DNA of 64,000 nucleotides, taken from the NCBI GenBank assembly GCA_963674825.1, contig OY771587.1, forward strand, positions 3,520,001-3,584,000. Reading direction: 5' to 3'. The notes under the pieces were generated by a model that saw only the letters and a list, made by a program, of their open reading frames with translations, ran no database searches and was not told the origin of the DNA. Made by a program: the position numbers and the translations under genes. Source of the DNA: Candidatus Cloacimonadales bacterium. GTDB lineage: Bacteria > Cloacimonadota > Cloacimonadia > Cloacimonadales > JAIOQZ01. Positions 1 to 64,000 of this stretch are shown here, piece after piece. Each line of letters starts with the position of its first letter. Within the stretch, counting starts at the first letter, position 1.

Positions 1-12
1 ACAGGAGTGACC

Positions 13-498
13 ATGAACGCACACCCTGCACCCAAAAACAAACTCTATGAAGAACTGCAAGCCGTCATTCAGGAAAAGAAGCATGTTCGTAATCCTCTGA
101 TTGAAGTCTTGCACAAAGCCCAGGAAATTTTCGGGTATTTACCGCCGGAAGTCCTGGAATTCATCGCTACCGGACTCGAGGTACCGATCAATCACATTTA
201 CGGTGTTGTAACCTTCTACAATTTCTTCTCGATGGAGCCGCGCGGAAAAAACCTTATCAACGTATGTATGGGAACCGCCTGCTACGTTAAAGGCGCTGAC
301 CGACTGGTCCAGATGCTTGAAGACGAACTCAAGATCAAGATGGGCGAAACCACCGAAGATCAGGTCTTCACCCTCTCCGCAGTTCGCTGCGTGGGTGCAT
401 GCTCGCTGGCGCCGGTATTCGTCATTGGCGAAGAGACCTACGGCCGGGTCGACAGCCGCAAGAAGCTCAAAGAAATCATTGATAAGTACAGGGCTTGA
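13..498 (+). CDS. hydC: [FeFe]-hydrogenase gamma subunit 1 (HydC/NuoE/HndA-like, 2Fe-2S)
   Basis: VCMGTAC...VRCVGACSLAP thioredoxin-like 2Fe-2S motif; 'YGVVTFY'; AGGAG RBS before ATG at 13. Confidence 0.92.
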   Translation: MNAHPAPKNKLYEELQAVIQEKKHVRNPLIEVLHKAQEIFGYLPPEVLEFIATGLEVPINHIYGVVTFYNFFSMEPRGKNLINVCMGTACYVKGADRLVQMLEDELKIKMGETTEDQVFTLSAVRCVGACSLAPVFVIGEETYGRVDSRKKLKEIIDKYRA

Positions 499-1067
499 TG
501 CAGGATATCTCGCTTCATCTTCTGGACATGATCGAAAACTCGGTGCGCGCGGGTGCATCGCTGGTTGAAATCCACATCAATGCGGACGTACCACGCAACC
601 GTATTTCGTTCCTTATTCGGGACGACGGCTGCGGTATGGACGATGAGACGATTCGCAGCGCGATGAATCCATTCTACACGACCAAAGTAGAGCGCGAGAA
701 GAAGATCGGGCTGGGCATTCCCCTATTCATGCAGAATGCCGAAGCCTGTGGTGGCGATTTCACTATCGCCAGCATACCGGGAGAAGGAACTGAGATACGA
801 GCACATTTCAAGTTTGACCACATCGACCGAATGCCCATCGGGAATCTTGAAGATACCATGCTGGGCGCAATTGTTGGGCATCCCGAAACCGATTTCCTAT
901 TTGAATTGAGAAGAAACGGATTCAATGGTGCCTGGGATTTCTCTTTGGACACAAGAGATATTAAGAAGGAACTCGATGGTATCCCGATCAATTATCCGGA
1001 CGTTATCGGCTTCCTTTCCGAGATAATCAACGAAGGCGTAAAAAATACGAAAATGGAGGAACTCTGA
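495..1067 (+). CDS. HATPase_c (histidine-kinase-like ATPase) protein of hydrogenase operons
   Basis: N box 'DMIENSVRAGA', G1 'DDGCGM', 'NPFYTTK', G2 'GLGIP', 'GEGT'; no H-box; overlaps flanking genes. Confidence 0.85.
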   Translation: MMQDISLHLLDMIENSVRAGASLVEIHINADVPRNRISFLIRDDGCGMDDETIRSAMNPFYTTKVEREKKIGLGIPLFMQNAEACGGDFTIASIPGEGTEIRAHFKFDHIDRMPIGNLEDTMLGAIVGHPETDFLFELRRNGFNGAWDFSLDTRDIKKELDGIPINYPDVIGFLSEIINEGVKNTKMEEL

Positions 1068-1429
1068 TGAAAACCTTGGAAGAACTCAGAAAAATCCGGG
1101 AAAAAGCTCAGCAGGACATGAACCTGCGCAATGCCGATTACCGCATGAAAGTGGTTGTCGGGATGGGAACTTCTGGAATCGCCATGGGTGCCCGTGAAGT
1201 GATGAAAACTTTCCTTGAGGAAGTTTCGAAACGTCAGATCAAAGATGTCGTCGTGACACAAACCGGTGAAAAGGGCCTTTCGTCCATGGAACCGATCGTC
1301 GACGTTCTTGAAGAAGGCAAGCCGAAGATCACTTATGGAAATATGAACCCCGATAAGGCGAGAAAAGTGGTCGTTGAGCATCTGGTCAACGGCAACGTTG
1401 TTTCCGAATACGTAGTCTCATCCGAGTAA
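1067..1429 (+). CDS. Thioredoxin-like ferredoxin-fold subunit (HydD/HndB-like), contains no cysteine
   Basis: 'MKTLEELRKIREKA...VVVGMGTSGIAMGAREV...TQTG..G....EPIVDV...TYGNM..DKA..VV.EHLVNG' matches the HydD/HndB pattern. Confidence 0.85.
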   Translation: MKTLEELRKIREKAQQDMNLRNADYRMKVVVGMGTSGIAMGAREVMKTFLEEVSKRQIKDVVVTQTGEKGLSSMEPIVDVLEEGKPKITYGNMNPDKARKVVVEHLVNGNVVSEYVVSSE

Positions 1430-1442
1430 TCAAGGGGGAACG

Positions 1443-3290
1443 ATGTCACTGAAACGTATCGATGTCCTGATTTGTTGTGGCTCGGGTTGCGTTTCAGCCG
1501 GTGCGCTTAAGATCAAACAAGCGCTTAAGGATCAACTGAAAGAACGTAATCTGCTTCAGGAAATCAACCTGATCGAAACCGGATGTATGGGCCCGTGCGA
1601 CTACGGTCCTGTTATGATGATTTATCCGGAAGGTGTGTTCTACCGCAAAGTTACCGTAGAGGACATTGAAGAAATCATCGAAGAACACTTTGTCAAGGGC
1701 AGACCGGTCAAACGCCTGATGCTTGAAGAGGAAGACAAGGTCTTACCGACCAAGGATGATATCCCCTTCTATAAGAAACAGGTGAAAGTCGCTCTTGAAA
1801 ATTGTGGCTATCTCGACCCCGAAAAGGTCGAGGAATACATTGCACTCGGCGGATATGAAGCGCTGGGCAACATCCTGACAGGCAAGACCCCGCAGGACGC
1901 CGTGAATGTTGTAAAAGATTCCGGTTTGCGTGGCCGTGGCGGCGGTGGATTCCCCACCGGCGTCAAGTGGCAGCATGTGCTCGACGCACAGGGCGACCCC
2001 AAGTACGTCATCTGTAATGGCGACGAGGGTGACCCGGGCGCATTTATGGATCGCTCGCTTCTCGAAGGCGACCCGCACAGGGTTCTGGAAGGAATGATGA
2101 TCGCTGCCTACGCGGTTGGCGCATCGAAGGGCTTCTTCTATATTCGTGCCGAATACCCGTTGGCTATCAAACGCATCAAGCTGGCTATCGAGCAGGCGAA
2201 GGAATTCGGTCTGCTTGGCGAGAACATCTTCGAAAGCGGATTCTCGTTTGACGCGGAAGTCCGCACAGGTGCCGGCGCGTTTGTTTGTGGCGAGGAAACC
2301 GCATTGATCGCTTCCATCGAAGGAAAGCGCGGTCAGCCAACCCCCAAACCTCCCTATCCGGCCAATTGCGGTCTGTGGGGACAGCCCACGCTGGTCAACA
2401 ATGTCGAGACTCTCGCGAATCTTCCGCGCATCTTCCTCAAAGGTGCAGAGTGGTTCGCATCCATGGGTACCGAGACCAGCAAGGGTACGAAGGTCTTCGC
2501 GCTAACTGGTGATGTTAACAACACCGGTCTCGTGGAAGTTCCGATGGGCATCAGCCTTCGGGATCTGATCTTCGAAGTTGGCGGCGGAATCAGCGACGGA
2601 CGCAAGTTCAAAGCTGTCCAGCTCGGAGGTCCCTCCGGTGGCTGCCTCACCAACGAACATCTCGATACTAAGATCGACTATGAATCGCTGAAGGAAAAAG
2701 GCGCTATGATGGGCTCTGGTGGTGTCATCGTGATGAACGACTCCAACTGTATGGTCAACGTAGCGAAATTCTTCCTCGAGTTCTCCGTTGATGAATCTTG
2801 TGGAAAGTGTGCTCCCTGCCGTCTCGGACTCAAGCAGATGCACAGGCTCCTGGAAAAGATCACCAGCGGAAACGGCGAAGAAGGCGACATCGAAGAACTG
2901 GAACGCCTGGGTCAATCGATCCGCACCACGTCTCTCTGTGGACTTGGTCAGACCGCACCGAACCCCGTTCTCAGTACGATACGCTACTTCCGCAGCGAAT
3001 ACGAAGCACACATCCGTGAAAAAACCTGTCCTGCCAAGGTCTGCTTGCCGTTGGTCCATTACAAGATCGACACCGATAAGTGCATCGGTTGCGGCCTTTG
3101 CGCCCGGAACTGCCCCGTAAGCTGTATCTCCGGAAATCGCCAGGACAAGTACATCATCAACCAGATTCCGTGCGTCAAGTGCGGAAACTGTAAGGAAGTG
3201 TGTCCGGTCGGCGCTGTCGACCTGCTTCCCGGTATCAGCCCTGAGTACAGAGCATATCAGAAAGAACAGGCTGAAGAAGAGCAAGACTGA
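1443..3290 (+). CDS. hydB: [FeFe]-hydrogenase beta subunit 1 (HydB/NuoF-like), full-length, bifurcating-type signatures
   Basis: N-terminal 2Fe-2S cysteines, GRGGGGFPTG, DEGDPGAFMDR, GAFVCGEET, GGPSGG, CGKCAPCR, H..EKTCPAKVC, two C-terminal CxxCxxCxxxCP clusters. Confidence 0.95.
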   Translation: MSLKRIDVLICCGSGCVSAGALKIKQALKDQLKERNLLQEINLIETGCMGPCDYGPVMMIYPEGVFYRKVTVEDIEEIIEEHFVKGRPVKRLMLEEEDKVLPTKDDIPFYKKQVKVALENCGYLDPEKVEEYIALGGYEALGNILTGKTPQDAVNVVKDSGLRGRGGGGFPTGVKWQHVLDAQGDPKYVICNGDEGDPGAFMDRSLLEGDPHRVLEGMMIAAYAVGASKGFFYIRAEYPLAIKRIKLAIEQAKEFGLLGENIFESGFSFDAEVRTGAGAFVCGEETALIASIEGKRGQPTPKPPYPANCGLWGQPTLVNNVETLANLPRIFLKGAEWFASMGTETSKGTKVFALTGDVNNTGLVEVPMGISLRDLIFEVGGGISDGRKFKAVQLGGPSGGCLTNEHLDTKIDYESLKEKGAMMGSGGVIVMNDSNCMVNVAKFFLEFSVDESCGKCAPCRLGLKQMHRLLEKITSGNGEEGDIEELERLGQSIRTTSLCGLGQTAPNPVLSTIRYFRSEYEAHIREKTCPAKVCLPLVHYKIDTDKCIGCGLCARNCPVSCISGNRQDKYIINQIPCVKCGNCKEVCPVGAVDLLPGISPEYRAYQKEQAEEEQD

Positions 3291-3312
3291 AAATCATAGA
3301 TAAGGAGTGGAT

Positions 3313-3768
3313 ATGTACGAAGAAATCTTCAAGAAGTATTCGGCTGACAAAGAAAACCTGATCTATATCCTTCACGATATCCAGGATACTCATCCTCAGC
3401 ATTATATCAGTGAAGAAGCGGTCGAGAAAGTCAGCGAATATCTTCACGTACCCGTGAACCACATTTACGGTGTGTTGACGTTTTACACCATGTACAGCAC
3501 AAAACCTCGCGGCAAGAACATCATTCGCCTCTGTGAATCTCCACCTTGCTTCCTGAAAGGCTCCGAGAAGATCCTCAAGAAGCTTGAGAGAGTTCTGGAT
3601 GTCAAAGAAGGTGGAACGACCAGAGACGGTCTGTTTACCCTCGAACTGTGCGCATGTCTTGGTGTTTGCGGTAACGCCCCGGTGATGATGATCAACGAGG
3701 ACGTTTACGGCGATCTGACCGAGGAAAAAATTGAAATGATCATTGATCGTATCCGGGGAGGTGAGTAA
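3313..3768 (+). CDS. [FeFe]-hydrogenase gamma subunit 2 (HydC/NuoE-like)
   Basis: LCESPPC...CACLGVCGNAP; 'YGVLTFY'; AAGGAG RBS (ORF track starts at GTG 3307). Confidence 0.9.
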   Translation: MYEEIFKKYSADKENLIYILHDIQDTHPQHYISEEAVEKVSEYLHVPVNHIYGVLTFYTMYSTKPRGKNIIRLCESPPCFLKGSEKILKKLERVLDVKEGGTTRDGLFTLELCACLGVCGNAPVMMINEDVYGDLTEEKIEMIIDRIRGGE

Positions 3769-5330
3769 TGAAATACTTCAGGACACACGTACTCGTCGGA
3801 GTGGATGAATCCGCGGTTCAAGCCGGAGTGAAGGAATTCCTTAGCGCACTTCGCAGCGAACTGGCTCGCAAGGATCTGGAAGAAGAAGTTTCCATCTTGG
3901 AAACCGGCCCTCTGGGTTACTTCAACAAAGGTGTATGTCTTCAGGTTTACCCGGACAACACCACCTACGTTAATGTCAAAGTCGAAGATGTCCCCGAAAT
4001 CGTGGAAGAACACTTCCTCAAGGGCAGACCGGTCAAACGTCTGGTCTTCAACGCTCCCGAATCGGGACAGTATGACTTCGCGTATGACAAGCGTATCGTG
4101 CTGAACAACTCCGGTATCATCGATCCCGAAAATATCGACGAATACCTGGCAGTTGGCGGCTACGAAGCCTGGGAAAAAGCCATCACCGGCATGAAGCCCA
4201 TGGAAATCGTTGACGAAGTCAAAAAATCGGGTCTCCGCGGACGCGGCGGCGCCGGATTCCCCACCGGACTCAAGTGGAGCTTCACTGCACCGCTTCAGGC
4301 CAAGGAGAAACTGGTCGTTGTCAATGCCGACGAAGGTGAACCCGGAACCTTCAAAGATCGTCTGATCATGGAAGGCGACCCGCACAAGCTGCTCGAAGGC
4401 GTGATGCTTTGCGCTTACGCAGTGGGTGCGTCGAAAGCCTATATCTATATCCGTGGCGAATACAAACTCTGTATCGATCGCACGCTCAAAGCTATCGAGC
4501 AGGCGAAAGAATACGGAATTCTTGGAGATAACATCTTCGGTAGCGGCTTCAGCCTCGATATCGAAATCAAGATCGGTGCCGGCGCATACGTATGCGGCGA
4601 GGAAACCGCTCTGATCGAATCGATGGAAGGTAACCGCGGTATCCCGCGCAGCAAGCCGCCGTTCCCCGGCGTCGAAGGCGCATGGAAGAAACCGACAGTG
4701 GTCAACAACGTCGAGACCCTTGCAAACGTTCCCGCCATCATCAAGAACGGTGGAGAATGGTACTCGAAGATCGGTCCGGAGAAATCTCCGGGAACCAAGG
4801 TCTATACGATCCTTGGCGACGTCATGACACCTGGCCTTACCGAAGTCCCCATGGGAACCACCCTTCGCAGCATCATCAATGATTTCGGCGGCGGTATGAA
4901 AGACGGCAAGCGCTTCAAAGCAGCGCTGGTCGGCGGTGCAGCCGGCGTTATCCTTCCCGATTCGCTGCTGAACGTGAAAATGGACTACAACAGCCTCGCC
5001 GAATACGCGGCAGTGCTCGGATCCGGTGCTATCCTTGTGATGGGCGAAGATACCGACATGGTCGATATCCTTTATTCGATCGTGAAGTTCTTCCGCCATG
5101 AATCCTGTGGACGTTGCAGCCCGTGCCGTCTCGGTACGCAGCAACTCACCAGGCTGATCAAGAAAGTCCGTAGCGGCAAAGCGACCGAAGAAGACCTCGA
5201 TCAGATGGTCATCATTTCCGATGCAATGTTCAAAACCTCGTTCTGCGCATTGGGTCAATCCTTAATCATGCCCGTGAAAAGCGCGATTGAGAATTTCCGG
5301 GACGACTTCGTAGCCCGGATCAAGGCATAA
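3768..5330 (+). CDS. [FeFe]-hydrogenase beta subunit 2 (short NuoF-like), non-bifurcating-type signatures
   Basis: GRGGAGFPTG, DEGEPGTFKDR, GAYVCGEET, GGAAG, CGRCSPCR; N-terminal domain lacks the cluster cysteines; no C-terminal ferredoxin domain. Confidence 0.92.
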   Translation: MKYFRTHVLVGVDESAVQAGVKEFLSALRSELARKDLEEEVSILETGPLGYFNKGVCLQVYPDNTTYVNVKVEDVPEIVEEHFLKGRPVKRLVFNAPESGQYDFAYDKRIVLNNSGIIDPENIDEYLAVGGYEAWEKAITGMKPMEIVDEVKKSGLRGRGGAGFPTGLKWSFTAPLQAKEKLVVVNADEGEPGTFKDRLIMEGDPHKLLEGVMLCAYAVGASKAYIYIRGEYKLCIDRTLKAIEQAKEYGILGDNIFGSGFSLDIEIKIGAGAYVCGEETALIESMEGNRGIPRSKPPFPGVEGAWKKPTVVNNVETLANVPAIIKNGGEWYSKIGPEKSPGTKVYTILGDVMTPGLTEVPMGTTLRSIINDFGGGMKDGKRFKAALVGGAAGVILPDSLLNVKMDYNSLAEYAAVLGSGAILVMGEDTDMVDILYSIVKFFRHESCGRCSPCRLGTQQLTRLIKKVRSGKATEEDLDQMVIISDAMFKTSFCALGQSLIMPVKSAIENFRDDFVARIKA

Positions 5331-5349
5331 CCAGAAAGGGAGATTGTCA

Positions 5350-7137
5350 ATGAGCAATGTAACTGTTGAAATAAACGGAATTAAAACGGAAGTACCGCAG
5401 GGTACTACCATTATTGAAGCCGCAAAGAAAGTCGGCATCAATATTCCAACCTTGTGCTACCACGAGGACCTCAAACCGACCGCTGCCTGTGGTGTCTGTG
5501 TCGTTGAGATCGAAGGTGCGCCGACTCCTAAGCGCGCTTGCAGCACCCCCGTATGGGAAGGCATGAAAATCAAGACCAACAGCAAGATGCTTCGTTCCAT
5601 CCGTAAGACCGTGATCGAAATGATCCTTTCGAACCACGACGTCGTCTGCCCCACCTGCGTGGCAAACGGTAAGTGCGAACTCCAGAGCATCGCTTATACC
5701 ATGGATATCGATCCCAACGCTGTTCCGAAAATCCTCGAGAAGAAACCCGTGGACTACAGCAGTGTTTCGATCATCCGCGACGTAAACAAATGTATCAACT
5801 GCGGACGCTGTATCCAGGTTTGTAACGAAGTTCAGACTGTTAATGCGCTGACCTTCGCAGAACGTGGATTCGATGCGCATGTCGATACCGTGCTCTCATT
5901 GGGCATGGCATCAAGCGCTTGCGTCAACTGCGGTCAATGTACCGTTTACTGCCCGACCGGCGCGCTTCATGAGAAAGACGACACCGAACGCGTATGGGAT
6001 GCTCTTCTGGATCCCGAGAAGCACGTTGTTGTCCAGGAAGCTCCGTCCATCCGTGTCGCCCTTGGCGAAAACTGGGGTATGGATGTCGGTTCGGTCACGA
6101 CCAGCAAGATGTACACCGCGCTGAAGATGCTCGGATTCGACTCGATCTTCGATACCAACTTCTCGGCTGACCTCACCATCATGGAAGAGGGTACCGAGGT
6201 TGTCGGACGTATCGTCGCCGGAACCAAGAACCTTCCGTGTATCACATCCTGCTCACCGGGCTGGGTTAAATTCATGGAAACTTATTTCCCGCGTCTCGCT
6301 TGCAACGTTTCCACCGCGAAATCACCGCAGCAGATGATGGGTGCCCTTGCTAAAACATATTACGCAGAACAGAAAGGAATCGATCCTTCGAAGATATTCT
6401 CCGTTTCAATCATGCCATGTACCGCGAAAAAATTCGAGTGCCAGCGTGAAGAAATGAAAGATTCGGGATACCAGGATGTCGACGTGGTCCTCACCACTCG
6501 CGAACTGGTCCGTATGATCAACGAAGCCGGTATCGATTTCCCGAACCTGCCAGACACTGAAGACGTTTACCTTGAGCTCTCCGAGCATACCGGCGCTGCA
6601 ACAATCTTTGGCGCAACCGGTGGTGTGATGGAAGCTGCTCTCCGTAGCGCATACTACCTCGTAACCGGAAACGACCTTCCGGACGTCAACATCACAGCCG
6701 TTCGCGGTATGGAAGGCGTCAAGGAAGCGGAAGTGAAGATCAACGACGATCTGACACTCAAGGTTGCCGTAGCGCACGGACTTGGTAACGCTCGTAAGCT
6801 GATGGAGAAGATCCAGAAGCAGATCGACGAAACCGGCAAGAGCGAATATCACTTCGTCGAAGTGATGGCTTGCCCCGGTGGTTGCGTCGGTGGTGGTGGA
6901 CAGCCGTTCGGTAGCAGCCTTGCAATGCGCGCACGCCGTGGAGAAGGTCTCTATCAGGATGACCGCAATCTGCCGAAACGCTGCTCGCATCACAACCCGA
7001 TGATTGCGAAGATCTACGAGACCTTCCTTGAAAAACCGGGTTCCCACAAGGCACACGAGCTGCTTCATACCCATTACTACAAACGTGAACAGTTCAAGGG
7101 ACAGGTGGTTGAAAGCTTCAAGTGCGAAGATCACTAA
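5350..7137 (+). CDS. hydA: [FeFe]-hydrogenase catalytic alpha subunit (group A)
   Basis: H-cluster motifs TSCSPGW, MPCTAKKFE, EVMACPGGCVGGGGQP; N-terminal 2Fe-2S, His-ligated 4Fe-4S (HDVVCPTC) and 2x 4Fe-4S. Confidence 0.97.
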   Translation: MSNVTVEINGIKTEVPQGTTIIEAAKKVGINIPTLCYHEDLKPTAACGVCVVEIEGAPTPKRACSTPVWEGMKIKTNSKMLRSIRKTVIEMILSNHDVVCPTCVANGKCELQSIAYTMDIDPNAVPKILEKKPVDYSSVSIIRDVNKCINCGRCIQVCNEVQTVNALTFAERGFDAHVDTVLSLGMASSACVNCGQCTVYCPTGALHEKDDTERVWDALLDPEKHVVVQEAPSIRVALGENWGMDVGSVTTSKMYTALKMLGFDSIFDTNFSADLTIMEEGTEVVGRIVAGTKNLPCITSCSPGWVKFMETYFPRLACNVSTAKSPQQMMGALAKTYYAEQKGIDPSKIFSVSIMPCTAKKFECQREEMKDSGYQDVDVVLTTRELVRMINEAGIDFPNLPDTEDVYLELSEHTGAATIFGATGGVMEAALRSAYYLVTGNDLPDVNITAVRGMEGVKEAEVKINDDLTLKVAVAHGLGNARKLMEKIQKQIDETGKSEYHFVEVMACPGGCVGGGGQPFGSSLAMRARRGEGLYQDDRNLPKRCSHHNPMIAKIYETFLEKPGSHKAHELLHTHYYKREQFKGQVVESFKCEDH

Positions 7138-7163
7138 ACCATACGAACTGAGCTAATACGATT

Positions 7164-7197
7164 AACGCTCCTGCCTTCCGGTGGGAGCGTTTTATTA
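7164..7197 (+). terminator. Intrinsic terminator of the hydrogenase operon
   Basis: aacgctcctgcc-ttcc-ggtgggagcgtt hairpin followed by a T-rich tract, about 27 nt after the hydA stop. Confidence 0.8.
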
Positions 7198-7202
7198 TTG
7201 CC

Positions 7203-7228
7203 TGGGAACGCGGACGTCCCCGTCCGCA
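7203..7228. repeat. GC-rich REP-like palindrome
   Basis: gcggacg-tccc-cgtccgc perfect 7-bp stem in a convergent intergenic region. Confidence 0.45.
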
Positions 7229-7319
7229 TCTCTCTTCACTTCGTCAATCATGCACGACCTACGAAATCAACATTCGGAAGAGCCTCACTTCATTCGCCAC
7301 ATTCGGAAGATGATTACGT

Positions 7320-7352
7320 AAAAAAAAGGCAATCACAACGGATTGCCCATAC
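7320..7352 (-). terminator. REP-like hairpin plus U-tract, probable crcB terminator
   Basis: Minus strand GTATGGGCAATC-CGTTGT-GATTGCC followed by T8. Confidence 0.65.
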
Positions 7353-7379
7353 AACGTAAAACAATATTGTGCTATGTAG

Positions 7380-7757
7380 CTAAATATATCTCCCAAGGAA
7401 TACGCCAGAAAATAGCGCAACAAGTCCGAGGCCGTTCTGCAGCGCGATGTTCATCATAGCGTGCATCCACGCGGATGATCGAACCAACGTTCCTGTATCG
7501 ACCATAATCGCCGAGAAGGTTGTAAATGCCCCCATAAAACCGATGAAAACGATGATTCGTGTCTGCTCCGAGAGATGCAGCCGGTTTTCGAAAAAAGAAA
7601 GCAGCACCCCAGCGGCAAAGCAGCCGATCAGATTTACGAAAAACGTTCCGCCAAACACCGCGTGGCTCGAAATGCGGTTGATCCCGACGGAAAGCCCGTA
7701 CCGTGCCAGCGTACCAAGCGCACCGGCGATCGCGAGTAATACTATCTTTTGAATCAT
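7380..7757 (-). CDS. crcB: Fluoride channel Fluc/CrcB
   Basis: 'GALGTLARY', 'GTFFVNLIGCF', 'GFMGAFTTFS'; 125 aa, four hydrophobic segments. Confidence 0.93.
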   Translation of the reverse strand: MIQKIVLLAIAGALGTLARYGLSVGINRISSHAVFGGTFFVNLIGCFAAGVLLSFFENRLHLSEQTRIIVFIGFMGAFTTFSAIMVDTGTLVRSSAWMHAMMNIALQNGLGLVALFSGVFLGRYI

Positions 7758-7923
7758 TGGTTACCTCAACATTATCACGATCCATTTGCAGAAAGCATTG
7801 CGCAGCGTCAAGTTGAAACGTTCGTATCTCGGCGAATAGGCATCAGAAGCGCATTTTTTTATTACTCATGGACATTTTCTCGACAAAACAGAACAAGTTT
7901 TCACAATTCGTCCCGGTAAAACG

Positions 7924-9096
7924 ATGAGCGAAATCAAAGACAAACTCAAATTGCTGGGCCTGAAGCTCACACCCAAAGAGAAACCGCAGCCGAAGCCAAT
8001 GACATATCGCTTGGGGGATCACCTCGAAGGCGGATACATGGACACGGCAAGCGGCAGTATCTTCGTGCGTGAGACCTTGTTTCCGAAAGACTACGCCCAC
8101 GGCTGGCTCTCCCCCATCCGATATCCAGAGGAATCTCCGCTTCTCGATCGTTATGCCAACGTTGAGCGTTCAGCGCCCAACCGCGTCGTCTATATCGATA
8201 CAGAGACAACCGGACTCGCCGGTGGGACTGGAACCTATGCTTTCATGGTCGGTGTGGGGCGTTTTACGGATGATGGCTTTCTTTTACGGCAATACGTGAT
8301 GGCGGATCCAATTGAAGAGATATTCCTTATCGAAGCACTCGATGCCGAGTTCAAGAGCGCTGATGCAACCGTTTCGTTCAACGGAAAATCCTTCGACATC
8401 CCGCTCCTGGAGAGTCGTTTCATTTTATGCGGTTTCACATCGCTATTTGAAAACATCCAGCACTACGACTTGCTTCATCCTGCTCGCAGGCTGTGGAAGA
8501 ACCGCTCCGAGACCTGCCAGCTTAGTGCATTGGAGTACTTCATCCTGGGAATACTGCGCTCCGAGGAAGACATTCCAGGATACATGATTCCACAGCTCTA
8601 CTTCGATTTCCTAAAAATGCGCGACACCGAGTTTTTCGATGGTATCCTTTACCATAATCGAGAAGATATTATTAGCCTGGCTGCGTTTCATCAACTCATT
8701 GCTGGGATTCTGCAAAATCCGGATGCCTATCCGGAGAAGATCCTTGATCGTTTCGAACTGGGTAAACTCTATGAAGATATTGGTGAGACGGATCTTGCGC
8801 TCGCTCAATACGAACTGGTTGGAGACCCGATCATTGGCCTGAAGCTGCGCCATTCTTTCCTTTGCAAACGCACCGGTGATATTGAGAAAGCAGTCTCAAT
8901 ATGGCGTGAAGAAGATAGCTGTGAATACGCGATGTTGGAACTGGCCAAGTATTACGAGCACAAAGAAAAAGATTATATGATGGCTTTATATTACACAAAG
9001 AAGCTGATCGAATCGGAGCTGGAAATCAGACGCGTTGAGGATCACACAAAAAGGCTCCGGCGCTTGCAGAAGAAGCTCGAAGCCTTAAATTTATAA
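7924..9096 (+). CDS. YprB/MrfB-like RNase H-like (DEDD) exonuclease with a TPR-like C-terminus
   Basis: 'YIDTETTGLAGGTG', 'SFNGKSFDIP', 'HYDLLHPARRLWK', 'YHNREDI'. Confidence 0.85.
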   Translation: MSEIKDKLKLLGLKLTPKEKPQPKPMTYRLGDHLEGGYMDTASGSIFVRETLFPKDYAHGWLSPIRYPEESPLLDRYANVERSAPNRVVYIDTETTGLAGGTGTYAFMVGVGRFTDDGFLLRQYVMADPIEEIFLIEALDAEFKSADATVSFNGKSFDIPLLESRFILCGFTSLFENIQHYDLLHPARRLWKNRSETCQLSALEYFILGILRSEEDIPGYMIPQLYFDFLKMRDTEFFDGILYHNREDIISLAAFHQLIAGILQNPDAYPEKILDRFELGKLYEDIGETDLALAQYELVGDPIIGLKLRHSFLCKRTGDIEKAVSIWREEDSCEYAMLELAKYYEHKEKDYMMALYYTKKLIESELEIRRVEDHTKRLRRLQKKLEALNL

Positions 9097-9106
9097 CGTC
9101 TTATAA

Positions 9107-9886
9107 TTAGCTGTGGCGTGCCCGGCACAGTCCCCGATGGGAATTTTGAGCGAACTCGATGAATCGCTGTTGTTCGAGAGTTGGATTCTCGATTTCCAAC
9201 GCCTTCTCGAGCGCATCACCGCGGTTCATTCCCGATCGGTAGAACAAATCGTAGATCGTCTTGATCGATTCAATCTGCTCTGCGGAAAACCCCTTTCGCT
9301 GTAAACCTACCGTGTTCAGTCCGGAAAGCCTGTACGGCATATCTTCACCGCGCGTGTAGGGCGGAACGTCCATCTTGACGCCCGATTTCCCACCGACGAA
9401 TGCATATGCGCCGATCTGCACAAACTGATGAACAGCCGTCATACCGCCGATAGTGACGAAGTCCTGAATCGTAATATGGCCGGCGAGGTTAACCGCGTTG
9501 GCGATGATCACGTTACTGCCGATATGGCAGTTATGCGCTACATGCGCGTAGGCCATCAGGAGGTTGTTGTCGCCCACGGTGACGGGCTCGTCCATGGTCG
9601 CGCTTTTGTTGATCGTGACGAATTCACGGATCGTGTTACCGTTGCCGATAATCAGTCTTGTGGGTTCGTTCTTGAATTTCAGGTCCTGAGGATCGGTAGC
9701 AATCACGGCAGAGTGGAAGAAACGGTTGTTCTGCCCGATCTCTGTGTGACCGTCGATCACTACATTCGAAACCAGTTCGCATCCGTCACCGATCGAGACA
9801 TGCTCGCCGATAATGCAATACGGACCTATTTTGACATTGTTTCCAATTCTGGCGTTGGGATGTACAATCGCTGTTGGATGAACCAT
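9107..9886 (-). CDS. lpxA: UDP-N-acetylglucosamine acyltransferase
   Basis: Hexapeptide repeats, 'PQDLKF', 'IREFVTI', 'MAYAHVAHNC', 'VHQFVQIG'. Confidence 0.96.
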   Translation of the reverse strand: MVHPTAIVHPNARIGNNVKIGPYCIIGEHVSIGDGCELVSNVVIDGHTEIGQNNRFFHSAVIATDPQDLKFKNEPTRLIIGNGNTIREFVTINKSATMDEPVTVGDNNLLMAYAHVAHNCHIGSNVIIANAVNLAGHITIQDFVTIGGMTAVHQFVQIGAYAFVGGKSGVKMDVPPYTRGEDMPYRLSGLNTVGLQRKGFSAEQIESIKTIYDLFYRSGMNRGDALEKALEIENPTLEQQRFIEFAQNSHRGLCRARHS

Positions 9887-9894
9887 TGGAACCT

Positions 9895-11289
9895 CTATTT
9901 CTTCATTAGTTTTGCGAGGAAATCGCCTTCGCAGACCTTTTGATCGCCCACATACGCGTCACCGTGCATTTTGACCAGCGTGCGCTTGAGCGAGATCACT
10001 TCCAGTTCGAACCGCAGTGTATCCCCCGGAAGAACCGGTTTGCGGAATTTAACGTTGTCGATCGACGCGAAGTACGCGACATAGTTCTCGGGATCATCGT
10101 ACTCGTTGAGGATCATGATGCCCCCGGTTTGTGCCATGGCTTCCACGATCAGGACACCTGGCATAACGGGATGCCCGGGGAAATGCCCCTGGAAGAACGG
10201 CTCGTTGATGGTGACATTCTTGATACCCACAATGCGCTTGCCGGCCTCGAATTCCGTGATTTTATCGACCAGCAAGAATGGATAGCGATGCGGCAGCATG
10301 CGCTGGATCGCGTTGATATCGAATACTACGTCTTTGAGCTTCTTGCCTTGGAAGGCCTTCTGCATCTCTTGTTTCTTGTGGATACCGCGAAGCTTTTTGA
10401 CCAGTTCGACGTTGGTCTTGTGTCCGCTGCGCGCTGCAAGGATATGGCCCTTGATGGGCAGTCCCAGAAGCGCGATATCGCCGATCAAGTCGACGACTTT
10501 ATGACGTACAAACTCGTTGTGGAAGCGCAACGGCGTGTTCATGAGAACTCCACGATCGCTAATCTCCACATTGTCGTAGTGGAACAGCTCTTTAAGCTTG
10601 TTCATCTTTTCTTCGGATATGTCCGGACCTGCAATCACCAGTGCGTTCTCGAGGCTGCCGCCCTTGATGAGGCCGGCTTCCTTGAGCGCGAGGATTTCGT
10701 GCAGGAAGCAAAAGGTACGCGCGGGAGCGAATTCCTTCTCGAAGTAATCCATGGAGGGCAGCCAGGTGTACTGTGTACCCACGTATTTGCTCGCGTATTC
10801 TACCATGAAGGTGACTTTAAGCTCGTTGGACGGGACGATCACAACATCGACATTGTCTTCCGTAGCGGAAAACGAAATGGGTTCGTCGAATTCAAAGTAT
10901 TCGCGTGGGCTGTTTTGCCTGATGTGTCCCACTTGATCCAGCAGCTTCATGAACGGAAGCGCGCTTCCATCGGCCACAGGAACTTCCGGTCCGTTCACTT
11001 CGACCCTTACGTTGTCCAGATCGCAGCCACGGATCGCGGCCAGGAGATGCTCGACCGTCGCAACAGACGCGTCGTTGATACCGATTGTCGTACCTCTGGA
11101 AATATCGATCACATGGTCGATATCAGCCGGAATCTCCGGGCTGCCTGGTAAGTCGGTACGGATGAAGACGATGCCCTCATCTTCGCCTGCCGGTTTAAAT
11201 GTCACTGTGGAAATCTCGCCGTAGTGAAGGCCGATTCCCGTATAACTGATTTGCCCACCTATCGTATGTTGATAATCTCTCATGATCAT
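9895..11289 (-). CDS. lpxC: Bifunctional LpxC deacetylase / FabZ dehydratase (start may be 11283)
   Basis: 'GIGLH', 'TVEHLLAA', 'PARTF', 'RHKVVDLIGD', then 'LPHRYPFLLVD', 'FFQGHFPGHPVMPGVLIVEAMAQ'. Confidence 0.96.
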   Translation of the reverse strand: MIMRDYQHTIGGQISYTGIGLHYGEISTVTFKPAGEDEGIVFIRTDLPGSPEIPADIDHVIDISRGTTIGINDASVATVEHLLAAIRGCDLDNVRVEVNGPEVPVADGSALPFMKLLDQVGHIRQNSPREYFEFDEPISFSATEDNVDVVIVPSNELKVTFMVEYASKYVGTQYTWLPSMDYFEKEFAPARTFCFLHEILALKEAGLIKGGSLENALVIAGPDISEEKMNKLKELFHYDNVEISDRGVLMNTPLRFHNEFVRHKVVDLIGDIALLGLPIKGHILAARSGHKTNVELVKKLRGIHKKQEMQKAFQGKKLKDVVFDINAIQRMLPHRYPFLLVDKITEFEAGKRIVGIKNVTINEPFFQGHFPGHPVMPGVLIVEAMAQTGGIMILNEYDDPENYVAYFASIDNVKFRKPVLPGDTLRFELEVISLKRTLVKMHGDAYVGDQKVCEGDFLAKLMKK

Positions 11290-12332
11290 TCCTCGTTTTT
11301 CTTCTTCTTCAGGAACTTACGCGTCTCTTTCATGAATTCGGGAAGCTTCATCAGGCTGAGGAGAACCCTCTTCTGTTGTGTCGCGTCCAGAGCCGGTGTT
11401 CCGAAGAGTTTCGCACCATCGGGCGCATCTTTGGCGAGGCCAGATTGAGCGGCGACCAGAACTTCGTCGCCGATCTTGGTGTGATCCGCCACGCCGACCT
11501 GCCCCGCAAGGTAGCAGCGACTACCGATCTCGGTACTTCCCGCAATTCCCACCTGCGAACAGAGAATCGTATCGGTGGCAATCACCACATTGTGGCCGAC
11601 CTGCACAAGGTTGTCCAGCTTGGTACGAGCACCGATGATGGTCGAGCCGAGTGTGGCGCGATCCACGCAACTGTTTGCGCCGATTTCCACATCGTCTTCG
11701 ATGATTACGTCGCCAATCTGCGGAATCTTGGCCTGCCTGCCTTCTATCAGCGCGTAACCGAAGCCATCTGCTCCGATCACCACGCCGCTGTGCAGAATCA
11801 CGCGATCCTGCAAAACACAATCGTCATATACTGTAACGTTCGCAAACAACTTACACCCTTTCCCAATCTTCACACGATCGCCGATTACGCAGTTCGCACC
11901 GATTATACAGTCGTTTCCGACGATCGAATTCTCTCCGATCACCACGCCCGGTGCGATATCGACATTCTTGCCGATCGTTGCCGATTCTGCTATATCCGAT
12001 GCCCTGCTCACGTGACGTTTTTTGCTGCGGCTTTCCGCTTCAAGCATTCCCGAGACAAGCATCATAAACGCCATCATTGGCCGTTCCACGATCAGACTAT
12101 TGCGGTTTTCAAACCCTTCTTCATAGAGCTTGGGGCTGACAAGAAGCAAGCCAGCGCGCGAAGCTTTGGCCGCTTCCAGAAAAGTGGGATTCTCCAGAAA
12201 GCAGATCGAAGTTTCGTCTGCATTCTCGGGAGAGGCAACGCTGGAAAGTTGCACAGAAGGATCGCCCTTGAGCTCACCTTTGAGGAGAAGCGCGATTTGG
12301 CCAGCGGTGCTTGTTGAACTGAAACGTTTCAT
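11286..12332 (-). CDS. lpxD: UDP-3-O-acyl-glucosamine N-acyltransferase
   Basis: 'IGADGFGY', 'KIPQIG', 'VDRATLG', 'KLDNLVQVGHNV'. Confidence 0.96.
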   Translation of the reverse strand: MKRFSSTSTAGQIALLLKGELKGDPSVQLSSVASPENADETSICFLENPTFLEAAKASRAGLLLVSPKLYEEGFENRNSLIVERPMMAFMMLVSGMLEAESRSKKRHVSRASDIAESATIGKNVDIAPGVVIGENSIVGNDCIIGANCVIGDRVKIGKGCKLFANVTVYDDCVLQDRVILHSGVVIGADGFGYALIEGRQAKIPQIGDVIIEDDVEIGANSCVDRATLGSTIIGARTKLDNLVQVGHNVVIATDTILCSQVGIAGSTEIGSRCYLAGQVGVADHTKIGDEVLVAAQSGLAKDAPDGAKLFGTPALDATQQKRVLLSLMKLPEFMKETRKFLKKKKNEE

Positions 12333-12333
12333 T

Positions 12334-12876
12334 TTATTCCTGGGTATTTCCTGTATCTTCGTCGGCTGCGGCGTTCATTTCGTCCAGTACGATGTCGGTG
12401 ACATCGAGGCTCGGAACTGCGTAGAGGACGCCAACCGTGCTATCGAGAATCAGAGAGTAGCTGTATTCATCTGCAACTTTCTTGATTGCGATATTGATCT
12501 TGTTCATGATCGGTTCGAGAAGTTCTTCGTTCTTGCGAGCGGCCTTACCGTTTTCACCGAAGATTTCCTGAATGAGCTGTTTGCGCTCTTCCATCTTCGT
12601 GTTGATCGCTGCTTCAGCTTCTTTCTTTCCTGCGTCGGTCATGGTGAGTTTACGATTTTCGTATTCTTCGGAGAGACGATCAATCTCGTCTTCGAGTTCG
12701 GTAACCTGCTGTTCCCAGACCTGCATTTCGCTTTCAAAAAGCTGCTCGGCTTCCTGACGGTCTGTTGATTCCATCATCAGGCGGCTGCTGTCCACATAAC
12801 CGATCTTGAGTTCATCCGATGCCATCAGCGCCATTACAAACACTGTCAGGATCAGAGCCAATATTATCTTCTTCAT
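12334..12876 (-). CDS. skp: OmpH/Skp periplasmic chaperone
   Basis: Signal peptide, 'KIGYVDS', coiled coil, 'DVTDIVL'; directly upstream of lpxD. Confidence 0.9.
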   Translation of the reverse strand: MKKIILALILTVFVMALMASDELKIGYVDSSRLMMESTDRQEAEQLFESEMQVWEQQVTELEDEIDRLSEEYENRKLTMTDAGKKEAEAAINTKMEERKQLIQEIFGENGKAARKNEELLEPIMNKINIAIKKVADEYSYSLILDSTVGVLYAVPSLDVTDIVLDEMNAAADEDTGNTQE

Positions 12877-12966
12877 GATTCCTCCGTTTATCGAATCTTA
12901 TTATTATCTTTGTAAGTTTTCCATAAAAAATTCCGGTAAGTCTGCGTCAATAGAAAAACGCAGCCC

Positions 12967-15549
12967 CTACCTGGCGGCGAGAATCCGCTGTTTCAAATCT
13001 TCGACACCAACAAAATCGGGATTAACCTCTTCGATCTGCTGGATTTCCTTCAAAGCGTCATCGTAACGTCCGCTCTCGAAATAAATTCCGGCTGCGACGA
13101 ACCGAATATTGATGCTTTCGGGATGCCGTGCGATGTAGTTACTAAGCGGCTCGATCACCAGATTGAAATCACGGGTACGATAGGCGATATTCATCAATCC
13201 TTCTACAGCACTCAGGTTGTCTGGATTGCGCTTCGCGATATCCTGAAGAATCACGCGTGCCCGATCCAGGTCACCTTTCGCGAGATAGATCGATGCGATT
13301 CCGTACTGTACCTGCACGTTGCCCGGTGCGATCTCTTCCGCGCGTTCGAGTAGCGGTAAGGCTTTCTCTGGCTGGTTCAAGATCAGTAAGCACGACCCCA
13401 GCGTGATAAGGATATCCGGATTGGTATCATCGATTTCATACGCTTCCTGCACGTATCCGAGTGCATCACTCGCGCGGCTAAGCTTGATCAACAGCTTGGC
13501 TTTGAGGGTCAAAACTTTGAGCAGCAGTGTCCTGTCAATCAGCGAAAGCGTGTCGATGGTGTCGATCTTCTCCAGAGCCTGGTCGTAAAAATCCTGTTTA
13601 TCCAGTGCGATCGCAGCCATCAGCGCAACTTCAGGATCATGCGGGATCATTGCCTCGTAAACATCAACCTTCTCATATTTCCCCTGACTGAACAGGTAGC
13701 GAATATAGCGTTTGATCAGCTCCGTATCGGAAGGATTCTCTGCAATCTTGCTCAAAAGTACATCTTCGTTTTCGTCGCGAGGCTCATCTTCTTCCACGAA
13801 TTGGAGTGCGCTGGATGTCTGGCGTTCAGCGTCCGGAGTCTTGCTGTCAAGGTCGTTGAACTGTAATCCCGGAAAAGTGAAACCGCCGATTTTCTCCAGC
13901 ATGGAGATCTGCTTGCGTGTGATATATGAATCGAGCGCCAGGGCGGAGATCCTGCCATGCATCTGCACGGAACGGAACATCTCCAGCCAGCTCAGCGTCT
14001 TTTTCTCACAGTTTGTGAACTGCTCGGTATTTTCCCAAATCTCCTTGCGGGAAGCGAAGACCGGTGTTTCCAGATACGGAATTTCCTTCCATTGCCCGGT
14101 CATGGCGTATGTAAGTTGCCAGCCGATCAGATGTTTAGGCATCTCGTCGGAGACACGGACATGGAATCGGAGCTGTTGCAGGGTGAGGTCTTCGGAGTTT
14201 TCGCAAAGTGGGATAACCAGCCCGAGGCGATCGTTGAGCATCAGATGGTTACTGAGCAGACAGGCCATCATGGGCGAGAATTCCCACCTGGCATCCGCGT
14301 AGATAAAGGTATTCGTGCGTATTTTATCCAGTGCGTTAAAGATCGTCTGTTGCCGGGTCGCACCGGATTCAATCTCAGCGTCGCCGTTACCTGTTCCAGC
14401 CATCAGGATGTCGAAACGGTTTTCGTATTTCTTGAAGATATCGCTGATTTCGTAGCCCTCGGGGTTATCGATGAGGATGGTCCCACGGGGTTCCTGCTGA
14501 TGCAGAAGGTTCAGAGCATGCGATACGATTTTTTCTGCGCTTGTTCCGTCCCGTACGCTGATGAACTGGTTTGCGATCTCCTGCGACTCGGCTGTAGGTG
14601 CCTGGCGCAGAAGTAGGTTGAATACACGTTCCTGGAGCTCTCCTACGTGACGAATACGTGTTCCGACATCCCGGAAACGATACTCAAGGTCGTCGGAAGC
14701 GAAATTGGGGTAGTCTTTCTGCGTAGGGCTGTCGAAGAGAACCACCGGCTTACCCAGTGCAGCGAATTCGTAGATAACCGACGAGACATCGGTGATCAAT
14801 AGGTCGGACGCGGCGAAAGACGGTGCGATATCCATTGATTCCGAGTAGTACATGTTGTGGTCGTGATCGGCAAGGGAGCGGTATTCGCGCTTCCATTCTT
14901 CAGGGGCTGCACCGTGCAGTTTGATGATAATATTCAGATAATCCGGTAGGTATTTGCGGAAATCGGTACGAATATGCGGTACAATGCTGAGTTCTCGATT
15001 AAACGTCGGGGCAAAGAGGATGGTTTTATTGTCTGGATTGAGCCCCATCATGCGAAGCACTTCGGCGCGATTCCATTCTCCCATGAAGAGACTGTCGAGC
15101 TTTGCCATGCCGGTAACTTCGATCGGCACTTTTACCTGTTTCTCCAGAACCTGCTTGTGAATGGTACCGGGGACGCACATCAAGTCGGCGCAATTCTCGC
15201 GACGGCTGATGAGCTTATCGGTGAAGAACCACCCTTTACTGATAGTCCCATGTCCGATATTGACGATCTTGCCCAGTCCTTCCACATACTGGTAGCTGAA
15301 ATCGGCCATGAACGTGATATCCGGCTGCCATGCGTACGGGTCGTCAACCATTTCAAAGGGTACCCGCACGTTCTCATGAAGGACATTCTTGCGCAAGCCA
15401 CGTCCGGGGATCCCCTCGCGTGATTCAAAGTATTCGACTGTTCCGATTCCTATTTCACCAAGCCCGATGTCGTGGATGTATTCCATCAACGGTACGAGCA
15501 TGGGCAGATGAAGTTCGCGTTCTAGAAAGAAGAAAAACCGTCTCTTCAC
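12967..15549 (-). CDS. CDP-glycerol glycerophosphotransferase (TagF-like) domain protein with C-terminal TPRs
   Basis: 'IGHG', 'TGMAKLD', 'ILFAPTF', 'IKLH', 'DLLITDVSSVIYEFAALGKPVV'; TPR-like helical repeats in the last ~250 aa. Confidence 0.8.
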   Translation of the reverse strand: MKRRFFFFLERELHLPMLVPLMEYIHDIGLGEIGIGTVEYFESREGIPGRGLRKNVLHENVRVPFEMVDDPYAWQPDITFMADFSYQYVEGLGKIVNIGHGTISKGWFFTDKLISRRENCADLMCVPGTIHKQVLEKQVKVPIEVTGMAKLDSLFMGEWNRAEVLRMMGLNPDNKTILFAPTFNRELSIVPHIRTDFRKYLPDYLNIIIKLHGAAPEEWKREYRSLADHDHNMYYSESMDIAPSFAASDLLITDVSSVIYEFAALGKPVVLFDSPTQKDYPNFASDDLEYRFRDVGTRIRHVGELQERVFNLLLRQAPTAESQEIANQFISVRDGTSAEKIVSHALNLLHQQEPRGTILIDNPEGYEISDIFKKYENRFDILMAGTGNGDAEIESGATRQQTIFNALDKIRTNTFIYADARWEFSPMMACLLSNHLMLNDRLGLVIPLCENSEDLTLQQLRFHVRVSDEMPKHLIGWQLTYAMTGQWKEIPYLETPVFASRKEIWENTEQFTNCEKKTLSWLEMFRSVQMHGRISALALDSYITRKQISMLEKIGGFTFPGLQFNDLDSKTPDAERQTSSALQFVEEDEPRDENEDVLLSKIAENPSDTELIKRYIRYLFSQGKYEKVDVYEAMIPHDPEVALMAAIALDKQDFYDQALEKIDTIDTLSLIDRTLLLKVLTLKAKLLIKLSRASDALGYVQEAYEIDDTNPDILITLGSCLLILNQPEKALPLLERAEEIAPGNVQVQYGIASIYLAKGDLDRARVILQDIAKRNPDNLSAVEGLMNIAYRTRDFNLVIEPLSNYIARHPESINIRFVAAGIYFESGRYDDALKEIQQIEEVNPDFVGVEDLKQRILAAR

Positions 15550-15570
15550 GATACCACCTCAATCGTTACG

Positions 15571-18402
15571 TTATTTTCTCATCTCATCCTGGATATATTT
15601 CACATAGGGTTTCACTGCTTCTTCGCCCTGGTAGCCCTTGACGATTTCAAGCAACTCGAGTCCTTTCTCGTATTGTTCAGATATAATGATCGGTCCGGTA
15701 ATTGCGCCGGCCAAACGCTTATTCAACGGATCGATTGTGATGGCACGTCTCAGTGTCTTGATTCCGTCGTCGGTCATGCCTGCTTCAAGCTGATAATCGG
15801 CCAGATCTACGTAATTCAAATAGTTACTCGGTTGCAGCTCGATCACCTTGTTCATGGTCTGAATTGCTTTCTCAACGCTTCCCTTTTGCAGGTAGAGCTC
15901 AGCAAGTTCGGCATAGATATCGGCCTGCTGATCCTTGCTTAGCGTATCGACCGCGGTTTTGATCTGATCTTCGCGCATCTGGATACGAGCAAGCATTTCA
16001 TCGCGTTTTTGGTACAGCGTATTGAGGCTTCTCTCCACGCCCTTGTTATCTTTGACGAATGCTACACCCTTTTCCATGTATTCGATCGCCTTGTTTACAT
16101 TACCGCGTTCGAGGTAGTAACGTGAAGCACGCATGATAAATGAAGCGCCGTAGTTTCCAAGCAGACGCATGGTGTTGGGATCTTTGTACATAGTGCTGTC
16201 GAAGATCCCCCGATATTGATATACACCTTCAATGCTGTTGAGGAGCCGCTTCATATCGGTGTTGTCCTCACGCTCGATAGAAACGAGCCGGTCAACCATA
16301 CCTTCGTTGCGGCGGAAATGGGTCAATCCAAGCTTGGGAACGATATCCGTGTCGCGACTGTCGGGAACCGTTACCGCGATGTAGATCGGGCGTTTGCCGT
16401 AGTTATCGCGGATAATCTGTAGCGCTGCCAGTTCGTTACTGTAGAGCACTGTCCCCTCTTTCAGCTCGACGAGGAAATCATCGGATGTGTTCGGGGATTC
16501 GATCTTGATACGTCCGCTGCGCGGTAATTGCATGGGATAGAGCGCAGTTCCATATTTACTGGGCGTGATCAGGCTATCGGGAATCGAGAATTCGATGCCT
16601 TCTTTGTCACGAAGCTGCCGGATATACCAGGGAGTATTGAGCAGACTAAGGTTCGCGACAGACACATCGAGCCGGATACCTTCGCACTCGGTGCGCTTGT
16701 ATTCCATCGCCTGGGTGATAAGTTCTTTCGTTTTATCAGTAGGATAAACATCCTTCGCGGGATATACATGCTCAACCGCGTACGGATCGTGAACCGCCTG
16801 AGCATACCAGAGCGGGAATGTATCGTTATCGCCATTAGTAAAGACGATCGCGTTTTCTTCGAGGCTGTTGAGGAAGTTAACGCCGTAGTCCAGCGCGATA
16901 ACGTCTTTGTGACGGTCATGAATGAAGTATTGAGAGGTGAGGTTGAACACCGGGAGAATCATCACGATTGCGAGTAAGATTGAAGCCAGCGCTTTCGATT
17001 TGTCCCAGATAAGACGCACGAGCCCAATGCTACCGATCGCCATCCAGATCGTCCAGAGGTAGTAGGCATTGGTGAAGAAGTATTCGCGGTCACGTACTTC
17101 TGCGTCGGAGAGGTTCATCACGAAAATCATGGCAATCGAGCTCATGAAGAAGAAGGAAAAGAAGTAAGCGAACGAATGCTTGTTGCGCTTTGCGTGGTGA
17201 TAAATACCGAAGAAGCCGAGTAGCGCGACAACCAGATTGGAAAGCACCTGGAAGAACGCCTGTCCGCCGCCAAACCATCTGGCGAGTGTCTCAGCGCTGA
17301 AGAATTGCCAGGAGAAGTAGCGCAGGAAATGGTAATCGACCTGATAGAACAGCGACGCGCGCCGTTCGAGGAAGCTGGTCACGCCGTACTGACGCCGTAG
17401 GATGTATTCCATGAAGAGCGGCATGTTGTGCGGGTAGCCTTCATTGATGAAAGGCCGGAGCGAGGAGCGCACCAGAAGAAAAGCATGCGAACTCAAGCCA
17501 ATTGCGATAAAGACAAGAGCCAGCATCCAGGCGTTGATCGTGACTTTGTCACGAAGGTGGAACCACAGAAGGCCGATACCGACAAGTGCGAACATCCATT
17601 TGCCAAGGCTGGGAATGCGTGCGCTTTCGCCAAGCATGTTGAAAACGGCGTAGATGATAATGATGCCGACCAGATAGATTCCCACACGTGCCCAGAATCC
17701 GCCGGAACGAACGTTGTGCCTTATGAGAGGATATACGGCAACAAACAAAACAGCCGGCGCTATCTGCAGCGATGTCTGATGGATGCCGAACCCAAGGAAA
17801 AAGACATAGATAATCAGGAGCAAAATGTTCTGGTGCGAGAAGTTACGGGATTTCTCAACCCAAACCATCGTTAGCCACATAATCAGGTTAATGATCAGGC
17901 TAAGGCCGGAATAGACTTCCGCTTCGATCGCGTTGTTCCAGAACGTGTAGGAAAACGCGGACATCAGTGCTGCGAATACGCCCATCATGATTACGAAAAG
18001 CGGCTTCTCTTCGTACATCGATACAAGCTTGACCGTGAAGAGATACAGGAACATCACTGCAAGTGCGGACATCAAGCCAGACAGGAAGTTGATAACCATC
18101 GCATGCGGTATGCTACCCCCGAGAACGGCAAAGAATCGACCCATCATGATATAGAATGGGTTGCCGGGCGGATGAGGAACCCCTAGGATACTGCTGCATG
18201 TGATATACTCGCCACAATCCCAGAATGAAAGCGATCTCGCTTGTGTCATGATATAGACGGCAAGCGTGGCAGCAAAGATTACAAGTGCGATGATTAGATT
18301 GGTCTTGCGGTTTACGACTGGCTGCGGGAAAAGCCTTGGGTTGCTATAGTAATTGACGGCTCCCATACCGCCGATCGTATTCTTCTTGTTTCCAGAAACC
18401 AT
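15571..18402 (-). CDS. DUF2723/TMEM260-like polytopic membrane glycosyltransferase with TPRs
   Basis: 'SFWDCGEYI...LGVPHPPGNP', 'EAEVYS', 'FTNGDNDTFPLWY', 'NLSLLNTPWY'. Confidence 0.85.
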   Translation of the reverse strand: MVSGNKKNTIGGMGAVNYYSNPRLFPQPVVNRKTNLIIALVIFAATLAVYIMTQARSLSFWDCGEYITCSSILGVPHPPGNPFYIMMGRFFAVLGGSIPHAMVINFLSGLMSALAVMFLYLFTVKLVSMYEEKPLFVIMMGVFAALMSAFSYTFWNNAIEAEVYSGLSLIINLIMWLTMVWVEKSRNFSHQNILLLIIYVFFLGFGIHQTSLQIAPAVLFVAVYPLIRHNVRSGGFWARVGIYLVGIIIIYAVFNMLGESARIPSLGKWMFALVGIGLLWFHLRDKVTINAWMLALVFIAIGLSSHAFLLVRSSLRPFINEGYPHNMPLFMEYILRRQYGVTSFLERRASLFYQVDYHFLRYFSWQFFSAETLARWFGGGQAFFQVLSNLVVALLGFFGIYHHAKRNKHSFAYFFSFFFMSSIAMIFVMNLSDAEVRDREYFFTNAYYLWTIWMAIGSIGLVRLIWDKSKALASILLAIVMILPVFNLTSQYFIHDRHKDVIALDYGVNFLNSLEENAIVFTNGDNDTFPLWYAQAVHDPYAVEHVYPAKDVYPTDKTKELITQAMEYKRTECEGIRLDVSVANLSLLNTPWYIRQLRDKEGIEFSIPDSLITPSKYGTALYPMQLPRSGRIKIESPNTSDDFLVELKEGTVLYSNELAALQIIRDNYGKRPIYIAVTVPDSRDTDIVPKLGLTHFRRNEGMVDRLVSIEREDNTDMKRLLNSIEGVYQYRGIFDSTMYKDPNTMRLLGNYGASFIMRASRYYLERGNVNKAIEYMEKGVAFVKDNKGVERSLNTLYQKRDEMLARIQMREDQIKTAVDTLSKDQQADIYAELAELYLQKGSVEKAIQTMNKVIELQPSNYLNYVDLADYQLEAGMTDDGIKTLRRAITIDPLNKRLAGAITGPIIISEQYEKGLELLEIVKGYQGEEAVKPYVKYIQDEMRK

Positions 18403-18630
18403 GTACGCTCCCTGATAGTACTATTTCAAGAACGAATCGCTCAATCGCTGATTAACGTCAAGCAAATAAATCTCGAATGTTGAACGAACGATTCCCAAAG
18501 GTATTACACCTCTATTTTCAGGAGGATTGCAGTCAGGAATCAGTTGACCCGATTTCTCTTGACGCAGCTCCAATAAACGATAAATCTAAACTCCAGGAAT
18601 TACAATATAATTACAATGGAGTGACGATAT

Positions 18631-21600
18631 ATGAAGATCTCGATTCAATATAAGCTGATGATCGTGCTGGTTATTTTCGTTGTGCTCGCTACCGGCTTTC
18701 TAACCTGGGTTTTCTTCGGGAAGGCGAAACGGCGGCTTCTGGACGACACCCGTACAAGATTGCGCGATGTGGCAAGTATAGCAGCGTTGGGGATCGATAC
18801 AAGCCTGCATCAGACACTTCTATCGCGCGATCAGGAGCAATCTGAAGCATACCGCGTCATCAAGAAAAAGATGCAGATGATACGCGATTCATCCACCGAT
18901 ATCAAATACATCTACACAATGCGCTATGAAGCTCCCGGAACCATTCGGTTCGTGGTGGATGCCGAAGAAAATCCCCAGGAGATAGCACATCTTGGTGAGG
19001 TGTATGATGACCCCAGCGATTTTCTGAAAGACCATATTGCAGACATGCGGCAGACAATAGTCGAAGACGACTTTTACACCGACGAATGGGGTACCTGGCT
19101 GACGGGCTATGCTCCTGTTTACAAAGAAACAGGTGAGGTCGAGTGCATTCTCGGTATCGATGTCTCAGCAGACAAGGTTCTCCAGTACGAGAGGAATCTT
19201 CGCAACATCTATCTGACCATCTTCCTGCTCTGTATCCCCATCGTTCTGATCGCTGGGTGGTTTCTTGGCCGTACTATGACGGTTCCGATCAAAGAACTCG
19301 AGGCCTATACAAACAAGATTAGTCAGGGTGATTTCGATGTGAAGATTCCGCGTAAGACCAACGACGAAGTAGGTGATCTGACCGATTCGTTCAACGACAT
19401 GACCATGCAGCTAAAATGTTATACGACGGATCTGCGTGACGAAATTTCAAGGCGAAAATCAGCAGAAAACAAGTATCGTTCCATCTTCGACAACGCGATC
19501 GAGGGGATATTCCAGACAAGCCTCGAAGGTAAGTTACAAATGGCGAACAGGCAATTTCTCGACCTTTTTGGTTATGAGAAATTGGAAGATATCAACTGCC
19601 AGGAAGCCAGCGCGAAGTGCCTGTGGCAATCTGTGGATCAACGGCAGGATTTCATCGCGAAAGTTCAGGAAGATGGTATTCTGACCGGATTTCATGCGAA
19701 CATGGTGCGACGCGATGGAAAGCATATCCTGGCCGAAATCAACGCTCGGATGATCGAGCTTGATGATGCTATGTATATTGAAGGCATGGTGGTCGACATC
19801 ACCGAGCGACACGAGAAAGAAATCGCGGAACGGAATCGGCGCATCGCGGAAGAAGCTACCAAGACCAAGAGCGAATTTCTGGCTAACATGAGTCATGAAA
19901 TCCGTACACCAATGAATGCTATTATCGGGCTTTCGCAACTTGCGCTACGGACTGGGCTTACCGCACAGCAAAAAGACTATGTCAAGAAGATACATTCCTC
20001 TTCGCGTAACCTCATGCGCATCATCAACGACATCCTTGATTTCTCCAAGATCGAAGCCGGCAAAATGGAGCTTGAATATATCGATTTCGATCTCGATGAA
20101 GTGCTGTCAAGCCTCTCCAACGTCATCGGCCTGCAAGCCGAAGAAAAGGGGCTGGAGTTCCTATTCCATATCGAGAACAACGTCCCTTACTCACTCATCG
20201 GTGATCCGCTCCGGCTCAGCCAGATCATGATCAACCTCTGTAACAACGCCATCAAATTCACCGATCGTGGCTTCATCTTGTTGCGCGTAGCCGCAAAGGA
20301 GATTGACGACCACGATGTGATGCTACAATGCTCTGTGCGCGATACCGGCGTAGGTATCCCCAACAATAAACTCAAGACGGTGTTCGAATCGTTCAGTCAG
20401 GCGGAAGGCTCCACAACCCGTAAGCATGGCGGAACCGGGCTTGGACTCGCTATCGCGAAGAATCTGGTCACGATGATGAAGGGTAAGATTGACATCGATA
20501 GCGAGGTAGGAATCGGCACCACCATTTCCTTTACAGCTATACTGCGAAAGCAAAAATTGCAAACGCGGAGCGATCAGGTGATGCCTCTGACGCTGAGAAA
20601 CTTGAGGGCGCTGGTCGTGGACGACAACGATATTTCCCGTGAAATTCTAGTGGAGAATCTCCGTTCATTCTCAATTGTGGCCGATCAGGCTTCATCCGGT
20701 GAAGAAGCGCTCAAGATGTTGGAAGATCAATCCGAAAAAGATCCATACAACCTCGTCTTCATGGACTGGAAAATGCCCGGCATGGACGGTCTTGAAGCTA
20801 CGCGCAGGATTCGAGAGCATGATGGTCTGAAACAGATTCCTCAGATCCTCATGGTGACAGCGTTCTCCAAAGATATCGTACGCGAAGAAGCCGAGAAGAC
20901 CGGTATCAGCGGATTACTGGCCAAGCCGGTAAATCACTCCATGCTCTATGACTCGATTATGGAGGTGGTACACGAAGATTATCGTTCCACGCGCGATTTG
21001 ATTTCTCAGAAAGCGCATGAAATCAAGGGTCTGGAAGCGATACGCGGTGCGAACGTGCTCCTCGCTGAAGACAATGAGATCAACCAGCAGGTAGCGCGAG
21101 AGATCCTCGAAGATGAAGGCTTCCACGTCAGTATCGCGGAGAACGGACAGCAAGTGCTTGATATCCTTGCAGATACAAAAGAGCGTTTCGATGTCATTCT
21201 GATGGACATCCAGATGCCTGTGATGGACGGACTCGAGGCGAGTAAAAAGATTCGCGAAAGCGAGCACGATTACAGTAAAATCCCCATCATTGCCCTCACG
21301 GCTCACGCTATGAAGAGCGAACGTGATAAATCGGCACAAGCTGGAATGAACGCGCATGTCACCAAGCCCATTGAAGCGAACGATCTCCTTACCGCGATGG
21401 TGCAGGTGATTGAACCTCGCAAAGATTTCAAGCCCATTATGAAGAAAGTGGTAGAACCCACTGTTGCAGAAGATTTTCGGATTGATGGAATTGATGTGCA
21501 GAAAGGACTGGTCAATGTCCGGGGCAATGCAGATCTGTTCCGCAAACTGCTGGCGCAGTTCCATGGTGATTATCGTGAATCAGTCCAAGATCTGCGTGAT

Positions 21601-22071
21601 GCTTTGGCGAACCAGGATCATGAGCTATACGCCCGGAAAATCCACACATTGAAAGGTATCTCGGGCAGCCTTGCAGCCGAAGCGCTATACGAAGAAGCCG
21701 AGAAGCTCAACATCGCCTGCGAGAAAAGGGACATGGATGCGATCAACAAGCTTTCGGAGCATTTTTATAAGAACTTGCAGAGCGTTCTGGACGCGATCGA
21801 AGAATTCCTCGGCGTGCAGCCCAAAGCACAGAAGTTTGATGCAGCCAAGCCTGCGAAAGGTGATCTGAAGCCGCTACTTTTTGAGTTGGGCGAAATGCTC
21901 GATTTGGGCGATGTTGATGCAGAAGGGATCCTTGATGACATCCAATCCCATGTTCGGGATGAGAATGCGTTGGCGATGATCGCGAAATTACGGAAACAGC
22001 TTGACGAATATGAATTCGAGAAAGCTACTGATACATTGAATGAATTGCGCGAAGTCCTCGGCTTCGAATAA
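18631..22071 (+). CDS. Hybrid sensor kinase (2 TM, periplasmic sensor, HAMP, PAS, HisKA, HATPase, 2 REC, Hpt)
   Basis: 'FLANMSHEIRTPMNAIIG', 'GGTGLGLAI', REC motifs 'MDWKMP' and 'MDIQMP', Hpt 'IHTLKGISGSL'. Confidence 0.95.
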   Translation: MKISIQYKLMIVLVIFVVLATGFLTWVFFGKAKRRLLDDTRTRLRDVASIAALGIDTSLHQTLLSRDQEQSEAYRVIKKKMQMIRDSSTDIKYIYTMRYEAPGTIRFVVDAEENPQEIAHLGEVYDDPSDFLKDHIADMRQTIVEDDFYTDEWGTWLTGYAPVYKETGEVECILGIDVSADKVLQYERNLRNIYLTIFLLCIPIVLIAGWFLGRTMTVPIKELEAYTNKISQGDFDVKIPRKTNDEVGDLTDSFNDMTMQLKCYTTDLRDEISRRKSAENKYRSIFDNAIEGIFQTSLEGKLQMANRQFLDLFGYEKLEDINCQEASAKCLWQSVDQRQDFIAKVQEDGILTGFHANMVRRDGKHILAEINARMIELDDAMYIEGMVVDITERHEKEIAERNRRIAEEATKTKSEFLANMSHEIRTPMNAIIGLSQLALRTGLTAQQKDYVKKIHSSSRNLMRIINDILDFSKIEAGKMELEYIDFDLDEVLSSLSNVIGLQAEEKGLEFLFHIENNVPYSLIGDPLRLSQIMINLCNNAIKFTDRGFILLRVAAKEIDDHDVMLQCSVRDTGVGIPNNKLKTVFESFSQAEGSTTRKHGGTGLGLAIAKNLVTMMKGKIDIDSEVGIGTTISFTAILRKQKLQTRSDQVMPLTLRNLRALVVDDNDISREILVENLRSFSIVADQASSGEEALKMLEDQSEKDPYNLVFMDWKMPGMDGLEATRRIREHDGLKQIPQILMVTAFSKDIVREEAEKTGISGLLAKPVNHSMLYDSIMEVVHEDYRSTRDLISQKAHEIKGLEAIRGANVLLAEDNEINQQVAREILEDEGFHVSIAENGQQVLDILADTKERFDVILMDIQMPVMDGLEASKKIRESEHDYSKIPIIALTAHAMKSERDKSAQAGMNAHVTKPIEANDLLTAMVQVIEPRKDFKPIMKKVVEPTVAEDFRIDGIDVQKGLVNVRGNADLFRKLLAQFHGDYRESVQDLRDALANQDHELYARKIHTLKGISGSLAAEALYEEAEKLNIACEKRDMDAINKLSEHFYKNLQSVLDAIEEFLGVQPKAQKFDAAKPAKGDLKPLLFELGEMLDLGDVDAEGILDDIQSHVRDENALAMIAKLRKQLDEYEFEKATDTLNELREVLGFE

Positions 22072-22083
22072 TTGAGGTATTCA

Positions 22084-23280
22084 ATGAAGAAACAGCATAA
22101 AATCTTTATCGTTGAGGATGAGACTTTTAACATCAATATCCTCGTCGATATTCTCAAACCGAAGTATAAACTCTCTATAGCGAAAGAAGGTACTCGTGCC
22201 TTCGAGATGATTAAGAAAGTACAGCCGGACTTGATCCTGCTTGATGTCATGCTTCCCGGTATGAGCGGTCATGAGATATGCAAAATGCTCAAGAGTGATG
22301 AAGAGACTGCCACAATCCCGGTTATTTTCATGACGGCAAGAAACAGCCCGGAAGATATCGTTTATGGGTTAACCCTGGGTGCGGCAGACTACATCGTAAA
22401 GCCCATCAACTACATGGAATTATTATCGCGGATCAAAAACCACATATCGCTGGCTGATTATATCAAGGATCTTGCGCAACTCAATCAAAGTATCGATAAG
22501 CTCTCCGGCATCCTCCCCATGTGCCCAAGATGCCACAAGGTTCGTAGCGATGACGGCTATTGGAATAAGGTGGAGGCCTACCTTACAGATGTCGCTGAGC
22601 TTGATTTTACTCATGGCATATGCCCGGAATGTATTGAGAAGCTCTATCCCGATCTGAAAGCAAAACGTGTGCAATACGCGCAAGAGAACAAAGAAGGCAA
22701 CACTGATCTCAGCGGCAAGCCGCATGTGCTGATCATCGAAGACGAGAATTTCAATATCACACTCCTGAACGACATGCTGAAAGACGACTACAGAATCACA
22801 ATTGCCACAAGCGGTTCAGAAGGTCTCCAGATGCTGGAGAAAAACAAGATCGACCTTATCCTGTTGGATATCTTGATGGTCGGCATGAACGGTTACGAAG
22901 TGTGCGAGAAGATTAAGGCGCAAGAGAAATACCGCGATATTCCGGTTCTCTTTATGACCGTCATGCGCGAGACAAATGATATCATCCGCGCATTCCAGGT
23001 AGGAGCTGTCGATTACATCACCAAACCGATCCATTACGATGAGCTTTTCGCGCGGGTCAAAACGCAGATTGCCATCCGCAAGACCATCCTCGAACTCAAA
23101 CACGCCAAATCGATGTACGATGCGCTGTCAAGGCTGATCCCGATTTGCTCGAATTGCCAGAAGATACGTACAGATCAGGGGTTCTGGGAAGATGTGACGG
23201 ACTTCTTCAGCACGCACTCCAGCCTGAGATTCGAGAAGAGTCTTTGCCCTGACTGCCGCAAGGAAATTGGTTACGAATGA
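22084..23280 (+). CDS. Response regulator made of two tandem (REC + CxxC...CxxC) units
   Basis: REC1 'LLDVMLP' + CPRC...HGICPEC; REC2 'LLDILMV' + CSNC...LCPDC; GAGGT RBS. Confidence 0.88.
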   Translation: MKKQHKIFIVEDETFNINILVDILKPKYKLSIAKEGTRAFEMIKKVQPDLILLDVMLPGMSGHEICKMLKSDEETATIPVIFMTARNSPEDIVYGLTLGAADYIVKPINYMELLSRIKNHISLADYIKDLAQLNQSIDKLSGILPMCPRCHKVRSDDGYWNKVEAYLTDVAELDFTHGICPECIEKLYPDLKAKRVQYAQENKEGNTDLSGKPHVLIIEDENFNITLLNDMLKDDYRITIATSGSEGLQMLEKNKIDLILLDILMVGMNGYEVCEKIKAQEKYRDIPVLFMTVMRETNDIIRAFQVGAVDYITKPIHYDELFARVKTQIAIRKTILELKHAKSMYDALSRLIPICSNCQKIRTDQGFWEDVTDFFSTHSSLRFEKSLCPDCRKEIGYE

Positions 23281-24344
23281 AGAACCCTGTCGTTCTGCAC
23301 ATAGACACCGAGCAAGGTTTTCGCGGTGGCCAGCAGCAAGCACTCTATCTGCATCGCGAGATGATCGCACGCGGCATCGCAAGCTACTTCGCAGTTCCTA
23401 AAGATTCACTTCTATATAAGCGTATCGATCCAGCGCACGTTGTCCCCTATCGCTACCGTTGCGAATTTGACATCCTCAGCGGCCTGAAGCTGGCCCGTTT
23501 TGCGCGCAAGCATCAGATCAACATCTTACACGCACACAGCGGCCACGCACTAACAATCGGCATCTGGACAAAGCTTTTCCACCCATCCTGCAAACTGATC
23601 GCCTCGCGCAGAGTCGATTTCCGCATCCATGGTCGCTGGAAATACCGCAGCGCGGACAAGATCGTCTGCATCTCACGAGAGATCCAACGCGTCATGCTCT
23701 CCTGCAATATCGAGCCGGAACGACTTACTGTCATCCACAGCGGTGTCGATCTCGATCGCTTCGCAAGCTCCAAGGCAAGGAGAGACTATCTTCCCGAACC
23801 GTTGCGGGATAAGAAAATTATCGGCATTGTAGCCGCGCTTGCAGGGCACAAGGACTACCCCAATCTGCTCGGTGCAGCCCGAAACATTCTCGACCGTAAC
23901 CCGGACGTGGTGTTCGTATCGCTGGGCGATGGTCCCGAACGAGACAAGGTTCATGCTCTGGCGCAGGAAGAGCCGCTCAAGAGCCGGTTTCTGTTCCTCG
24001 GGCATCGTGACGACGTAGGACCAATCCTCAAAAGCTTCGATATCTTCGTGATGTCATCGCGAAAGGAGGGACTCGGGACGTCCATCATCGACGCCATGGC
24101 ACAAGGACTGCCCATCGTGGCGACCGATGCCGGCGGGATCCCTGAGATGATTCGTGATCGCGAGAATGGTATTCTGGTCAGGCGGCAGGACTCCGCAGCG
24201 CTCGCAGAGGGGCTCCAGTACATGCTCGATCACCCCGATTTCTCCCAAAAGATGGCACAAAAAGCCCTCGAAGAGGCCCCGCTCTTCAGCATGCAGAAGA
24301 TGGCCGAAGGCAATATCGAGCTGTATCGAGAAATATTGAGATAA
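23277..24344 (+). CDS. Glycosyltransferase family 4
   Basis: 'RGGQQQ', 'HSGVD', 'SRKEGLGTSIIDAMAQGLPIVATDAGGIPE'. Confidence 0.9.
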   Translation: MKNPVVLHIDTEQGFRGGQQQALYLHREMIARGIASYFAVPKDSLLYKRIDPAHVVPYRYRCEFDILSGLKLARFARKHQINILHAHSGHALTIGIWTKLFHPSCKLIASRRVDFRIHGRWKYRSADKIVCISREIQRVMLSCNIEPERLTVIHSGVDLDRFASSKARRDYLPEPLRDKKIIGIVAALAGHKDYPNLLGAARNILDRNPDVVFVSLGDGPERDKVHALAQEEPLKSRFLFLGHRDDVGPILKSFDIFVMSSRKEGLGTSIIDAMAQGLPIVATDAGGIPEMIRDRENGILVRRQDSAALAEGLQYMLDHPDFSQKMAQKALEEAPLFSMQKMAEGNIELYREILR

Positions 24345-24371
24345 TAAGACCACAAGAAAACATTTATCTAC

Positions 24372-24402
24372 AAAAAAAGGCAGACACCCTGGCCTGCCCT
24401 AT
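24372..24402 (-). terminator. REP-like hairpin plus U-tract after the TolC gene
   Basis: Minus strand ATAGGGCAGGCCAGGGTGTCTGCC followed by T7. Confidence 0.6.
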
Positions 24403-24420
24403 GCAAAGTTTGTTATAACT

Positions 24421-25674
24421 CTACCACTTCCCGAGGATATCGCGGGATAGCAGCAGGTTGATTTCTTCCTGTTTTTGCAGGAGCTCGTAGTGCTTGGTGT
24501 TGAGGGTCTGCTGTGCGTTGAAGTAATCGATGCGCACGTTATCGAGGTCGATGAGGTTGAGCATTCCGAGCTTGAATTTCTCTTCCGCCATGGCGAGGTT
24601 TTCTTCTGCGAGTTGACGGGTGCGCTCAGCGATTTCCCACGTGTCGTGTAGCGTCTGCCAGTCCTGCTTGAGCTGCTTGAGCTCGAGTTTATCGGAGTCA
24701 ATGGTGTCGTCCAGATCGAGCTGATCGGAGATCATGTTTCGCTTGGCCCGTTTGTAAACAAAACCGTGTTCGAGCAGCTGATAGAGTGAGTAGGAAGCCG
24801 AGATACCGATAGTGTAATTATCGTGATACGAACCGAAGTCGAGGACGTCTTCCTTTTCATTGCTGTCCGGCGCGTAGCTGTAATTGTAGCTGTAGGAAGC
24901 CGTGACATTCGGGAAGAAGTTCAGCCACTGCTGGGTGAGGCTGCTTTTTTGCACGCGAAGATTGTTTTTCAGAACCTTCACTGTGAGTGGGTCCTCATAG
25001 GTGATATCTTCCGGCGAGGTTACTTCCACCGTCGTATCGGAAAGCGGGTAACCTTCGTCTTTGAGGTTGAGGTAGTCGAAGAGTTTTTCGCGTGTCTTCT
25101 GTAGCTGGTTCTCACCATCGCGAACGGATATCTGAGAATTAAGCAGCGATATCTCGCTCTGCTTGAGGTCGAGTAAGGTTCTTCGATTGCTTTGATACAG
25201 GGTGTTTGTCTGGTCGTAAACTTTCTCCTGAAGCTTAAGCTCTTCTTTCAGGATATCCAGATTCTTCTCCGCTTCCAGCACGTTGATGTAGCGACTGAAT
25301 ATCTCATACGCAGCGGACTTGCGGATCGCGTCCCAGGAATAGTTAGCGCTCTCCATGTTGATAACCGACTGCTCCAGGCTGAACCATGTGGGCTCATCAA
25401 GTGAGATGGATTTGGACAGGCTGAATCCTGCGTTATCCGTTTCGACACCGTGCGATTGGGTCTTGCTTGCTGAGAGGGAAGCATCCGGCAGCACGAGGTC
25501 GAGCATGCTCGAGTAATAGTTTGATTTGCTGTTACTGTGACTGAGGCTTTGTTGGCGGATAGCAGTAACCTGCTCCAGTCCCTTCTCAATCAATCCGTCG
25601 AGTGTATATTCCTGTGCGAAAGCTGTCAGCATTGTACTGGCCAACACCATACAAAATAAAAACCGTTTGATCAT
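24421..25674 (-). CDS. TolC-family outer membrane efflux protein
   Basis: Signal peptide, two OEP-like halves, 'AEENLAMAEEKFKLG'; AAGGAG RBS before ATG 25674. Confidence 0.8.
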   Translation of the reverse strand: MIKRFLFCMVLASTMLTAFAQEYTLDGLIEKGLEQVTAIRQQSLSHSNSKSNYYSSMLDLVLPDASLSASKTQSHGVETDNAGFSLSKSISLDEPTWFSLEQSVINMESANYSWDAIRKSAAYEIFSRYINVLEAEKNLDILKEELKLQEKVYDQTNTLYQSNRRTLLDLKQSEISLLNSQISVRDGENQLQKTREKLFDYLNLKDEGYPLSDTTVEVTSPEDITYEDPLTVKVLKNNLRVQKSSLTQQWLNFFPNVTASYSYNYSYAPDSNEKEDVLDFGSYHDNYTIGISASYSLYQLLEHGFVYKRAKRNMISDQLDLDDTIDSDKLELKQLKQDWQTLHDTWEIAERTRQLAEENLAMAEEKFKLGMLNLIDLDNVRIDYFNAQQTLNTKHYELLQKQEEINLLLSRDILGKW

Positions 25675-25862
25675 ATCCGATTTCTCCTTTCGAAGTAACA
25701 AAACTTGGCCATGTAAGCACGAACCAGGTTACATAGATTTCGTTGCAATTCACATACCAATTACTCAGACAAGCGCAAACCGCTTTTCCTGCGCATCAAT
25801 TCTCACTTTCTTTCGTCTGGTATGCCCGTCCGCGAGACATTCATGTGCGGTGACGGACAGCC

Positions 25863-26450
25863 TTAGAACAGCTGAAGAAGCAGATAGATCACAAAATTAA
25901 ACAGGCCGATCAGACCGGATAAGCCCAGCATAAAGTAGGTAACATAGCGATGAAAATACTTGTCGAAATACATCATCACCTGATCTACATCCGCCTTAGC
26001 CTCAATCAAATCGATATAACGTGTCAGCTCGTACTTCTTTACCAGGAACGGCACGAAGCTGCGCAGGAAGTGCCTGGCGAATTCGTAAACAAACAGTGCC
26101 AGAATCTCACGAATCTTCTCTTTGACTGGCGCAGGAAGGTACTTCATCCGCATCACGCCGTCGAGCTTATTGTATGTCTCGTCGTAGATGCGATGCTCCC
26201 ATTCCCAGAGCTTCGATGAGCGATCTTTGCGATTGGCTGCGTTCTCCAGGTAGTATTTCACCCAGAAATTTACCTTGGTGAAGAACCATGTCTTTTTCCT
26301 TCGGAGAAATCCGGGCGTGAACGGCACTGGTTTGCCAAACCAGTGGAGCTGTTTCTTCGGGAAGAACAGAAACCACCGTACCGGCTGAACCAGCAGAAAT
26401 CCCGCCAGAACATTCATGAGAAGCAGGATGAACGCTTTGAGGAATATCAC
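25863..26450 (-). CDS. Hypothetical membrane protein (DUF445-like N-terminus)
   Basis: Terminal hydrophobic helices and 'FLFFPKK...PFTPGFL'. Confidence 0.55.
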   Translation of the reverse strand: MIFLKAFILLLMNVLAGFLLVQPVRWFLFFPKKQLHWFGKPVPFTPGFLRRKKTWFFTKVNFWVKYYLENAANRKDRSSKLWEWEHRIYDETYNKLDGVMRMKYLPAPVKEKIREILALFVYEFARHFLRSFVPFLVKKYELTRYIDLIEAKADVDQVMMYFDKYFHRYVTYFMLGLSGLIGLFNFVIYLLLQLF

Positions 26451-26459
26451 GAATACCTC

Positions 26460-27668
26460 TTAAACTTTGTCCAGAAGATGCCCCATCTTTTCTTTCTTGG
26501 TTTTCAGATACTTCAGATTCTCTTCATGTGGTGCAATCTCGATGGGAACTCTTTCGGAGATTTTCAGATCGTAACCCTTGAGCGCGATAAGCTTCTTGGG
26601 GTTGTTGGTAAGAAGACGAATATTGTGCAGCCCGAGATCATTAAGGATCTGAGCGCCGATACCGTAGTCACGCAGATCGGGCATGAATCCGAGTTCGACG
26701 TTCGCTTCCACGGTGTCTTTACCGTGATCCTGCAAATGGTAGGCTTTGATTTTGTTCAAGAGACCAATGCCTCTACCCTCTTGCTTCATGTAGAGTATAA
26801 CGCCGCGGCCTTCTTCTTCGATCATGCGGAAAGCATTTTCGAGCTGCATACCGCAATCGCAGCGCATCGAAAAGAGCGCATCGCCGGTCAGGCATTCGGA
26901 GTGTACGCGTACCAGCACGTTTTCCTTGTTTTCCACATCGCCTTTGACCAGCGCAACGTGGTATTCATCGGAAACGGTACTCTGGAAGGTGATGATGGTG
27001 AAATCACCGTACTTCGTGGGCAGCTTGGCTTCGGATACGCGTTTGACGAGCTTCTCTTTTTTCCGGCGATACTCGATCAGGTGCTGAATAGTGATGATCT
27101 TCAGCCCATGCTCTTGCGCATAGGGGATCAAGTCTGGAAGCCGGGCCATATCGCCGTCATCCTTGATAATCTCCACCAGTGCGCCAACGGGATTCAATCC
27201 GGCCAGCTTCATCAGATCGACCACCGCTTCGGTATGCCCCGTACGCTTGAGAACGCCACCCGGCTCAGCGACCAGCGGAAAGATGTGTCCCGGACGAACG
27301 AAGTCTTCCGGTGTGGAGTCTTCGGATGCCAGCAGTTGGATGGTGCGATAGCGGTCTTGTGCCGAGATACCGGTAGTGGTGTCTTTCTTTGCATCTACCG
27401 AAATGGTAAACTTGGTTCCGTGCCGTTCGGTATTGCGATCTGTCATCATGTTCAGGTCGAGTCGCTGCGCGGTTTCGACTGACATCGGGACGCATACGAG
27501 TCCCTTGCCCTTGGTGATCATAAAGTTGACCATCTGGGGTGTGATTTTCTCAGCCGAGCAGACCAGATCGCCTTCGTTTTCCCGGTCGGGGTCGTCAACT
27601 ACGACAACCAGCTTACCGGCCTTGAGATCTTCGATCGCTTCTTCGATCGATGCGAACGTGTATTCCAT
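26460..27668 (-). CDS. ribBA: Bifunctional DHBP synthase / GTP cyclohydrolase II
   Basis: '[11 protein letters not shown]', 'TTGISA.DR', '[10 protein letters not shown]...RCDCG', 'QEGRGIGL'; start set at MEYTF after a GAGG RBS. Confidence 0.97.
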
Positions 27669-27682
27669 TGTATCCTCTTGAA

Positions 27683-27889
27683 TTAACCGATTTTCCCCGC
27701 GTTGAATAGTTCGACGAAATATTCGATCGATCGGTTGTAGGTTTTCTCGTATTTCGCGGGAAAGTAGCAGGCGGGAAGCTCGCCCATGCTGCGATGATAA
27801 CTGATGCACTGACAGCAGTTTCCTTTCTTCGAGCAGGGATAGCTGCAATTGCATGCCGCCATGTTTCGTTCTTTCATTTCACAATTCAT
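27683..27889 (-). CDS. Small Cys-rich protein (DUF6485-like)
   Basis: '[20 protein letters not shown]...ELPACYF...TYNRS'; GAGG RBS before ATG 27889. Confidence 0.75.
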
Positions 27890-27966
27890 TTCAGCCTCGC
27901 AGGTACTACAAAAATTAGCCGGAAATCCGTCAAGGATCAATTACTAAACTTCAGATGTATGGTGCC

Positions 27967-28935
27967 CTACAGCTTCACCATCTTTTCAATGAAATCGACC
28001 GTGCCGATGAAATCCTGCGGCAGCGGTGCGGTAAGGAACAGCTCTTCTTCGGTAACCGGATGTCGGAAACCGATTGATTTTGCGTGCAGAGCCTGCCGTT
28101 GCATGTGGTTTGCCCATAGATATTTCATGCGCTTGTGCAAATGTGAGGGTAGTGCGTTCAGTTCCAGCTTTTGAGTGGAATAGGTCCGGTCGCACAGCAC
28201 CGGGTAACCGATGTGCGACAGGTGAACTCTGATCTGATGGGTCCTTCCAGTGAGAATGCGTACATCCAGGAGCGCGAAGTAATCCAGATCGCGTTCGATT
28301 TTAAATATGCTGATCGCCGTCTTGCCGTCCTCCGAGATGCACATTTTTTTGCGATTCACGCTGCTACGCTTGATGCCTGTGTGGATCTCGGTGGGTTCTT
28401 CTCGCGGGACGCCGACTGTAAGCGCGTAGTAGTGCTTCTCGATTTCGCGCATCTCAAAAAGCTGCGATAGCATCGAATGGGTGCGGTCGTCCTTTGCGAC
28501 GAGCATAATACCGCTTGTGTCCTTATCCAGACGATGGACAATGCCCGGCCTGGTGGGATCGCTTCCGGTGGAGAGATTCCCCGAAAAATGGTGTGCGAGC
28601 GCATTCACAAGGGTACCACTTTGATTACCTGGAGCCGGATGCACGGTAAGCCCGGCGGGTTTATTCACGGCAATGAGGTATTCGTCTTCAAATAGGATAT
28701 CGAGCGGAATATCTTCGGGCTGCACCTCGCTTGGAGCCGGTTCCGGTAGCTCGATCTCGATGATGTCACCGACTTCCACACGATGGCTTTTCTTGACTGG
28801 CTTGCCATTGACCAGCATTTTCCCTTCACTGATGAGCTTATCGATCAGCGTTCGTGAATAGAGCGCTTCGATCTCGAGCGAACTCAGATATTTGTCGATC
28901 CGCAGTCTCGACGTGTCTTCGCATGTAATTTTCAT
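27967..28935 (-). CDS. rluD: RluA/RluD-family pseudouridine synthase
   Basis: N-terminal S4 domain, 'NKPAGLTVHP', 'GIVHRLDKDTSG', 'TGRTHQIRVH'. Confidence 0.93.
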   Translation of the reverse strand: MKITCEDTSRLRIDKYLSSLEIEALYSRTLIDKLISEGKMLVNGKPVKKSHRVEVGDIIEIELPEPAPSEVQPEDIPLDILFEDEYLIAVNKPAGLTVHPAPGNQSGTLVNALAHHFSGNLSTGSDPTRPGIVHRLDKDTSGIMLVAKDDRTHSMLSQLFEMREIEKHYYALTVGVPREEPTEIHTGIKRSSVNRKKMCISEDGKTAISIFKIERDLDYFALLDVRILTGRTHQIRVHLSHIGYPVLCDRTYSTQKLELNALPSHLHKRMKYLWANHMQRQALHAKSIGFRHPVTEEELFLTAPLPQDFIGTVDFIEKMVKL

Positions 28936-29741
28936 GATTCGTCTGCGTCTTTGCCGCCCTTCTTGCGGTCGATGTTAAAGATCCCGAGCACAACACCGAT
29001 CGGCATTCCACCGGCGTCGCGAACGATGCTGCTCTTGAGTGTTATATGACGCTTGAGGGAAGGGATGAAGTATTGCTGTGGCCCGTGCGCGCTTCGCCCC
29101 TGTAGGATTGGAAGCGTATATTTGACAATACTGTTCTGGACTTCGGGCTGGAAGCTTGAGTCGAAGATATTGAGGTTCTCTGCCAATAGCGGGAAAATAT
29201 CGTTCAGGTTATCGCTGAGAAACTTGATATCACCGTCGATATCGAGGATGATAAAGCCGTTCTCCGCGAGCTTTAAAAGGCTCAGAATGCGATTCATGTG
29301 CTCGATGATCTTCTCTTTCTTGGCCTGATCGAAGTGAATCACCGAGTTTAGCATCTTGCGAACCTGAACGATGAGCTCCATCACGTCTTCATCGTTGCGT
29401 TGCGCCAGTTCCGATTCGTCGATATCGAGGTTGTAGTTGCCGCGTGTGATCTCCTTCAACAGCTTGGTTACATCTGTGAATCCACGATGCAAGAACACCG
29501 GAATATAGAAAAAGAACACGATTGCAATCAGGAAATATAGGAACAGGAAGATCCACAAGATGTTTCCTATATCCTTTTTCATGAGTTGGGCTCGTTCGCG
29601 CAGCATGTTCGTGTCATTAAGCTTTTTCATCGCGTCGGAATGCGTACTCAATGTGAGCCACATGACCATACCCTGCGCCGCAGCGAGCAGCAGAAGCACT
29701 ACGATGAAGTAGCGAATTTTACGGGTGATAAAGTATTTCAT
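28932..29741 (-). CDS. Membrane protein with 2 TM, HAMP-like and PAS-like regions but no output domain
   Basis: 'LLKEITRGNYNLDI...DEDVMEL', 'ENGFIILDIDGDIKFLS...IVRDAGGMPIGVVL'. Confidence 0.55.
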   Translation of the reverse strand: MKYFITRKIRYFIVVLLLLAAAQGMVMWLTLSTHSDAMKKLNDTNMLRERAQLMKKDIGNILWIFLFLYFLIAIVFFFYIPVFLHRGFTDVTKLLKEITRGNYNLDIDESELAQRNDEDVMELIVQVRKMLNSVIHFDQAKKEKIIEHMNRILSLLKLAENGFIILDIDGDIKFLSDNLNDIFPLLAENLNIFDSSFQPEVQNSIVKYTLPILQGRSAHGPQQYFIPSLKRHITLKSSIVRDAGGMPIGVVLGIFNIDRKKGGKDADES

Positions 29742-29768
29742 AACCTTGTTCCTGTTGTAACTCCGTGG

Positions 29769-30467
29769 TTAGTCCTGCATCGTTTCTTTAATAACTTCGT
29801 TGATGCGTGGCTCAGGCCCGAGTAAAACGAGCTGGTCGCCTTCTTTGATCACATCGTTCGCGCCTGGCATGTCGTTAATTCGCTTCTCGAGCTTGTTCTC
29901 GCCATCTTCGGAGACGGTGAGATGATCGTACTTGATGGCGACGATGTGCACACCTTTATTCGCTGGAAGTGCAAGCTCTTGCAGCGTCTTTCCGACATAG
30001 TTCGATGGAACGGAGATTTCCACGATAGAGTGTCCGGTTGCGAGGTTGTAGTAGCGGATTACATTGCGCGAAAGGAGCGACTGTGCCAATTCGAGGCCGA
30101 TCTGCTCTTCCGGGAACACGATGTGCTTCACGCCGATCAGCTCAAGGATACGTGCGTGCAGCTTGCTGTCCACTTTCGCGTGGATGTTGGCCGCCCCCAG
30201 TCGTGTGAGAATCACGCTGGTAAGCACGCTAACTTCGATGTTGTTTCCAATTGCCAAAATTACCGCGTCCATGTCGTCCACGCCAACCTGTTTGAGCGCT
30301 TGTTCGTCGGTACTATCCATGCAGATCGCCGCGGTTACGCTACTCTTTATTTCGTCGATCAGTTTCTGATCAGAGTCGATGACTGTCACTTCCGCACCGT
30401 TCTTGAACAGTGTCGAGGAGACGGTCATACCGAATTTTCCCATTCCAATTACAAGAAATTTAGCCAT
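29769..30467 (-). CDS. ktrA: TrkA/KtrA potassium uptake RCK subunit
   Basis: 'VIGMGKFG' Rossmann motif and a TrkA_C domain. Confidence 0.9.
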   Translation of the reverse strand: MAKFLVIGMGKFGMTVSSTLFKNGAEVTVIDSDQKLIDEIKSSVTAAICMDSTDEQALKQVGVDDMDAVILAIGNNIEVSVLTSVILTRLGAANIHAKVDSKLHARILELIGVKHIVFPEEQIGLELAQSLLSRNVIRYYNLATGHSIVEISVPSNYVGKTLQELALPANKGVHIVAIKYDHLTVSEDGENKLEKRINDMPGANDVIKEGDQLVLLGPEPRINEVIKETMQD

Positions 30468-30494
30468 AACGATACCTCGTTATTTAATCCGTTT

Positions 30495-32414
30495 TTATCC
30501 TATAGAAATTTTTTCGACTGTATATGCAAGCGTTTTTTTCGTCTTGGACTGTGTCAGGGCAAAGATCAACGTCAGCGGCCCCACCCTGCCAAGGTACATC
30601 AGAAGGATGATGATGATCTTACCGCCAAGTGTCAGATCGGCCGTGATACCCATGGAAAGCCCGACGGTTCCGAATGCGGAAAATGCCTCGAAGATGATCT
30701 TGCGGAACGATTTCTTCTCAGCCCACTCATATTCGGTCTCCACTTTCTCACCATGCACTACATGCTGAGGTTTACGTACGATAACCGAATCCGTCACAAC
30801 AGCTTCCTGAAGGCTGTCCTGGGGGGCGATGGCTGTATGCCAGGTTTCGCGCGTTTCGCTGACTACCACCTTTTCCGGTGGCGTGGTCTCGAAGATGAGT
30901 AACAAGTAGATCATAATCGAGAGAAAGCCGATTGAAGTCGCGATCAGCGCCAGCACGCGTTTGAGCATCTCGTCCGAGATACGTCGCTTGAATATGGAAA
31001 CCCCTTCCCCACCTTTGATGATCGCCAGCACGGAAAGCAGAATGATTGCAAATGTGGTTGTTTTCACACCGCCACCGGTCGAGCCGGGAGAAGCGCCGAT
31101 GAACATCAAGAGGTTCGTGATGAAGACAGACGAATTGCTGAGCTCGGCGTTGTCGATGGTGTTAAAACCAGCTGTACGGGTTGTCACCGACTGGAACATC
31201 GAGGCAAGAAGCCGTTCCAGGAAAGAGAAATCGCGCATGGTGTGGTTGTACTCCGAGAGGAAGAAGGCCACGAATCCGATCAGGATCAGCGCAAGTGTCA
31301 TCATCAGAACCAGCTTGGTGTGGAGTGTCAACCGGGTGGGTTTGTACTTCATGAGAACATTGCGTCTAAGATCGACCAGCACGGAAAATCCGATACCACC
31401 GACGATGATGAGAAACATTGTGTTGAGGTTTACGCCGAGTGAGCTTTTGAACTGTACGAGATTATCGCTGAACAAGCTGAATCCTGCGTTACAAAATGCC
31501 GATATCGAGTGGAAAAGCGCATAATATCCCGGTGTATTATGCACCATGGGGTGTCCGCGGAACATGAAGTAATAGATAACAGCACCACCGACTTCGAAGA
31601 ACATGGTCACCAGGAAAATATCTTTGATCAGAGTAAGCATATCGAGCCGGTTCGATTCGCCCATAACGTCCTTCATCATGTTTTCGCTTCGTTGCGTGAG
31701 CTTTTCACCCAGTAAAATCGCGAAGGCGGTCGATATGGTCATGATCCCCAGTCCACCGATCTGGATCAGAATCAGAATGATGATCTGCCCGAACGATGTG
31801 AAATAGGTACCGGTATCCTGTACGATGAGCCCTGTTACGCAGGTCGCGGATGTGGCAGTGAAAAGCGCGTCAATATAAGGCGTATCACTGTGATTGCCCT
31901 CCTGCACTGCCCACGGGAGTGAGAGCAGGAACGATCCGATCATGATCACCACGAAGAAACTCAACAGGAAAAAGATTGGCGGATTTGCTGAAAGTTTGCG
32001 ATAGATCTTCTCGTTATAGCTGATATTAGCAAATGCCCGGACAATCATGTAGGTCTGACGTCCGATCAAATACAGGCTGAAGAACTGATATCCGCGGAAA
32101 TGGGTGGTAATCAATACTGCGACGATCATCAGATCGATCAACATCGACCGGATATACCGTGGAGAAAAATTATGGCCGATCAATCGCATGATCAGGTACC
32201 CAACGAAGTAAAGCATCGCCGAGACGGAGGTGATACGAGAGAAGGCCAGGAAGTTCTGATCGTCGGAATAATGATAGCTCAACAGCAGGATCGCAAGGCT
32301 GATTAACGCAAAGATATGCAACAAGTGATGCATGGAAGACGCGAGCCGGCTGAAGAAGTCCAGGACGGCCCGAACGCCTTCACGCACGGAATGTCTGTTG
32401 TTTTTCTGACTCAT
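30495..32414 (-). CDS. ktrB: TrkH/KtrB potassium transporter
   Basis: Pore loops 'SATCVTGL', 'SAFCNAGF', 'TTRTAGF', 'SAFGTVGLS'; 'PGSTGGGVK'. Confidence 0.93.
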   Translation of the reverse strand: MSQKNNRHSVREGVRAVLDFFSRLASSMHHLLHIFALISLAILLLSYHYSDDQNFLAFSRITSVSAMLYFVGYLIMRLIGHNFSPRYIRSMLIDLMIVAVLITTHFRGYQFFSLYLIGRQTYMIVRAFANISYNEKIYRKLSANPPIFFLLSFFVVIMIGSFLLSLPWAVQEGNHSDTPYIDALFTATSATCVTGLIVQDTGTYFTSFGQIIILILIQIGGLGIMTISTAFAILLGEKLTQRSENMMKDVMGESNRLDMLTLIKDIFLVTMFFEVGGAVIYYFMFRGHPMVHNTPGYYALFHSISAFCNAGFSLFSDNLVQFKSSLGVNLNTMFLIIVGGIGFSVLVDLRRNVLMKYKPTRLTLHTKLVLMMTLALILIGFVAFFLSEYNHTMRDFSFLERLLASMFQSVTTRTAGFNTIDNAELSNSSVFITNLLMFIGASPGSTGGGVKTTTFAIILLSVLAIIKGGEGVSIFKRRISDEMLKRVLALIATSIGFLSIMIYLLLIFETTPPEKVVVSETRETWHTAIAPQDSLQEAVVTDSVIVRKPQHVVHGEKVETEYEWAEKKSFRKIIFEAFSAFGTVGLSMGITADLTLGGKIIIILLMYLGRVGPLTLIFALTQSKTKKTLAYTVEKISIG

Positions 32415-33058
32415 TAAGAAAGACTGATGTGTCGTTCATTGAGGACGCGCACCACCTCGCGGTGGATCACATCCGGTTTCTGATCGGCATCGATAACCCG
32501 CAGCTTGCCTTGTTTGCGGAAATATTCGATCGCCTGATCGGTTTGGTTATGAAAATCCTGGATGCGCTTTGCGATCGCTTCTTCGTTGTCGTCGCTACGC
32601 ATCACGAGCTTACCGCCGCAATGATCGCATATGCCTTCGACCTTTGGTTGCCTGAAAAGCACGTTGAAGTCGGCATGACAATTCGTGCATATTCTTCTCG
32701 CCAGCAGGCGTTCCATCGATTTCTCGTCGGAGAGCAGAAAAAGAATCGCCAAATCGATGGGATAATGTTTATTGAGATATTCTGCCTGCGCAATGTTGCG
32801 CGGGAAGCCGTCCAGCACGAAGCCTTTTGGACAGGTCTCCATTTTTTTATCGATCACATTGAACACTATTTCATCGGGTACCAGCAGTCCGTTTTCAATG
32901 AAATAACGAACCTTTTCGCCAGTCTCGGTGCTATGCTTGATATGCCAGCGAAATTCGTCTCCAATGTTGATATGAAAGAGCTCGAAACGCTCCTGCATAA
33001 GTTCTGCCTGAGTACCTTTACCGCTGCCCTGGATTCCCATGAATACCAGATCGACCAT
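32414..33058 (-). CDS. adk: Adenylate kinase with a Zn-type LID
   Basis: 'GIQGSGKGTQA', 'LDGFPR', CTNC...CDHC; GGAGG RBS before ATG 33058. Confidence 0.93.
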   Translation of the reverse strand: MVDLVFMGIQGSGKGTQAELMQERFELFHINIGDEFRWHIKHSTETGEKVRYFIENGLLVPDEIVFNVIDKKMETCPKGFVLDGFPRNIAQAEYLNKHYPIDLAILFLLSDEKSMERLLARRICTNCHADFNVLFRQPKVEGICDHCGGKLVMRSDDNEEAIAKRIQDFHNQTDQAIEYFRKQGKLRVIDADQKPDVIHREVVRVLNERHISLS

Positions 33059-33306
33059 GGTTCCTCCCTTGTAGAATTCATATGAACTCACGTAAAACGA
33101 TAATTTCCACTATATAGCATTAATCGTCAAGTTTTCTGATTAAATATGAATGACAGGCGCGTTGCGTTATGCCAGAAACTCGAATGCACTTACTCGAAAA
33201 TCTAGCTATAGCAAGCGATAAAATGAATCGTTAACCGTCCCTTTATACAGCTCTTAACAATTCTGTGTAATGAGTCATAAAATAAAGATTGTGAGAGGAT
33301 GCTCTT

Positions 33307-35658
33307 ATGGCGAAGGTAGATATGCATGTTCACAGTAAGTATTCCGAACATCCTTCGGAATGGTTTCTACAGCGGCTCGGAGCTGCGGAGTCATACACGG
33401 ATCCGCAAGTTCTTTATCAGAATATGAAGAAACGCGGAATGGATTATATAACCGTTACAGACCACAACCGCATCGACGGTGCCTTGCTCTTGAAAGAAGC
33501 CTATCCAAACGAAGTAATCGTCGGCATTGAAGCTACTACCTATTTTCCGGAAGACGGCTGTAAAATTCACGTCCTTATTTACGGGCTTAACCAGGAGCAT
33601 TTCGAGAATATCCAGATACAACGTGTGAATATCTACAAGCTTCAGAAATATCTGGTTGAAGAAAATCTTGTTCACGCTGTGGCGCATCCCACCTACAACA
33701 TCAACGGCAAGCTGACAGTGGAGCACCTCGAAAAGCTCATATTGCTTTTCAATGTGTTCGAAGGGATCAACGGTGGTCGAAATGAATTGCATAACGACGC
33801 CTGGATGAACACCGTTCGTCACCTTACACCGTCGCATATCGAAAAGCTCTCCGAGAAGCACAATATCCAGGCCACAGGAGATAAACCATGGATCAAGGGC
33901 CTTATCGCAGGCTCTGACGACCACGCAGCCCTCTTTATGGGACAGACTTTCACCACCGCGACCGCGAAAAAACCTGAAGAATTTCTCGATGAGGTCAGAA
34001 ACCGGCGTTCGCAGGCTAATGGACGCAGCAACAACTTCCAGGCGTTCATCTTCACCCTCTACAAGATCGCCTGGGAATTCTATCGCTCCCGCAGTGGGGA
34101 ACTCTCTCGCAGCTTGATCGACCGTATTGGCGCAAGTCTGTTCGAAAATCGTTCGCTAGGTATCCTGGAACGTTGGAAATTGCGTCGCATCAAAACGGAA
34201 GTATACACATCGAACATCGAGTTCCAAAATAAGCTCCATGACATGGTAGAGTTGCTCAATAACCCAAAATCGGAAGACATCGAAGAAAAGCTTCACCTTC
34301 TTTACAACAAGCTTGCCGACATCGTAGATTCTTTCTTCTCTATCCTCTTCTATTCGTTCGAAAAAGATGTACGAAATGGTAACCTGCTCAAGATCGTTCG
34401 GAATATCTCATCTGCGATACCAGGCGTTTTTATGACATTACCGTTCTTCAGCAGCATCTGGCATCTCTACAAAGGACGTGACATGCTGATCGATTTGCAA
34501 TCACGCTTCGATTGCACGCCTTACACATCCGGCAAGCGCATTCTGTGGTTCACCGATACACTCGACGACCTCAACGGCGTCGCCATGACACTCAACAAGG
34601 TGTTGGAAATCTCGCGCAAAAAAAACTACCCTGTTACGGTTGTCAGTTCGCAGGTGAGTCGTGATGACGAGGATCATTACATTAACCTGCCGCAGGTTTA
34701 TAGCTTCGATCTGCCCTATTACGAGTCCTACCACATCTGCATTCCGTCATTCTTAAGGGCAATCGACCTTATTTACAATTACCGCCCGGACAAGATCATT
34801 ATCAGCACGCCGGGGCCAGTCGGGTTGATCGGGTTTGCTGTCGCCAAGATGATGCAAGTTGAGTGCGTGGGCGTCTATCACACCGATTTCACCGCGCAGG
34901 TCTCTGCGATCCAGGAAGACGAAGGCTTGGGCGGATTGATCGAGGAACTGTCGCACAGATTCTATCAGATGATGGACGAAGTGCGCGTTCCCACCAATGC
35001 ATATATCAACCTCCTTTCCGAGCGTGGAATCGAGCGAAACAAGATGAAATTTTTCCCGCGCGGACTGGAGACAGAGCTTTTCTCGCCGCGCAAACACTCG
35101 CGAACCTGGCTCCAGCACGAATACAAGCTCCAGGAAGGCTTTTACATGCTCTACACGGGACGTATCTCGCGTGATAAAGACCTCGACGTGATTCTCTACA
35201 CCTTCCATGTCCTTGAAAAGAAATACCCCAATATTTACCTCCTGATGGCTGGCGAAGGGCCGCACCGCAAGGAGTTCATGTCGCACTACAACAGCGATCG
35301 CATCGTATGGCTGGGACGCATGAACCGCGAGACGCTCCCCGACTTCTACTCAGGCTGCGACCTCATGCTCTTCCCAAGCACCACCGATACCTTCGGGATG
35401 TCTGTCCTTGAAGCACAGTCTTGCGGACTTCCTGCGCTGGTAAGCAGCCAGGGAGGTCCCAGGGAGATTATAATCGATGGCGAAAGCGGTTATGTGATGC
35501 CAGATACCTTCCCTGAAACGTGGAAAGCGAAAATTGAAGAGCTGATTAACATGAAAAAAGGAACCCCGGAACAACTGGATGACATGCGTAAAGTATCCCG
35601 TGAGAACGCAATCAATAAAGCAAGTTGGGAACGCTTTTTCGAAAGCTTTGTGGAGTAA
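33307..35658 (+). CDS. PHP-domain / GT4 glycosyltransferase fusion
   Basis: 'DMHVHS', 'TDHN', 'AHP', 'GSDDH', then 'TDTLDDLNGVA', 'YHTDF', 'FPSTTDTFGMSVLEAQSCGLP'. Confidence 0.88.
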   Translation: MAKVDMHVHSKYSEHPSEWFLQRLGAAESYTDPQVLYQNMKKRGMDYITVTDHNRIDGALLLKEAYPNEVIVGIEATTYFPEDGCKIHVLIYGLNQEHFENIQIQRVNIYKLQKYLVEENLVHAVAHPTYNINGKLTVEHLEKLILLFNVFEGINGGRNELHNDAWMNTVRHLTPSHIEKLSEKHNIQATGDKPWIKGLIAGSDDHAALFMGQTFTTATAKKPEEFLDEVRNRRSQANGRSNNFQAFIFTLYKIAWEFYRSRSGELSRSLIDRIGASLFENRSLGILERWKLRRIKTEVYTSNIEFQNKLHDMVELLNNPKSEDIEEKLHLLYNKLADIVDSFFSILFYSFEKDVRNGNLLKIVRNISSAIPGVFMTLPFFSSIWHLYKGRDMLIDLQSRFDCTPYTSGKRILWFTDTLDDLNGVAMTLNKVLEISRKKNYPVTVVSSQVSRDDEDHYINLPQVYSFDLPYYESYHICIPSFLRAIDLIYNYRPDKIIISTPGPVGLIGFAVAKMMQVECVGVYHTDFTAQVSAIQEDEGLGGLIEELSHRFYQMMDEVRVPTNAYINLLSERGIERNKMKFFPRGLETELFSPRKHSRTWLQHEYKLQEGFYMLYTGRISRDKDLDVILYTFHVLEKKYPNIYLLMAGEGPHRKEFMSHYNSDRIVWLGRMNRETLPDFYSGCDLMLFPSTTDTFGMSVLEAQSCGLPALVSSQGGPREIIIDGESGYVMPDTFPETWKAKIEELINMKKGTPEQLDDMRKVSRENAINKASWERFFESFVE

Positions 35659-35706
35659 TTCAAACCTAAAATACTGCTGATGGGCAGGAACAGAGACCTT
35701 ATTCAG

Positions 35707-35745
35707 TGTCATGCTGCGTTGTGAGTTCTGCGAAGCAGCATGACA
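35707..35745. other. Intergenic hairpin with an 11-bp perfect inverted repeat
   Basis: tgtcatgctgc...gcagcatgaca; possible terminator between convergent transcripts. Confidence 0.5.
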
Positions 35746-35848
35746 TCAACATCGGCAAGGTTCCACTTATGCAGGACGCATATCTGTCCAAACAACCGGA
35801 GCCAAATCTACTAAACCAACTAATGCGCCCTTTACACCCGGTATGGAT

Positions 35849-36202
35849 CTACTCATGCTTTCTTTCAGGATCAATGATATGTCTGATCATCGGGTACTTA
35901 TCAGTGGGAGGAGACCCTTTTCCCTTGTCAGTCTTTATGTACAATTTGTACCATGATTTGCTTTCTATTATTGTGCTGTAGATTTTATCTGTAAAAATTT
36001 CATCACTTTTTGTATTTGTGTTGACTTGACAGCTCTCTCATACAGGAAGAGCTTCACGAGACATGGCTATGCGATGTTTGCTCTGCATTTGCTGCTCATA
36101 ATAATCTGCTGGTATTACCGTGCAAAGAAGTGTACTGCCGGAAAACAAGCATACTGGAAGAATTGCTATCGTGACAATCGGTATTTTGCTGGTATTTTTC
36201 AT
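35849..36202 (-). pseudogene. 117-codon reading frame interrupted by one in-frame TGA (pseudogene or readthrough gene)
   Basis: GGAGG RBS, ATG at 36202, signal-peptide-like N-terminus, TGA at 36040-36038, then 62 sense codons to TAG at 35851-35849; TTGACA on the minus strand at 36325-36320. Confidence 0.45.
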
Positions 36203-36415
36203 TGTATCCTCCATATCTTGAAGTAGATGTAATGCTCATTTAGTATGCTTCTACTCCGCAAGGCATCCTCCCTGCAATTGAAATCCATTTGTGCAGAATA
36301 TTAATGTTCTTTCAAGGTGTGTCAAGATCGTAATCAGATTTCGCCCAGGTCCAATTTCCCTTGACACCTCGGGCCTTCATAAAAAACATTAGAAAAAAAT
36401 ACCCTTGGAGGATCC

Positions 36416-37714
36416 ATGAACACTTTGTTTCGCATCATCGCGGTTATGGCGGCACTGAGTCTGCTGTTCGCTTGTTCCAATACATCCACCAACTTCGATC
36501 AGGACAACGACAATAACGGTCGGGTCGTCGGAAGCATTCACGGAGTTGTCTCGGATACCAATACCGGCGCAAGACTCAAAGACATCACCATCACCTACGC
36601 CGTGAAAGGCAAGATTTACACCACCAAGACCAACGACCTCGGCTATTACGCCGTCAATAGTCTCCCGTCGGGCTCCTATGAGCTTACCTTCTCAGGAAAC
36701 AGTGCTTATGCAATCAGCAGATCGTTCATCGTTATCCCGGATCTCGAAGACATCGGCATCTCGGATATCCCCACCAACGACGATTTCGAATACTCCGTAA
36801 CGCAGGATCGCGGCCTTTATACGCTGGATGCTACCGTTAACGGCACAATCATGGCGTTTGTTAACGGCCAGGAGATTTCAGACCTTACCGGTATACGCGT
36901 GATTGCCGACTACGGAATATACAGCTTCGCTCCGGACATCTACACCACCTACACGGATAGCGACGGTGTGTTTGCCTTTGCAGGCCTTCCGTCCACCGGC
37001 GAATTTTCGCTGCAGATCGATTCCTGGACTGATGGAACCCATACATTCGCTGCGCAGGATATTACCGTATATCCGGTTGTTTCAGGCGTTCTCAACCTCG
37101 AACCCATCTATCTGGATGTGGTCGCGGAAGAGGTTAACGTTGTCTCCAGCAACCTGTATGAATTCCCTATCACCGGCACCATCGAGATTACCTTCAATCA
37201 GTCGATTGCCCCGGATTACTTCGATGTTGAACTGGTAAACCAATCTGGCGGAATCGTAGATATCAGCTCTATCGAATGGACCTCTTCGACCCACGTGACT
37301 ATCGATCCTGACGAAGCGCTGCTTCTCGACCATACTTACGATCTCAACATCGATGGCATGACCGTCAACGCGAACGATTTCGTGTGGAATACTCAGTTCA
37401 TTACACAGCCGGGAATCATGATCGAAAGTACCAACATGGAGCTCTACGATGGTTATTACCAGATCACACCGAACAAAAGTATCGTGATTAACTTCACAGA
37501 GCAGGTGCTTCTCGGCTCGGCAAACAATGTGCTGGATATCACCGATTACCCCAACCCGATTATGAGCTGGTCGAACAACAACAAGACTCTGACCGTCACG
37601 CCACCGGACGATGGATATCAGACGAGTACCATCACTGTCGATATGGAATTCTTCTCGGTACTGGCTCCGTATGACTCGGTCGCCATGATCTACATGGTAG
37701 ACATCGCCGAATAA
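36416..37714 (+). CDS. Lipoprotein with carboxypeptidase-regulatory-like and Ig-like domains
   Basis: Lipobox 'LFAC', 'IHGVVSDTNTG', 'LPSGSYELTFS', 'IEITFNQSI', 'IVINFTEQV'. Confidence 0.7.
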   Translation: MNTLFRIIAVMAALSLLFACSNTSTNFDQDNDNNGRVVGSIHGVVSDTNTGARLKDITITYAVKGKIYTTKTNDLGYYAVNSLPSGSYELTFSGNSAYAISRSFIVIPDLEDIGISDIPTNDDFEYSVTQDRGLYTLDATVNGTIMAFVNGQEISDLTGIRVIADYGIYSFAPDIYTTYTDSDGVFAFAGLPSTGEFSLQIDSWTDGTHTFAAQDITVYPVVSGVLNLEPIYLDVVAEEVNVVSSNLYEFPITGTIEITFNQSIAPDYFDVELVNQSGGIVDISSIEWTSSTHVTIDPDEALLLDHTYDLNIDGMTVNANDFVWNTQFITQPGIMIESTNMELYDGYYQITPNKSIVINFTEQVLLGSANNVLDITDYPNPIMSWSNNNKTLTVTPPDDGYQTSTITVDMEFFSVLAPYDSVAMIYMVDIAE

Positions 37715-37728
37715 AAGCCCTTTTCACT

Positions 37729-37759
37729 AAACCGCTCCTCACCCGGGGAGCGGTTTTCT
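37729..37759 (+). terminator. Intrinsic terminator
   Basis: aaaccgctcctc-accc-ggggagcggttt followed by further T residues. Confidence 0.75.
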
Positions 37760-37783
37760 ATTACTCCGGTTATTATCTTTTCA

Positions 37784-37813
37784 TTGACAAATCGAAAGCG
37801 ATTCCAATAAAAT
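37784..37813 (+). promoter_or_regulatory. Sigma70-type promoter
   Basis: TTGACA-N18-TAAAAT upstream of the GGAGG RBS of the 37843 gene. Confidence 0.55.
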
Positions 37814-37842
37814 CCAATCCATGAAGTAATCTGGAGGAATGC

Positions 37843-38352
37843 ATGAAGAGGCACAAAGCCATCCTGTTTCTTATCGTATTGGGAACGTTGATATTCGGTT
37901 CACTCAACGCCATAAACAAAATCGAGAAGGTGTCTGTTACCGAAAATTATTTCGCGGTTCAGGAGGACGATGTTGTCTCAATCTACAGCATGAATTGCCA
38001 GATTCTTGGATCGAAGGACTTCTTCCTTGTCGAGCAGTTCTGGTATGAAAAATACTACATTGTGACTCTCAAGGATCACCAGCTCATTTTTTACAACACA
38101 CAGCTCAGCGAACTGGGTAAGCTCGATGTCTTCAACGCTGATGAATACTGGTTTCGTGACCAGTATATCGTGATTAAAACCGGCGATAATCTAACTACGT
38201 ACGACCTGAACCTCAATCGGCTCGGGTCGCGAAGCGCGTTTTTCGCCGATAACATCTACATGTATCCGGATCGCATCGTGATGCAGACCGCCGACCGCTA
38301 TACCGTTTACGACCTGACATTCAGGGAAATCTGCTCCAAAGAATTCTTCTGA
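37843..38352 (+). CDS. Secreted protein with four ~36-aa beta-rich repeats
   Basis: Signal peptide; repeated 'YI(V)......(L/Y)..Y(D/N)..L..LG(S/K)...F' units. Confidence 0.7.
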   Translation: MKRHKAILFLIVLGTLIFGSLNAINKIEKVSVTENYFAVQEDDVVSIYSMNCQILGSKDFFLVEQFWYEKYYIVTLKDHQLIFYNTQLSELGKLDVFNADEYWFRDQYIVIKTGDNLTTYDLNLNRLGSRSAFFADNIYMYPDRIVMQTADRYTVYDLTFREICSKEFF

Positions 38353-38368
38353 TCGCAAGGAGGCGAGA

Positions 38369-38686
38369 ATGCCTGGGGAACTTACTACTATTGAGCAAAA
38401 GATGGTCAAGAAGATCTATAATGGTAAGAAGCTGAGATCCATCTATCTGATCATTTCTGCTTGTTCAATGATTGCAGGTATTTACTTTATCATACGTGCA
38501 GTTAGAATTCTCTATTTTGGCGTGGAAACAACAATGTCTTACGAAACCGTTCGATATTCATTTTCATTGGCCATTTTTTTAGTTGTGATCGCATTTACAC
38601 TTTATGAACGTGCTCAAGAGCTCTTTGTTATGTCATCAATCCTAAAAAAACTAATACCATCTGAAGAGGAGAAAGACAAACCTTGA
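38369..38686 (+). CDS. Hypothetical 2-TM membrane protein
   Basis: AAGGAGG RBS; two hydrophobic helices; AT-rich. Confidence 0.6.
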   Translation: MPGELTTIEQKMVKKIYNGKKLRSIYLIISACSMIAGIYFIIRAVRILYFGVETTMSYETVRYSFSLAIFLVVIAFTLYERAQELFVMSSILKKLIPSEEEKDKP

Positions 38687-39288
38687 CCCGTCTTCGTAAT
38701 TTCATCATCAATTCATTCATTGGCGGTATCCTTGTACTGCTGCCGCTGGTTGTAACCGGATCGATCATTGTGTGGATCATCATCCGGCTCGTACATATCA
38801 TCCGGCCGATCGTTGGAATCCTTGGCACCGATTCGAGGCTCGAGATCGCGCTGGCCTACCTCATCGTCATTGCAGGATTTCTTTTAATCTGCTTCATGAT
38901 CGGCGCAACAGTGAGAACTCGTTCCGGTACACGTTTGCATACGTTTCTGGAAAAACACCTTTTCAATCGCTTTCCCGGCTACAAGCTGATAACCGAGACG
39001 ATCAAGCTGCTTTTCGGCGACCGCAAGTTCCTCTTCTCTCGCGTCGCGCTCATCCAGCTCTACGAAAACAGTACGTATGTAACAGGTTACATTACCGACG
39101 AACACCCGAGCGGTCTTGTAACCGTATTCGTACCTACAGGCCCCAACCCCACTTCCGGCATGATCTATCACGTACAGAAACAGTATGTTCACCCGATTGA
39201 ATCCAAATCTGAAGAAACGATCAAAACGATCCTCAGTTGTGGTGCCGGCTCGAGCAAGTTGATCGATAAACTGAACCAACCTGAGTAA
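38683..39288 (+). CDS. DUF502 family membrane protein
   Basis: 'GILVLLPLVVT', 'RFPGYKLI', 'VFVPTGPNPTSG'. Confidence 0.85.
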   Translation: MTRLRNFIINSFIGGILVLLPLVVTGSIIVWIIIRLVHIIRPIVGILGTDSRLEIALAYLIVIAGFLLICFMIGATVRTRSGTRLHTFLEKHLFNRFPGYKLITETIKLLFGDRKFLFSRVALIQLYENSTYVTGYITDEHPSGLVTVFVPTGPNPTSGMIYHVQKQYVHPIESKSEETIKTILSCGAGSSKLIDKLNQPE

Positions 39289-39364
39289 CGCAAGACTGCA
39301 TGCTGTGCAAGCAGTTCGATCTCGAAGATACTCATTGCGCTTCGTCTGAAAGAAAGGAGATACC

Positions 39365-40552
39365 ATGAAATATTTTGCATTTCTTGTAGCGGCATTCATG
39401 ACATTGTGCCTGAATGCGTCGGATCTTACACAATGGGCGGACAGCACCAACGCTTTTTCCGCAGGATTATACCGGCAGATCAGCGAACCGGGTAAGAACC
39501 TGATTTATTCACCCTACAGCATCTCGTCAGCGCTCTCCATGACTTCCCTGGGTGCGCTGGGCGAAACCCGGGATGAAATGCAGAAGGTGCTTCATTCGGG
39601 CAGCGAGAGCTACAATCAGTCTTTCGGAACCGTATTCAAGACGCTGGAGTCGGTCGGAAAATTCGGCAACGTATCGCTCAATATCGCCAATTCAATCTGG
39701 GTGGAGAAAGAATACCGGCTGCGTCAGCGTTTCATCGACGCCAATCGCAAATATTATAACGCAGGACTATACTCGGTTGAGTTCAGCAAGAACCCCGAGA
39801 AGGCACGCAAAAAAATTAATGGCTGGATCGAAGAGCAGACCAACGACAAGATCAGGGATATGCTGGCGGAGAACGACCTCAGCCCGGTTACAAGACTTGT
39901 TCTGGCAAACGCCGTGTACTTCTACGGTCACTGGCTGCATGGGTTCGATCCCAATAAGACGGCAGACCAGAGCTTCTTCCCCACCGCCACCGATGAAATC
40001 TCAGCCCCGTTCATGCACATCAAAGAGCGCTTCCGCACACGCAGCGATAACATGATGACCGCGCTCGAAATTCAATATCTGGGTGAAGACGTCTCCATGA
40101 TTATCGTGCTGCCCAGGGAAAAAGACGGCCTCGCAAAGCTCGAAGAACGCATCGACTACCTGCGCGAATGGCTTCCCGTGAAAGATGTTGATCTCCGCCG
40201 CGAGATGAATGTCTATGTTCCGCGTTTCAAGTTCGAGGCATCGTTCAACCTGCGTGACGCGCTTATGGCGATGGGTATGGAGAAGGCGTTCACGGATCAG
40301 GCGGATTTCCGTGAGATCGAGCCCAACGGCGAGCTGTTCATCTCCCGGGTGAAGCACAAGGCATTCATTGAAGTGAACGAAGCCGGCACCGAAGCTGCAG
40401 CGGCGACGGTGGTAGAGATGCGACTCAAATCGGCTGCCGTACCGGAACAGACACCTGAATTCAGAGCCGATCACCCGTTTCTGTTTGTTATCAGACACAA
40501 TTTCACAGGCGCGATCCTGTTTGTGGGTAAGGTAGAGAATCCTCTGCAATAA
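39365..40552 (+). CDS. Secreted serpin (serine protease inhibitor)
   Basis: 'NLIYSPYSIS', 'NAVYFYGHW', hinge 'EAGTEAAAAT', 'FRADHPFLFVIR...ILFVGKV.NP'. Confidence 0.95.
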   Translation: MKYFAFLVAAFMTLCLNASDLTQWADSTNAFSAGLYRQISEPGKNLIYSPYSISSALSMTSLGALGETRDEMQKVLHSGSESYNQSFGTVFKTLESVGKFGNVSLNIANSIWVEKEYRLRQRFIDANRKYYNAGLYSVEFSKNPEKARKKINGWIEEQTNDKIRDMLAENDLSPVTRLVLANAVYFYGHWLHGFDPNKTADQSFFPTATDEISAPFMHIKERFRTRSDNMMTALEIQYLGEDVSMIIVLPREKDGLAKLEERIDYLREWLPVKDVDLRREMNVYVPRFKFEASFNLRDALMAMGMEKAFTDQADFREIEPNGELFISRVKHKAFIEVNEAGTEAAAATVVEMRLKSAAVPEQTPEFRADHPFLFVIRHNFTGAILFVGKVENPLQ

Positions 40553-40576
40553 ATTGCGAGCCATCCATGTTTTGCT

Positions 40577-40602
40577 GTAGGGGCAGGTCCCTGTGCCTGC
40601 CC
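40577..40602 (+). repeat. GTAG-type REP palindrome
   Basis: GTAG-GGGCAGG-TCCCTGTG-CCTGCCC. Confidence 0.7.
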
Positions 40603-40638
40603 TCTTGAAGAGCCAAGAGAGAAAAAATCGGAAGTTGA

Positions 40639-43163
<2,525 letters not shown>

Positions 43164-43183
43164 CAAAGAAACAGCAGAAGAAT

Positions 43184-43349
43184 GGGCAATCACAGTGGAT
43201 TGTCCCTAAAGGAATTTCGTTTTCACTTCGTGAAAGCCGATGTTCCACTAACATGACTTTTTTTCGCGGAATCCAGCGATCCACTCTCGCTATTTCGCTT
43301 GGCGAAAGGCTTTCGTTCGAAGTTTTCGTTTTCACTTCGTGAAAGCCGA
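43184..43349. repeat. REP-like palindrome followed by two identical 26-bp hairpin-containing direct repeats
   Basis: gggcaatcacagtggattgtcccta at 43184; tttcgttttcacttcgtgaaagccga at 43215-43240 and 43324-43349. Confidence 0.75.
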
Positions 43350-43354
43350 AAATA

Positions 43355-46330
43355 CTATTTCAGCAGCAACATCTTCCGGGTACCGGCCACCTTACCATCA
43401 ACCTTGAGCTGATAGAAATAGACGCCCGTTGCGACATGCTTTCCACGGCCATCGGTTCCATCCCAGACAACGCTGTGCCTTCCGGGTGCAAACTGCTCAT
43501 CGAGTACCTTGCGAACCATCTGACCGCGGATGTTGTAAACCTTCAGTTCAGCGCGCGCGTAATTCTTCATACTGAATTCGATAGTCGTCTCGGGATTGAA
43601 CGGATTGGGATAGTTACCATGCAGAATCGCGTATTTCGGCGCGGTTGCCGACGATCCGGATCCTTGCGGCATCTCATGGTAATTGGTCTCTTCGTAAGCG
43701 ATGTTCAGGATTTCAACAGCGTCGGAAGTTCTTACCTCGATGTAGTAGTAATCGTTTGGCGCTTCGATCTCGGAAAATCCGCTGATATCATGCCAATCTT
43801 CCCATTCAACCAGGCTGACATCGTCAAACCAGTTGTAGCCGTCCGGATCGCTGTTGAACTCGCTGTATATCTGAACGTCAAAGAAGTTGGTTCCGTCCGG
43901 GGGATCGATCTCTTTCCAATAGTGGTGCCAGTCGGTTGTGCCTGAGATATCTTCATCAAGCGAGTATTCAGCTAGCATGGAGCCCTGGGTACGTGCCGTA
44001 TGATTGCGGATTTTCAGCGTAGCATACTCGGCTTCTTCCGTTTTGATGTAGCCTTGAAGCGTGAACATCGTGGTATCCGAATCGCATTTGATTCTATTAT
44101 CGAGGTTGACCGTCACGCCATCGCTGCCGCTCCAGAGCTGTTGCCGAAGTGAGCGTAAACCACGGTATGCAACGAAGTCGTCATAGTCCTCGTAGTTGCT
44201 GTTGAGGTTCCATAACGTGCATCCTTCATCTTCCATATTACCCCACCAGAGGCGTTCCCGTCCCACGCGATACTGGCAATTAGCCACAAGGTCAGCAACC
44301 TGAAGCGACGAGATGTTTCCCTGACGTGTGAGGCGAATCGGGCCCGACGTGCTCCAGTCGTCAACCTGCACCATATCGAGCGTCTCTTCATAAAGCTCAG
44401 TTTCAGTATCGAACTGGGTTGTGTCCATGATTACATAGGCAATAACTTCCTCGCGATCGACATCCAGCCAGGTGTCGAGTTCTTTCGATTTCTGCGCCAG
44501 ATAGTCCAGGATATAGAGCCCGAGTTCGTTTTGCGCCGGTTGCGTGATGTAGTCGTCAATAAAGGCCGGGACGATCGAGAAATTCTTGTAGCCGTCTTCA
44601 TCGACCTCCGCGTTGAGGATCATCGTGGGCATTGTTTCGGGATAATCAAGGTCGAAGACGTAGTTGCCGAGCGAATGCGCGATCAGCTTGCCGTTATATA
44701 CCTCGAGGCCGTGGATGATGTGCGGATGATGCACAATCACCAGGTCAGCGCCGTTATCGATTGCGAAGTGGCGCATTTGCCGATCCCACATCTGCGGAAC
44801 ATCGTAGAGTGGCGAATAATCTTCATCGGCATTGTTGTTTAAATCCGGTTCGTCTGGAAGGTCGTATTCGTTACCCGGTTCGGTGGAATATTCGCTACCT
44901 GCGTGCCATATCATGGTAATAATATCAGCGGTCTCCTGAACGGATTCGATCTGCTGCAGGACATTATACGGCGTCATGTAAGCGAATCCCGATTTATTGA
45001 GCCCCGCGTTGAGGTAAGGCTGGAAGTTGTTGTACTGTCCTGTGCGGTCGCTGGACATCAGGAAAGCCATGTTGATACCGGCGGGGTTGGCAAAAACGGG
45101 CTGGCTGGCTTCGTAGAGATCCATTCCCGCACCGCTGAACGCGATCCCTTCCTGAGTCAGCATCTGTTGCGTTTCGACGAGCCCTTCTTCCATATAATCA
45201 AGAATATGGTTGTTCGCGATGGTAACAATGTCGATTCCAGCGTATGTTAGGCCTTCGACATTGTCTGGATTTCCCTTGAAACAAACGGTTTTGGTCGGGT
45301 GCTGGTTATATGAATTTGTCAGCTGACACTCGAGGTTGGCGATGGTCAGGTCTGCGGCTTCACCAAGGATGGATAACGTGGGATCGAAGATCGCTTCGAC
45401 ACCCAGCGTGTTGATGATCCCATTCCAATCATCGTATCGTCTTGCCAGCATGATATCACCCACGAAATTAACCTTAATAGGCAGCGTGGTTTCGCCTTCA
45501 TCGACCCAAATCTCGCAGGTAGCTGTTCCCCACATTCCGCTATCGTCCCGCACCTGTAGCAGTACGGTGTAATCATGGTCATCTTCGATCGTGTAGGTAT
45601 GCAATGGTTCTGCTTCCTGGCTGGTTGCGCCATCGCCAAAGGACCAGAAATACTCAAATGTCTCGCTATCGGGATCCGTTACCTCTGCATGAAACTGGGC
45701 GGTAACGAAGCGGTCGCTGCGTGTAGGAACCTCGTAGCTTATCGCAACTGTCGGCTCAACCGGCAAATCTTCGGTGATGTTAACGATATGGTCAAAGTAA
45801 ACCTCGCCGGAATTGCTACCATCGTTGTCGTTTACATAGACAATGGAAGTTATTGTGGGATAGTATTCAAAACGCGCCATCCAGTCGTCAGCAACCGGTA
45901 GCAGGATAGTATTCCATTGATCTATCGGAAAAGCACCCTGATAGACGGTTACCCATTCATCGATGTCCAGTTCCTGGGAGCCGGCAAAGCTGTAGAAAAG
46001 TGTATGTGCGCTGTCTTGAAGCGCAAAGCCTTGAATCTCGCTGACATTATCCACGTAAACCGCGACCTGCCAGACATCGCCTTCCACTACATCGATCGAA
46101 TCGACAGCTTCAACCTTCCAGGTGTTACCAAACAGTTTAAGGGCGTATTCCGATTCGTTCCAAGTAGTAAGAGAATCGAGCGACCAGTCGTCCGGATCGC
46201 CGTCTTCATCGGCATATGATTCAAGTTCGATCAGTCCATCCTCGAAGTCTTCGATTACAACCTCGCGGTATCCAGTGGCGCTCAGGCCGATTATAAACAT
46301 GCTGAGAGCAAGAAGTATCAATGTGCGCAT
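43355..46330 (-). CDS. Secreted CapA/PGA_cap metallophosphatase-family protein with PKD and C-terminal FlgD-Ig/CTD-like domains
   Basis: PKD 'WSFGDG'; 'VGDIMLAR', 'NLEC', 'ANNHILDY', 'HAGSEY', 'HHPH', 'SLGNYVFD'; tail 'NYPNPFNPETTI...WDGTD...GVYFYQL...KMLLLK'. Confidence 0.85.
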   Translation of the reverse strand: MRTLILLALSMFIIGLSATGYREVVIEDFEDGLIELESYADEDGDPDDWSLDSLTTWNESEYALKLFGNTWKVEAVDSIDVVEGDVWQVAVYVDNVSEIQGFALQDSAHTLFYSFAGSQELDIDEWVTVYQGAFPIDQWNTILLPVADDWMARFEYYPTITSIVYVNDNDGSNSGEVYFDHIVNITEDLPVEPTVAISYEVPTRSDRFVTAQFHAEVTDPDSETFEYFWSFGDGATSQEAEPLHTYTIEDDHDYTVLLQVRDDSGMWGTATCEIWVDEGETTLPIKVNFVGDIMLARRYDDWNGIINTLGVEAIFDPTLSILGEAADLTIANLECQLTNSYNQHPTKTVCFKGNPDNVEGLTYAGIDIVTIANNHILDYMEEGLVETQQMLTQEGIAFSGAGMDLYEASQPVFANPAGINMAFLMSSDRTGQYNNFQPYLNAGLNKSGFAYMTPYNVLQQIESVQETADIITMIWHAGSEYSTEPGNEYDLPDEPDLNNNADEDYSPLYDVPQMWDRQMRHFAIDNGADLVIVHHPHIIHGLEVYNGKLIAHSLGNYVFDLDYPETMPTMILNAEVDEDGYKNFSIVPAFIDDYITQPAQNELGLYILDYLAQKSKELDTWLDVDREEVIAYVIMDTTQFDTETELYEETLDMVQVDDWSTSGPIRLTRQGNISSLQVADLVANCQYRVGRERLWWGNMEDEGCTLWNLNSNYEDYDDFVAYRGLRSLRQQLWSGSDGVTVNLDNRIKCDSDTTMFTLQGYIKTEEAEYATLKIRNHTARTQGSMLAEYSLDEDISGTTDWHHYWKEIDPPDGTNFFDVQIYSEFNSDPDGYNWFDDVSLVEWEDWHDISGFSEIEAPNDYYYIEVRTSDAVEILNIAYEETNYHEMPQGSGSSATAPKYAILHGNYPNPFNPETTIEFSMKNYARAELKVYNIRGQMVRKVLDEQFAPGRHSVVWDGTDGRGKHVATGVYFYQLKVDGKVAGTRKMLLLK

Positions 46331-46485
46331 ACGCTATCCTTTGTTGAAGTTGGAGATCGTGTACCGATGTCATGTGTATCAAGATTCGTTCCACATTGCA
46401 AGAAAAATTATCATCGTACTCAGACGGGAATTCGTTTTCATTGACAGCGAGAGCGGCGACGAGGTTGTTTACCTGCGAGGTAAAA

Positions 46486-48420
46486 ATGAACGTAGTAGCA
46501 TATATCTCCGATCACGGCTTTGGCCACGCAACTCGTATGGAAGCGCTTGTGCGTCAACTAAACGACTTCGGTATCTTCTGCCATATCCGCACGGGCAGAC
46601 CGGAATTTCTATTCAATACGCTCAATGACCAGTTTTATCAATACGAGGATGTACGACTCGACGATGGCATGACCCACGAAAACTGGTGGACCATCGACAT
46701 GGAAACCACCCGGAAGCGGATTTTTGAGCGTTACAAGGATTACGAAGCGCTTGTGGAAGCCGAAGTTTCCTTCCTAAAAGAGAACCACATCGATCTGGTT
46801 ATCGCGGATGTCCCACCGCTCGCGTTCGAGATCGCGAAGCGTGCAGGTGTTTTCAGCATCGCAATCTCAAACTTCGACTGGCACTATATCTACCGCAATG
46901 TATTCACCCAAGATAAAGAGCTGAAGCCCCTCCTCGATCAGATCGCCTCGCTGTATGGCAAGGCTGACTGTTCTTTCCGACTTCCGTTTTCGGACAGTCA
47001 GAGCATCACCGGAGAAAAAAAAGGCGTTCTGGCCAGAAAACTTCCGCAGAATCGCGCAAAATTCTGTCGTGAGCACAATATCGATCCCAACGACCTCATC
47101 GTACGTGTTTCCTTCGGTGGTGAAGGCGGTAATCCCGTCGATATGGACAGCCTGCTGAAAGTGCCGGGTATCACGGTTCTCACCAACGATCAGCACGGCG
47201 AGGATCACGATAACTACCGCGCGCTTTCGGGAAACCAGGCTTTCACCGAAGCACTGGGTGCGACCGATGTCATCATCACCAAGCTCGGATACAGTACGCT
47301 GGCCGAGTTGACCCAAATGGGCATTTTCCTTATCTATACATACCGCGAAGACTACCCGGAAAACAAGATCCTGGAAGGCGATCTCGATGGTTACGCACGC
47401 AAAATCCACGTTCCGCTCGATCAAATCGGCAGCGCAGACTGGAACAACCTGCTCGATCAGGCTAAACAGCGGCTTCAAGAACCTTACAACGTACGCAAGT
47501 ACAGGAATCGAAATCGCGATATCGCGCTAAGCTGCATTCAGCGCTGCTTCGATGGCCGGACCGGCAAGAAAGCAGTCATCGATGTGGGAACCAACAACAT
47601 CCAAATGCTGTGGGCAATCGGTAAGGATGTAGTACACCGCGCATCACAAATATCAGCTCTGGGCAAAGGCATGAAAGACGGTATCCTGACCGGAGCTGCG
47701 ATCATTCGCGCCAAACACATCCTGCGAGACTACGTAGATTCCGCACGTGCCTTCACAGAAGATATCACCGTCACCGGAACCAGTTGCTCCCGCGAGGCAA
47801 AAAACATTCACCTGCTGTCCGACTGGCTTCATAAGCGCTACGGAATCGGCTATCACATCCTCTCCGAAAAAGAAGAAGCCGGGTTGAGCGCACTGGTGAT
47901 GCGGGTTGATTTCCCGGAGCATAAACGCCTGGTATCGTTCGATATCGGTGGTGGCAGTACTGAATTCAATCTTCTGCAAGACGGTGAATTGCTCGAATCG
48001 ATCAGCTTACCGGTGGGAATACGTCGCCTTGAAAACCTGTTCACATCGAATACCGAAGCAAAGATTGAGTACATCTCAAGCCAATTGAACCGTATAGCAA
48101 GCTGGAAAAGTGAGCCGGTGACACTCGTGGGAATCGGCGGAAGTATTGCAAATCTTGCTGCCGTGAAAGCCGGATTAATTCGCTACAATCCAGAAATTGT
48201 CCATAAAATGATCCTCAGCTCAGACGATATGAAGAATTTCATTGACACTTTCGGAAAATTAACCTACAAAGAAATCCAGGAACTGATGCCTTTCGAACCG
48301 GCTCGCGCGGATCTGATCCGAACCGGTTCCATATTTATTAAGATGGTTATGGACTTTTTCGACCAGGAAAGGGTGATTGTTAGCGACCGTGGCTTGATGT
48401 TTGGAGTGCTGTACCAGTAA
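46486..48420 (+). CDS. GT-B glycosyltransferase-like domain fused to a Ppx/GppA phosphatase
   Basis: N-terminal 'YISDHGFGHATR', 'ITKLGYSTLAE'; C-terminal 'IDVGTN', 'GTSCSREAKN', 'EEA', 'DIGGGSTE', 'RADLI', 'SDRGL'; GAGGT RBS before ATG 46486. Confidence 0.82.
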   Translation: MNVVAYISDHGFGHATRMEALVRQLNDFGIFCHIRTGRPEFLFNTLNDQFYQYEDVRLDDGMTHENWWTIDMETTRKRIFERYKDYEALVEAEVSFLKENHIDLVIADVPPLAFEIAKRAGVFSIAISNFDWHYIYRNVFTQDKELKPLLDQIASLYGKADCSFRLPFSDSQSITGEKKGVLARKLPQNRAKFCREHNIDPNDLIVRVSFGGEGGNPVDMDSLLKVPGITVLTNDQHGEDHDNYRALSGNQAFTEALGATDVIITKLGYSTLAELTQMGIFLIYTYREDYPENKILEGDLDGYARKIHVPLDQIGSADWNNLLDQAKQRLQEPYNVRKYRNRNRDIALSCIQRCFDGRTGKKAVIDVGTNNIQMLWAIGKDVVHRASQISALGKGMKDGILTGAAIIRAKHILRDYVDSARAFTEDITVTGTSCSREAKNIHLLSDWLHKRYGIGYHILSEKEEAGLSALVMRVDFPEHKRLVSFDIGGGSTEFNLLQDGELLESISLPVGIRRLENLFTSNTEAKIEYISSQLNRIASWKSEPVTLVGIGGSIANLAAVKAGLIRYNPEIVHKMILSSDDMKNFIDTFGKLTYKEIQELMPFEPARADLIRTGSIFIKMVMDFFDQERVIVSDRGLMFGVLYQ

Positions 48421-48458
48421 AGTCCTGTAATCGATCAATTCGACAATCGGGGTTTGTT

Positions 48459-50612
48459 ATGTCTTCTGCGATGAAAATAGAGCAATTACCGCGTGGCGGA
48501 ATAATCGTACGCTCTGGTGACGATTGTATCCAATATGGAGCACCACCCGAAACGATCAAGGACACCCAAAGGCGTTCTGAAGGCGTTCCAAGACACTATT
48601 TAATACCACATCAAATGTTCGATATCCAGCGCGGAATCTCGCTGGCTGATATGGAATTCCCCGTTTATTACAATTTTTTCCAGAGTGGTGGGAAGACCAT
48701 CATCATCTGTACTGAGGAGCAACGCAAACGCTTACAGATGATCCTTCGTGAATCTCTTTTCGGACCGGAAAAGCTTGAACCTGCCTATCTCGAATCTGAG
48801 ATACGCTATTTTCGCAATAACCCATTCAATCCCGGCCATCAGATGAACCTCTCGGACCTGGTTCAGTTCAGGGTATTCAAGAATCACGAGATAACGATCG
48901 GTGGTTTCAGCATTCGTCGTCACAATGACGGAAGCTTCGATGTTGTTGATAAGGATGGAAATCAAACAAACCTGGCCCAGAACGCAATTTTCGGGGAGCG
49001 TCCTCAGATCAGTGACGTTCATTATTATTCCTTTCGCCAACCAATCTACGGGATTACCATCCTTGGTGCAGGAGACGGTTTCAACCCCGATTCGATAACA
49101 TCTGGAATGATCGTCTGGGTAAACAGGCGCGGAATTATCGTCGATCCACCGGTAAACACTACCGAACGCATGGCTCGACTCGGAGTGAGCCCCAAGCTCA
49201 TCGATAGCGTGATCCTGACCCATTGTCATTCCGACCACGATGCCGGTACCATCCAGCAGCTCATGCAGGAAGGACGACTTAACCTCTATACAACGCAGTC
49301 TATCTTCTCAGGATTTTTGCGCAAAATCTCAGCGCTGACCTGCATCGAGAAGGATCATCTGCGCAAGATGGTCTCTTTCTACCCAGTGAAAATCGACGAA
49401 CCGCAACGCATCGGCGGAGCGGAATTCCGATTCCAGTACAACCTCCATTCGCTGCCTACGATATCTTTCAGGGTATCTCTGCACGGTATTGACATGGTCT
49501 ATAGTTCCGACACGCAAAACGATCCCGATTTCATCGAAAAGATGTATCGTGAAGGGTTTATCGATCAGAAGCGTCGTGATCAGTTACTGGATTTCCCATG
49601 GGACAGCGATGTTATATTTCACGAAGCAGGCTCCAAGCCGCTCCATACACCGATAGAATTTCTCTGCAACCTGCCAGAGGAAGTACGCCGCAAGATGTAT
49701 CTTCTGCACACCGACTTATCAAGAATTCCACCAGATTCCGGCCTGCGGATCGCCCCCACCGGATTGGCGAATACCATCACGATGGATGTCGGCGAGATGC
49801 CGCATGATGCTGCTATCGAAGTGCTCGATGTGCTCTCGCATATGGATATGTTCCGTGAGCTTCCCATCGAAAAAGCACGCGAGATTCTCATCTATATCAA
49901 ACGTCGGTCATACGCAAAATCCGAAGTGATTCATCGTGAAGGCGATCCGGCAGAGTACTTCAGCATCATCCTGCACGGTGCTGTGCGAATCGAAGTAAAT
50001 GGCAAACATATCACGACGCTGGGAAAGGGCGATTTTTTCGGTGAAAAATCGATGATGCTTGGGTTAAGCCATAGCGGTGACGCTGTTGCGGAAACTGATG
50101 TAGAACTGCTATCTATCGAGCGGGATGATTTTTACGCGCTGATTCAAGGTACCGAACTGCAAGACACGCTGGACCATCTGGCACGCATTCAGAACCTCGA
50201 GCTCTGGAAGCTGGTGCAAAACAATCCTGAATTCGCCAGTCTTACGCCTACTCAGATCAATCACCTTCATCGTATGTTCAATTCGGAAATTCTATCCATT
50301 GCAGCCGGAAAGAGATTCATCCGCCAGGGCGATCTGATCGATTCATGCTACGTTATAAAAAAAGGCAGTGTCGATGTGATTCAGAATAACCGGGTCATTG
50401 ACACGATTGGAGTGGGCGATATTTTCGGCGTGACTGCGATCTTCGATAAGGAACGAAAAGTTCACCACGGCTTTCGCTGTGTCGATGATGTCGAGCTGTA
50501 CTCGATCGGACGTGAAGCGATGATCGAATACATCGAGAAGAATCCCGGTGCATATGCCCGGCTATATTACTCGAACTATATCCAAAGTTCACCGGAGAAC
50601 AGATGCTTGTAA
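48459..50612 (+). CDS. Metallo-beta-lactamase-fold hydrolase (putative cyclic-nucleotide phosphodiesterase) with two cNMP-binding domains
   Basis: 'LTHCHSDHDAG', 'LHSLP', 'YSSDT', 'HEAG..PLHT'; cNMP domains 'GDFFGEKS' and 'GDIFG'. Confidence 0.82.
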   Translation: MSSAMKIEQLPRGGIIVRSGDDCIQYGAPPETIKDTQRRSEGVPRHYLIPHQMFDIQRGISLADMEFPVYYNFFQSGGKTIIICTEEQRKRLQMILRESLFGPEKLEPAYLESEIRYFRNNPFNPGHQMNLSDLVQFRVFKNHEITIGGFSIRRHNDGSFDVVDKDGNQTNLAQNAIFGERPQISDVHYYSFRQPIYGITILGAGDGFNPDSITSGMIVWVNRRGIIVDPPVNTTERMARLGVSPKLIDSVILTHCHSDHDAGTIQQLMQEGRLNLYTTQSIFSGFLRKISALTCIEKDHLRKMVSFYPVKIDEPQRIGGAEFRFQYNLHSLPTISFRVSLHGIDMVYSSDTQNDPDFIEKMYREGFIDQKRRDQLLDFPWDSDVIFHEAGSKPLHTPIEFLCNLPEEVRRKMYLLHTDLSRIPPDSGLRIAPTGLANTITMDVGEMPHDAAIEVLDVLSHMDMFRELPIEKAREILIYIKRRSYAKSEVIHREGDPAEYFSIILHGAVRIEVNGKHITTLGKGDFFGEKSMMLGLSHSGDAVAETDVELLSIERDDFYALIQGTELQDTLDHLARIQNLELWKLVQNNPEFASLTPTQINHLHRMFNSEILSIAAGKRFIRQGDLIDSCYVIKKGSVDVIQNNRVIDTIGVGDIFGVTAIFDKERKVHHGFRCVDDVELYSIGREAMIEYIEKNPGAYARLYYSNYIQSSPENRCL

Positions 50613-51604
50613 TTTTAAAACCAAAGATAGATCCCGAGTTGGAGAAAGATTTCATTCGGCACATCCTGGAGATGAAGCTGGATTACTACCAGTATGAGCT
50701 ACCTGACAGGCATGCAATCTATGTCCGTCACGATATTCCGCCCCAAGACCTTAACATTCTGACGCATCATGAAGCCGTCGAGAATGTCGTGCGACTCAGT
50801 GGTCAGCAGAAGCAGGTTTCCAGTTCTCAGCCTCCGGTTGCAATTGAAATTGGTGACGAAGCTATCTCTCGTGAGACTTTCACGATTATGGCAGGACCCT
50901 GTACGTTCATCGATGAGAGCGACCTTTCCGCTGTTGCGGAGAAGCTTGCCGAAGAGGGAGTTAAGTTCTTGCGCGCAGGTGTTTTTAAGTTGCGAACGTC
51001 TCCTTATTCATACCCGGGACCCGGAGTGAAGGGTCTGGATATCCTTCGTCGCGTCACCGAGAAATTCGGGATGCATTCGATTACTGAGGTCACATCGATC
51101 GAGGATGCAAAGATGTCAGCTCAATATGTGGATATCTTGCAGGTTGGTACGCGGAACATGTACAATGTGCCGATGCTTTCGACACTGGGTAAGATCGGGA
51201 AACCGGTGCTGCTGAAGCGAGGTCTTTCGAGCACCTACGAGGAATGGCTGTACGCTGCAGAGCATATTGCGGTTCAAGGTTGTACGGATATTATTCTGTG
51301 TGAACGGGGGATTCGCACCTACGATAGCTATTTACGCAACACGCCGGATATCGCGGCGATACCTGTTATGAAATCGATGAGTAGATTGCCGGTGATTTTC
51401 GATCCGTCGCATGCGACAGGTAAAAGGGAGATGGTCAGACCGCTCTCACTTGCGGCGTGTGCGGCTGGAGCGGACGGACTTCTGATAGAAGTCCACCCGG
51501 AGCCGAATCGCTCACCGATCGATGCACATCAGACGATAGGCATTGACGAACTGAGCGGAATATTACGAGATATCAAGACGATTCGATCGATCTATAACAG
51601 CTGA
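50603..51604 (+). CDS. aroF: DAHP synthase, type I-beta, with an N-terminal regulatory domain
   Basis: 'MAGPC', 'KLRTSPYS', 'QVGTRNM', 'LLKRG', 'CERGIRT', 'DPSHATG', 'IEVHPEP'. Confidence 0.88.
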   Translation: MLVILKPKIDPELEKDFIRHILEMKLDYYQYELPDRHAIYVRHDIPPQDLNILTHHEAVENVVRLSGQQKQVSSSQPPVAIEIGDEAISRETFTIMAGPCTFIDESDLSAVAEKLAEEGVKFLRAGVFKLRTSPYSYPGPGVKGLDILRRVTEKFGMHSITEVTSIEDAKMSAQYVDILQVGTRNMYNVPMLSTLGKIGKPVLLKRGLSSTYEEWLYAAEHIAVQGCTDIILCERGIRTYDSYLRNTPDIAAIPVMKSMSRLPVIFDPSHATGKREMVRPLSLAACAAGADGLLIEVHPEPNRSPIDAHQTIGIDELSGILRDIKTIRSIYNS

Positions 51605-51606
51605 GA

Positions 51607-52323
51607 TTAGTCCAGATTGCTCTTACCGACTTTGATGATGTCGCCAGAGCCATGGACCGACTGACTGATCGATTCGGGAGATCCCTGATAATAGACATCG
51701 CCGGAACCATTCACAGACACAGCCAGTGCGTTATCAACCGCGATCTTTACATCGCCTGAACCATTGATGGTCACACTTGCGCTGCTTGAATTCATATCGA
51801 ATGCATTGACGTCACCCGAGCCATTGATCGAAACCTTGTGGCTACCGGTATTGCCTTTGAGAAGGACATCGCCTGAGCCCGAGATATGGGTTTCGACATC
51901 TTTGTAATCGACCGTCAATGAAATATCGCCAGAACCGTCGACCGCAATATAGAGCTGTTTGCCAGTGATCTTTCCATTGGAATCGATATCACCGGATCCG
52001 GCAACGCTGAGGCGTCTGACTTCAGGCATCTCGATCCTGATTTTAATGCTCTTGTGAGAGCGGATGTTGGCTTTTCTTTTAAAGGACAATACCAATGCAC
52101 CGTTATCCACTTCAGTCTCAATGAGCTCCATCAGGTTGTCTTCTGCGATAATCTCGCATGAAAAGCCATCACCTTGCGTCACGGTTACATCGGCAGACAT
52201 ACGGAGTGAAATCGAATCGAAATCCGAAACGTCACGGTTTTCCGTGATGACATTGCCCGAACCGACAATCGCGAATGTGAGTGTTGAAAAAAGGCTTAAA
52301 ACGAAAACCGCCAATCCTTTCAT
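51607..52323 (-). CDS. DUF2807 / head GIN domain secreted protein
   Basis: 'GSGNVITENRDVSDF' and repeated (V/I)xGSGD units. Confidence 0.9.
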   Translation of the reverse strand: MKGLAVFVLSLFSTLTFAIVGSGNVITENRDVSDFDSISLRMSADVTVTQGDGFSCEIIAEDNLMELIETEVDNGALVLSFKRKANIRSHKSIKIRIEMPEVRRLSVAGSGDIDSNGKITGKQLYIAVDGSGDISLTVDYKDVETHISGSGDVLLKGNTGSHKVSINGSGDVNAFDMNSSSASVTINGSGDVKIAVDNALAVSVNGSGDVYYQGSPESISQSVHGSGDIIKVGKSNLD

Positions 52324-52386
52324 GGTTACCTCCTGTTTGTTTTCTGCCGAAACAAGAGCTTATTTCTGACTCTTTCTGAGATTTCG

Positions 52387-52647
52387 TTATCTACCTTTGC
52401 GAAGTTTTTTGTCCAAATGCAGCATCGTGAACTGCCTCTTCACACGATGATTGGCAATTCGTTCCAGAACAAAGAACACAAGAATACCAATTGACAGCGA
52501 TAATACACTACATAACAACAGGAATTCGTTTTCTGTGTCCCGGAAGAACTCCAATGCCAAAATAATGCCGCCTAACAAGCCAATTACAAATATAGTAACC
52601 CCGACAATCACCATCTGTTTGCTTGACTTAGCCGTTTTGGTGAACAT
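52387..52647 (-). CDS. Small 2-TM hypothetical protein
   Basis: AAGGAG RBS; two hydrophobic helices. Confidence 0.6.
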   Translation of the reverse strand: MFTKTAKSSKQMVIVGVTIFVIGLLGGIILALEFFRDTENEFLLLCSVLSLSIGILVFFVLERIANHRVKRQFTMLHLDKKLRKGR

Positions 52648-52868
52648 AAACACTCCTTAATAAGATCAGTAAAGCAATGTTCAGTGTAATGTCAAGAAGA
52701 TTCGGCAAGTCAATGGAAAATGATTTGAGTTCACATGACAAATCCTGTATATTTTTAATATGCAATATTTGAATGCTCTGAGGTCGGAAAACTTGCCGAA
52801 AAAAAGGTTGCGTAAATCCCATGAGAAAAATAGATTGAATAAGTGAAAAATGAATATTGGGATGAAGT

Positions 52869-53561
52869 ATGTTTAATTTGAAAATCATGATTCCGCTACT
52901 GATTCTGCTTCTGCTTTCTGCTGCTGTAATTTCCTACAAAGTCTTTGTTTACGAGAGTAAAGACAAGCTCGTCCCGCGCGTTTCCGTGCTGAATCTCGAC
53001 GAGGCAATTGCGGTTCTGGAATCGCGTGGACTCGATTATCGAGTTACCAAAATTGGTGATACCGAGCCCAATCCGGACGATCCGGTTATTCGGCAGGAGC
53101 CGATCGCTGGAACGCGTGTATGGGATGATATGGTCGTTGAGTTGATTGTCTCGAACCGGCCTATGCCGCTTCCGGAAATTGACTCACTCAATGTAGCTGA
53201 AGCCGTTCGGTTGACCAACGAATATGGTTTCGAGGTTGCCGACACACTGTACGCTTACGACGATTACATCCCTGAAGGATTAGTTGTAGGCTACAAAGAT
53301 CGCAGCACGACGACTGTTTTGAAAACACCGGTGACGATCATTGTCTCCAAAGGTGTTTCCTGGGGCACGATACCGAGAGTTACTGGTATTCACGCTCAAA
53401 GAGCCGAGAAAAAGCTTCGAGACGCTGGTTTCTCGAACATAGAATTTTCAATGAAACCGGATAAAAAACTACTGGAAGGATATGTATTGGATGTCCAACC
53501 CAGTAGTGGAAGATATAGAAGAGACACGACGATCCACGTCACTGTATCAAGTGGATCGTGA
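52869..53561 (+). CDS. Membrane-anchored protein with three PASTA domains
   Basis: 'VPRVSVLNLDEA', 'VIRQEPIAG', 'LIVS', 'IPRVTG..AEKKLRDAGF'. Confidence 0.85.
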   Translation: MFNLKIMIPLLILLLLSAAVISYKVFVYESKDKLVPRVSVLNLDEAIAVLESRGLDYRVTKIGDTEPNPDDPVIRQEPIAGTRVWDDMVVELIVSNRPMPLPEIDSLNVAEAVRLTNEYGFEVADTLYAYDDYIPEGLVVGYKDRSTTTVLKTPVTIIVSKGVSWGTIPRVTGIHAQRAEKKLRDAGFSNIEFSMKPDKKLLEGYVLDVQPSSGRYRRDTTIHVTVSSGS

Positions 53562-53606
53562 TCTGATCAGCCTTAACTTTCCCCAACGGTATAAGAAGAC
53601 CCGATC

Positions 53607-55808
53607 ATGAATCGCGTATTGATCATCGAAGACGAATCCAGCATGAGGGATCTCTACAAGAGCCTGCTGGAAGACCAGTTTTATGAACTGTCGGAAGCGG
53701 AGAACGGCACGCAAGCGCTCGAAATGGCGAAAGAAGAGCCGTACGACCTCTATATAACCGATATCATGATGCCCAAGATGAGCGGAATGGAATTCCTTCG
53801 TGAGCTTAAAAAAGCCGACCCCAACGCGCATGTGATCATCGTCACCGGCTACGACGACATCTCGTACAACCGCAAGGCAATCGAATATGGCGCTTGGCGG
53901 TATCTGGTCAAGCCGGTCTCACGCGGAGAGTTTCTCAACGTCGTACGCATGGGTCTGATCGAACATAACAAGCTCGTAGATCCCGATTTCATGGATTTCG
54001 AACAAGTTCCGCAGCCAGTGCCTGAACCTGATAGCGAGTCTACCTCTGATTCAGCTCCGGAAGCTGAGCCTGAAGGAATCCTGGCGAATGAGCCGCTCCT
54101 CAAGGATATCACCTTTAAAAAGCTCGAACAGCTCAACGCCGAAGACGCCCTGGATATCTACCGTGAGAGCGAAGAAGACTTCCTCGAATTCGTTGAAATG
54201 CCACTCCAGCAACTTCTGGAAGAGATCGCGAATCAGCTACCCGAGTACATGCAATCCGTTCTAGAATCTGAAGAAAAGCTCTTCGAGCCGATTGTTCGTA
54301 AGCAAATGAAGAAAGAATTTGCCGTAAACTATTATTATGGCGCATTTTACCCGAAGGGTGGCAACAAGAGTCAGGACGGGCAACTCTATGTGGCCATCAA
54401 CGAAGATCGCTTCGAGTATGGTTTCATCATCGGAGAATACGGCGACGATCAGCGGCTTGTATTCATTGGCAACCTTCGCAATCATAAGGACCAATTGGTC
54501 GAGGATCTCGAAGACATCGTAAAGGATAGCTCCATTACGATGGGCTCACTTCTGGCAAAGCTCATGGATGCTGGTGAGATTGATCAGGATGAGATGACTC
54601 CCATCCTTTCTACGCCGAACAGCAGTCCCGGCGGTACGCATGCTTGCTATCAAATTCCGCGAGAGAAGGCAATCACTTATACGCTTGAATCAATGGTTGA
54701 GTTGGTTCTCGCCGGTTTTATTAAACTCTATCCTCTCCTGGTTCTAACGACCGGCAGCGATGCTCTGGAGAAGCTGAATCGGTCATCCAGCTTTATCCCA
54801 TCGCAGGAAGAGCTCGAATCCTGGTTGGAGAAAGAAATAACAACCGACACCTTTCAACAACAGGCACAACCCCAACTCCAGCCCAGACCTGCCAGTATTA
54901 CCGAGTTCCCAGCTGTCGAGACGCGTGAACCTGAGCCGTCAAGGCCAATTGTGCACGTTCCGGAGAGAAGATACGAGCCTCCAGCAGCGAGAATAGAGCC
55001 GGTTTACGAAAGCAGTTTTCTATTCTATCAGCCACGTTTTCTAGCTGACGAAGAACCAATTATCCCCGAACCTCCAGCTCGCTGGAAATCACTTCTCAAA
55101 CGCCGTCATCAGATATTCCTGCGCGGTGGATCAGATGTCCAGTACATGGCCGAAAACCTCGCACGGTTGATGATCAAAGATACTCAGGGCTTCCGTGACA
55201 CACTCATTTTGCATCCGTCTTTGAAATACAGCGATCTGGTCAGACAACCGAAATCAATCTATCCGGACGGCTTTATGCCGTTGTTCTTTGAGGCAGCCGG
55301 CAATACCGAAGAACCCTGTGTGTTGATTCTGAACCACTTCGATACCAGCGATCAGCTTGAAATCCTGGGAGAATACATCTATTTGCTTCAAAATCGCGGA
55401 ACCAAGCTTTCCATCACCCGTTCCAGCGAATTCCTTGTCGTGCCTAAAAACGTATATCTGATCGCGACCGGTAACGGCCCAATCGAAGACACGCGCGTGA
55501 GGGAGGTCTTCCCCACTATCGAATACAAACCCGATTATACGATCCTTGGCAACTACCTGCCAGACGAAAAGGCAATGGATTTGCTCAGCTTGCTGCAAGA
55601 GCTTTTCAACATGCAGCCAGAGCTGGAAAACGCGATCGGAGTTCAGCCGTTCCTGCGTGAGCGCGATGAGCTTGAAGAACTGATGCCAGATATCTGGGAC
55701 ATCGACATCCTGCCACTTTTTACCGCAACACTCCAGCAGAACGGCCTGAAACCTTCCGAATACAACTGGGAAAGGCTCGTTGAAACCAAGCTATCGAGCT
55801 GGAAATAA
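53607..55808 (+). CDS. Response-regulator receiver domain fused to a degenerate McrB-like AAA+ protein
   Basis: REC 'IIEDE...TDIMMP...VTG...VKP'; C-terminal McrB-like segments 'HPSLKYSDL', 'CVLIL', 'LGEYIYLLQNR', 'PKNVYLIATGN', 'DIW..DILP'. Confidence 0.7.
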   Translation: MNRVLIIEDESSMRDLYKSLLEDQFYELSEAENGTQALEMAKEEPYDLYITDIMMPKMSGMEFLRELKKADPNAHVIIVTGYDDISYNRKAIEYGAWRYLVKPVSRGEFLNVVRMGLIEHNKLVDPDFMDFEQVPQPVPEPDSESTSDSAPEAEPEGILANEPLLKDITFKKLEQLNAEDALDIYRESEEDFLEFVEMPLQQLLEEIANQLPEYMQSVLESEEKLFEPIVRKQMKKEFAVNYYYGAFYPKGGNKSQDGQLYVAINEDRFEYGFIIGEYGDDQRLVFIGNLRNHKDQLVEDLEDIVKDSSITMGSLLAKLMDAGEIDQDEMTPILSTPNSSPGGTHACYQIPREKAITYTLESMVELVLAGFIKLYPLLVLTTGSDALEKLNRSSSFIPSQEELESWLEKEITTDTFQQQAQPQLQPRPASITEFPAVETREPEPSRPIVHVPERRYEPPAARIEPVYESSFLFYQPRFLADEEPIIPEPPARWKSLLKRRHQIFLRGGSDVQYMAENLARLMIKDTQGFRDTLILHPSLKYSDLVRQPKSIYPDGFMPLFFEAAGNTEEPCVLILNHFDTSDQLEILGEYIYLLQNRGTKLSITRSSEFLVVPKNVYLIATGNGPIEDTRVREVFPTIEYKPDYTILGNYLPDEKAMDLLSLLQELFNMQPELENAIGVQPFLRERDELEELMPDIWDIDILPLFTATLQQNGLKPSEYNWERLVETKLSSWK

Positions 55809-56978
55809 GTTCACTTTCACCAGATTGATTTCTTCTACTTCACCATTTACGAGACGTGTAAGCTTCAGTTCTTTTACGCTGGGATCATCAATCCACTCCT
55901 GGATCTGGTGATTATCGAGCGCTGTAGCTTCTAATCCATTGATCGTCAGAATTTCATCTTCTGGATTGATACCAGCCAGATCAGCGGGAGATCCTTCCCA
56001 GACTCCTCGTACAATGAGCTTGTCCAATCGTCTAATAATACTCACGCCTGTTGAGAAGGATAGAGATTGCTCGATCGGATCAGTCTCTTGCAGCAGAACC
56101 ATGCGGTTGGGATAATCCAGTGTGGTTCGGTAGTCGTCCAGGAAGTGCTTACCAATGAGCATGGTGCCCTCATCAAGCATGTTTGGCAGATCGGCGAAGA
56201 GAACCGGGACATCCTTCAGCACTTTGTCGCCGATACGAATCTCATCAATCAGAGCGAGCGCGTTGCGCTGCTGCTCCGTAAATGGCCACTTCGCGAAGAA
56301 TCCCTTTGCTTTCATTACCCTGGCATCCGGAAACTTCTCGAGGAGTTCGTACGGTAAAACAAAGGCGTGATTCAGCCCGGTGTCGATCATACCATTGAGC
56401 TTCATCTTGCTGTTGACCTTCGTTTGCACTGTAGGGAAATAGGGCGCGATGATCTTCATTTTAAGCAGCAAATCACCCTGGTTCTCTTTGGTAAGCTTGG
56501 ATGGATTGCGGAAGGTGATTTCATTTCGGTTGTAATCGAACGTGACCTGGAAGAAGCGCAGGAAATCGGATCCGAGCATTCCATCGAGCTTGATATTGCT
56601 GATCTTGAAGGTATCGCCAAATGGCATAACTGCGGCTTTGAGGTTGCGCACTTCGACGCCGTTCAGTCGGATGCTTTCAACTTTGGCCAGCGAAACCCCT
56701 TCTTGTGGAGTTGCATGCAGTTCGAGGTTCAAGGTATCCGCCACTTCACGCCCGATCATGGTCATGCCTCCAGTATCCAGCACGATTGGAATTTCGCGGC
56801 CATTGAATTCGGGATGCAACGTGATAACATGCGCTGAATTCAATTCGAACGGCACGAGTTTCTCGCCGTCCAGAGGGCTCACTTCTCCACCCTTAGCCTG
56901 TTCAACAAGTTTTACTTTTACGTCACTGCACCCCATCATGCTAACGAGTAAAAGGATCATTAAAATTATAAGTCTCAT
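55791..56978 (-). CDS. Lipoprotein with two retropepsin-like aspartyl protease domains and a PDZ domain
   Basis: Lipobox 'MMGC', 'VLDTGG' and 'MIDTGL', 'GMLGSDFL', 'GSPADLAGI..EDEILTING'. Confidence 0.87.
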   Translation of the reverse strand: MRLIILMILLLVSMMGCSDVKVKLVEQAKGGEVSPLDGEKLVPFELNSAHVITLHPEFNGREIPIVLDTGGMTMIGREVADTLNLELHATPQEGVSLAKVESIRLNGVEVRNLKAAVMPFGDTFKISNIKLDGMLGSDFLRFFQVTFDYNRNEITFRNPSKLTKENQGDLLLKMKIIAPYFPTVQTKVNSKMKLNGMIDTGLNHAFVLPYELLEKFPDARVMKAKGFFAKWPFTEQQRNALALIDEIRIGDKVLKDVPVLFADLPNMLDEGTMLIGKHFLDDYRTTLDYPNRMVLLQETDPIEQSLSFSTGVSIIRRLDKLIVRGVWEGSPADLAGINPEDEILTINGLEATALDNHQIQEWIDDPSVKELKLTRLVNGEVEEINLVKVNLFPAR

Positions 56979-57592
56979 GCGTCCTCCCTATTGGGTTTGA
57001 GTAGTGTTGTCAGTAATTCGTATATATCATTCACCTGTTTGTCTATGTCCGATTCACGATCGAATGATTGGATCATTGGCAGCCCCTCGATTATCGCATG
57101 GATCATGAGAGCAAGGGTTGCTGCATCGATATCATTGCGTATGACACCTTCTCGCTGTGCTTGCTCGATCAGCAGTTTTTTAGTCTCTTCCGTTCTCTTG
57201 AAGATGCGATCAATCTTTTGGCGGATATTGTCGTTATCACGTGCAAGCGCCATACAGAGATCGTTGAATCCCATGCTGAAATCGTCAGTCTTTTCTCGAT
57301 CCAGAAGGATGTTCTCAATATGATAAAACTGTGGGATAGTAATGATGAAGTATCGCATGAAATCGTGGAACGTATTTGCTTTCATAATATTCCGTTGACT
57401 CCATGCATACGCTTTTTCTTCGAAGTAATCGATCACGCTTTCGGCAAGAATCTGCTTACTTTCGAAATGGTGATAAACCGCAGGCTTGGATATCCCTACC
57501 TGTTTAGCGATTTCATTCATGGACGTACGGTCGTATCCATACTTGAGGAATCGTTCGAGCGCGGTTCTGATAATAATCTCTTTGGTATCCAA
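56975..57592 (-). CDS. TetR/AcrR-family regulator
   Basis: 'GYDRTSMNEIAKQVGISKPAVYHHFESK'; TTG start after GGAGG. Confidence 0.93.
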   Translation of the reverse strand: MDTKEIIIRTALERFLKYGYDRTSMNEIAKQVGISKPAVYHHFESKQILAESVIDYFEEKAYAWSQRNIMKANTFHDFMRYFIITIPQFYHIENILLDREKTDDFSMGFNDLCMALARDNDNIRQKIDRIFKRTEETKKLLIEQAQREGVIRNDIDAATLALMIHAIIEGLPMIQSFDRESDIDKQVNDIYELLTTLLKPNREDA

Positions 57593-57601
57593 ATCAACCT
57601 C

Positions 57602-57617
57602 CTTACCGGTAGGTAAG
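57602..57617. promoter_or_regulatory. Putative TetR operator
   Basis: CTTACC-GGTA-GGTAAG inverted repeat abutting the tetR RBS, downstream of a minus-strand TTGACA (57644-57639). Confidence 0.6.
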
Positions 57618-57714
57618 TAATTCTGTGGCGATACTACATGTCAAGAGTTTTTATCAAACATCGTACGCTGGCTGCTATCGCCTTCGCGCCGCTCATTACT
57701 TCCCTGAATTGCAC

Positions 57715-57740
57715 AAAAAAAGGGCGAATCGCTTCGCCCT
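57715..57740 (-). terminator. argF intrinsic terminator
   Basis: agggcgaa-tcgc-ttcgccct stem with an adjoining A-run (U-tract on the minus strand). Confidence 0.8.
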
Positions 57741-57759
57741 CAAGATATATACCTTCGGA

Positions 57760-58758
57760 TTAACCGAGTGTGGCAACCATCACGGCTTTGATGGTGTGCA
57801 TACGGTTCTCGGCTTCCTGGAAGACGTGTGACTGAGGGCTTTCGAAGACCTCGTCAGTTACTTCCATTTCAGTGATTCCGAATTTCTCGAAGATTTCCTT
57901 ACCGACTTTGGTATCGGTATTGTGGAATGAAGGCAGGCAGTGCAGGAAGATGGTTCCCGGTTTACCGGTCTTGTTCATGAGTTCGCGGTTGATCTGATAC
58001 GGTTTGAGCAGAGTGATACGCTCTTCCCAAACTTCTGCCGGTTCGCCCATGGATACCCAGACGTCGGTGTAGATTACGTCTGCGCCTTTGACGCCCTCAG
58101 CGGTGTCGTCGGTGACGGTGATCTTCGCGCCGGTTTCTTTGGCGATTTCCTGGCATTTGAGGAGCAGTTCGGCATTCGGCTGAAGGCTCTTGGGGCCCAC
58201 AGCGCGGAAGTCCATACCCATCTTGGCTGCGCCAACCATCAGCGAGTTGCAAACGTTGTTGCGAGCGTCTCCGACATATGCGAATACGATGTCTTCATAG
58301 GGTTTGCGCAGGCATTCGTGCGCGGTGAGGAAGTCAGCCAGAACCTGCGTCGGATGAAATTCGTCGGTCAGTCCGTTCCAAACGGGGACGCCTGCGTTAT
58401 CGGCGAGTTCTTCCACGATTTTCTGTCCGTAGCCGCGATATTCGATACCGTCGTACATTCCGCCCAGAACGTGCGCGGTGTCTTTCATGGTCTCTTTATG
58501 TCCGATCTGGCTTCCCGAAGGTCCCAGATAGGTTACGTGTGCACCCTGATCGTACGCTGCCACTTCAAATGCGCAGCGAGTGCGGGTCGATGATTTCTCG
58601 AAAATAAGTGCGATGTTTTTACCGGTGAGCTGTTTCTGTTCGATACCGGCGTACTTGGCGTTTTTCAGGTCCCTTGAAAGGTCCAGCAAAAAGCGGATTT
58701 CTCTCGGCGTAAAATCCAGCAGGGTCAAGAAATGCCTGTTTTTCAGGTTGAAAGCCAT
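57760..58758 (-). CDS. argF: Ornithine carbamoyltransferase
   Basis: 'KSSTRTR', 'HPTQ', 'YTDVWVSMG', 'FLHCLP', 'AENRMH'; AGGAGG RBS before ATG 58758. Confidence 0.97.
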
Positions 58759-58988
58759 ACACTCCTCCTTGGATTGATTGACGTCAAACTTCCTGTTTAA
58801 CGATAGATGGCAAGAAAAATCTTGTGCGTTATCATGCGTTTGGAAAATGTGTTCGGTGGTTACCCTCTCCAAACTTCTAAATGTTTGGATAGCGTCTGAT
58901 AAACTTCCGACAATATAGTACCCTCTGAATCTGATCAAGGCGATGCAATGGTACTTATATTGTTGGGTATAATAAAAAGGAAATTGCT

Positions 58989-60878
58989 ATGAGTCTTGTA
59001 CAAGTATCGGGGCTGACGCACCATTTCGGTGGTTTCACCCTGTTCGATAATCTATCGCTCTCCATCGAGCATAACACCCGCATCGGGCTGGTGGGGCGCA
59101 ACGGAAGCGGAAAGACCACTTTGCTGGAAATGATCTTGGGTCGCATGACACCCACGGATGGAAAGCCGCAGGTCGCCAATCGCTGCCGAATCGCATACCT
59201 TACTCAGGAACCCGAATTACCAGAAGACCAGACCGTCTATCAGTACGTGTCCGGCGCAAGACAGGATATTCTCGATCTGCATCAGGAAATTCGCGATACA
59301 GAGCATGCGCTGGCGGAGGACAACACCACCGAAAACCAGATCCGTCTGGCGGAGCTCAACGATCACTTTCTCGCACTTGACGGATTCGGCTACGAAAACC
59401 AGCTCGAGATCGTTCTGACCAAGCTCAATTTGTTGCGTCCTCTTTGGGATCGCAAAATCGGGCTGCTCAGTGGTGGCGAAAAGACTCGCACCCAGCTTGC
59501 ACGCATCCTTCTGGAACCTTTTGATTTGCTCCTCATGGACGAGCCCACCAATCATCTCGATTTTAGCATGATCTTCTGGCTGGAGAAATACCTGCCGTCT
59601 CTGGGCAAGCCATATCTCATCATCAGCCACGACCGCCATTTCCTGGACGCGACGGTCACCAAGATCGGCGAAATCCGCGAGAAGCGGCTCTTCCTCTACG
59701 GTGGAAACTACTCGCAGTACGAGTTCGAGAAGAATCGTCAGGAGGAGACACAGCTCAAGCAGTTCAAGCAGCAACAGAAGCTGATCGCCAAGACCGAGGA
59801 TTTCATCCGCAAGAATATGGCCGGCCAAAAGGTGCAGCAGGCGAAATCTCGCCTCAGGATGCTGGAAAAGATGGATCGGATCGAGAAACCGATGACCGAA
59901 TCGGTCGTCAAACTGCGCATCGACAGCCAGGGGCGTAGCGGTAACGACGTTTTCCGGATGGATAACTGTAGAATCGGCTTCCCGAATCTCACACTTGCAG
60001 ACAAGGTCGATCTCAACGTCTTCTACCAGGATCGCATCGCCATCATCGGGCGAAATGGAAGCGGTAAGACGACACTCCTGAGAACCCTCATCGGAGAGCA
60101 GAATATCCTCGGCGGCAAGCTCTATCGTGGAGCCAGCCTCAATATCGGATATTACGACCAGATGCATATCAACCTCACCAACGGCAAGACCATTCGCGAG
60201 ACCATATGGGAACTTATGCCCGGCGCGCCACAGGGTGAGGTGATCGGTTATCTTGCGCGTTTCGGCTTCTACGGCGACGCGCTTGAGAAGATGGTGGACG
60301 TGCTGAGTGGTGGTGAGAAGGCAAGGCTCTATCTTTCCGTGCTGATCATGCAAAAACCCAACCTGCTCATACTCGACGAGCCCACCAACCACCTGGATAT
60401 CCTCACAGTAGGTAATCTCGAAAAAGCGCTTCAGGATTATACCGGCACCGTGATCTTCGTCTCGCACGACCTCACCTTCGTGGAGAACGTTGCCACCCGT
60501 AAATGGTTCTTCGGCGGTGGCAAGGTAGAAGAGACTGAGCTTTCCATTCAGGAACTCTTCGATCTCGAGCGGAAAGTCGATAAGAAGACTGACCGTTCCG
60601 ACAAGACGCAGCGAACCAATCCGCGCAAGGCTCGAACCAACCCCATCGTGCTCGAACGTCTGATGGACGAGATCGACGAGAAGGGAATCGAGATTCAGAA
60701 TAAACGGGATCAGCTCCACGAGAAGGAGATTACTTACGCCGATCCTTCTACTTACAGCGATTCCGAGAAAATCAGGACGCTCCAGGTGGAAATCAACGAC
60801 CTCAAGGTCGAGATCGAACGGCTGTCTCTGGAGAAAGAAGAAATGGAAGATCGATACCTCGAGATGAGTAGCGAATAA
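58989..60878 (+). CDS. ABC-F family ATPase
   Basis: Two 'GRNGSGKTT', 'LSGGEK' and 'DEPTNHLD' sets; C-terminal coiled coil; no TM segments. Confidence 0.95.
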   Translation: MSLVQVSGLTHHFGGFTLFDNLSLSIEHNTRIGLVGRNGSGKTTLLEMILGRMTPTDGKPQVANRCRIAYLTQEPELPEDQTVYQYVSGARQDILDLHQEIRDTEHALAEDNTTENQIRLAELNDHFLALDGFGYENQLEIVLTKLNLLRPLWDRKIGLLSGGEKTRTQLARILLEPFDLLLMDEPTNHLDFSMIFWLEKYLPSLGKPYLIISHDRHFLDATVTKIGEIREKRLFLYGGNYSQYEFEKNRQEETQLKQFKQQQKLIAKTEDFIRKNMAGQKVQQAKSRLRMLEKMDRIEKPMTESVVKLRIDSQGRSGNDVFRMDNCRIGFPNLTLADKVDLNVFYQDRIAIIGRNGSGKTTLLRTLIGEQNILGGKLYRGASLNIGYYDQMHINLTNGKTIRETIWELMPGAPQGEVIGYLARFGFYGDALEKMVDVLSGGEKARLYLSVLIMQKPNLLILDEPTNHLDILTVGNLEKALQDYTGTVIFVSHDLTFVENVATRKWFFGGGKVEETELSIQELFDLERKVDKKTDRSDKTQRTNPRKARTNPIVLERLMDEIDEKGIEIQNKRDQLHEKEITYADPSTYSDSEKIRTLQVEINDLKVEIERLSLEKEEMEDRYLEMSSE

Positions 60879-60894
60879 AAGAGGTTCGTGTACG

Positions 60895-61860
60895 ATGAAA
60901 AAAATAGGATTTACCTCGTCATTCCCGGTTGAAACCGTCTTTGCGGCCGGTATGAAGCCGGTTGATCTGAACAATATCTTCATCACCGGCAAGGCGGCCG
61001 GATTCGTAGAATCGGCAGAGTTCGACGGCTTTCCAAGAAACGTCTGCGCCTGGATCAAGGGACTCTATTCTGTGGGTAGAAGTGAGTTCGATACCATCGT
61101 GGGAATCACCGGTGGCGACTGCTCCAACACCCATTCACTCATGAGTCTGTACCAGGAGCACGGCGTCGAAGTCATCCCATTCTCTTTTCCTTACGAGAAG
61201 AACCGAGAAGAATTGGATCGTGAAATCAGCCGTCTGGAAGCCAGATTCGGAATCGATAGAATGCAGACCGAGTTTGCCAAACAAAGGCTCGACAAGATTC
61301 GCAAACGGCTCATCGAACTTGATCGCATGACCTGGCAGGATGGCGTGGTTACCGGCTGTGAAAACCACTTCTGGCTGGTCAATTCCTCTGATTTCGAAGG
61401 TGATCCAGACGATTTCGAGACTCGCCTGAACGAATTCATCGTGCTGGCCGCGCGACGCAAACCGGAAAAGGATCGCGTTCGTCTCGGATTCATCGGCGTC
61501 CCCCCTATTATCGACGATCTGTACGACTTCCTGGAAAAAAACGGTGCTCGTATCGTTTTCAACGAGGTGCAACGGCAATTTGCAATGCCATATCTGGAAG
61601 AGGATATCCTCGATCAATACCTACACTACACCTATCCGTACACGGTTTTCGACAGGCTTCAGGACATTACTCAGGAGATTGAGCGCCGTAAACTTGACGG
61701 CATCATAAGCTACACGCAGGCATTCTGTCACAGACAGATCGACAACATCGTCCTCAAACGCCACATCGATATCCCGACGCTGACCCTGGAAGCTGACCGC
61801 CCCGGTAGCCTGGATTCGCAGGCACGTCTCCGCATCGAAAGCTTTCTGGAGATGCTCTGA
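60895..61860 (+). CDS. 2-hydroxyacyl-CoA dehydratase family (HGD-D) protein
   Basis: 'GFPRNVCAWIKG', 'GGDCSNT', 'YTQAFCHR', 'LRIESFLEML'. Confidence 0.82.
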   Translation: MKKIGFTSSFPVETVFAAGMKPVDLNNIFITGKAAGFVESAEFDGFPRNVCAWIKGLYSVGRSEFDTIVGITGGDCSNTHSLMSLYQEHGVEVIPFSFPYEKNREELDREISRLEARFGIDRMQTEFAKQRLDKIRKRLIELDRMTWQDGVVTGCENHFWLVNSSDFEGDPDDFETRLNEFIVLAARRKPEKDRVRLGFIGVPPIIDDLYDFLEKNGARIVFNEVQRQFAMPYLEEDILDQYLHYTYPYTVFDRLQDITQEIERRKLDGIISYTQAFCHRQIDNIVLKRHIDIPTLTLEADRPGSLDSQARLRIESFLEML

Positions 61861-61872
61861 TTCCATATTGAT

Positions 61873-61923
61873 CGGTCATTTTGAATGATTCACTCATTTT
61901 GAACGAATCACTCATTTTGACCG
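61873..61923. repeat. Three TCATTTTGA units at an 18-bp period, bounded by an inverted repeat
   Basis: Units at 61876, 61894 and 61912; outer CGGTCA...TGACCG. Confidence 0.75.
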
Positions 61924-62083
61924 CTCGCCCCTGAAACACTCCTATATTACTGCACAATAGCGTCTTACAACTATATCCAGGTAATCGTCTGTTTTGGCAT
62001 CACTAATGCGATATACTGATTCTGTATTCATAATGAGGTGTAACGTGAAAAAACACAGAAACAGTATTGAACGAGGTGGTTAC

Positions 62084-62266
62084 ATGCAAATTGATAACAC
62101 AACATACGCTTGCGATGTTTCAATCGACGCGGAAGAATTCTACAATGTCCGCCTGATTCCGGATGTGCAACAGGCTGAAACCAGGCTTTTTGAAATTAAT
62201 TATCCGGATACTGCTCAGTCTATGAATCTGCGCGGAACAGGATTACCGCGCGTGAATCGTATATAA
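62084..62266 (+). CDS. Possible 60-aa hypothetical protein
   Basis: GAGGTG RBS before ATG 62084; no recognisable motif. Confidence 0.3.
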   Translation: MQIDNTTYACDVSIDAEEFYNVRLIPDVQQAETRLFEINYPDTAQSMNLRGTGLPRVNRI

Positions 62267-62510
62267 AGATATTTATCCCGGAATCTCCGACATATTTTAT
62301 CCATCCTCCTTATCAACTATTCATTAAATTACTTATAAACTGCATTGATTCAATAAGATAAAAAACGCGCCCTACATTACAGATTATTTCATGCATAAAA
62401 TGAGACTCACTCACTATTAATATATACACGACCTACTCGGTGGATTATTCTTGACAGACGCTTCACGAATTTCATATTTATTATATTTCGTTGATGAACA
62501 GGAGGCTCCT

Positions 62511-64000
62511 ATGAGTACGCAATCATCATCTCGGAAGTTCGCAATGCACGCCACCCTCACGCTCTTGTATTTCACTATCCCAGGGATTGTCGCTCTGCTT
62601 GCGATCTCCAGCATAAATGACCATTCAAATGAATCTGCAAACACATGGCTCGTTTCCTATCTCATTGTTTTCATTACTTGTTTGAGTTTTCTTACCTGGA
62701 AACTCGTCTCCCGGCATCGTAAGCAGAATCGTGCTCTCCAGCAATTACTGGACGAAACCGGAAGCATGGCTCGAGCAATCAAGGCAGGTAATCTCTCGTA
62801 TCGTGCTAATCCAACAAATGTCGAAAATCAATACTCGCAAATCATTAATGACTTCAATCGCATGATATCCACCTGTCACGGACCGATGAAAATCATGCAG
62901 GATCACATCGAGCAGATTGCCACGGGACAGATACCGCCCAAAATCGAAGAGGAATATAGCGGTGAACTGGATCAAATCAGACGTAGCATCAATAAGGCGG
63001 TCAGCGTAACGGAGAACCTACTTGGTGAAGCAAGACTCTTGATCATCGCAATCAAAGCCGGAAAACTCGATGTTCGTGGCGATTGGTCAAAGTTCGAGAA
63101 TCGTTGGGCAAAGCTGATCTATGGTATCAACGAAGTCGTAGAAAACTTTGTCGAGCCCATCCAGATCACATCCGAAAAAATCCTTGCGATCAGTCAGGGT
63201 GTTATCCCAAAGAAGGTCGAGCAGAAGTTCGAGGGTGATTTCAACATTCTGATATCCAGCATCAACACTGCCATTGACGGGCTGCAAGCACTTGAAAACG
63301 CAAACCGCATCTTGCAGAAAGTGGCGGTGAACGATCTGACCGAAAGGGCATCCGAAAACTACCACGGTATCTTCAACAACATTTCGGGAGCGGTAAACGC
63401 TGTGATCGAGAACCTGCATAAAATCGAAGATGCTTCCGAGAAGTTGTCACGTGGTGATATGAGAGCCCTCACCGACTTCCAGAAGATGGAACGGCTCTCG
63501 AAAAACGATATCCTAACGCCATCGCTGCAATCTATGATCGCGGCGATCAATTCCATGGTGGAAGAGGCACGCAGCCTGATGCGCGCCGTACTGATGGGCG
63601 ACCTTAAAAATCGTGCGGATCTCGAACAGTTTGATGGCGAGTTCAGGACTGTCATCAGTGGGATCAACCAGATCATGAACGTCATCATGAAACCGATCGA
63701 AGAAGTAATGTGCGTGATGGAGCGAATCGCCGAGAAGGACCTTACGCCTTGCGTTAAGGGCAACTACAAGGGTCAACTGGCTGAGTTCCAGGAGAACGTG
63801 AACAATGCCGCATCCAATCTACGCAACGCGTTACAGCAGGTCGAATCATCCGTGTCGCAGATCGATTCGGCGTCGATACAGATTTCCGACGGTGCTCAAA
63901 ATCTGGCGCAGGGAGCATCTCAACAGGCGGAATCGCTTCATGGGGTGAATGACAACGTGAAGGAGATGGAACGTCTCACGCAGCTCAATGCGGAAAATGC
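62511..64000 (+). CDS. Methyl-accepting chemotaxis protein with a poly-HAMP region (3' end outside the window)
   Basis: AGGAGG RBS and ATG 62511; 2 TM; repeated 'AIKAG.L..R', 'G.IP.K.E....G..', ending in 'QISDGAQNLAQGASQQAESL'; absent from the ORF track because no stop codon falls in the window. Confidence 0.88.
   Translation, partial: MSTQSSSRKFAMHATLTLLYFTIPGIVALLAISSINDHSNESANTWLVSYLIVFITCLSFLTWKLVSRHRKQNRALQQLLDETGSMARAIKAGNLSYRANPTNVENQYSQIINDFNRMISTCHGPMKIMQDHIEQIATGQIPPKIEEEYSGELDQIRRSINKAVSVTENLLGEARLLIIAIKAGKLDVRGDWSKFENRWAKLIYGINEVVENFVEPIQITSEKILAISQGVIPKKVEQKFEGDFNILISSINTAIDGLQALENANRILQKVAVNDLTERASENYHGIFNNISGAVNAVIENLHKIEDASEKLSRGDMRALTDFQKMERLSKNDILTPSLQSMIAAINSMVEEARSLMRAVLMGDLKNRADLEQFDGEFRTVISGINQIMNVIMKPIEEVMCVMERIAEKDLTPCVKGNYKGQLAEFQENVNNAASNLRNALQQVESSVSQIDSASIQISDGAQNLAQGASQQAESLHGVNDNVKEMERLTQLNAEN

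Follow-up and report, generated by a model that had tools for sequence, protein, structure and literature searches.

A receiver domain fused to a degenerate McrB-type GTPase in a Candidatus Cloacimonadales bacterium, probably a domesticated regulator

The window analyzed here is a stretch of 64,000 nucleotides (positions 3,520,001 to 3,584,000 of contig OY771587.1) from a Candidatus Cloacimonadales bacterium, whose genome is assembled in 1 contig of 3.89 Mb and is 99.6% complete. Nucleotides 53607–55808 of the plus strand form one intact open frame of 733 codons, encoding a protein of 733 residues that joins a receiver (REC) domain, a DUF2461-like domain and a dead McrB GTPase. Its parts are all on the plus strand. 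REC comprises residues 1–120 (nt 53607–53966) and is placed by Pfam at residues 4–113 (PF00072, E 3.8e-31, 108 bits). Its residues E8, D9, D52, T80, Y99 and K102 are invariant in 5/5 orthologues. The acidic pair, the phospho-acceptor Asp (D52, nt 53760–53762), the Thr/Ser and the Lys of a canonical REC are all present, with Thr replaced by Ser in four distant fused members. A variable, Pro/Glu-rich linker 1 (nt 53967–54092), 42–50% identical among orthologues, leads to the DUF2461-like domain (residues 163–385, nt 54093–54761), which has a YktB/2a8e-like fold and an altered signature. Short helices and a Pro-rich linker 2 follow (nt 54762–55073), mostly of low confidence in the structure model. 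The pseudo-GTPase at the carboxyl end (residues 490–729, nt 55074–55793) is a McrB AAA+ core plus lid with a shortened helix-2 insert.

A gene 45 bp upstream (nt 52869–53561, plus strand) encodes a membrane-anchored protein with 3 PASTA repeats (PF03793, E 1.5e-20). It stands directly upstream of the fused gene in 6/6 loci with context, at gaps of 8–45 bp, in a set that leaves out P0003, P0227, P0233, P0267 and P0268; the linkage is not independent evidence, because the genomes are kin. The two genes are probably co-transcribed. Scans for promoters and terminators gave numbers close to those of shuffled sequence (8 vs 5.2 and 6 vs 3.5, respectively). The upstream PASTA gene is an extra paralogue, as two others occur in the window genome, one linked to rsmB and one encoding a 723-residue PASTA protein. 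Two sister-genus genomes without the fused gene contain only the latter two types. On the 3′ side, the fused gene shares its last 18 bases (nt 55791–55808) with a convergent gene for an aspartyl-protease-PDZ protein.

Other genes nearby were also observed. A gene for a small two-helix membrane protein (nt 52387–52653, minus strand) is divergent from the PASTA gene; it has counterparts in G002 and G003, and G006 has a gene of similar size. The gene at nt 48459–50612 (plus strand) encodes a metallo-beta-lactamase fold with two cNMP-binding domains, and its product has a weak match to anti-Pycsar Apyc1 (E 0.004, below the cut-off). That at nt 46372–48420 (plus strand) encodes a Ppx/GppA phosphatase fused to an N-terminus with weak likeness to glycosyltransferases. 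Both occupy the same position in G002 and G003.

Pfam, NCBIfam and PADLOC recognized nothing in the fused protein outside REC, the PADLOC matches being confined to that domain, and the Pfam scan detected no HTH. A single-sequence search of the PDB with the non-REC domains gave no match, and an AlphaFold model made from the sequence alone could not be used (pLDDT 35). A profile of 119 active DUF2461-McrB proteins, called donors below, matches residues 166–402 at E 1.7e-40 and residues 491–725 at E 8.8e-19 (both for 5.8e9 sequences). The C-terminal domain scores 91.6 bits, compared with 3.1 or less for 200 shuffles, and its hhalign probability is 99.6%. A profile made from the fused proteins alone matches E. 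coli McrB at E 6e-20. This match and the shuffle control rule out a chance resemblance to McrB. The structure model, built on a donor-rich alignment, also matches the McrB-type AAA+ domain and predicts a complete AAA+ core and lid. A reading as a sigma-54 activator was rejected. Derivation of both non-REC domains from McrB-type donors is supported.

The middle domain belongs to DUF2461 by remote homology and fold and is homologous to the putative reader domain of the donors. P0001 (the window protein) to P0005 do not reach the Pfam cut-off of PF09365, with which the homologous region of donor P0006 scores 36.9 bits. The domain is 14% identical to B. subtilis 2a8e, which we take to be YktB/DUF1054. 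Its link to McrB-N (DUF3578) runs only via 2a8e, and no McrB-N chain is among the structure matches listed, in a search dominated by AAA domains. The window genome also has a stand-alone canonical DUF2461 gene (L007:1501–2139; G000 C1:2647668–2648306). The first-pass annotation of this DNA had described an intact 733-codon frame, a complete REC, a middle domain like the N-terminal module of some McrB-like proteins, a McrB-like C-terminus with every catalytic motif altered, and no mcrC downstream. All of these descriptions hold, and the profile comparison with McrB that it proposed found the similarity.

The fused gene is present in 5/232 genomes of the phylum, namely 4/4 of the window genus and G006, which belongs to another genus of the same family. 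Of 1.84 billion representatives searched, 1285 match the DUF2461-McrB profile, and among the best 150 of these REC was found on two further proteins, P0227 and P0233. A search with P0233 added P0267, P0268 and P0269. The fused proteins are 11 distinct sequences, all with the DUF domain and 10 with the GTPase domain. P0295 and P0313 were rejected as members, being unrelated REC proteins, and scanning metagenomes with the initial alignment yielded 108 pattern matches, none of them a relative. The distribution is narrow, five phylum genomes and a few metagenome proteins, and the hosts are known from metagenome assemblies only. G006 encodes just REC and the DUF domain, and 18 kb there contain no remnant of a GTPase domain, which is present in the close relatives L032 and P0269. 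Its absence from G006 makes the GTPase domain dispensable in one lineage. P0227, of 1326 residues, has two long inserts, one charged and coiled-coil-like that separates REC from the DUF domain and another that precedes the GTPase domain.

In a concatenated quick tree with 48 donors, the fused proteins (8/56 rows) occupy one side of a branch with SH-aLRT 93, on long branches. A DUF-only quick tree with 33 donors groups 8/9 fused proteins at 98 and leaves P0227 outside. The motif FEP[IVL] occurs in 10/11 fused proteins and 1/119 donors. This shared motif and a shared REC clade (see below) favor, without proving, one origin of the fused proteins, with P0227 uncertain. The sequences suggest a history in which REC would have been grafted onto a DUF2461-McrB gene, mcrC left behind, and the catalytic motifs then lost unequally across lineages.

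The donors keep Walker A in 118/119 cases, Walker B in 96/119 by a strict pattern, and NxxD and RRRF in 119/119. The full set is kept in none of the 10 fused proteins that have a GTPase domain. In the window protein, Walker A GPPGTGKT has become G--GSDVQ (RGGSDVQY, nt 55122–55145), a two-residue deletion with Lys and Thr gone. Walker B IIDEINR has become ILNHFDT (LILNHFDT, nt 55323–55346), with Asn-His in place of Asp-Glu. The McrB signature MNTADRS is reduced to GNGP with a 5-residue gap (ATGNGP, nt 55464–55481); N623 may be in register with the signature Asn, a refinement of the first description, yet the Asp is gone and 4/4 orthologues have Ser at this position. LRRRF has become VREVF, and in the REVF remnant (nt 55500–55511) Glu and Val stand at R425 and R426 in the numbering of T. 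gammatolerans McrB. These two arginines are the sensor II and arginine finger residues, whose mutation impairs activity and hexamer formation, according to PMC7680126.

The loss is graded across the family. The window genus keeps none of the catalytic motifs: Walker A GxxGxGK[TS] reads G--GSDVQ or GEA--DV in 5/5 genus proteins, Walker B is Asn-His in 5/5, and the R425/R426 positions hold Glu/Gln and Val. Among the 10 fused GTPase domains, the Walker A Lys is retained in P0233 and P0269 only, Asp-Glu of Walker B in P0227 only, and the in-register Asn of MNxxD in P0001 and P0233 only; the Asp of this motif is missing in all 10. The helix-2 insert is shortened in 9/10, the nine that were aligned. 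P0233 has lost least, with GKT, Asp-Asp, an Asn and both arginines still in place, and may still turn over nucleotide. P0267 and P0268 have Arg for the Walker A Lys and keep both arginines, P0269 retains GKT together with the Asp of Walker B, and P0227 keeps Asp-Glu only. Judged by its motifs, the window protein is very unlikely to hydrolyze GTP. Four DUF2461-McrB proteins without REC also miss motifs, P0171 all four and P0132, P0176 and P0264 NxxD, which suggests repeated inactivation in this McrB clade.

Full-length orthologues in the three other genomes of the genus are 72–74% identical and have the same dead motifs. The pseudo-GTPase core is 75–81% identical among orthologues, with pN of 0.12–0.16 against pS of 0.59–0.78 in 6/6 pairs. 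Nei-Gojobori estimates of dN/dS, rough because dS is near saturation, are 0.06–0.11 for this core (the 4/6 pairs with defined dS), 0.11–0.13 for the DUF domain (3/6 pairs), 0.11–0.23 for the lid, 0.03–0.08 for REC (6/6 pairs) and 0.23–0.39 for linker 1 (5/6 pairs). Such low ratios at near-saturated synonymous sites exclude a pseudogene under neutral decay. The orthologue and dN/dS check suggested at first pass thus finds orthologues under purifying selection, at about 0.1 in the dead domain.

The same estimates bear on another reading, in which REC works alone as a phosphate sink or as a competitor for the kinase of a REC-PilT protein described below, and the McrB parts are passengers held by folding and solubility. 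REC is indeed the most conserved part (88–95% identity and the lowest dN/dS), the GTPase domain is missing in G006, and both dead domains lie on long branches. However, the dead domains evolve at ratios near 0.1, clearly below those of linker 1. A stop codon after REC would also be an easier route, yet the DUF domain is kept in 11/11 fused proteins and the GTPase domain in 10/11. We regard this reading as unlikely.

The partners of a restriction McrB were not found with the fused gene. McrC (PF10117) was detected in 0/5 carrier genomes, all at least 90% complete, and in 2/14 control genomes. A search for DUF2357 was uninformative, as neither the five carriers nor the controls gave a match. Active McrB was found in 0/5 carriers, the active-donor query matching the fused gene only, and the donor profile revealed no other McrB among the ORFs of the window genome. 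At the only donor-type locus inspected, which lies on a Leptolyngbya boryana plasmid (L053), the DUF2461-McrB gene BAY59737.1 is followed directly by the mcrC-like BAY59738.1.

The fused protein could in principle be a dead subunit that poisons or regulates a McrBC-like ring, of its own cell or incoming. The model contains a full AAA+ core and lid, and McrB-like genes occur elsewhere in the phylum, where 38/232 genomes have a donor-type match, 5 of them via the fused gene itself. Against this, neither McrC nor active McrB was found in the carriers, the helix-2 insert is shortened, and the two arginines that PMC7680126 ties to the hexamer are lost. The dominant-negative regulation of a McrBC-like system proposed at first pass is left without a visible resident target by these genomes, and a ring-poisoning role of any kind appears highly improbable.

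The middle domain has lost the signature of the donors as well. KND is found in 114/119 donors and WGA in 118/119, and both in 0/11 fused proteins; the conserved Arg, KND and Trp residues of the donors are replaced. The domain carries a net charge between −12 and −21 in the 7 placed members, compared with a median of −5 for 143 donors, and is −12 in P0227 and −3 in P0233. These changes weigh on the idea of a phosphorylation-controlled nucleic-acid binder, in which the DUF2461-like domain would still read RNA or DNA (perhaps modified bases of incoming DNA), while oligomerization would fall to the dead GTPase. The replaced residues, the more acidic domain and the want of a McrB-N chain among the structure matches listed all speak against it. 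Our literature search also yielded no DUF2461 or 2a8e protein with demonstrated DNA binding. We consider such a binder rather improbable. The broader proposal of the first-pass annotation, a restriction GTPase co-opted as a scaffold or nucleic-acid binder, stands in part: McrB ancestry, loss of catalysis and purifying selection fit co-option, while nucleic-acid binding is weakened because the reader domain has lost the conserved motif and become more acidic.

Compared with McrB of the McrBC type IV systems (E. coli 6hz4/6ut6; T. gammatolerans 6ut3–6ut7), the fused protein lacks Walker A, Walker B, NxxD and the trans arginines, has a shortened helix-2 insert and an N-terminal REC, and is encoded in a genome in which McrC was not found. 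Its nearest relatives are uncharacterized DUF2461-McrB proteins (P0006, P0128, BAY59737.1), colinear over both domains at about 24–35% identity. Unlike the fused protein, DUF2461-McrB proteins keep the catalytic motifs, and most have further N-terminal domains instead of REC. Orphan REC proteins with an output domain that is in some cases a pseudo-enzyme are known from the NtrC family and from degenerate GGDEF/EAL proteins. The AAA+ domain here differs from that of NtrC-type response regulators in being McrB-derived and not a sigma-54 activator, with no HTH detected.

REC domains have been described in McrBC-derived systems. According to PMC11090510, CnuA of the Type I-B CoCoNuT carries REC, and CoCoPALM is linked to predicted pilus assembly factors, both with McrC. 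In CoCoNuT, REC is on a separate coiled-coil protein accompanied by an NxD GTPase and a McrC homologue (PMC11090510), whereas here it is on the dead McrB polypeptide and McrC was not found. The fused proteins fall outside CoCoNuT and CoCoPALM, as the donors are of the MNTAD type and McrC was not found. The precedent allows a reading of the fused protein as still a defence protein, acting with an unrecognized effector under two-component control as proposed for CnuA, and the weak anti-Pycsar-like match lies 3 kb upstream. However, the gene occurs in 4/4 genus genomes and consistently follows the PASTA gene, in contrast to the patchy occurrence of defence islands; the loci showed no neighboring nuclease, and the only PADLOC matches are on REC. 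We give a continued defence role very little credence.

No description of a REC-McrB fusion was found in the literature searched, mostly open papers, with the supplements of PMC11090510 outside the scope, and no paper treating DUF2461 together with McrB was found. The accessible part of bioRxiv 10.64898/2026.08.31.748284 contributed nothing further. The architecture of REC, DUF2461-like domain and dead McrB is real and conserved, and apparently undescribed.

The gene is conserved where the matching nuclease was not found, so that a defence gene has likely been repurposed as a signaling regulator. That the fused protein is a domesticated, non-catalytic regulator we hold with good confidence, and it likely acts through protein contacts. 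The fuller explanation that we favor, at somewhat better than even, is that REC has been fused to a dead McrB reader-plus-motor to give a non-enzymatic response regulator domesticated from a type IV restriction subunit. A kinase would phosphorylate D52, and the phosphorylation would alter the self-association or the exposure of both dead domains. These would be protein-binding surfaces, engaged in neither GTP hydrolysis nor the reading of methylated DNA. Such a protein would clearly exemplify a prokaryotic defence enzyme that has been retained as a response-regulator output after losing catalysis and its nuclease partner. The graded series, from nearly intact through fully dead to deleted GTPase, allows direct tests of how the McrB fold is used without GTP hydrolysis, and the sequences connect McrB with DUF2461 as its likely reader module.

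No kinase gene adjoins the fused gene in the window; a kinase-like gene was seen in G002 alone, downstream and on the opposite strand. The REC most similar to the fused one in the window genome (55% identity, compared with 37% or less for the rest) is in a REC-PilT-like protein encoded outside the window (L022:11930–13468; G000 C1:3061929–3063482), whose gene ends a pilC-pilB-pilin-like operon remote from the fused gene. In a REC tree, the receivers of 10 fused and 12 REC-PilT proteins are sister groups that together make up one clade (support 99/99). Full-length REC-PilT is present in 12/232 genomes, including 5/5 carriers and 7 or more that lack the fused gene. Helix 1 of REC sets kinase specificity. 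Among the 58 REC rows of the genome, R-x-L-Y in this helix is found only in the fused REC and the REC-PilT REC, a modest likeness of 6/14 positions compared with 5 or fewer for the other 56 rows.

The kinase of the favored response regulator would probably be the one that serves the REC-PilT-like protein. At the weakest step, the output and the PASTA protein would jointly take part in controlling the cell envelope or type IV pili, a role that we put forward as tentative. Our confidence falls from D52 phosphorylation, through the kinase shared with REC-PilT, to the pilus or envelope role. REC-PilT itself keeps Walker A, while Walker B GEMRD has become EDI-like and the His box TLHT has become TM[RK]-like in 12/12 genomes, and it is possibly a second REC pseudo-NTPase. 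In a wider and more doubtful scheme, a two-component pathway would have captured a whole restriction motor subunit, and one receiver lineage would drive two pseudo-NTPases, a degenerate PilT of the pilus operon and a dead McrB next to a PASTA wall-binding protein, in a single circuit that is controlled by phosphorylation and serves pili or DNA uptake. If so, the 11 proteins would be snapshots of a defence enzyme becoming a signaling protein. In G007, a genome of a sister genus, the REC-PilT fusion is replaced by a motif-intact PilT, which is preceded by a REC with a cNMP-binding-like domain, named by inspection (L015:1477–3351).
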